NCBI GenBank assembly: GCA_913020725.1
Contig: CAJWCD010000025.1
Span: forward strand, 1 to 30,571
Direction: 5' to 3'
DNA: 30,571 nucleotides
DNA from: an uncultured Pseudomonadota bacterium
Lineage (GTDB): Bacteria > SAR324 > NAC60-12
In this document: piece after piece, positions 1-30,571 of the stretch
Numbering within the stretch: the stretch's first letter is position 1
Layout of the letters: every line of letters starts with the position of its first letter
Notes under the pieces: model-generated
Database searches by the model: none
Told to the model about the DNA's origin: nothing
The model's input: only the letters and a program-made list of their open reading frames with translations
Program-made: the position numbers and the translations under genes

Positions 1-134
1 AAAACCAGTTTCAGTACCGGTATTGGTTTTGAGAGACCACACTGTTCTGCAACCAGATTCAGTTTCGTTCTGAAACCAGATTCTGTTTTCAGTTTGAGAG
101 ACCGCCCTTAGGTGGTTCTGAAACCAGATTCAGT
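1..134. repeat. Irregular array of a ~20-bp unit GTTCTGAAACCAGATTCAGT plus a second motif TTTGAGAGACC
   Basis: Unit copies at 44-63, 67-86 and 115-134, with a truncated copy at 1-15. TTTGAGAGACC at 28-38 and 93-103. The unit contains a small inverted repeat CTGAA-N6-TTCAG. Copies fall in different reading frames, so this is not a protein repeat. Confidence 0.7.
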
Positions 135-247
135 GGTTCCCCCTATTCTGCCCCAGCCCCGAGATCTGTTGAGAACTGTAGAGGCTCCCCGTCGGAGCTC
201 AAACCCTACTGTTTTTGTTGGTTTATCGTTGGTTCTTCCATATGGTG

Positions 248-967
248 TCAATGAGTTGAATAAGGGGGGATCAATAAGTGGTTCCTCCTGTTCCCCCCCA
301 GCCCCAGCCCCACCCCCAGCCCCGGCAACAACCAAGTTGCAGGAGTCTCAAACCAATCCGTCTTGCTGTTGGGGATGAGCATCTTCACGGTGGAGAATCC
401 CAGTTCGGTGTGCAGCTGAATAGTCGCCCGCACCGCCGGGGCAAGTTCCGGGAATTTCTCGGAAGGGTCGAGCCGCGTGTCGTAAGGCAGGGCAAGCCGG
501 TCGAAGTCAATTTCATCATACATCTCCTCAACGAGGTCCGAGACACTCTCATTCAAGCCTAAGGTGGAGCAGTCCTCGCAGACCTCCGCCTTCACCACCT
601 TGCGGTCAAGGTCCACCATGGCAAGCGTCAGCTGCGTGATCTTCTCATCCTGCAGCAGTTGCAGGGAGAAGTGGACCTCCACCTGCAGGGTGTCCTGCAC
701 ATAGCGGATGCAGTTCTCCTCGGTGCACTCCTCGAACTCCAGTTCCTCGAATGCCTTCTGCTGGGCTTCCTCGTAGCGGCGTTGCGAGATCAGCTCGAAG
801 CGCTCCGAGATTTCTGCCTGCAGGTGGTTGAAGATGATCTGGCGCTGCACGGTGGTGATCGGACCCAGCGAGACCACCGGGCTGAGCAGCGCCGGGGGCT
901 TGGCCGCATGAACTGCAGCAGTAACACCTAGCAGAAGGGCGATTACCAGCAGGGTTCGAGAGAGCAT
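248..967 (-). CDS. Exported Cys-rich hypothetical protein (ECTEENC and CEDC motifs); C-terminus possibly truncated or corrupted
   Basis: ORF 248..985 with ATG at 967 giving signal peptide MLSRTLLVIALLLGVTAAVHA. Third gene of a closely packed minus-strand operon. The last ~25 aa run through a poly-G tract and look unlike the rest. Confidence 0.75.
   Translation of the reverse strand: MLSRTLLVIALLLGVTAAVHAAKPPALLSPVVSLGPITTVQRQIIFNHLQAEISERFELISQRRYEEAQQKAFEELEFEECTEENCIRYVQDTLQVEVHFSLQLLQDEKITQLTLAMVDLDRKVVKAEVCEDCSTLGLNESVSDLVEEMYDEIDFDRLALPYDTRLDPSEKFPELAPAVRATIQLHTELGFSTVKMLIPNSKTDWFETPATWLLPGLGVGLGLGGNRRNHLLIPPYSTH
293..323 (-). other. G-quadruplex-forming motif / poly-G tract
   Basis: Minus strand reads GGGG-CT-GGGGG-T-GGGG-CT-GGGG-CT-GGGGGGG: five G-runs of 4-7 nt with 1-2 nt loops. 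Confidence 0.7.
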
Positions 968-981
968 CAAGGATCCTGCCT

Positions 982-1506
982 TCACAGTGCGTCCTCCAGC
1001 TCTTCCACCAGTTCTTCCAGCACCTCGTCCTCCAGCCCGGTGTAGCGGAAAATCTCCTCGCCATCATGGATCCCGATGATGGTCGGAAAGACCGTTTTTC
1101 CACCCTTGAAGAACTTGCGCGCAATCATCCCCGAGCGGTCACGGTAGACCCTTGCCTCTGGAACCCCAAGGCGGTTTGCAAACGCCTGAACCGCCTCACG
1201 GCTGTCCTCGCGCAAAGGGTCAATGAAGAGCAGGGGCACCTTGGGGAAGCGCTCGTCCATCAGTGAGTTGAGCAGCGGCATCTCCCGGATGCAGGGCTGG
1301 CAGTTGACAAAGAAGAAGCTGACCACGAAGGGCTCGTCCCCGACTCTGCGGGAGTCGAAGCGCTTGCCCTCAAGGCTGCTGATCCAGAAGCTGGGGGCGT
1401 CCCGTGCGAATGCACCTGAATCCAGAAGTGCAGCAAGCAACACCCCAAGCAGAGTCGCACGCACTCTTGGGCTAATCCCCCGCAACCATGCTCCAGAGAA
1501 AATCAT
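982..1506 (-). CDS. TlpA/ResA-like thioredoxin-fold thiol-disulfide oxidoreductase, exported
   Basis: Signal-like N-terminus, APSF..SLEG..F, VVSFFFVNCQPCIREMPLL (CxxC) and cis-Pro motif VFPT. An alternative GTG start lies at 1464. Confidence 0.85.
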   Translation of the reverse strand: MIFSGAWLRGISPRVRATLLGVLLAALLDSGAFARDAPSFWISSLEGKRFDSRRVGDEPFVVSFFFVNCQPCIREMPLLNSLMDERFPKVPLLFIDPLREDSREAVQAFANRLGVPEARVYRDRSGMIARKFFKGGKTVFPTIIGIHDGEEIFRYTGLEDEVLEELVEELEDAL

Positions 1507-2857
1507 CGAGTCCTTTTCGTGAGAGGTGTTTTGAGAGTTTCCTGCCTGCCTTCATGAACGCCCGTGCCGCGAATTCCTCATCCTCTTCCCAGGTTTTCAG
1601 GGGCATCCGGCTTTTTGGGAAGTCCTTGCGGCCAACTTCGCGAACGGTTCCGTCCTCCAGGCGGAAGTGCCGCAGCCTCACCTTGAGCTGGGCGAGTCCG
1701 GCCCACTGGGAGGTCAGCTGTTTTTTGAGCTTGCCCTGGACCTCGAGAACAAGGGCATGCCCGACCTTGCTGGAGGCAAGGGCTTCGGGCAGCTCTTCCA
1801 TGCTTTGGAGCACTTCGAGTTGGGGCTGAAGCTTGAGCCGCAGGGTGGATCGTGCGGTCTGCTGGATGGTGTGGTGGAGTTCGTTTACTGCGTCCCCCAG
1901 CTGGGAATCGGCTGCCGGGTCCCCGGAGGACAGGTGGAGCATGAGCGCTGAGACGCTGGGAAGATCGGAGCGCACAAAGAAGAACTCCCCGTCCTGATGG
2001 CCCTGATTGACAATTGGATGGACCGCCGGGGTCTGGGCGGCGCCTTTGATCGCCATCGTGTCATTGGCGACCAGCCTCGCCATGCGGCTGCCAAGCTCGG
2101 ATGCCGGAAGAAAGACCTTTTGGTTGGCTTCCAGCTGGGCGAGCAGGTGGTAGGCGAAGATGGAGTGCCCCTCCCACTTTGGTCCTCCGTCCGAAACTGG
2201 TTCGTTGCCCCCGGAGGAGAGGCCCCACACCGACTTGAGTTGGGAGCGCTCCCGGATCCATCTGGGTTGGGTGGGCATCTCTTCGGAGGTTCTCTTGATT
2301 CCTCTTGTGAAAAGGTTCCCGCTGAAGCACGAATCGGAGATGAGCAGCTTGTGCCGGGCCTTGACCGCACGGAGTTTGTTGAGGACATCCGAGTTGGAGA
2401 TGTGCTGGTGCCTCTTGCGGAGTTCGCCATCCACCGGAACCCACCAGCCGTCCTCGTTCTTGTCGTACTCGCCATGCCCGGCGTAGTAGATCAGCACATG
2501 ATCATCTGGCCCGGAGGTTTGCTGCAGCCAGTCGATGCCGTCGAGCATCTGGATGCGGGTTGCGTTTCTCAGCAGCCGGACCTCATGCGCGGGATAGCCG
2601 TACTTGCTTGTCAGCAGGGAGGCCAAAGCCTCCGCATCATGCACAGCGGTCTTCAGCGGGGGCCAGTGCAGGTATTCGTTGTTGCCGATGATCAGCGCAC
2701 GATTGCGGGCCTCTCCGGATGCTTTTTCAACAACTGTTTGCTTGACGCCGCGTTGCTGGGCAGAAATGGGGCTGGCGAGCAGCAGGCAGACGAGTAAGAG
2801 CAGGAAGCAGGAGCGCTTCCGGAGGTGAGGACGCGGATGGGGATTGGCGTGACGCAT
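1472..2857 (-). CDS. Caspase-family (peptidase C14) protease with signal peptide and C-terminal extension
   Basis: ALIIGNNEY..WPPLKTAVHDA, NATR, YYAGHG (catalytic His), ISDSCFSG (catalytic Cys), GHSIFAYHLL and QTP. Hydrophobic signal FLLLLVCLLLASPISA. The start is ATG 2857 or GTG 2890. Confidence 0.9.
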   Translation of the reverse strand: MRHANPHPRPHLRKRSCFLLLLVCLLLASPISAQQRGVKQTVVEKASGEARNRALIIGNNEYLHWPPLKTAVHDAEALASLLTSKYGYPAHEVRLLRNATRIQMLDGIDWLQQTSGPDDHVLIYYAGHGEYDKNEDGWWVPVDGELRKRHQHISNSDVLNKLRAVKARHKLLISDSCFSGNLFTRGIKRTSEEMPTQPRWIRERSQLKSVWGLSSGGNEPVSDGGPKWEGHSIFAYHLLAQLEANQKVFLPASELGSRMARLVANDTMAIKGAAQTPAVHPIVNQGHQDGEFFFVRSDLPSVSALMLHLSSGDPAADSQLGDAVNELHHTIQQTARSTLRLKLQPQLEVLQSMEELPEALASSKVGHALVLEVQGKLKKQLTSQWAGLAQLKVRLRHFRLEDGTVREVGRKDFPKSRMPLKTWEEDEEFAARAFMKAGRKLSKHLSRKGLDDFLWSMVAGD

Positions 2858-2916
2858 GGGCCTTTTCCGTGTGCGGGAGTGTTGCCACACTCTTGCTTGC
2901 TGCAGAACTGAACCGA

Positions 2917-2945
2917 ATTCTATTCCTTTGGGAGAGTCATGTCAA
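2917..2945 (-). promoter_or_regulatory. Sigma70-type promoter for the caspase/TlpA operon
   Basis: Minus strand TTGACA (2945-2940), 17 bp spacer, TAGAAT (2922-2917). Confidence 0.7.
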
Positions 2946-2971
2946 GTAGGGGGGCCGGTTGGGGAAAACGA

Positions 2972-3000
2972 TTGCCGCTCTTCCTGCCATACGCTAAGGT
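2972..3000 (+). promoter_or_regulatory. Possible sigma70 promoter for the dipeptidase operon
   Basis: TTGCCG (2972-2977), 17 bp, TAAGGT (2995-3000), 43 bp upstream of ATG 3044. Confidence 0.35.
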
Positions 3001-3043
3001 GCCTGCTGATTGTGGCAGCCATCTCCAAGCCCATGAAACAAAG

Positions 3044-4033
3044 ATGAGTGAGCGCCCGTTGATCATTGACGCACTTCAGTACAACCACTGGTCCGAGGAG
3101 ATCTTCCGGCAGATGCAGGCGGGCGGAGTGTGCGCGGTCCATGTCACGATCTGCTACCACGAGGATTTCCGGGAAACAGTGGAGCAGATGGCGGACTGGA
3201 ACCGCCGTTTTGAGCGGTATCCGGATTTAATCGTGCCGGGACGCAGCGCCGAGGATGTACGCCGGGCGCAGCAGGAGGGCCGCACCGCGATTATTTTCGG
3301 TTTCCAGAACTGCTCTCCAATCGAGGACGACATTGGACTGGTCGAGATTCTGCACCAGTTGGGTGCCCGCTTCATGCAGTTGTCCTACAACAACCAGAGC
3401 CTGCTGGCGACGGGCTGCTACGAAGCGGAGGATGCGGGCATCACGCGCATGGGCCGTCAGGTCATCAAGGAGATGAACCGCGTGGGGCTGGTGGTGGACA
3501 TGAGCCATTCGGCAGAACGCTCCACGCTGGAGGCGATCGAGATTTCCGAACGCCCGCTTGCGATCACCCACGCGAATCCGTCGTGCTGGCATCCGGCGCT
3601 CCGCAACAAATCCGCTGCCGTGTTGAAGAGCCTCGCTGCAAGTGGTGGGATGCTGGGCTTCTCGCTCTACCCCCACCACCTCAAGGACAAATCCGACTGC
3701 ACCCTAGAGAGTTTCTGCGAGATGGTCGCCCGCAGCGCAGAATTGCTGGGCGTTTCGCACATCGGACTCGGCAGCGACCTCTGCCAGCATCAGCCGGACT
3801 CGGTGGTGGAGTGGATGCGCAACGGACGCTGGAGCAAGCAAACCGACTTTGGCGAAGGTTCAGCAACACAAGCGGGGTTTCCACCGCAACCCGCATGGTT
3901 CCGGGACAACCGGGATTTCCGCAACATCGCAACCGGGCTACGGCAGGTGGGTTTTGCTCCGCAAGAGGTCGCGGCGATCATGGGCGAGAACTGGCTCGGC
4001 TTCTTTGAACGTTCGTTTGGACCAATGCAGTAG
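3044..4033 (+). CDS. Membrane/renal dipeptidase family (peptidase M19, amidohydrolase fold)
   Basis: QLSYNNQS, GITRMGRQVIKEMNRVGLVVDMSH, ITHANP..RNK, HIGLGSD and IMGENWL motifs. ATG 3044 preferred over the ORF start 2939. Confidence 0.9.
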   Translation: MSERPLIIDALQYNHWSEEIFRQMQAGGVCAVHVTICYHEDFRETVEQMADWNRRFERYPDLIVPGRSAEDVRRAQQEGRTAIIFGFQNCSPIEDDIGLVEILHQLGARFMQLSYNNQSLLATGCYEAEDAGITRMGRQVIKEMNRVGLVVDMSHSAERSTLEAIEISERPLAITHANPSCWHPALRNKSAAVLKSLAASGGMLGFSLYPHHLKDKSDCTLESFCEMVARSAELLGVSHIGLGSDLCQHQPDSVVEWMRNGRWSKQTDFGEGSATQAGFPPQPAWFRDNRDFRNIATGLRQVGFAPQEVAAIMGENWLGFFERSFGPMQ

Positions 4034-4046
4034 CTGCAAATCCACA

Positions 4047-5726
4047 ATGGATTTCCCGCTCCGTCCTCCGGAACAGGTGATGCGGCTCACCCGCATGGGC
4101 AGTTTCTTTGCCACACGCCTGAGCTTCATGCCCAGCCTGCTGCGGCACATGGCAGCAGAGGATTGGCGGATTGAGCGCACCCGCTGGGACATTGATGCCG
4201 ATGGTTTTGGACGAGCGGTTTTTTGTGCAAAATCTCCAGAATGGACTTACAGCCTCGTCGCGTTTTCCAATGACCTCGACCCCAAGCTGCGCTCCGACCG
4301 CGTGATCGCCGAAGCGTGGGACGCGACCTTTGTGCTCTTCGACGGGGAACCGTCCGAACACGACCTTGACCGCCTCGCGCAAAATGCACCGCATCAGGAA
4401 GCCGGACGCTACCTCCCCAGTGAACTTGTGCTGTCACGGGCGAACAAGAGTGTGCGCTTTTTCTCGCATGTGGTGGAACACCTTGCCAGCGGACGGCAGC
4501 CGGACCTTGACTTGCTCGGCAGGGTCGGCTACCTGATGCGCACCACGGCGGTCTACGGCAACGGCAAGTTTGGACTCGCCGACCGTGCCAAGATCGCCCA
4601 GCGTCCGGGATTGTCCGGACCTTTCCGTGCGGAACTGCTCACGGTTTATCTGATCCGTGCCTTCACCCATGAACTGGTGGAACACATCGCCCGCAGCCGT
4701 TCCCCGGAAAGCTTCGTCCTGTTGCATCCGGATAGCAAGCGGCATCTTGGCATCGGCAACGCGACCGGACTCGGCATGGCCCCCTTTCTCGTCAGCCACC
4801 CGATTCTGATTCACAACTGGATGCACGCTCGCGAAACCGCGTTGGCGCGAGTACGGGGACAAGTCCAAACTGAACCGGAACGCCTTGAAAACTTCCGGAA
4901 TTTGCTGAACCGCGCCCGGCAGCATGTCGCAGAGTGGAGCGTTCCGGATGCCCGGCAAAGCGCACGAATCACCGAGTTGCGCCAAGACCTCGACACCCTG
5001 CACTCGTGGCTGGAGACCGACGCAGACTGGGGAGCACAACCCTCTCCGTGGAATTGGCTGTATCGTCGGGCGGAATCGAAACTTTCGTTGGAAGCACAGG
5101 AGTTGGCGGTGAGTCTGCTGCTGGAAATCCACGGCGACTTGGTGGATGAATTGGCAGAGACCATGAGTACGGAGGACCATGAACGCCTCGACCCTGCAAT
5201 GTCCGTTCGTGTCCTCAAGCAACTCGTGCAGCAGCACTATGCTTGGGCGCTGGAGATTGACCTCGCCCAATCCGAATCCCAGCAGCACTTCTGGTATGTT
5301 TCGGAAGAAAAACTGGAACCGCGTTTTGGAGATCGCTTTCAGGAAGAGGGCGCCGACAAGGAAATGCCCCACGCGCTGGCACAAGATTTTCAGCACCTTT
5401 GGCATCTGTTGGAAAACTCTAATCCGGAAGACAGCACTGCCGATTTGCTGTTCCGGCATCCGGAACTACGCCGCACCATCCGCCGCTTGCAGACCGTTTC
5501 TCAATACCCCTACGCAGAAATTCAGGACAACCTCGTAGCGGAGGATTGCCTGCCCATTGACCTGCTGCGCTGCAAGCTCTCGTTTTTCGGCGCAGCCAAG
5601 TTTGATCCCAAATCGGACCTTTGGACTCGCATCACCCTCTACCAAGGAGCACCACTTCCGGAGGAGTTGCAGCGCAAGCAAAACCTCGACTGGAGTTTCC
5701 CCGTGCTGCCGCAGGAAGTCCCATGA
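4047..5726 (+). CDS. Conserved hypothetical protein of the dipeptidase/DUF3726 cluster
   Basis: 559-aa ORF from ATG 4047, 13 bp after the dipeptidase stop. Conserved-looking blocks RSDRVIAEAWD, YLMRTTAVYGNGKFG, GIGNATGLGMAPF, WYVSEEKLEPR and KLSFFGAAKFDPKSD. Confidence 0.85.
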   Translation: MDFPLRPPEQVMRLTRMGSFFATRLSFMPSLLRHMAAEDWRIERTRWDIDADGFGRAVFCAKSPEWTYSLVAFSNDLDPKLRSDRVIAEAWDATFVLFDGEPSEHDLDRLAQNAPHQEAGRYLPSELVLSRANKSVRFFSHVVEHLASGRQPDLDLLGRVGYLMRTTAVYGNGKFGLADRAKIAQRPGLSGPFRAELLTVYLIRAFTHELVEHIARSRSPESFVLLHPDSKRHLGIGNATGLGMAPFLVSHPILIHNWMHARETALARVRGQVQTEPERLENFRNLLNRARQHVAEWSVPDARQSARITELRQDLDTLHSWLETDADWGAQPSPWNWLYRRAESKLSLEAQELAVSLLLEIHGDLVDELAETMSTEDHERLDPAMSVRVLKQLVQQHYAWALEIDLAQSESQQHFWYVSEEKLEPRFGDRFQEEGADKEMPHALAQDFQHLWHLLENSNPEDSTADLLFRHPELRRTIRRLQTVSQYPYAEIQDNLVAEDCLPIDLLRCKLSFFGAAKFDPKSDLWTRITLYQGAPLPEELQRKQNLDWSFPVLPQEVP

Positions 5727-6424
5727 AAGTCTCCGGCAACGAAATTGAAATCAGCTTCCGGAAAGCTGCGCTTGGTGCCGAAATCCCTTTGGGGCTGGCG
5801 GAGGATTTTGGGCGCATCGGCTACTGGCTGGCAGCACGACGGGTGAATCCACTGCCTGCCGGACTCGCCGCACTGGATGCCTTTGATGCTGAAAATTCAG
5901 GGGCAGGTGCTTTGCTTGAAAGCGAACAGGAGTGGAACCTGACTCCCAAAGCAGGGCAGGGGTTATCCGCCTTGTACGCCGGAGCGTCTGCTTGTGATTT
6001 GCTTTGTGTCCAATACTCTGCGCTACGGCTACGGCAAGTCGATGCTCCGTTACTCGTTTTGGTAGCGGCGGCTTTGGCGGCGGCAGAGCATGCACTGGTG
6101 CTTCAGGTCGAACTGCTTGCCGCAGACGGAACCACGGCGGTGGCGTGTTGTGATTCTGGAATGGTCCGCGCCCAAGCTGCTGTGTTGCAGCGGTTCACTG
6201 CTGCTGCTGCATTGGATATGCGGCTACAGCGGGCCAGTTCCGAGCATTCCAGCAACAAGCCTGTGGCACTTCCTGCCGCGCCTCCGGACGATATTTTTTC
6301 AGAGGGGGCTGATGTGGACGAAGCGGAGTGGAGTCGGGTTCAACAGTACGCCACGCGCATGCTTGTTCCTGCGTCGGAAACCTCCCGTGCTGGGGCCGGA
6401 GCCGGAGAACCGGACAGCGCTTGA
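5723..6424 (+). CDS. DUF3726-like protein
   Basis: ATGA overlap with the upstream stop. The N-terminus MKVSGNEIEISFRKAALGAEIPLGLAEDFG..WL and C-terminus VPASETSRAGAGAGEPD match my recollection of DUF3726. Confidence 0.7.
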   Translation: MKVSGNEIEISFRKAALGAEIPLGLAEDFGRIGYWLAARRVNPLPAGLAALDAFDAENSGAGALLESEQEWNLTPKAGQGLSALYAGASACDLLCVQYSALRLRQVDAPLLVLVAAALAAAEHALVLQVELLAADGTTAVACCDSGMVRAQAAVLQRFTAAAALDMRLQRASSEHSSNKPVALPAAPPDDIFSEGADVDEAEWSRVQQYATRMLVPASETSRAGAGAGEPDSA

Positions 6425-6431
6425 TGGACAG

Positions 6432-6537
6432 CGGCACTTAGTGGTGCGACACTCGTGAGGCATGCGAGTCCATTTTGCAACTGACCCACTGCCTCAACCT
6501 TGCTAAACTTATGCAAAATGACTCACACGCACTGCCG
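6432..6537 (+). ncRNA. Candidate structured cis-regulatory RNA leader (two hairpins with complementary loops inside a closing stem)
   Basis: Pairings CGGCA/TGCCG, GTGCG/CGCAC, ACTCG/CGAGT and CATTTTGCA/TGCAAAATG. Loop TGAGGCA (6456-6462) is complementary to TGCCTCA (6490-6496). Confidence 0.35.
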
Positions 6538-6620
6538 GAGCACTCTCTCGAAAACGGCGTGAATCCTCTGGACTTCCCTACGGGGAACATGGAATCAACT
6601 CTTAACCGAAAGAACAACCT

Positions 6621-7502
6621 ATGCGTACCATGAAGGGCATCATTGCCCCAGCAACAACGGCGTTTGACCGTGCAGGAAATCTGGATTTAGCGACCGCCAA
6701 GCAGCAATTTCAATGGCTGTTGGACTGTGGCTGCCACGGCATGGCCGTGGGCGGAAGCACGGGAGAGGGCCACACGCTGAGTCGGGACGAATTTACACAG
6801 TTGGTCGAAGTTGCTGTGAACGAGGTGGGCTCCGCGATTCCGGTGATCGCGGGTATCATCGTCAACAGCACCCAAGAGGCGATTGAGCGCGGCAAGCTCG
6901 CCAAGGCAGTGGGTGCGGATGCTTTGCAGGTCACTCCCGTTCATTACCTCTTCCGTCCGGATGACGACTCGATGGTCCTGCACTTCCGGATGCTTGCCGA
7001 GCAGACCGAACTGCCTGTGATCATTTACAATGTGGTGCCGTGGACGTACCTTTCTCCGGATTTGCTCTGCCGCATCATGAAGGAAGTTCCGGGTGTGGTG
7101 GGTGTCAAGCAGAGCGCAGGCGACATGAAATTGCTCGCAGATTTGCTCCAGCAATGTCAGCCCGAAGACTTGATTTTCTCCGCAGTGGATGCCCTGCTTT
7201 ACCCTTCCTTTCAGCTTGGGGCGCAAGGGGCGATTGCAGCAGTGCTGGCGGCGTGTCCGAAGCCGTGCGTTGAACTGTGGGATGCGGTGCAGTCCGGAAA
7301 TCAGCAACGAGCGTTGGAACTGCACGGCCAACTGTTGCGCGTCTGGAACGCCAGCGAACACGACCTGCTGCCGGCTTGCGTCAAGTACGCCCAAACGTTG
7401 CAAGGTTGTCCCCCTTCCTATCCGCGTATGCCTATGCCTTACCCCAACGAAGCCATGCAGACCCAACTCCGTGAAGCTCTCAAGGCGGCGGGGATTCCGT
7501 GA
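6621..7502 (+). CDS. Dihydrodipicolinate synthase (DHDPS/NAL) family class I aldolase/lyase, probably not true DapA
   Basis: GGSTGEG, IIYN and GVKQS (Schiff-base Lys). It lacks the DapA-typical YNVPxRT arginine (here YNVVPWT) and the YYNKP motif. Confidence 0.85.
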   Translation: MRTMKGIIAPATTAFDRAGNLDLATAKQQFQWLLDCGCHGMAVGGSTGEGHTLSRDEFTQLVEVAVNEVGSAIPVIAGIIVNSTQEAIERGKLAKAVGADALQVTPVHYLFRPDDDSMVLHFRMLAEQTELPVIIYNVVPWTYLSPDLLCRIMKEVPGVVGVKQSAGDMKLLADLLQQCQPEDLIFSAVDALLYPSFQLGAQGAIAAVLAACPKPCVELWDAVQSGNQQRALELHGQLLRVWNASEHDLLPACVKYAQTLQGCPPSYPRMPMPYPNEAMQTQLREALKAAGIP

Positions 7503-7559
7503 ACTGACGTGAGTTTTAGATAAGCAAAACAGGGGGTCAAGTCAGAATGGGGAGCCTGA

Positions 7560-7624
7560 TTTTGGTTCTTGGTTTTCGGTTCTCGGTCTCGGAGCCTTTG
7601 GAACTTTAGAACTTTAGAACTTTG
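7560..7624. repeat. Short tandem repeats (7-mer TYTYGGT x4-5; 8-mer GAACTTTA x3)
   Basis: ttttggt-tcttggt-tttcggt-tctcggt-ctcgg at 7560-7592; gaacttta-gaacttta-gaactttg at 7601-7624; GGAGCCT at both 7551 and 7591. Confidence 0.7.
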
Positions 7625-7737
7625 CCTGCCCAACCCCCAAAGCAAGCGACTTGGGAGCATTGGAGAAACTGGTACGGGAATTGAAGGAGGACTGAGAGTA
7701 CACGGACGAATGCTCACCCACACACGGAGTTGTGAAA

Positions 7738-8112
7738 ATGTCAGGGGACCTCTGCGTTCATATCGATCAGCACCACCGCATCAGCGTCAATGATGTCATT
7801 TCGCTGCTCCGGCAACTCAAGCGCCGCGAACACCACCGCGTTGTTGTCACCGAAATCGACCTCGCCGGGACAGAACTCTTCGACGACCTCTTTGGGTTTG
7901 ATCAGGAGGATCGCGACCGCCTGATGCGCTACATCAACGGTGATGCAATCATGGAAATGCTGGACGACGAGGAACTGCTCCCGCCCGAAAGCTTTCAGGA
8001 CCTCTCGCTCATGGATCAAGGAAAATTCCCCAAGCTTGAGGAACTCGACGACATCGTAGCGCTGCTGGGAGCGGTCAACGAAGACGCTTCCTCCGCAAGC
8101 GCCCTCCACTGA
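7738..8112 (+). CDS. Hypothetical acidic protein (124 aa)
   Basis: ATG 7738 preceded by GGAG. Codon usage resembles neighbouring genes, and the stop abuts the convergent gene at 8113. Confidence 0.7.
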   Translation: MSGDLCVHIDQHHRISVNDVISLLRQLKRREHHRVVVTEIDLAGTELFDDLFGFDQEDRDRLMRYINGDAIMEMLDDEELLPPESFQDLSLMDQGKFPKLEELDDIVALLGAVNEDASSASALH

Positions 8113-8745
8113 TCAGAGCTTTGCCAGCCGTTGCAAACGCTGCCGATAAGCGGCAACAGCGGTTTCCGGAAGTTCCAAACCTGCATCCTCGGCCAGTTGC
8201 GCGACCCGTCGGTTTGAAGCCCGGGGTTGTTCCCGCAGGATTTCGTAGAGAAACCCTAGGCTTTCGGAATCCAGTTCCCGGTATTCCGGTTCTTGCAATT
8301 CCTCCAACGCCTCGCGGGTGAGGCCATAGGCTTCCCGCACCTCCGCCTCCGCCTCTCCAGATTCCAGCAACTGCCGGACCTCCTGCTGCTCTGCAACGCT
8401 GAGTTGCTCCAGTGAACGCCCGACCGTTACTCCTTGCTGCCGACACCAACGGGTCAGCAACAGGATGGTCACACCAATTTCCTCGGCAATCTGTTCAGGT
8501 GCGGCACCGCCTGCAATCCTCGAAACGGCAACGGAGCGTTCCGCCTCGCTGGTGCGGCGACTGCGCTGCGGGGTTCCCTGTTTTTCGCGGAAACCGGCGC
8601 TTGTGGCGACTTCCCGAACGAGGCTGACCGGAATCCCCAACCGCTCCGCGACCTCTTGTTCGGTGTCCCCGGAATCAAGCTCAACCGCGATGCGGATGCG
8701 CCCCAGCCCATCGCTCTCATCTGCGGTTCCCGCTTTGCGTGACAT
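8113..8745 (-). CDS. Tandem helix-turn-helix DNA-binding protein (about four HTH-like units)
   Basis: TEQEVAERLGIPVSLVREV, APEQIAEEIGVTILLLTRW, AEAEVREAYGLTREALEEL and SNRRVAQLAEDAGLELPETAVAAYRQRL. ATG 8745 with AGAGGG RBS. Confidence 0.75.
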   Translation of the reverse strand: MSRKAGTADESDGLGRIRIAVELDSGDTEQEVAERLGIPVSLVREVATSAGFREKQGTPQRSRRTSEAERSVAVSRIAGGAAPEQIAEEIGVTILLLTRWCRQQGVTVGRSLEQLSVAEQQEVRQLLESGEAEAEVREAYGLTREALEELQEPEYRELDSESLGFLYEILREQPRASNRRVAQLAEDAGLELPETAVAAYRQRLQRLAKL

Positions 8746-8780
8746 GGCCCTCTTTCTTAATGCTGCTTCCAAAACGATGG

Positions 8781-8800
8781 TTCACCGCAGAGACGCAGAG
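8781..8800 (+). repeat. Half copy of the TCACCGCAGAGACGCAGAG palindromic repeat family
   Basis: TTCACCGCAGAGACGCAGAG is near-identical to the arms of the hairpin at 15643-15720. Confidence 0.65.
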
Positions 8801-8841
8801 CGCGGATTCATATCTTTCTGTGTCTTGATTCGCCAAATCAA

Positions 8842-9168
8842 TCATACCTCGCCCTCCTTGCTTTGGCTCAGATCCTTGAGCAGCGCATCCGCTTGGTTCA
8901 GGCGAGAAGCACGATTTTCGTTTGCATACTGCTGAATTCGTTGCAGTAATTCCTCGTTTGACAGACCCCGCAGGGCTTCCGCCAGCGGCTCTTCTCTGGT
9001 TCTGGAACGTTCCAGTGCCTCCACGATGATCTGCCCAAGGTGCAGATTATCCCCCTTGGTCAGTATCCGCAGAAGTTTGAACAGTTCATCCAGATGATTT
9101 CCGGGGCGTTGCTCGCGCTGGCCGAGGAATTTTGCGGCCTCACCGGAAAGTTTGCTGTGGTTGGTCAT
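8842..9168 (-). CDS. Hypothetical helical protein (108 aa)
   Basis: ATG-started ORF filling the gap between the HTH gene and ltaE; no recognisable motif. Confidence 0.65.
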   Translation of the reverse strand: MTNHSKLSGEAAKFLGQREQRPGNHLDELFKLLRILTKGDNLHLGQIIVEALERSRTREEPLAEALRGLSNEELLQRIQQYANENRASRLNQADALLKDLSQSKEGEV

Positions 9169-9290
9169 GGGAATTATTGCAAGTCTTTGCTAAGAGTGTT
9201 GGAATTGGAGGGCGTCTGCAAGTCTGTTTTGCAGCTCACTCTGGCAGATTCACCCTTTGATCCCTTGAACCTTTTGCGAAAAAACACCCG

Positions 9291-10313
9291 ATGATTGATT
9301 TGCGCAGCGATACCGTCACTAAGCCCACCCCCGCGATGCGGCAAGTGATGGCTGTAGCCGAGGTGGGCGATGATGTGTATGGCGATGACCCCGCCGTCAA
9401 CGCACTCGAAGCCCGTACCGCCGAAATCCTCGGCATGGAGGCCGCCGTGTTCATGTCCTCCGGGACCATGACCAACCAAGTCGCTTTACGCACCCATACG
9501 GAGCCTGCCGACGAAATCTTCCTCGCGGACAACGCCCACATCTACTGCGACGAGGCAGGAGGTGCTGCGGCACTTTCCGGCGTGAGTTGCACTCCTCTGA
9601 GCAATGAACGCGGGGTGTTTAATGTTGCCATACTGGAAAAGGCGATCCGCCCCCGCAACCTCCACTACCCGCAGCCCAAGCTGGTGTGCGTGGAGAACAC
9701 CAGCAACGTCGGACGAGGGCGCATTTGGCCGCTAGAGACGCTGGCCGAGGTGGCCGACTATGCCCGCTCCAAGGGGCTGAAAATGCACCTCGACGGGGCA
9801 CGGCTTTGGAACGCTGCCGTGGCCTCCGGAGTTCCGGAGGCAGAAATCGCCCAGCATTTTGATTCGGTGAGCGTGTGCTTCTCAAAGGGGCTGGGCGCTC
9901 CGGTGGGGTCCGCGTTGGCAGGCTCGCAGGAGTTCGCGGAACGGGCGCGGCGCTTCCGGAAGCAGTACGGCGGGGGAATGCGGCAGGCGGGGATCATTGC
10001 CGCCGGTGCGCTGTACGGCCTTGATCACCAGCGGGACCGCCTTGCAGACGATCACCAAAACGCCTGTGCTCTCGCGGAGGGGCTTGCCCGGATTGACGGT
10101 GTTTCAATTGACGTGGAGAGCGTGGAAACCAATCTGGTGTACTTTGGACTGGAACGCCTGGACCCCAGTGCATTGGTGAAGCGACTGAACGAACGGGACG
10201 TGCTGCTGTTGTCGGCGGGTCCGGGGATCCTCCGTGCTGTGCCGAACTTGATGGTGGATGCGAAGATGATCCAAACCGCCCTCGGACACATCAAGGAGAT
10301 TGTCGAGGGCTGA
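9291..10313 (+). CDS. ltaE: Low-specificity L-threonine aldolase (PLP-dependent)
   Basis: MIDLRSDTVTKPT, VGDDVYGDDP, SGTMTNQ, ENT, HLDGARLWNA, CFSKGLGAPVGS (PLP Lys) and GGGMRQAG. Confidence 0.95.
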   Translation: MIDLRSDTVTKPTPAMRQVMAVAEVGDDVYGDDPAVNALEARTAEILGMEAAVFMSSGTMTNQVALRTHTEPADEIFLADNAHIYCDEAGGAAALSGVSCTPLSNERGVFNVAILEKAIRPRNLHYPQPKLVCVENTSNVGRGRIWPLETLAEVADYARSKGLKMHLDGARLWNAAVASGVPEAEIAQHFDSVSVCFSKGLGAPVGSALAGSQEFAERARRFRKQYGGGMRQAGIIAAGALYGLDHQRDRLADDHQNACALAEGLARIDGVSIDVESVETNLVYFGLERLDPSALVKRLNERDVLLLSAGPGILRAVPNLMVDAKMIQTALGHIKEIVEG

Positions 10314-10317
10314 ATGC

Positions 10318-11016
10318 TCAGACTGGTTTCACGGAAGGAGCGGGCTTGGAGGTTGGTCCTGTGCACACCGACTTGACGGTTTCAGCGTACCACTTGCCGC
10401 CGCGCTTGGAGGGGTAGCGTTTTGTGTTGAGGAATTTGGCAATGCGGTGGTAGCTCAAGCCTTCGCCACGCTGCTCCCGGATGATATGCGCGAGGCGCTG
10501 CTCGCGTTCGTGTGCCACCAAAATCCCCCGCACATAGTGAAATCCGAAAGGGGCGTGTCCGACACGCTCACCCTGGTCGCGCTTGCGTTCGATGAACTCA
10601 CGGGTGCGGTCGGGAATGCGGCGGTTCTCCCAGCGTCCTACATGCCCCAGTGCCTGCAAAACCGCCCTCCCGGATTTGGTGTTGCTGTCCAAATCGTCTG
10701 CCAGCGCCACCAGCCGCACCTTGTGTTCCGCCAATAAGTCCAACAACCCGGCCACCTTGCGGATGTCCCGTCCCAAACGGTCGAGCCTTGGGACGACCAG
10801 CACGGAGACCTTTCCGGAAATGATCAGTTGCTTGAGGTGATTGAGTCGCGGCCAGTGCTCACTGCGATCCGAAATCACAATGTCCCGTAGTGTTTGCTTG
10901 AAGGGCCAGCCCTGCGATTCTGCAAAACTCCGGATCATGCGGGACTGTTGGAGCAGCGAAAATTTTTGGGGGCGGGGGCGGCGACTGTTGATGCGAATGT
11001 ATCCGTAAACACTCAT
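10318..11016 (-). CDS. Serine recombinase/resolvase-family protein with C-terminal recombinase DNA-binding domain; catalytic Ser replaced by Asn
   Basis: GYIRINS (canonical GYxRVST), SLLQQ and LVVPRLDRLGR, followed by GHAPFGF...GLSYHRIAKFLN..YPSKRGGKWYAETVKSV. ATG 11016. Confidence 0.85.
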   Translation of the reverse strand: MSVYGYIRINSRRPRPQKFSLLQQSRMIRSFAESQGWPFKQTLRDIVISDRSEHWPRLNHLKQLIISGKVSVLVVPRLDRLGRDIRKVAGLLDLLAEHKVRLVALADDLDSNTKSGRAVLQALGHVGRWENRRIPDRTREFIERKRDQGERVGHAPFGFHYVRGILVAHEREQRLAHIIREQRGEGLSYHRIAKFLNTKRYPSKRGGKWYAETVKSVCTGPTSKPAPSVKPV

Positions 11017-11050
11017 TTGCTTTCCATTCGATAAGGGTGTTTTTTTGATT

Positions 11051-12601
11051 TTAGGTGGTTGCCGGACGGTCGAGGACGCGGTATTGAATCGCCTCGGCAA
11101 CATGAGCGGACTGGATGTTTTCGGAAGCGGCGAGGTCCGCGATAGTCCGGGAAACTTTGAGGATGCGGTCGTAGGCGCGTGCGCTCAAGCCCATGCGTGT
11201 GATGGCGTTCTCCAGCAGGGACCGCGAAGCAACATCCGGGGTTGCGTACTGCTCCAAAAATTTGCTGGAGATGTGGGCATTTGAGCGGATGGGAGTCTCC
11301 CGAAAACGCACCCGCTGCACACCTCTGGCTTGCTCCACTCGTTGACGGACCGTCGCAGTGGATTCGCCACGGCGGGTGTCTGCGAGTTGCGCGTAGTCCA
11401 CAGCAGGCACCTGCACATGCAGGTCAATGCGGTCCAAAAGTGGCCCGGAAATGCGGGTGCGGTAGCGTTCGATCTGCTTGGGGGTGCAGTGGCATTCCTT
11501 GCGGTATTTACCTTCACCGACGCTGCTGCCAGCGTAGCCGCACGGGCAGGGGTTCATCGCCGCTAACAGCATAAAATCGCAGGGGAATTCCAATGACATC
11601 ACGGCCCGCGCAATGGTCAGTTTGCGATCCTCGATGGGCTGTCGCAGCAGTTCAAGGATGTTCCGGGAGAACTCCGGGAGTTCGTCGAGGAACAGCACGC
11701 CGTTGTGGGCGAGCGAGATTTCTCCGGGCGTGGGCACGGTGCCGCCTCCCACCAAGCCCGCTGAGGAGATCGTGTGGTGCGGCGAGCGAAAGGGCCGCTC
11801 CGTGAGCATCGGCGTGTCTGAATGCAGCAGCCCGGTGATGCTGTGGATTTTCGTGCATTCCAGCGCTTCCTCGAAGGAAAGTGTGGGCAACAACGAACCC
11901 ATGCGGCGGGCGAGCATCGTTTTGCCCGATCCCGGAGGTCCGGCCATCAGCAGATTGTGTCCTCCTGCCGCCGCGATTTCGAGGGCGCGTTTCACTTGCT
12001 CCTGTCCCTTGACCTCTTGCAAATCCTCGTAATCCTCTCGATGCGACTGGAACCACTCTTTTGGGTCAAAGCGACCCTGCTCAATCTCAACGCTGCCCTG
12101 AAAATAGCCCACCAATTCCTCCAGCCGTGCAACTGGAACCCTCTGCATGTTCGAGACGATGGCCGCCTCAGCTTCGTTTTCCTTGGGCAACACAAGGCCG
12201 CGCAATCCCTTGGCTTTCGCCGCGATGGTCATGGGCAGCACTCCTGTGACGGGCTTGATCTGTCCGTCCAGCGAAAGCTCCCCCACCATCATGTACTCCG
12301 CCAGCGTTTCCGCAGGCAGCAGTCCCGCCGCCCCCAGCAAGGCAATTGCGATGGGGAGGTCAAACCCGGAGCCAATCTTGCGCAAGGGTGCCGGAGCGAG
12401 GTTGACCACGATTTTGCGGATCGGCAAGCTGAAGCCGGAGTTGGCCAACGCCGCGAGGATGCGGTCCCGGCTTTCCCGGATGGTGCCATCGGGCAATCCG
12501 ACGATGGTGAACTGGCTCAGTCCAAGCGAGAGGTCCACCTCCACGTCAATGCAGTGAGCGTCCACACCGAGGACGGTGGCAGAATGGGTTTTGGCGATCA
12601 T
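11051..12601 (-). CDS. comM: ComM/YifB Mg-chelatase-like AAA+ ATPase (competence helicase)
   Basis: IVGLPD..IRESRDRI, NLAPA..K.GSGFDLPIA, GELSLDG, Walker A GPPGSGKT, RPFRSPHHT, PGEISLAHNGVLFLDE, AMNPCPCG, SGPLLDRID and SARAYDRILKVSRTIADL. RBS AGAGGA. Confidence 0.95.
   Translation of the reverse strand: MIAKTHSATVLGVDAHCIDVEVDLSLGLSQFTIVGLPDGTIRESRDRILAALANSGFSLPIRKIVVNLAPAPLRKIGSGFDLPIAIALLGAAGLLPAETLAEYMMVGELSLDGQIKPVTGVLPMTIAAKAKGLRGLVLPKENEAEAAIVSNMQRVPVARLEELVGYFQGSVEIEQGRFDPKEWFQSHREDYEDLQEVKGQEQVKRALEIAAAGGHNLLMAGPPGSGKTMLARRMGSLLPTLSFEEALECTKIHSITGLLHSDTPMLTERPFRSPHHTISSAGLVGGGTVPTPGEISLAHNGVLFLDELPEFSRNILELLRQPIEDRKLTIARAVMSLEFPCDFMLLAAMNPCPCGYAGSSVGEGKYRKECHCTPKQIERYRTRISGPLLDRIDLHVQVPAVDYAQLADTRRGESTATVRQRVEQARGVQRVRFRETPIRSNAHISSKFLEQYATPDVASRSLLENAITRMGLSARAYDRILKVSRTIADLAASENIQSAHVAEAIQYRVLDRPATT
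12570..12601 (-). repeat. Direct repeat copy 1 (5' end of comM)
   Basis: ATGATCGCCAAAACCCATTCTGCCACCGTCCT; 27/32 identical to 13910-13941. Confidence 0.8.
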
Positions 12602-12616
12602 GATTCCTCTGCTTCC

Positions 12617-13941
12617 TTACAACTGGTCGGTACCGCCCAGCACAAAGGCGCCATAGACGGATGGAGTGTAGCCCTGCGCTCTGAGAGTGTCCCTTGCCGT
12701 GAACCAAGCCTTTGCCAGATTTCCTCCGCTCGCCTCCTGGTGAAAAATCTCCATGAAGATGTGGGGCCTTCGTCTTCAATCGTCCACAAACTGCTGAGAA
12801 CCGCCAAAGTTCCGCCGAGGTAAAAACTGCGGGTCAGTCCCAGCAAATCCTCACCGGACACGCGCTTGCCCATGCCCGTTTCGCAGCCGGAACGCACAAC
12901 GAATTGCGCGGGCAGCGGTTGTTCAAAGATCGCCCGCGCAGTCAGAGCATACGCCCGTTCTCCCCGGCTGAGGAAAACGGTGGAGTCCAGCGGATCGCGG
13001 GACGAGAATTCACCATGCGTCGCCAAGTGCAAAACCCGGACTCCCCGCCCCAGCCTTTGTCGCAACGCAGCTTCGGTGGCTTGTCTGCCCAGCAAAGGTG
13101 TGACTTGGTACAGTTCCCCAAGGCGTTCCGCTTCCTTTCGCGCTCCTGCCAAAGGCACCAGTTCTCCACCAAACTCTGGATCACCCGCAATGACGACGGG
13201 TGTTTCCGAAACAAGCGGTTTTGGCTGACGCAGCAACCATCCGCCATTGGGAAGCACAACCACTGGAGTTTTCAGATCAAACACCCCCCAAGGTACAAAG
13301 TGCAGCGCATCCGCAGGCACAAAATAGAGCATCCGCCCTACAGCCCAAGTCTGTGGCGCCAATCCGGAGGTCAATTCCTGCACGGCCTCGTTCTCATCGT
13401 CCTCGTCGCCGATGGCATCCACGAAATTTCCGAGCCAAATCTGGATTTCCGAGCGCAGGGCGAGGGAGTTCATGGAATGCCCCATGAACGATTTTTCGAG
13501 TTCCAGCGTGCGTTCGATCTCCGTTTCCGCATCGGCCGAACGCCCCATCATCATCAGGATTTGCACACGCAGAAAGGAAATCTGCCAAAGCGTTCCCACC
13601 TCGACCGCCCGGATTTCCGCCGCTTCGAGCGCCAGCAACGCAGCCTCCCCGTCCCCGCCCAAATAAGTGTCGTAGGCCAGTTCCAGTTCCGGAGTGGTCG
13701 GGACACCATAGGGATTTTTTTCGCGGACACGAGGCATCTGAAGGGTTCGGGTTGGCACGGCGGTGGACGGCAGCACGCTACGCGGTGGCGGCCCGGCTAC
13801 AATGAACCGGGCGAGGGTTTCCGGCGGCAATTGCAGTTCCGAGGACTGTCGCTGAAGATCCGGAAGGCCGACGGATAAGCAGCCGGACAAGAACACCAAG
13901 CTCAGGACAAGGACAGCGGCAGCATGAATTTTGGCGATCAT
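12617..13941 (-). pseudogene. CHAT-domain (caspase/HetF-like) TPR lipoprotein, frameshifted near the 3' end and probably internally deleted
   Basis: Lipobox LSGC, TPR-like helices, VP..ALHFVPW, GDPEF, LAGARKEA, HLATHG (His), VVRSGCETG (Cys) and SLW. After IEDEG at GGGG 12763-12766, the canonical CHAT tail HIFMEIFHQE...YTPSVYGAFVLGG continues in another frame to TAA at 12617. As read, the ORF ends at 12598. Confidence 0.8.
13910..13941 (-). repeat. Direct repeat copy 2 (comM-like 5' end forming the start of the CHAT gene)
   Basis: ATGATCGCCAAAATTCATGCTGCCGCTGTCCT encodes MIAKIHAAAVL, versus comM MIAKTHSATVL. Confidence 0.8.
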
Positions 13942-14027
13942 TGCATTGACAGGAAGATTGACGTAAGCTGACAGAAATCTACGGAAGCTGCCACCTGAGC
14001 GCAAGCCAATTCCTAACCCACGGCCAA

Positions 14028-15605
14028 ATGTCTGAGGATTCCTCATCGGTTCAGATCGATCCCATCAGCGGGGATCACTTTGACGACCTCCTGCTGCTGA
14101 TTGATCCGGAAAAAAAACGGAGTGCTCTTGAATCCGCATGGGGGCAGCTTCGCCAGCAAATCCACGCCCACACCTCTCGTCCGGAACACCTTGACCTCAA
14201 CGCTATTTTTTTGGACATCGTGCGGCTGGAGGTGCTGATGTACCCCATCGTGCGGGATTGGAAGCAGCCGCTCTCCAATCAGGAATGGGAGCATCTTGAA
14301 AGTCAATCCAAGCTGCTGGAGCAACAGCAGGAGCGTTTCAAGAAACTCTCGCTTCAATTCCGGCGTTCTCGTCCTGATGCGTATCCGGAGGTTGCGGCTC
14401 TCTTCAACCGAGCACTAGCGACGACGCAGGAATTGCGGAACACTTGGAGCCGTTTCCGGCGCGAATGGCAGGATTACAAGCGCGAGTGGGAAGCGATCAA
14501 CGCACAACGCCGACAGGTTCGTCAACAGCAGCGCAAGGAGGGGCAGTCCACTGAGTCGGAAATCAAACTTCCGGAATACCCGGTCCTACCTGCGGTGTTC
14601 CGGCGTGATCACTGGTTGGTGCAGAGGCTCATCGTGCGGATGCTGGATGTCGAACTGCGGTTCCGAACCCTCCAAAAACCCGAGGACGACGATGGGAAAC
14701 ACCCCGGAGTGAAGTTTCTGGTGGGGGAACTGCGGCGAGTGTTTCAGCACACCCAAGGGTTTGAACTGTTGGACAAGATTAAACTGATCCAACAACGCAA
14801 TGCACAGCTTATTCAGGAATTGGAACCTGCCTTCGGCGAAGCTATCGTCACCCCGGATTTGCACGATGAAGAACACCCCACCAGCGAGCGAAAACCTACA
14901 GCACCCGCTCCAAAAGTTGAGAAACCCGCACAAAAAAACCGCTCCCGGCTTTGGTTGCTTGCGGGCTTGACGGCATTGCTAATGATCGGCGGGGGCTTGT
15001 TTTTTCTGCCAACGAACCCTCAACCGCCACAGACGATCAAGCGGCTCAAGTTCAATCCCAAGGGCACGACCCTGACCGCCGATTCTCCCGAAAATTCCAA
15101 AATTAAATCGGACGGTTTGGAGGCCATGCTGGCATCATTCAATCTCGATTTCGGAATCAAGGACGCCGATCCCCGGATGTTGCGCTTGAACGATGCAAAA
15201 GGCTCCGAGCGGCAAAGTCTCATCAATGAACTGCTGGAAGAATTTGGACAGGAGGCCCGTTTCTTGTTCGCAAATGCAAAAGGCACCGCCCTGTTTTGGA
15301 TGGGCGAGCTTGAACAATTTGCCAATCCGCAACAAGCCCGTAAGGCGTTGGAAAATCTGGAGCGGCGGCTCAAGCGTATCCGTGCGCTTTTCACAGAAGT
15401 CGGGGCAAATCCCAAGAACTCACGGGTTGTTCCGGACCTCGTGGATGGCGAGCCGACCTATGCGTTGGAGTCCGTGACCGCCAAGGGGGAACCTGTCCGC
15501 ATGTACGTTGATGGCGAGGGCGTGCGCCTGCGTTTGAGCAACGGCCAGTTCATGCCGCAGAAACTCTCTCCCCAAGCCGCCCGCAAGCGCTTGGCCCAAC
15601 CCTGA
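14028..15605 (+). CDS. Hypothetical bitopic membrane protein (helical/coiled-coil N-terminus, one TM, C-terminal domain)
   Basis: 525-aa ORF with Q/E/R-rich helices, a Pro-rich linker and TM segment RSRLWLLAGLTALLMIGGGLFFL. Confidence 0.8.
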   Translation: MSEDSSSVQIDPISGDHFDDLLLLIDPEKKRSALESAWGQLRQQIHAHTSRPEHLDLNAIFLDIVRLEVLMYPIVRDWKQPLSNQEWEHLESQSKLLEQQQERFKKLSLQFRRSRPDAYPEVAALFNRALATTQELRNTWSRFRREWQDYKREWEAINAQRRQVRQQQRKEGQSTESEIKLPEYPVLPAVFRRDHWLVQRLIVRMLDVELRFRTLQKPEDDDGKHPGVKFLVGELRRVFQHTQGFELLDKIKLIQQRNAQLIQELEPAFGEAIVTPDLHDEEHPTSERKPTAPAPKVEKPAQKNRSRLWLLAGLTALLMIGGGLFFLPTNPQPPQTIKRLKFNPKGTTLTADSPENSKIKSDGLEAMLASFNLDFGIKDADPRMLRLNDAKGSERQSLINELLEEFGQEARFLFANAKGTALFWMGELEQFANPQQARKALENLERRLKRIRALFTEVGANPKNSRVVPDLVDGEPTYALESVTAKGEPVRMYVDGEGVRLRLSNGQFMPQKLSPQAARKRLAQP

Positions 15606-15745
15606 TGCGGTCGCAAACCGCAGCATTGCCTAAAACATTGCTTCACCGCAGGGGCGCAGAGGGCACAGAGGCTTGTTTTCATACAATTTTTTATCTGCGC
15701 GCTCTGCATCTCTGCGGTGATTTTTCATTTTTTCCGAGACCATCA
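15603..15745. mobile_element. MITE-like element: imperfect terminal inverted repeats enclosing a TCACCGCAG hairpin
   Basis: Left end TGATGCGGTCGCAAA versus reverse complement of the right end TGATGGTCTCGGAAA (11/15). Internal arms TCACCGCAGGGGCGCAGAG (15643-15661) and CTCTGCATCTCTGCGGTGA (15702-15720). Confidence 0.55.
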
Positions 15746-15759
15746 GCCCTGAAATCTCT

Positions 15760-16599
15760 ATGAAACTCCAGAAATACCACGGACTCGGCAACGACTACCT
15801 TGTGCTGGATTCACGAGATCACCCGAATTTGCCCGCTTCTGAAACCATCCGCAGGATTTGTGACCGTCATCGCGGGGCTGGATCAGACGGAATCCTTTGG
15901 GGGGGAACTCCCAATGACCAAGGGCAGTTTCCGCTGCGCATCTTCAATCCAGATGGCAGTGAGGCGGAAAAAAGTGGAAACGGATTGCGCATCTTTGCCC
16001 GCTTCCTGTGGGACTGTAAAGCCGTCTCAGCTCAGCCGTTCCAGATCGAAACTCCCGGCGGCAGGGTCGAAGCTCAGGTGCAGGAGCAGGGTCGAATGGT
16101 GGTTGTTGAAATGGGAAAAGTGTCCTTCGACAGCACCCGGATTCCCGTTGTTGGAGAACCGAGGGAAGTTGTGGATGAGCCGATCACGGTCTTGGGTCAG
16201 GAACTGCGTTACACCGCCGCCACCATCGGCAATCCGCATTGCGTGGTGCAACACCCGGCGACTCCGGAGCAGGCGTGCGAGTGGGGAGAGGTGCTGGAAA
16301 ACGAACCACGGTTTCCCAACCGCACCAACGTCCAGTTCCTCGAAGTGCTGGATCGTAATGCCATCCGCATCCAAATCTGGGAGCGCGGCGCAGGCTACAC
16401 CCTCGCTTCCGGAAGCAGCAGTTGCGCCGCCGCCAGCGTGGCCCACCGCCTTGGTTGGTGCGACCCTGAAATCGCCGTTCACATGCCCGGAGGACGGATC
16501 GACATCACCATCCAAGCGGGCTATGCCATCCGAATGCGGGGGCCAGTGGCACGAGTTGGGGAGATTTCGCTGCATCCGGAGGTGTTCGCAGAAGAGTGA
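15760..16599 (+). CDS. dapF: Diaminopimelate epimerase family protein; both catalytic Cys replaced by Ser
   Basis: KYHGLGNDY, ICDRH.G.GSDG, IFNPDGSEAEKSGNGLR, GNPH, FPNRTNVQF, WERGAGYTLASGSS and PGG. Confidence 0.85.
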   Translation: MKLQKYHGLGNDYLVLDSRDHPNLPASETIRRICDRHRGAGSDGILWGGTPNDQGQFPLRIFNPDGSEAEKSGNGLRIFARFLWDCKAVSAQPFQIETPGGRVEAQVQEQGRMVVVEMGKVSFDSTRIPVVGEPREVVDEPITVLGQELRYTAATIGNPHCVVQHPATPEQACEWGEVLENEPRFPNRTNVQFLEVLDRNAIRIQIWERGAGYTLASGSSSCAAASVAHRLGWCDPEIAVHMPGGRIDITIQAGYAIRMRGPVARVGEISLHPEVFAEE

Positions 16600-16600
16600 G

Positions 16601-16720
16601 ATGGCTCTGCCCTTCCCTCTTGAATTCTCGAAGCATTTCAAGGACATGGGCAAAGGTTACCAGACCCATATCAATCAAGTCATCAAAGCCTATGTCAAGC
16701 ATCGCGTTTCATCGGCTTGA
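16601..16720 (+). pseudogene. C-terminal remnant of a BrnA-type (ribbon-helix-helix) antitoxin
   Basis: HFKDMGKGYQTHINQVIKAYV matches the BrnA-family pattern FK..G.GYQT.IN..L..Y. The N-terminal part and a toxin gene are absent. Confidence 0.6.
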
Positions 16721-16755
16721 TCCGTAGTGGTTCTGTTGTAAACAATGGGCTGATT

Positions 16756-16843
16756 CTGTCATTCCGGGCGGAGCGGAGCGGAGACCCAGAATCCAGAGGA
16801 CTTTCGGGCGCTTTCCGGATTCCCGTTTTCACGGGAATGACAG
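16756..16843. repeat. REP/dRS3-like palindromic element between convergent genes
   Basis: Termini CTGTCATTCC/GGAATGACAG, inner GAATCCAG/CCGGATTC, and an exact ATTCCC-N8-GGGAAT at 16819-16838. Confidence 0.8.
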
Positions 16844-16920
16844 GAGCGGGGGGTGGTATCGGGTATGGCCTGACGCCTTTGCCGAATCTACTCTGAATTG
16901 AGGTCCGGGCGTTTGGCAAT

Positions 16921-17802
16921 TCAACCAGCAAAGGCCGGAGAGGCAAATCCGGAGGCTTGGGTGGGGATCCGAAACAACGCTCCGGCGAGCGGGTGTTCCG
17001 CAAAATCGAGGCGGCGGGCCGCCGTGGTGATGTAGAGTGTACTGAGGTCCGAGCCGCCAAACGCGCAGCTTGTGACCTGCGGCACTGGCAGGGGAATCAC
17101 ACCTAATCGCTCTCCTTGGGGATTAAAGCAGGTGATGCGGCTTCCCCCCCAGTGGGCGAGCCAAACCCGCCCTGCGCAATCCACGGTGAGTCCATCTGGA
17201 AAACCTTCCTTTGCTTCAGTCAGTTTGACGAACAGCCGACGATTGGAGAGCATCCCGTCAGCCTGTTTGTCGAAGGCCCAGATGCTACGCGTGAAGGTGT
17301 CCACATGGTAGAGGGTGCGGTCGTCCGGACTGAGGGCGGGTCCGTTGGGACAGACATAAGGCCCGTCCCAGCGGGAGTGTGAGAGGTCCGGATCAATGCG
17401 GAACAAATGGCCCGTTTGCTCGGTTTCTGGATCGTGTGAACGTCCGGCCCAGATGCGTCCGTCGCGGTCGCACTTCGCGTCGTTGAAGCGGTTCTCCGGA
17501 TATTCCGGATCGGGCAGCAGGGCGAAGGTGTGCTGCTTGGTTTCCAAATCCAGAAAGTACATTCCGGATTTGCACCCCACCACGAAATCTGCACGGTTGT
17601 TCCGGGGTAGAATCCATCCCGTTTTCTCTGGCAGTTCCCAAGTGCGCCGCTCTGCGCTTGCCTCTCCCAGTCGATGCAGTTTTTGTCCGTCGATGTCGAG
17701 GAAGTAAAGCGACTGCTCAGATTCAATCCAGAGCGGCCCTTCTCCACAAAGGGCTTGGGCTTCCCAAACGCATTCCAGTTCTCCCACCAAAGCAAACGTC
17801 AT
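16921..17802 (-). CDS. SMP-30/gluconolactonase/LRE family protein
   Basis: GEGPLW, NRFNDAKCDRDGRIWAG, PNGPALSPD, GFPDGLTVD..G.VW, VTSCAFGG and LYITTA. ATG 17802 with AGGAGA RBS. Confidence 0.92.
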   Translation of the reverse strand: MTFALVGELECVWEAQALCGEGPLWIESEQSLYFLDIDGQKLHRLGEASAERRTWELPEKTGWILPRNNRADFVVGCKSGMYFLDLETKQHTFALLPDPEYPENRFNDAKCDRDGRIWAGRSHDPETEQTGHLFRIDPDLSHSRWDGPYVCPNGPALSPDDRTLYHVDTFTRSIWAFDKQADGMLSNRRLFVKLTEAKEGFPDGLTVDCAGRVWLAHWGGSRITCFNPQGERLGVIPLPVPQVTSCAFGGSDLSTLYITTAARRLDFAEHPLAGALFRIPTQASGFASPAFAG

Positions 17803-17861
17803 GGTCTCCTTGCAGAAATCTTGCTCATCGCCCCTGCTCAGGCTAGGCTTGCATAAGATAT

Positions 17862-17890
17862 ATTCTACCTGCAACGCCCGCGCAAGACAA
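17862..17890 (-). promoter_or_regulatory. Possible sigma70 promoter of the SMP-30 gene
   Basis: Minus strand TTGTCT, 17 bp, TAGAAT. Confidence 0.4.
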
Positions 17891-17930
17891 GCTGACGCTG
17901 CACTCACTCGCCCTCAACTGCTGACTCCTT

Positions 17931-18557
17931 GTGTCTGATCCTGTGCTGATTGGCTTGACCGGAGGGATCGCCTCTGGAAAAAGCACGGTGGCCCAATGGA
18001 TCGCGGCCACTGGGATTCCTACGATCAACGCGGACGAGTTGGGGCATCGGCTCTTGCGGACAGAGCATCCGGGGTTTGCCGAAGTGGTCGCGGCCTTTGG
18101 CAACGGGATTCTGGACGAAGCAGGGGAGATCGACCGCAAGCGTTTGGGAACCCTCGTTTTTTCAGATCCGGAAGCGCTTGAGCGGCTGAACGCGGTTTCT
18201 CATCCGTGGATTGGACGGATGGCAAACGAGGCTGCGGAAATCGCCGCCGAAACTCGGCAGGATCGGCTCGTGTTTCTGGAAGCCGCCTTGCTACTGGAAG
18301 CCAACTGGGCTGCGCTTTGCACAGAGGTCTGGGTGGTGCAAGCGAGCTTGGCGACTGTGATGGGCCGCTTGACCTCACAACGGGGTTTGACTGCCGAAGA
18401 CGCCCAGCAACGACTGGACAGCCAATGGCCTCCGGAACGCCGTCAGCCCTTTGCCGATGTGCTGATTGAGAATGAAAGCACCTTGGATGAAATGAAACAC
18501 CGAGTCGATCAAGAACTGGCCAAGCTCCTGAACCGCCACAGTCCTGACCGAGATTGA
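17931..18557 (+). CDS. coaE: Dephospho-CoA kinase
   Basis: IGLTGGIASGKSTV P-loop, GEIDRKRLG..VF, LN...HP, EAALLLE, R..SQW and ADVLIEN. Confidence 0.95.
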   Translation: MSDPVLIGLTGGIASGKSTVAQWIAATGIPTINADELGHRLLRTEHPGFAEVVAAFGNGILDEAGEIDRKRLGTLVFSDPEALERLNAVSHPWIGRMANEAAEIAAETRQDRLVFLEAALLLEANWAALCTEVWVVQASLATVMGRLTSQRGLTAEDAQQRLDSQWPPERRQPFADVLIENESTLDEMKHRVDQELAKLLNRHSPDRD

Positions 18558-18559
18558 AT

Positions 18560-19498
18560 ATGGCCCACCCGCTTTTCCTGATCGTGGACACCCGCAACCC
18601 TCGGACCTCGCTGTTCTGGCAGCGGCACGGGCTGCGCATCATGGAGCAGTTGGTTCCGGGAGAGTTTGTCAGCACGGCCCAAGGCGCGGCGCTGGAAACC
18701 GTGTACGCCCGCGCCGTCTGGGACGGCTGGCGCAGGATTGTGCTGATCGGCTCCCCCAAGAGCGTTAAAATCGGGTTTCAGGCGTTGATGGGAGTTGCTC
18801 CGGAAACTCGCGAGCGGTTGCAGGTGGGCTTCTGGCCTTTGAGTCGTGTAGAGTTCCTGCAATACCTCGTGCAACCGACGCAAGCACTCAGCGCGATCTT
18901 ACAAGTCTTCCGGGCCGCACACACAATTCCGGTGGATGTCATGCAGGTGCAGTACCTCACTCCGGAAATGAAAACCCATCACGCTTGGAGAGATTTCGTG
19001 GTGGACACGGCCCACCCCTCGGCGCTGACCACGACCTATGTGGACGAGCAGGATCGTCAGTACCCCGGACGAATGCGCTTCCGGATCAGCTTGCACGAGG
19101 AAGCGCTCAGTTCGCTCACGATGAACCCCAACCGTCTGGTGCGGAATCCAAAATTACAGGTTTACGGCAGAAAACTGATTTCAGCCCGTGACTTGCTGCG
19201 GAGTCTCAAGAAGTTCACGGGGAAAGACGGGACAGCCGAACGCTTGTTGGAATCCGGAAAGCAGGTGGAAATTCAGGGCAACTGGGCGAATTTGACACTG
19301 AACATCGAGGGGGCGCGGCTTCCGGTGCAGTCGGTCCACTTACAGGTGCAGAGCAAGGCATTCAAGCTCATCATTCCCGTGATGCCGATTCGATACAAGG
19401 AACCCCTGCGGGAGCGGATGCTGGCGTTTCCACCACGGGAAGTGGTGGCGACTTCAAGGCAACTCAGCCCCAAGTCACTCAGGAAGGACGATTTGTAG
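18560..19498 (+). CDS. Degenerate diacylglycerol-kinase-like (DAGK/YegS fold) protein lacking the GGDG motif
   Basis: Segment order LFLIVD, RIVLIGSPKSV (canonical GGDGT), VGFWPL (LGIIP), IPVDVMQV (RPIDV) and IEG..LPVQSVHLQVQSKAFKLII (DGE...I.V.P.AL.V) follows the DAGK layout. Starts just after the coaE stop. Confidence 0.55.
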   Translation: MAHPLFLIVDTRNPRTSLFWQRHGLRIMEQLVPGEFVSTAQGAALETVYARAVWDGWRRIVLIGSPKSVKIGFQALMGVAPETRERLQVGFWPLSRVEFLQYLVQPTQALSAILQVFRAAHTIPVDVMQVQYLTPEMKTHHAWRDFVVDTAHPSALTTTYVDEQDRQYPGRMRFRISLHEEALSSLTMNPNRLVRNPKLQVYGRKLISARDLLRSLKKFTGKDGTAERLLESGKQVEIQGNWANLTLNIEGARLPVQSVHLQVQSKAFKLIIPVMPIRYKEPLRERMLAFPPREVVATSRQLSPKSLRKDDL

Positions 19499-19503
19499 GA
19501 GGG

Positions 19504-19941
19504 TCAGGCGGGTTGCGGCGACTGGGCAGCGGCCGTTTCCAAGAGCTTGGGGCGAGTTTCCGGCATGATGCTCTTGACCTCGACCTTGCTGGCGGTCAGA
19601 CAACCACCCTCGATCACACCACCTTCGTGAATCACGAGGCAACCGGGCAGGTTGGTGAGGTCTCCTCGAATGAAGCCTTGCGGAAGCACCTCCATGCGCT
19701 CTGAAGCGTAGAGTTCACCCTCGACTTGTCCGTTGATTTTGATGGTCGCCGCACGGATGGTCGCCTTGACTCTGGCGGTGGGGCCGATCAGGACTTCGCT
19801 CTCGCAGTTGATGGTGCCCGTCACCTCACCATCGATCCAGATGGGGCGACGACCCCAGATTTTTCCGTCAATCTTCATGCTCCCGCCTATGTAGGTGGGG
19901 GCACTCTGTGAGACGGTCTCGTCTCGTTTTTTTCCAAACAC
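19504..19941 (-). CDS. Bactofilin (polymer-forming cytoskeletal protein, CcmA/DUF583)
   Basis: TYIG..MKIDGKI, IWIDGEVTGTI, VLIGPTARVKATI.A..IKINGQVEG and LVIHEGGVIEG. GTG start with AAGGAG RBS. Confidence 0.92.
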   Translation of the reverse strand: MFGKKRDETVSQSAPTYIGGSMKIDGKIWGRRPIWIDGEVTGTINCESEVLIGPTARVKATIRAATIKINGQVEGELYASERMEVLPQGFIRGDLTNLPGCLVIHEGGVIEGGCLTASKVEVKSIMPETRPKLLETAAAQSPQPA

Positions 19942-20003
19942 CAGCCGTTCTCCTTCGTGGATTCAGGGATTCCTCGTTCCCAACAACGCCTCAACTGGAT
20001 ATT

Positions 20004-20032
20004 AGCCTATGCATCTTGGTGAAGATGGGCAA
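20004..20032 (-). promoter_or_regulatory. Possible bactofilin promoter with a palindrome in its spacer
   Basis: Minus strand TTGCCC, 17 bp, TAGGCT. CATCTT-N4-AAGATG at 20012-20027. Confidence 0.35.
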
Positions 20033-20154
20033 GAGAAAATTTGCCCGCTGCTCTATTTCCCGGAGAAAAGGGCTTGTCCTTCAGCCGGAGAGTCAGTAAC
20101 GTCATCGCATGAATTGTCTCATCTTTCCTCCTGTAAAAAACCAGCTCTGGAGTC

Positions 20155-21594
20155 ATGGCTCAGAACATCACGCCTCGTAAAGAGAATTACCCGCAGTGGT
20201 ACCTTGACGTCATCGCTGCCGGCCAACTCGCGGATTACGCGCCGGTCAAGGGCTGCATGGTCATCCGCCCCACCGGATTCGCGATCTGGGAGGCGATGCA
20301 GGCCCGCTTGGACCGGATGTTCAAGGAAACCGGCCACACGAACGCCTACTTCCCTCTGCTCATCCCTCAGCATTTTTTTGCAAAAGAAGCCGAACACGTC
20401 GAGGGCTTCAGTCCGGAATGCGCTGTGGTGACGCATGGGGGGGGCAAGCAGTTGGAGGAACCCTTGGTCGTGCGGCCCACTTCGGAAACCATCATTGGTC
20501 ACATGTACTCGAAGTGGATCAACAGCTACCGCGACCTTCCGGTGCTGATCAACCAGTGGTGCAACGTGATCCGCTGGGAGATGCGGACCCGCTTGTTTTT
20601 GCGCACCTCCGAGTTTCTTTGGCAGGAAGGACACACCGCGCATGAAACCTACGAGGAGGCTCAGGAGGAGACGCTGCGGATGCTGGAGATTTACCGGAAG
20701 TTTCAGGAAGAGTATCTGGCGATTCCGGTGATCACGGGGCAAAAGTCGGCAGGTGAAAAATTCCCGGGAGCGCTGGTGACCTACTCCATTGAGGCGATGA
20801 TGCAGGACGGCAAGGCGCTACAAGCTGGAACCTCGCACAACCTCGGACAGAATTTTGCAAAAGCCTTCGACATCACCTACCTCGATCGCAACAACCAGCA
20901 GGTTCCGGTCTGGACCACCAGTTGGGGGGTCTCCACCCGCATGATCGGCGGCTTGATCATGACCCACAGTGATGACGACGGACTCGTTTTGCCACCGAAA
21001 ATCGCTCCGGTGCAGGTCGTGATCATACCGATCATCACTAGCGACGAAAACAAGGCGCAACTTCTGGAGGTTGCCGAAAATCTCCGGAGTGAATTGTCCA
21101 GCACGCTCGATCCCCTGCAAATCAAGGTGGACGACCGTGACAACTTGCGTCCGGCAGAAAAATTTTTCCACTGGATTCAGCAAGGCGTGCCGGTTCGGGT
21201 GGAAATCGGCCCAAAGGACTTGCAGAAAAACGCAGCAATGGTCGCACGACGAGACCTCCGGGACAAACAATCCGTGCCCTTTGCAGGGGTTGCGGACCAT
21301 GTGATCCAACTGCTCGACACTATCCAGTCGGACATGCTGGAACGCGCCCGGAACTACCGGGACGAGCAAACCCGGACGGCAAAATCTTACGATGAGTTCA
21401 AGCAAATCCTAGCATCCTCTGGGGGCTTTATTTTGGCGCACTGGAACGGCAGTGCCGAGGTAGAGGATCAGATCAAAACCGAGACCAAGGCAACGATCCG
21501 CTGCATTCCTTTCGCGGACAATCCGGAACCGGGCACTTGCATCGTTTCCGGAGAACCCTCCACGCAGGAAGTCCTCTTTGGCATCGCCTACTAA
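20155..21594 (+). CDS. proS: Proline--tRNA ligase (archaeal/eukaryotic-type, no INS editing domain)
   Basis: [79 protein letters not shown] and C-terminal Tyr. Confidence 0.97.
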
Positions 21595-21624
21595 TCCTCT
21601 CACAACCCGACCGCAGGGGCACGA

Positions 21625-22860
21625 ATGACCGAACATGTGCTTGTTTCCAACGTCAGCGACGCCTCCTTTGCGATTGGCGTGGCTTATGCGCGTTCGCAGT
21701 CGATCGACATCTCCGACCTGATCGCTCTCAAGTCCTTCGTCAACACCGAGTTCTGTCCACGCTTCTTGCTGGATGACAACACCACCGAAGAAAATCTTGG
21801 CTACGGGTTGACGGGCAAGTCGGTGTACATCCTCTCGACCCATTCCCAGCACCACTCGCGCAACGAGTTGGCGATGCGGAACTGCCTGATCGCCTCTGCC
21901 GCCAAAGAAAACGGCGCCGAGTTTGTTGCGCTGGTGGAGCCGGACCTGTTTTTCTCCGCGCAAGATCGTGGCCCACGCACCACAAACCATCCTCAGGCTG
22001 TGGATTTCAGTTCCCGGGAAAAATTTGTGGGGCAGCCCTGTTCGGCGGAACTTTATGCGAATATGCTCAAAACGGCAGGCGTGGATTTGGTGATGACTGT
22101 CCACAACCACAAGCCCGAGATCATGAGCCGGATTTATGAGGAGACCTTCTCGGACATTCCTAACTCTCGAAACCTGCCGCGCTTCATCAATTTGGACATG
22201 GCTCCACTGATCGCCAACTACATCCTGCGTTCCGGACTCGTGCGGCTCTGGAACTACGGCGCGCATGTCGGCTTTGTTGCTCCCGACGAGGGTGCGGCTG
22301 AATTCGTCGAGCAGGTCCGCCAGCACACGGGGCTGCACAATTCCGTGGTCGTGACCTTTCGGAAGAAACGTTTGGGGCAGCGTGAGGTGGAACTGGACTT
22401 GAACGCAGAGATCGAGCTGCTCAAGAATCGGGATATTTTTGTGCTGGACGACATGGTCCGCACCGGCGGGACGATTGCCGCCAACATCAACGCTCTTGCC
22501 GAAAGCGAACACTGCCGACCCGCTAATATTTACTTCTACTGCACTCACACCACCATTTCCCCGGAAGCCCGCGAGAACCTGAACTCGCCCTACCTCAACC
22601 AGTTCATCACCACCAACACCATTCCCAGTGTGCTGAACCGAGATGACCAAGGACGTCTGCGCAAAAAAACCGTCGTCCTCAAGATCGAGAAGTGGATTGG
22701 CAATGCGATCGTGCAGTGCTTGATTGACGGGAATCTTCCGGAAGACATTTACGATGAAAACTCGGTTGCACAAGCCGATGGCTTCTATGAGGTCGATATT
22801 TCTTCCAAGAATCCCCTGCACTCCCCCTCCAACATGCTTCAGTACGAATTGACCATCTGA
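21625..22860 (+). CDS. prs: Ribose-phosphate pyrophosphokinase family protein, divergent
   Basis: F.N.E, PDLFFSAQDR (canonical PY..YARQDR), ANML..AGVD.VMTVHNH (DLH), VAPDEG, KKR, PRPP-binding motif VLDDMVRTGGT, CTH and TTNTI. Confidence 0.75.
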   Translation: MTEHVLVSNVSDASFAIGVAYARSQSIDISDLIALKSFVNTEFCPRFLLDDNTTEENLGYGLTGKSVYILSTHSQHHSRNELAMRNCLIASAAKENGAEFVALVEPDLFFSAQDRGPRTTNHPQAVDFSSREKFVGQPCSAELYANMLKTAGVDLVMTVHNHKPEIMSRIYEETFSDIPNSRNLPRFINLDMAPLIANYILRSGLVRLWNYGAHVGFVAPDEGAAEFVEQVRQHTGLHNSVVVTFRKKRLGQREVELDLNAEIELLKNRDIFVLDDMVRTGGTIAANINALAESEHCRPANIYFYCTHTTISPEARENLNSPYLNQFITTNTIPSVLNRDDQGRLRKKTVVLKIEKWIGNAIVQCLIDGNLPEDIYDENSVAQADGFYEVDISSKNPLHSPSNMLQYELTI

Positions 22861-22863
22861 CCC

Positions 22864-24258
22864 ATGAAAAGTGAAATCAACCGTATCCTGATCATCGGCA
22901 TTGGGGGGGTCGGGTTGCACCTTGCGCGACGGCTGGATCATGAGGGTTATGAGGTGACGGTGCTGGAGGCCAATGCGGAATTGTTGAAGCACGTCGTGGA
23001 GACCTCCGAGTTTTCCGTGGTGCATGGCAACGCGATGAACCTCTCAAGTTGGGAGGAAGTGGGAGCCTCTGGAATGGACCTGCTGATCACTGCAACCAAC
23101 GATGATGCGGTGAACATGCTGGCTTGTGTTGTTGCGGAACGTCTGGGCATCCAGCGGCGTATTGCCCGCTTACGGACGATGGATTTCGACAATTTGAACT
23201 CCGAGGAATCCCGCAGTTTTCACATTGACCTCGTGGTGCATCCGGAGGAATTGATCGCCCAGGAGATCCAGCGGCTTGTGCGGCGGTCTTCGGGAAACGA
23301 CATGGTGGACGTCGGCAATGGCAACATGCGGGTTTTAGGACTGCGAGTGACCGAGGACTCCCCGCTGGTGGGCATGACGCCACGCGAGTTATCGAAGCGC
23401 TACACTGAAACGTATTTCCGGGTGGTGGCTCTCGCACGAGGCATCACAACCATCATTCCGCAAGCGGATGAAAGCATTTTTGCTGCTGATCAGGTTTTCA
23501 TCATGGCACTGACCCAGAACATGGATCGTCTCATGCAGGAAATCGGAGTGGAGCAGGGTCGGGTGCGGCGCATGGCGATTTTGGGTGGCGGATTGATCGG
23601 TCAACGGGCCGCACAATTGTTGGAGGACGAAGTGGAGGTGCGGTTGATCGAACGGGATGCCGCACGTGCAGAAGAACTTGCGGGCCTGATGAAACGTGCC
23701 GAGGTGATGCACAGTGATGGCACCAACCTGGATGACCTCATTCAATGCGGCATTCCGGATTTGGATTCTTTTGTTGCCACCACCGGTGACAACGAAACCA
23801 ACATCATCAGTTGCCTGCTCGCCAAGCACCTCATGAACCGCGAAAACCGTGAAGTGGGAGGGCGTGCCGGTAAAACGATTGCGCTGGTGGACAACGAGGA
23901 TTATCTCGTTCTCTCCTCGACCATCGGTTTGGACATTGCGCTCAACGCGAAAATCTCCACCGCAAACGAAATTCTGAAGTTTGTCCGCAGAAACGAGCTA
24001 GTCTCGGTTGCCCACCTCCATGGGGTGGATGCAGAAGTGGTCGAGTTTCAGGCCGCACCCAACTCTCCCATCACCAAAAAAACGCTCGGCGGGCAAGCCT
24101 CTTTCTTTAGGGAATACGGAATCCTCATCGGCGGTGTCGAACACGAAGGTCGCTGGGAGGTCGCGGTGGGCACCACCCGGGTGCTTCCCGAAAGTCGGGT
24201 GATCGCCATTTGCTCCTCAAGGCAACTCCGGAATGTACGCCGCTTGTTTTCGATTTAA
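22864..24258 (+). CDS. trkA: Trk system potassium uptake NAD-binding protein TrkA
   Basis: Two RCK_N/RCK_C pairs: IIGIGGVG, AT.DD.VN.LAC, ILGGGLIG and TGDNETNIISCL.AK. 464 aa. Confidence 0.93.
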   Translation: MKSEINRILIIGIGGVGLHLARRLDHEGYEVTVLEANAELLKHVVETSEFSVVHGNAMNLSSWEEVGASGMDLLITATNDDAVNMLACVVAERLGIQRRIARLRTMDFDNLNSEESRSFHIDLVVHPEELIAQEIQRLVRRSSGNDMVDVGNGNMRVLGLRVTEDSPLVGMTPRELSKRYTETYFRVVALARGITTIIPQADESIFAADQVFIMALTQNMDRLMQEIGVEQGRVRRMAILGGGLIGQRAAQLLEDEVEVRLIERDAARAEELAGLMKRAEVMHSDGTNLDDLIQCGIPDLDSFVATTGDNETNIISCLLAKHLMNRENREVGGRAGKTIALVDNEDYLVLSSTIGLDIALNAKISTANEILKFVRRNELVSVAHLHGVDAEVVEFQAAPNSPITKKTLGGQASFFREYGILIGGVEHEGRWEVAVGTTRVLPESRVIAICSSRQLRNVRRLFSI

Positions 24259-24571
24259 CCGTCACTTGTTGCTCATGCTCGCAGGTTTGGCGGCGTTTGC
24301 CTGTACCCCGGCCCCCCGGGCCTACACCTACCCCTCCAAAGTTCAGCAGGAACTCTCCAGAGTTTGTCAGCGTGTCACGCTTAGGCATGCCAAGCAGTTC
24401 CTAGTGGAGGATGGGAAAATCTATCCGATCCTCCGCTCTGGAGATCGCCTCAGCCACCTTGAGGAAGAATTCACGAATTTGGCCGATCGCGCTTATTTAT
24501 GCGGCCCGGTACTCGATAGAAACCTTCCTTGTCCGGCTGGACGCAAGTACAAAGGCAATGAATGCCGTTAA
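24233..24571 (+). CDS. Small putative lipoprotein, Cys-containing
   Basis: Basic n-region, hydrophobic stretch and LAAFAC lipobox-like Cys. Overlaps the trkA end; alternative ATG at 24275. Confidence 0.6.
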   Translation: MYAACFRFNRHLLLMLAGLAAFACTPAPRAYTYPSKVQQELSRVCQRVTLRHAKQFLVEDGKIYPILRSGDRLSHLEEEFTNLADRAYLCGPVLDRNLPCPAGRKYKGNECR

Positions 24572-24629
24572 TGAATAAGGATATAATTAATCTAAAAAAT
24601 AAAAAACGCATGAAATCGGCAAAAGAATG

Positions 24630-24657
24630 TTGACACCATAAAGAAAAACCATATACT
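24630..24657 (+). promoter_or_regulatory. Sigma70 promoter for ftsA-ftsZ
   Basis: TTGACA (24630-24635), 16 bp, TATACT (24652-24657), with an A-rich upstream tract at 24590-24626. Confidence 0.65.
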
Positions 24658-24754
24658 AATTCTGAAGCCCGGAAGCTAGTTGACAGGGAAGTTGATGGCG
24701 TTTACCGGGTACGGAATTCAACCACTCCCCCTAATCTGCAACTTTGAGGCATGG

Positions 24755-25993
24755 ATGCCTACCAAAACAAAATCCAATAATCTAGTTGTCGGCCTAGACA
24801 TCGGCACGACAAAAATCTGTGCCATCGCGGTCAACGGAGACAGCCGAGAAAACTTAGACATCGTCGGTATAGGAACCACGAAATCCGATGGGCTCCGCAA
24901 GGGTGTCGTGGTGAATATTGACCGCACAGTTCGCTCCATCAAGAAAGCGCTTGATGAGTGCGAATTGATGTGTGGCCAGCAGATTGATGCGGTTTATGCT
25001 GGGATCGCGGGTCATCACATCCGGGGGCAAAACAGCCGCGGGATGGTGACGGTTTACAACAAGGTGGTTCAGGAAGACGACATCCGCCGGGTGATTGATG
25101 CCGCGCAGGTTCTGATTCCCAACGACCGTGAAATCTTGCACATCCTGCCGCAAGAGTTCATCGTCGATGATCAGGATGGTGTGCAGAATCCTCTGGAAAT
25201 GGCGGCCACGCGCTTGGAAGTCAACGTCCACATCGTCACCGGCTCCGTTACTTCCGCACAAAACATCATCAAGTGCTGTAATCAAGCGGGCTTGGACGTG
25301 GAGGACATTGTCCTTGAACCCCTTGCGTCCAGTCAGGCGGTCCTCAGCCCGGATGAGCAGGAGGTCGGGGTGATCCTCCTCGACATCGGCGGAGGCACGA
25401 CCGACATCACCATCTACTCCGAGGGCAGCATTGTCCACACTGCCGTTCTGGCCCTAGGAGGCAATCACCTCACCCACGACATCGCCATTGGCCTCGGAAC
25501 CCCCTTGGCCGAAGCCGAGGAAATCAAGCACGAGCACGGTGTCGCCATGACGGAGATGGTGGGTGAGGATGAGATGATCGACGTGCCCAATGTGGGAGGG
25601 TGGACTAATCGGAAGATGAAGAAAAAAGTGCTGGCGGAAATCATTGAAGCCCGCTTCACCGAAATCTTTGAACTGATCGCCCAAGAGGTCGAGAAAACCA
25701 GCTACCACAACCTGATGGCCTCCGGAATGGTGATCACGGGGGGAACCTGCATCATGCCCGGAGCGGACCGCTTAGCCCATTCGGTCTTGAACTTGCCAGT
25801 CCGCGTCGGTTACCCGGAAAAAATCAGGAACCTGCAGGAATTGGTCTATTCTCCCAAATACGCCACCAGCGTTGGCTTGGTCCGCTTTGGAATCAACAGC
25901 AACCAGGGTAAATTGAATTTTGTTGGAGACGAAACCAAACTCTTTCACAAAGTGTCCCGTCGCATGAAGGACTGGATGCAGGAATTCTTTTGA
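24755..25993 (+). CDS. ftsA: Cell division protein FtsA
   Basis: [61 protein letters not shown] and RVGYP. ATG 24755 after GAGG. Confidence 0.97.
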
Positions 25994-26036
25994 GCGCCCA
26001 AACCCAAACTCAGCACCCAGCAACCAAAATTATCCC

Positions 26037-27734
26037 ATGTTAAAGTTCACAGGAGTCCAAACCGTGCGAGATAGTGCCCCCAGCATCAAAGTGGTTGGGG
26101 TTGGCGGCGGCGGCGGCAATGTCATCAACCGCATGATTGACCTTAATGTCGAGGGCGTGGAGTACATCGCGGCTAACACGGACTTACAAGATTTGAAGAA
26201 ATCCCTCGCTTCGACCAAGCTTCAACTGGGAGCGCACTGCACCCAAGGATTGGGGGCCGGAGCCAAGCCGGAGATCGGCCGCAGTGCTGCGCTGGAGAGC
26301 ATGGACCATATCCGCGAGGCGGTTTCCGGAGCCGACATGGTGTTCGTGACTGCAGGCATGGGAGGCGGCACCGGCACCGGCGGTGTCCCTGTGGTTGCTC
26401 AAGTCGCTAGGGAGGTGCAAGCCCTGACGGTAGGAGTCGTCACCTTGCCGTTCAACTACGAAGGCAAGCGCCGATGCAATGCTGCCATTGCAGGGGTTGA
26501 GGAACTCCGGAAGTATGTGGACACGCTCATTGTTATTCCCAACAACAATCTCCTGCAACTGATCAACAAGCATACCTCGATGCTGGAAGCCTTCGGCCTG
26601 GCAGACGATGTGTTGCGGCAGGGCATTCAAGGCGTGTCCGACCTGATCACCCGGGATGGCATTGTCAACCTCGACTTTGCCGATGTCCGCACTGTGATGG
26701 AGAACAAGGGGAAAGCCGTGATGGGCACAGGAACGGCCTCTGGAGAAAACCGTGCTCTGAAAGCGGCGGAGCAAGCCATCCGGAGCCCTCTCTTGAGCGA
26801 TCGCTCGGTGGAAGGCGCACGGGGGATTTTGATGAACGTGGTGGGGGATGTGAACATGACCCTTCACGAAGTGACGGAAGCCTCCGACTTCATCCAGCAG
26901 CAGGGGCATCCGGATGCCGTGGTCATTTGGGGGGCATCCATCAACGAGGAATTGACCGATCGCATTACGATCACCGTGATTGCCACGGGCTTCGACAATC
27001 AGGTGCTTGGAAGCCAAAAAACCGAGCGCTCATTTGCTCTGCCGACCATATCGTCCCCCGCTCCCGAACCTGTGACGCTCATGCCTCCGGTCACTTCCAT
27101 TGAGTCCGCTCCAAAGTCGACCTTGCCCACACCCATTGAGGCTGCTCCAGAGCCGATTGCGTTGGTTTCGAGCAATGAGCTTGAGACTCCAGCGGCTTTC
27201 GCTAGACTAGCTTCCACACCTCAGCTAGAAATCGAGGAGGATCCCTCCGGAGAGGAACTGGTTGGGACAAGCAGCACCAGCGAATCCAATAGCATCATTG
27301 GCGCACTTTACGATGACGTTGTCGAACCCTTGGTTGTTGAAGGGGATCAGGTCTCACAGGAGCAGGCCAATGACGGCTTGGCGACCGAGATGGAGGTGGA
27401 GGCTGAACCGTCAAGTCCACCGGAAGCAGCCATTGGGGTAGGAAATGAAACCCCGACTAACGAACCTCATGGCGAATCGGTTTCCGTTGAGACCGAGGTT
27501 CTGGCTCAAGAGGCCGATGATTTGCAGGTTGCGCCCGATCCGAGCCCGCAGGAAAACCGGGTGGATTTGAGCCCGGGAGAGCGGCTGCTCCAGCAAACGG
27601 GTCGTACTGGTGGCCTTTCGGGTGTGCAGACGGAGCCAATGTATCCTACTTGGGCAAAACGCAGCGGACAGCCGGGATTTCATCAGAATCTGGACATCCC
27701 CGCCTTCATTCGTAGGCGCAAGGCCGATGCCTGA
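26037..27734 (+). CDS. ftsZ: Cell division protein FtsZ with very long C-terminal linker
   Basis: [24 protein letters not shown], tubulin signature GGGTGTG, NLDFADV, TVIATGF and C-terminal peptide [10 protein letters not shown]. Confidence 0.97.
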
Positions 27735-27812
27735 TTGCGTAGCTAGGGGACTTCTGCCCCACCGCTTGCTGCGTGAATGAAAGCGAGGACTGTCACCTCT
27801 CACAGGGAAGTG

Positions 27813-27860
27813 TTCAGGAGTCCGGACAAGCCATTCTGACTCCTGAATTCTGGATTCCCA
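27813..27860. repeat. Hairpin built from heptamer repeats
   Basis: TTCAGGAGTC (27813-27822) pairs with GACTCCTGAA (27838-27847). Tandem 7-mers attctga-ctcctga-attctgg-attccca at 27833-27860. Confidence 0.55.
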
Positions 27861-27862
27861 AG

Positions 27863-27900
27863 ACCCCGCTGTTGCTGCGGGGTAGTTTATTGTATTTTTC
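27863..27900 (+). terminator. Possible intrinsic terminator of ftsAZ
   Basis: ACCCCGC-7 nt-GCGGGGT stem followed by the T-rich tract AGTTTATTGTATTTTTC. Confidence 0.5.
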
Positions 27901-27915
27901 TGAAATGTTTTTGAC

Positions 27916-28776
27916 ATGTCGATCAAACTGAAACTGACCACCATTCGAGGGTTGATCCTGCTGACAGGCGGGTTGATCGGCTGGGGATTGGTGCAGTTGC
28001 TCGACGGTTTCTTGAGGATCACCCTTGACGGGAGACACGATCCTTACTTGAGCATGGGTTTTGGTTTGGGGGCCGGATTTGGACTGGTTGCCAAACTGAT
28101 GCTGCCCTTGACGACCGGGCATCGCGCCCCGTTCCTGATGAAACAAGGACTTGCAGGGTTACTGCTTGGAGGCGTGCTGGGTCTGTTGGCTTTTGCCCTC
28201 TCACAAGCCCTGCTCGGATTTGACCTGCCTGTTGCGACAAGCCGGATTGCTAGTTTTGTGTTGTTGGGGACATCGGTTGGGGTTCTGATCCGGGGTCTGG
28301 ATTGGAACTCGTCGAAACTGCCCCTGTCTTATCCACTGTTGGGAACCTTTGGTGGGTTGCTGGGTGGAGTTGTGTTTGAAAGTTTATTATTGATCCAAGC
28401 TGATGAGTCGATCCCTGTGGTTGGTACGTTGGCGGTTGGTTTTGCGCTTTTTATCTGCTTAGTGCCTTGGCACGTCACCCGAGCAAGAAGCGCCCTGCGT
28501 GTTTTGAATGGAGTCCAGAGTGGCGAGGTGTTTCTGCTTGACCAGAAATCTGCCGTGCTGGGCTATGGGGAAACAAATGACTTTGTCTTGAGAGATCACA
28601 GAGAAGTTAGCATTCGTCACGCCCAATTCCTGAATGTTCCAGATAAATGCGAAGTCCGGAACCTCAGTGAAGGTGGCCCCATTCAGGTCAATTTCCGACC
28701 CGTCCAAAACCAATCCGTCAAAGCAGGCGACATCATCAGCGTAGGATCAGCTCAATTACAGTTGATTCGAACCTGA
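27916..28776 (+). CDS. Polytopic membrane protein with C-terminal FHA-like domain
   Basis: About six Gly-rich hydrophobic segments, then LRVLNG..SGEVF.L, VSIRHAQF, VN and GDIISVG. Confidence 0.85.
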   Translation: MSIKLKLTTIRGLILLTGGLIGWGLVQLLDGFLRITLDGRHDPYLSMGFGLGAGFGLVAKLMLPLTTGHRAPFLMKQGLAGLLLGGVLGLLAFALSQALLGFDLPVATSRIASFVLLGTSVGVLIRGLDWNSSKLPLSYPLLGTFGGLLGGVVFESLLLIQADESIPVVGTLAVGFALFICLVPWHVTRARSALRVLNGVQSGEVFLLDQKSAVLGYGETNDFVLRDHREVSIRHAQFLNVPDKCEVRNLSEGGPIQVNFRPVQNQSVKAGDIISVGSAQLQLIRT

Positions 28777-28777
28777 G

Positions 28778-30472
28778 ATGAAATTTCCAGTTTGGGGGAG
28801 GGACGGCCATGTTCTGTGGCTGACCCTTCTGTTCTTTTGCCTCTTGGCTCCCTCTGCCCTTGCCTCTCCGCTGGAGGTGACGGGATTGGATCTGCGAGAG
28901 TCGCATTTTGATGGAACCCACCACCTGTATCTGTCCCTGCCGGACTCTGATACAGAGATTTCCCTAAGCAGCCTGCTTCTGAAGGCAGGCGATCAGTGGC
29001 AGACTCCGGTGTCGGTTGTCAAGCGTTCTGCCCACTCCCCCCTTGACCTTGTGCTGCTGATCCAACCGGAGTTGCTCAAATTCCCGGAAACGGCCAGCGC
29101 CCTGAAATCACAGTTCAAACAGCTCCAAGAACTGGTGGGCGGAGCCAACAAAATCCGGTTGACAAAAGACGGCATCGCATTTTCCACCGACTGGGACCAA
29201 CTGAGCAACGAGGCTCCTGAAAATTCGGACTCAGCCTCACCTGCCCAAGCAATCTACTCCATTTTAGAGCAAGGCTCAGACGCTGCTCGGCGGGTGATTC
29301 TCTGGAGATCCGGAGGGGGTGAACAGGATTTGGAGGGTGAACAGTGGTGGTCGTTACAAAATCTCCTCATCCGCAAGCAGACCACGCTGTTCATTTTTTC
29401 CACCGCGAAACCCCCTTCCAACGGAAGTCCGGCACTGGCCGTGACCGGAGGTCGCTTCATCCTGAACTCCGGAGCAGGAAACGCGCTCAAGGACACCGCC
29501 CTCAAAATACTGGAGGAATACAAAGTCACCTTCAGCGGTCAAGGCTTGGGTTGGATTCCGCAACCACTTGAAATCCTGTTGCTTGACGAAGCCGCAACGA
29601 GCCGCACAAGCTGGCAAATTCCGCAACGTCAAATCTGGGCAAGAGCAACAGAAAACTGGCTGGTTTTTGGTGTGGGATGCCTGCTCCTCGGCGGTGTGCT
29701 GCTGCTGCTCACCGCGAAGTTGAGAACCTCTCGAAGCAACTCTGGAGGCCAGTCGTATTTTGAGTTAATCAGTCCGCAAGTGCGGATCCGAAAACTGGTG
29801 ATTCCAGAAAAAAACTCGGCAATGTCTTTTCTGGAATCTGTTGCCGTCGCAGAAAAGTTGCGGCTGCCGGGCAACGTTTCGCGGGTTTGGTTGAAGCACG
29901 ATGGAGAGAATCTGTTGTTGGAGGACAACAACTACAAGAACGCACTGCTCGTCAATCGGCGACGAAGCAAGCGCCGAGTCTTGCAGCACAACGACATTCT
30001 GGACATGGGCGAAGTGGTCTTGCGCTTTGTCTCTCCTCGGACGGCGAGGAGTGTTGCCCCCCCCCAAACGTCGTTGTACAACGCAGATTTCAAGTTCTCT
30101 GAACCAGAAAAACCACGTGGCCCGCTACGCCAGGACAAGCTGGTTCTCACGATCTCAGGACGCAAAGGTTCGTTTCCACTCACCAAGAACCTCTTCTTCA
30201 TCGGTGAGTCCGAGATCAACGATTTGGTGATCAAGGGCGAGGACACTTACCCCAAACATGCCAAGATTCAAAAGATTGGCAAACTGTACCAGATTGTCAA
30301 CTTGGCAAACTCAGATTCGACTCAAGTGAACGGACGACGCATTTCCCAAAAATTCCTCCGGGATGGCGATGCCTTGCAGTTGGGCAATGTCCAGATGCAA
30401 GTCAGCATTGGCGCACTGCCACGGGAAAAATCACCGCAGTCTGCAAAAAAAACGCACCGCGCACAAACCTGA
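28778..30472 (+). CDS. Exported/bitopic protein with extracytoplasmic (vWA-like?) domain, one TM and two cytoplasmic FHA-like domains
   Basis: Signal peptide, LDLVLLI...RRVILW...LAVTGGRF (vWA-like pattern, weak), TM WLVFGVGCLLLGGVLLLL, FHA-like LLVN..LQHNDILDMG and IG..NDLVI..HAKI..VNG..LRDGD.LQLG. Confidence 0.8.
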   Translation: MKFPVWGRDGHVLWLTLLFFCLLAPSALASPLEVTGLDLRESHFDGTHHLYLSLPDSDTEISLSSLLLKAGDQWQTPVSVVKRSAHSPLDLVLLIQPELLKFPETASALKSQFKQLQELVGGANKIRLTKDGIAFSTDWDQLSNEAPENSDSASPAQAIYSILEQGSDAARRVILWRSGGGEQDLEGEQWWSLQNLLIRKQTTLFIFSTAKPPSNGSPALAVTGGRFILNSGAGNALKDTALKILEEYKVTFSGQGLGWIPQPLEILLLDEAATSRTSWQIPQRQIWARATENWLVFGVGCLLLGGVLLLLTAKLRTSRSNSGGQSYFELISPQVRIRKLVIPEKNSAMSFLESVAVAEKLRLPGNVSRVWLKHDGENLLLEDNNYKNALLVNRRRSKRRVLQHNDILDMGEVVLRFVSPRTARSVAPPQTSLYNADFKFSEPEKPRGPLRQDKLVLTISGRKGSFPLTKNLFFIGESEINDLVIKGEDTYPKHAKIQKIGKLYQIVNLANSDSTQVNGRRISQKFLRDGDALQLGNVQMQVSIGALPREKSPQSAKKTHRAQT

Positions 30473-30516
30473 AGGAGAGTGCGTCACCCCAGCAATTCTA
30501 ATTTTAGCGTTAAGAG

Positions 30517-30571
30517 TGATGGACTCGTAAAAAGTTTGCATCCGCACAACGGACTGAAAACAAACGGGATT
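30517..30571 (+). mobile_element. Left terminal repeat of an IS/MITE-like element running off the window
   Basis: TGATGGACTCGTAAAAAGT resembles both termini of the 15603-15745 element. Confidence 0.45.

Follow-up and report, generated by a model that had tools for sequence, protein, structure and literature searches.

In this genome and in some other strains of a marine SAR324 species, the start of comM carries 1340 bp of additional DNA that encodes no recombinase and contains a broken gene for a CHAT protein. This DNA probably entered by a single crossover within a 13-nt core, and would now be a decaying passenger that forms one of two haplotypes. Most probably the locus is a scar left by an old insertion and now in decay, not a working DNA-uptake switch. 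Positions are given in Table 1 and refer to the window, by which we mean the whole stretch of DNA that was analysed (30,571 nucleotides). Alleles with the 1340-bp cassette are called filled and alleles without it empty.

Table 1. Features at the comM start, with their positions in the window.
Feature	Position	Strand	Remarks
Intact comM/yifB, 516 aa	11051..12601	-	Purifying selection in filled and empty alleles
Right repeat copy, start of intact comM	12570..12601	-	Same sequence as at the start of comM in the conspecific empty allele
15-nt spacer from CHAT stop to comM	12602..12616	-	Not in empty alleles; GAGG 4 nt before ATG resembles a Shine-Dalgarno sequence
CHAT (caspase-like) TPR lipoprotein pseudogene	12617..13941	-	Homologues of about 830-890 aa; original stop TAA at 12617-12619
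Frameshift near codon 393	12755..12767	-	Shifted frame runs to a stop overlapping the comM ATG
Junction of in-frame deletion of ~396 codons (most of the TPR region)	13425..13440	-	In 10/10 full-length allele proteins
CHAT-derived hydrophobic stretch and lipobox (LSGC, Cys21)	13879..13908	-	Aligns with LLLSGC of the closest homologue (P0001)
Left repeat copy, comM 5' stub (codons 1-11)	13910..13941	-	In frame with the CHAT h-region; 27/32 identical to comM
13-nt exact core, left copy	13929..13941	-	Putative crossover region; 13 letters at the joint fit both sides
Native intergenic region between comM and the 14028 gene, now ahead of the CHAT reading frame	13942..14027	.	Same sequence directly ahead of comM in G001, G002 and L083
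Divergent flanking gene, marks the left flank of the empty site	14028..15605	+	Unknown family

The cassette is bounded by a direct repeat of 32 nt whose two copies are identical at 27/32 positions (84%), lie 1340 bp apart and match exactly over nucleotides 1-13. Each copy begins a reading frame on the minus strand, one reading MIAKTHSATVL-GVDA (ComM/YifB) and the other MIAKIHAAAVL-VLSLVFLSGC (CHAT). When the first 32 nt of comM were compared with both strands of the 3.45-Mb genome, a match of 32/32 was found once and a match of 27/32 once, at the left copy, with all other sites at 22/32 or less (two sites). With no further match above 22/32, the repeat is not due to chance. The first-pass annotation had described a direct repeat of this identity and spacing, which the repeat comparison and the genome-wide background both confirm. 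Across the genome, 11 of 5146 candidate starts have an upstream copy of at least 25/32. Of these 11 starts C121 and C34 were inspected, two were judged by eye to be flagellin paralogues, and C17+, C21 and C40 were left out. C121 and C34 were rejected as further instances of the stub architecture, being the antisense of a paralogue pair, and repeats.

The genome to which the window belongs is fragmented into 204 contigs, which might suggest an artefact of assembly or binning. The probability of this is negligible, as independent assemblies refute it: the filled structure recurs in the metagenome contigs L084, L085 (with identical 1340-bp spacing) and L086, in a cluster of 44 proteins, and in a single contig from run X13 that spans 12458-14100.

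The only Pfam match of the cassette is the CHAT domain (PF12770), which scores above cut-off and retains the ATHG and SGCETG motifs with the catalytic His and Cys. The gene is nevertheless a pseudogene that evolves neutrally. Alignment to the 833-aa homologue P0001 shows that ~396 codons are missing. The frameshift is present in all 15 listed members of the 44-member cluster, one of which later returns to frame, and the Leu three residues before the catalytic Cys is replaced by Arg in 10/10 full-length alleles. Between L085 and the window the CHAT gene has 5 synonymous and 16 nonsynonymous differences (dN/dS 1.12), as against 8 and 0 in comM (Fisher p 3e-4); between L084 and the window it has 1 and 3. 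Of 75 conserved columns, only 3 are changed in every one of the 10 alleles, and the intact homologue has one of these changes too, thus neutral decay began not long before the alleles split. No PADLOC match was found in the cassette. An intact close donor was found neither among longer and near-length proteins (the top 8000 candidates were scored in the search of longer proteins) nor in 61 relatives and the genome collection. The closest full-length homologues are 58-70% identical, have a GC3 of 0.33-0.34 compared with 0.64 here, and do not adjoin comM.

The first 11 codons of the CHAT reading frame are derived from comM, and are in frame with the lipobox. This follows from the starts of the homologues: the first-pass annotation had asked whether CHAT homologues elsewhere begin with MIAKIH, and none of the best 79 full-length homologues begins with MIAK or has it near the N-terminus (0/79). 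No comM gene was found near CHAT homologues at the eight loci read. Homology to P0001 begins at about residue 10 of the reading frame. Codon 9 of the stub is polymorphic and encodes Thr, as in comM, in 3/11 allele proteins and 4/7 DNA runs; the Thr9 allele also matches comM at nt 25. This polymorphism, like the deletion and the frameshift in the CHAT gene, is absent from the first-pass annotation. The stub has His6 in common with the comM of this species, where both congeners have Tyr, and it agrees with the congener G002 at nt 27 and 36, where the comM of this species differs. This pattern points to the comM of this lineage, or of a close relative, as the source of the stub.

The closest homologues of the CHAT protein begin MKKILIILLNLLLLSGC and MKIIIQVLCFTLLTGC, that is with MKKI or MKII, and both stretches encode small hydrophobic residues. 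The signal peptide of the CHAT protein could therefore have resembled the comM start by chance, with microhomology guiding an illegitimate junction and nothing beyond the 13-nt core being duplicated. We consider this very unlikely: the genome-wide background peaks at 22/32, the Thr9 allele brings the stub closer to comM, and the signal peptide of P0001 is four residues shorter, with neither the His nor the Ala run.

The comM-derived stub departs from native comM right after nt 13, and 3-4 fixed differences fall within nt 14-33. Because the decay before the allele split was short, 3-4 fixed changes in 20 nt exceed what recent decay alone would give; they were imported with the donor DNA, date from the time when the gene was still whole, or accumulated in an older stub before its fusion. 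An adaptive shift to a more hydrophobic signal peptide was considered and set aside: hydropathy rises, but only two amino acid changes inside the repeat are fixed and Ala9 is polymorphic, and we do not claim selection. The proposal that a comM-like N-terminus doubles as the signal peptide of the CHAT gene thus stands as regards its comM derivation and its frame with the aligned lipobox, but what it now heads is a pseudogene.

The comM gene downstream is whole. Its product contains the ChlI, Mg_chelatase and Mg_chelatase_C domains and matches TIGR00368 with 611 bits (cut-off 362). Filled alleles differ from the window in comM by synonymous changes only, with 8 synonymous and 0 nonsynonymous differences in L085 and 7 and 0 in L084. 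The genome also contains comEC and dprA. A scan of 12400-14300 for the sigma-70 consensus found no promoter anywhere, the native one included. In RNA run X16 one contig was found (12450-12574), which lies within comM only. The end of the spacer shows a 9-nt likeness to the region upstream of comM in genus g3, to which we attach no weight.

Empty sites were found in both congeners (G001 and G002), where the DNA ahead of the CHAT start runs straight into comM. The CHAT gene was absent from both when searched with the same query (the genomes are 92% and 89% complete). In three genomes of another genus (g5), comM is directly divergent from the orthologue of the 14028 gene. The empty state is therefore the older one. 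A scan of metagenomes for the repeat gave four stretches: L083 is empty and conspecific (flanks 99% identical), L084 and L085 are filled, and L086 is a filled left junction cut off by adapter. The relatives with an empty site that the first-pass annotation proposed to look for thus exist, comM being divergent from the 14028 orthologue in 2/2 congeners, in L083 and in the three genomes of the other genus. Its placing of the insertion at the very start of comM is borne out by these sites, and its view that the native promoter region was captured agrees with the finding that the sequence ahead of the CHAT reading frame is the native region upstream of comM.

Of the 15 DNA runs listed as containing at least half of the words, seven were examined. 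These runs were picked because the cassette was present, so the allele frequencies are biased towards the filled state. Both alleles were found in three of the seven (X3, X6 and X12) and the filled allele alone in X1, X9, X10 and X13. The ratio of empty to filled depth was 25.5:16.6 in X3, 10.6:10.9 in X6 and 26.2:17.2 in X12. In X6 the joint from 12588 to 13929, with 13 shared letters, is the exact empty allele, and in X3 and X12 the empty allele was deduced from 71-nt pieces with the four expected differences. No back-joint of the kind that a circle would give was listed in the seven runs; these calls come from contigs, which drop rare variants, so rare excision would escape them.

The empty and filled alleles are two linked haplotypes, which the data indicate to be inherited and not the products of ongoing excision. 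At position 13952, 11 nt before the CHAT start, filled alleles have the ancestral base and conspecific empty alleles a derived one. The derived base is also present in L083, and the other base in both congeners and all filled alleles. The depth of the derived variant equals that of the empty junction in X3 (25.5), X6 (10.6) and X12 (26.2). Fresh excision would yield empty junctions that lack the variant; the variant tracks the junction, which points to inherited haplotypes. L083 also differs from the filled alleles at 13/21 variable sites in comM.

These results bear on an active, reversible cassette, in which recombination between the repeats would toggle comM expression or swap the cargo. 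Crossover in the core would yield the observed empty allele exactly, as the first-pass annotation predicted for clean excision, and both alleles do co-occur in three runs. We find such a cassette very improbable, however. The derived SNP is private to the empty junctions, and across comM L083 forms a haplotype of its own; no empty joint was found in four of the seven runs (X1, X9, X10 and X13); and L085, a filled allele, has a mutation inside the 13-nt core. The excision junctions that had been suggested as a check on mobility therefore do not bear out active excision. A competence switch had also been proposed, which does not fit a comM that is whole with or without the cassette and, in filled alleles, subject to purifying selection. 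Nor does the idea of a cargo slot find support, as every filled allele seen has the same CHAT cargo and this cargo is a pseudogene.

A single crossover would account for the observed structure in one step. The donor would have been a circle, or a fragment anchored by homology and acquired by transformation, and would have brought in the CHAT gene together with a ribosome-binding site and the start of a related comM. If its order was spacer, comM-like start, CHAT, one crossover with native comM would give the present arrangement. The native promoter and start codon would then drive the CHAT gene, and the transcript would continue into comM, translated by means of the new ribosome-binding site. 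For some time the CHAT gene would have been complete, its signal peptide opening with the comM stub; the loss of about 1.2 kb and of the reading frame would be recent. The two junctions are located within the repeat. In the sequence upstream of the stub, and over the first 80 nt of comM, the only differences between filled and empty alleles are at single sites, so there is no foreign tract on either side; together with the departure of the stub right after nt 13, this supports a single crossover in the core. The exact core of 13 nt, within 32 imperfect nt, is short for RecA. His6 and the G002-like nt 27 and 36 would fit an old duplication in place or a donor from a sister species equally well.

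The cassette contains neither a recombinase nor a transposase. Eight tyrosine-integrase matches were found in the genome, all on other contigs, and no integrase is linked to the cassette. A serine-recombinase-like reading frame downstream of comM (10318-11016) was rejected as the enzyme of the cassette, as it lies outside the repeats and is present at empty sites. The gene occurs in 50/61 genomes and is located elsewhere in other genera. In all 15 loci shown, Asn or Asp is found at a position which we take to be that of the usual catalytic Ser of the motif. The comM N-terminus gave 20 distant matches in a tblastn search of phage records.

As the main alternative, the cassette could be the shrunken remnant of a site-specific element that targets the 5' region of comM and supplies a replacement start, in the manner of the dusA IMEs or SXT at prfC, with deletions having removed the integrase and fused the stub to the cargo. 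We regard this as unlikely, although several observations speak for it. In the available part of one survey, 12.4% of predicted site-specific serine integrases target Mg-chelatase-like genes (PMC10083194). An integrase-type island lies inside comM in G026, its integrase match being below cut-off, and further 5' stubs of comM exist in the phylum. In a survey of 88 genomes, a second match to the first 50 residues of ComM was found in 4/69 genomes, compared with 0/72 for proS and 0/66 for dapF (p 0.012, with kin that are not independent). A search with 50 residues cannot detect a stub as short as that in the window, and ftsZ was uninformative as a control because of paralogues. Three of the genomes with such stubs (G042, G083 and G009) belong to three families, and in each the stub takes in 105-150 nt of DNA duplicated from upstream of the gene; the three stop near codon 43, at points no more than about 5 nt apart. 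The stub of G084 extends to about nt 290. DNA conservation near codon 43 is not unusually high (0.72, range 0.47-0.74 for 27 genes). The near-identical ends hint at a site-specific system rather than generic recombination.

Against such a remnant, the stub in the window ends at codon 11-13 and not 43, and no upstream DNA is duplicated with it. The CHAT gene spans the cassette from end to end, so two well-placed deletions would be needed. No integrase was found beside the four other 5' stubs within the 1.8-6 kb read, and three scans of viral contigs, two by pattern and one by protein, yielded no att-like copy. A serine recombinase next to the split comM of G048 was dropped for want of confirmation by Pfam. 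The N-terminus is restored in its native form and not altered as described for dusA or prfC in the available part of PMC8409611. Being shorter and free of duplicated upstream DNA, the stub in the window need not share the origin of the codon-43 stubs.

A broader reading would make the start of comM in SAR324 a recurrent dock. A system not previously described would preserve comM while integrase-free cassettes recombine near codon 43 (here codons 1-4), replace the promoter and start, and put cargo under the comM promoter; here the stub would have come to serve as the leading part of a signal peptide while the gene was still alive. We hold this to be a long shot. Among the literature matches listed, in which subscription journals are mostly outside coverage, no paper on comM insertions in SAR324 was found.

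Under the favoured single-crossover reading, the locus is a small natural example of how a gene can be added at a competence gene without harm to comM, with the stub of the target site being reused in frame. It would add SAR324 to the lineages that accumulate foreign DNA at comM, here with the gene preserved and not disrupted. The parts worth following are the in-frame reuse of the stub and the codon-43 breakpoint shared by relatives; if this breakpoint proves site-specific, an uncharacterised recombinase would be indicated, along with a landing site that could be put to use.

The locus works like known classes of insertion, yet it does not pass the defining tests of any named family. comM is a documented insertion hotspot that is usually disrupted, as by AbaR and Tn7-like islands (PMC11472951, PMC12378983, as far as their available text goes), and the cassette shares this target with these elements and with those of serine integrases (PMC10083194, available part). 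The Acinetobacter elements interrupt comM inside the gene and lower transformation according to the same partial texts (PMC11472951, PMC12378983), whereas here comM is whole and under selection. Unlike the elements that disrupt comM, the cassette has no transposase or large serine recombinase.

Insertions at a 5' end that restore the target are described, in the portion of PMC8409611 available, for the dusA-specific IMEs and for SXT at prfC. The present locus resembles these in the use of the 5' end of a conserved gene, the short imperfect repeats (a 13-nt core in 32 nt) and the restored frame of the target. It differs from them, as they appear in that portion, in that no integrase or directionality factor was found and the N-terminus is native. 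No new promoter was found either, in a consensus scan that missed the native one as well, and no excision was seen in the contigs of the seven runs.

Single-crossover insertion-duplication has been shown experimentally in Escherichia coli, with duplications of 109-950 bp (PMC3240628, in part). Re-circularised DNA gave the same product there as is found here, a partial gene copy followed by foreign DNA and a full copy, although the exact homology here is 13 nt compared with the 109-950 bp of the duplications in the part of that paper available (PMC3240628).

A naturally occurring parallel may be drawn with integrase-free insertions of restriction-modification genes with duplications over 30 bp, mostly in competent species, as given in the accessible text of Furuta, Abe and Kobayashi 2010 (PMC2853133). 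The locus is like this class of long target duplication in having an accessory gene, a unique direct repeat over 30 bp, an empty site within the species and competence genes. By the measures given in that text, it has a duplication that is narrowly more than 30 bp (32 nt, 84%), an insert of less than 20 kb (1340 bp) and no other mobile element; in place of restriction and modification genes it carries a CHAT lipoprotein. Its repeat is at the 30-bp limit and, at 84%, more diverged than the short cases listed there (44-47 of 46-47). Unlike the class as described in that text (PMC2853133), the repeat here takes in a start codon, to which the cargo is joined in frame.

Longer copies of the comM 5' end, accompanied by duplicated upstream DNA, are present in four other SAR324 genomes. 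In three of the four, the stub ends lie no more than about 5 nt apart, close to codon 43. The stub of genome G084 carries a lipid A acyltransferase and a methyltransferase as cargo, and that of G083 is followed by an FG-GAP protein. No integrase was seen beside the four stubs in the 1.8-6 kb read. The decayed stub of G009 (L105:760-880) contains two near-identical 14-nt GC-rich insertions at separate places, with further, smaller insertions close to the start codon.

Small cargo is also found amid split or duplicated internal pieces of comM. At one of these loci a GST and an alcohol dehydrogenase lie at about codon 326, and an FGE-sulfatase is another such cargo. G026 has an integrase-type island with a 37-nt repeat at about codon 185, its integrase match falling below the cut-off. 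Extra tandem copies of the comM 3' end occur in two genomes, nt 1382-1521 being present in three copies at a spacing of about 190 bp in G041 (locus L140), with several extra copies in G071 (L137).

Features of the window and comM fragments in related genomes
Feature	Location	Strand
22-nt repeat, three copies, spacing 23 and 48 nt	44-136 (contig start)	
Caspase-domain (Peptidase_C14) protein, signal stretch predicted-looking	1472-2890	-
Small serine-recombinase-like protein	10318-11016	-
27-34-nt intergenic repeat, direct and inverted copies	8771-8804, 15632-15669, 15694-15731	
comM 5' stubs longer than the window's, upstream DNA also duplicated	L074 (G042); L103/L104 (G083); L105/L079 (G009); L102 (G084)	
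Internal comM pieces, split or duplicated around small cargo	L075 (G038), L077 (G037), L078 (G009), L076 (G026), L081 (G040)	

The family of the cassette's CHAT gene is patchily distributed over SAR324. A further decayed copy is found in G027 (L073:4641-4996), the same locus in G025 holding an intact gene. The Peptidase_C14 protein lies 10 kb from the CHAT gene. Single contigs in the DNA runs X1 and X12 depart from the cassette at 12864, 13224 and 13245 with loose ends; these may represent other organisms, or insertions within the CHAT pseudogene.

The serine-recombinase-like protein is found in 50 of 61 relatives, mostly as a single copy. Asn or Asp occupies the position expected for the catalytic Ser in all 15 loci shown. 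The protein may be a recombinase that has been domesticated and is no longer catalytic, with conservation extending over two SAR324 families.

Copies of the 27-34-nt repeat form a hairpin between the divergent gene at 14028 and dapF, and by appearance this repeat is REP-like.
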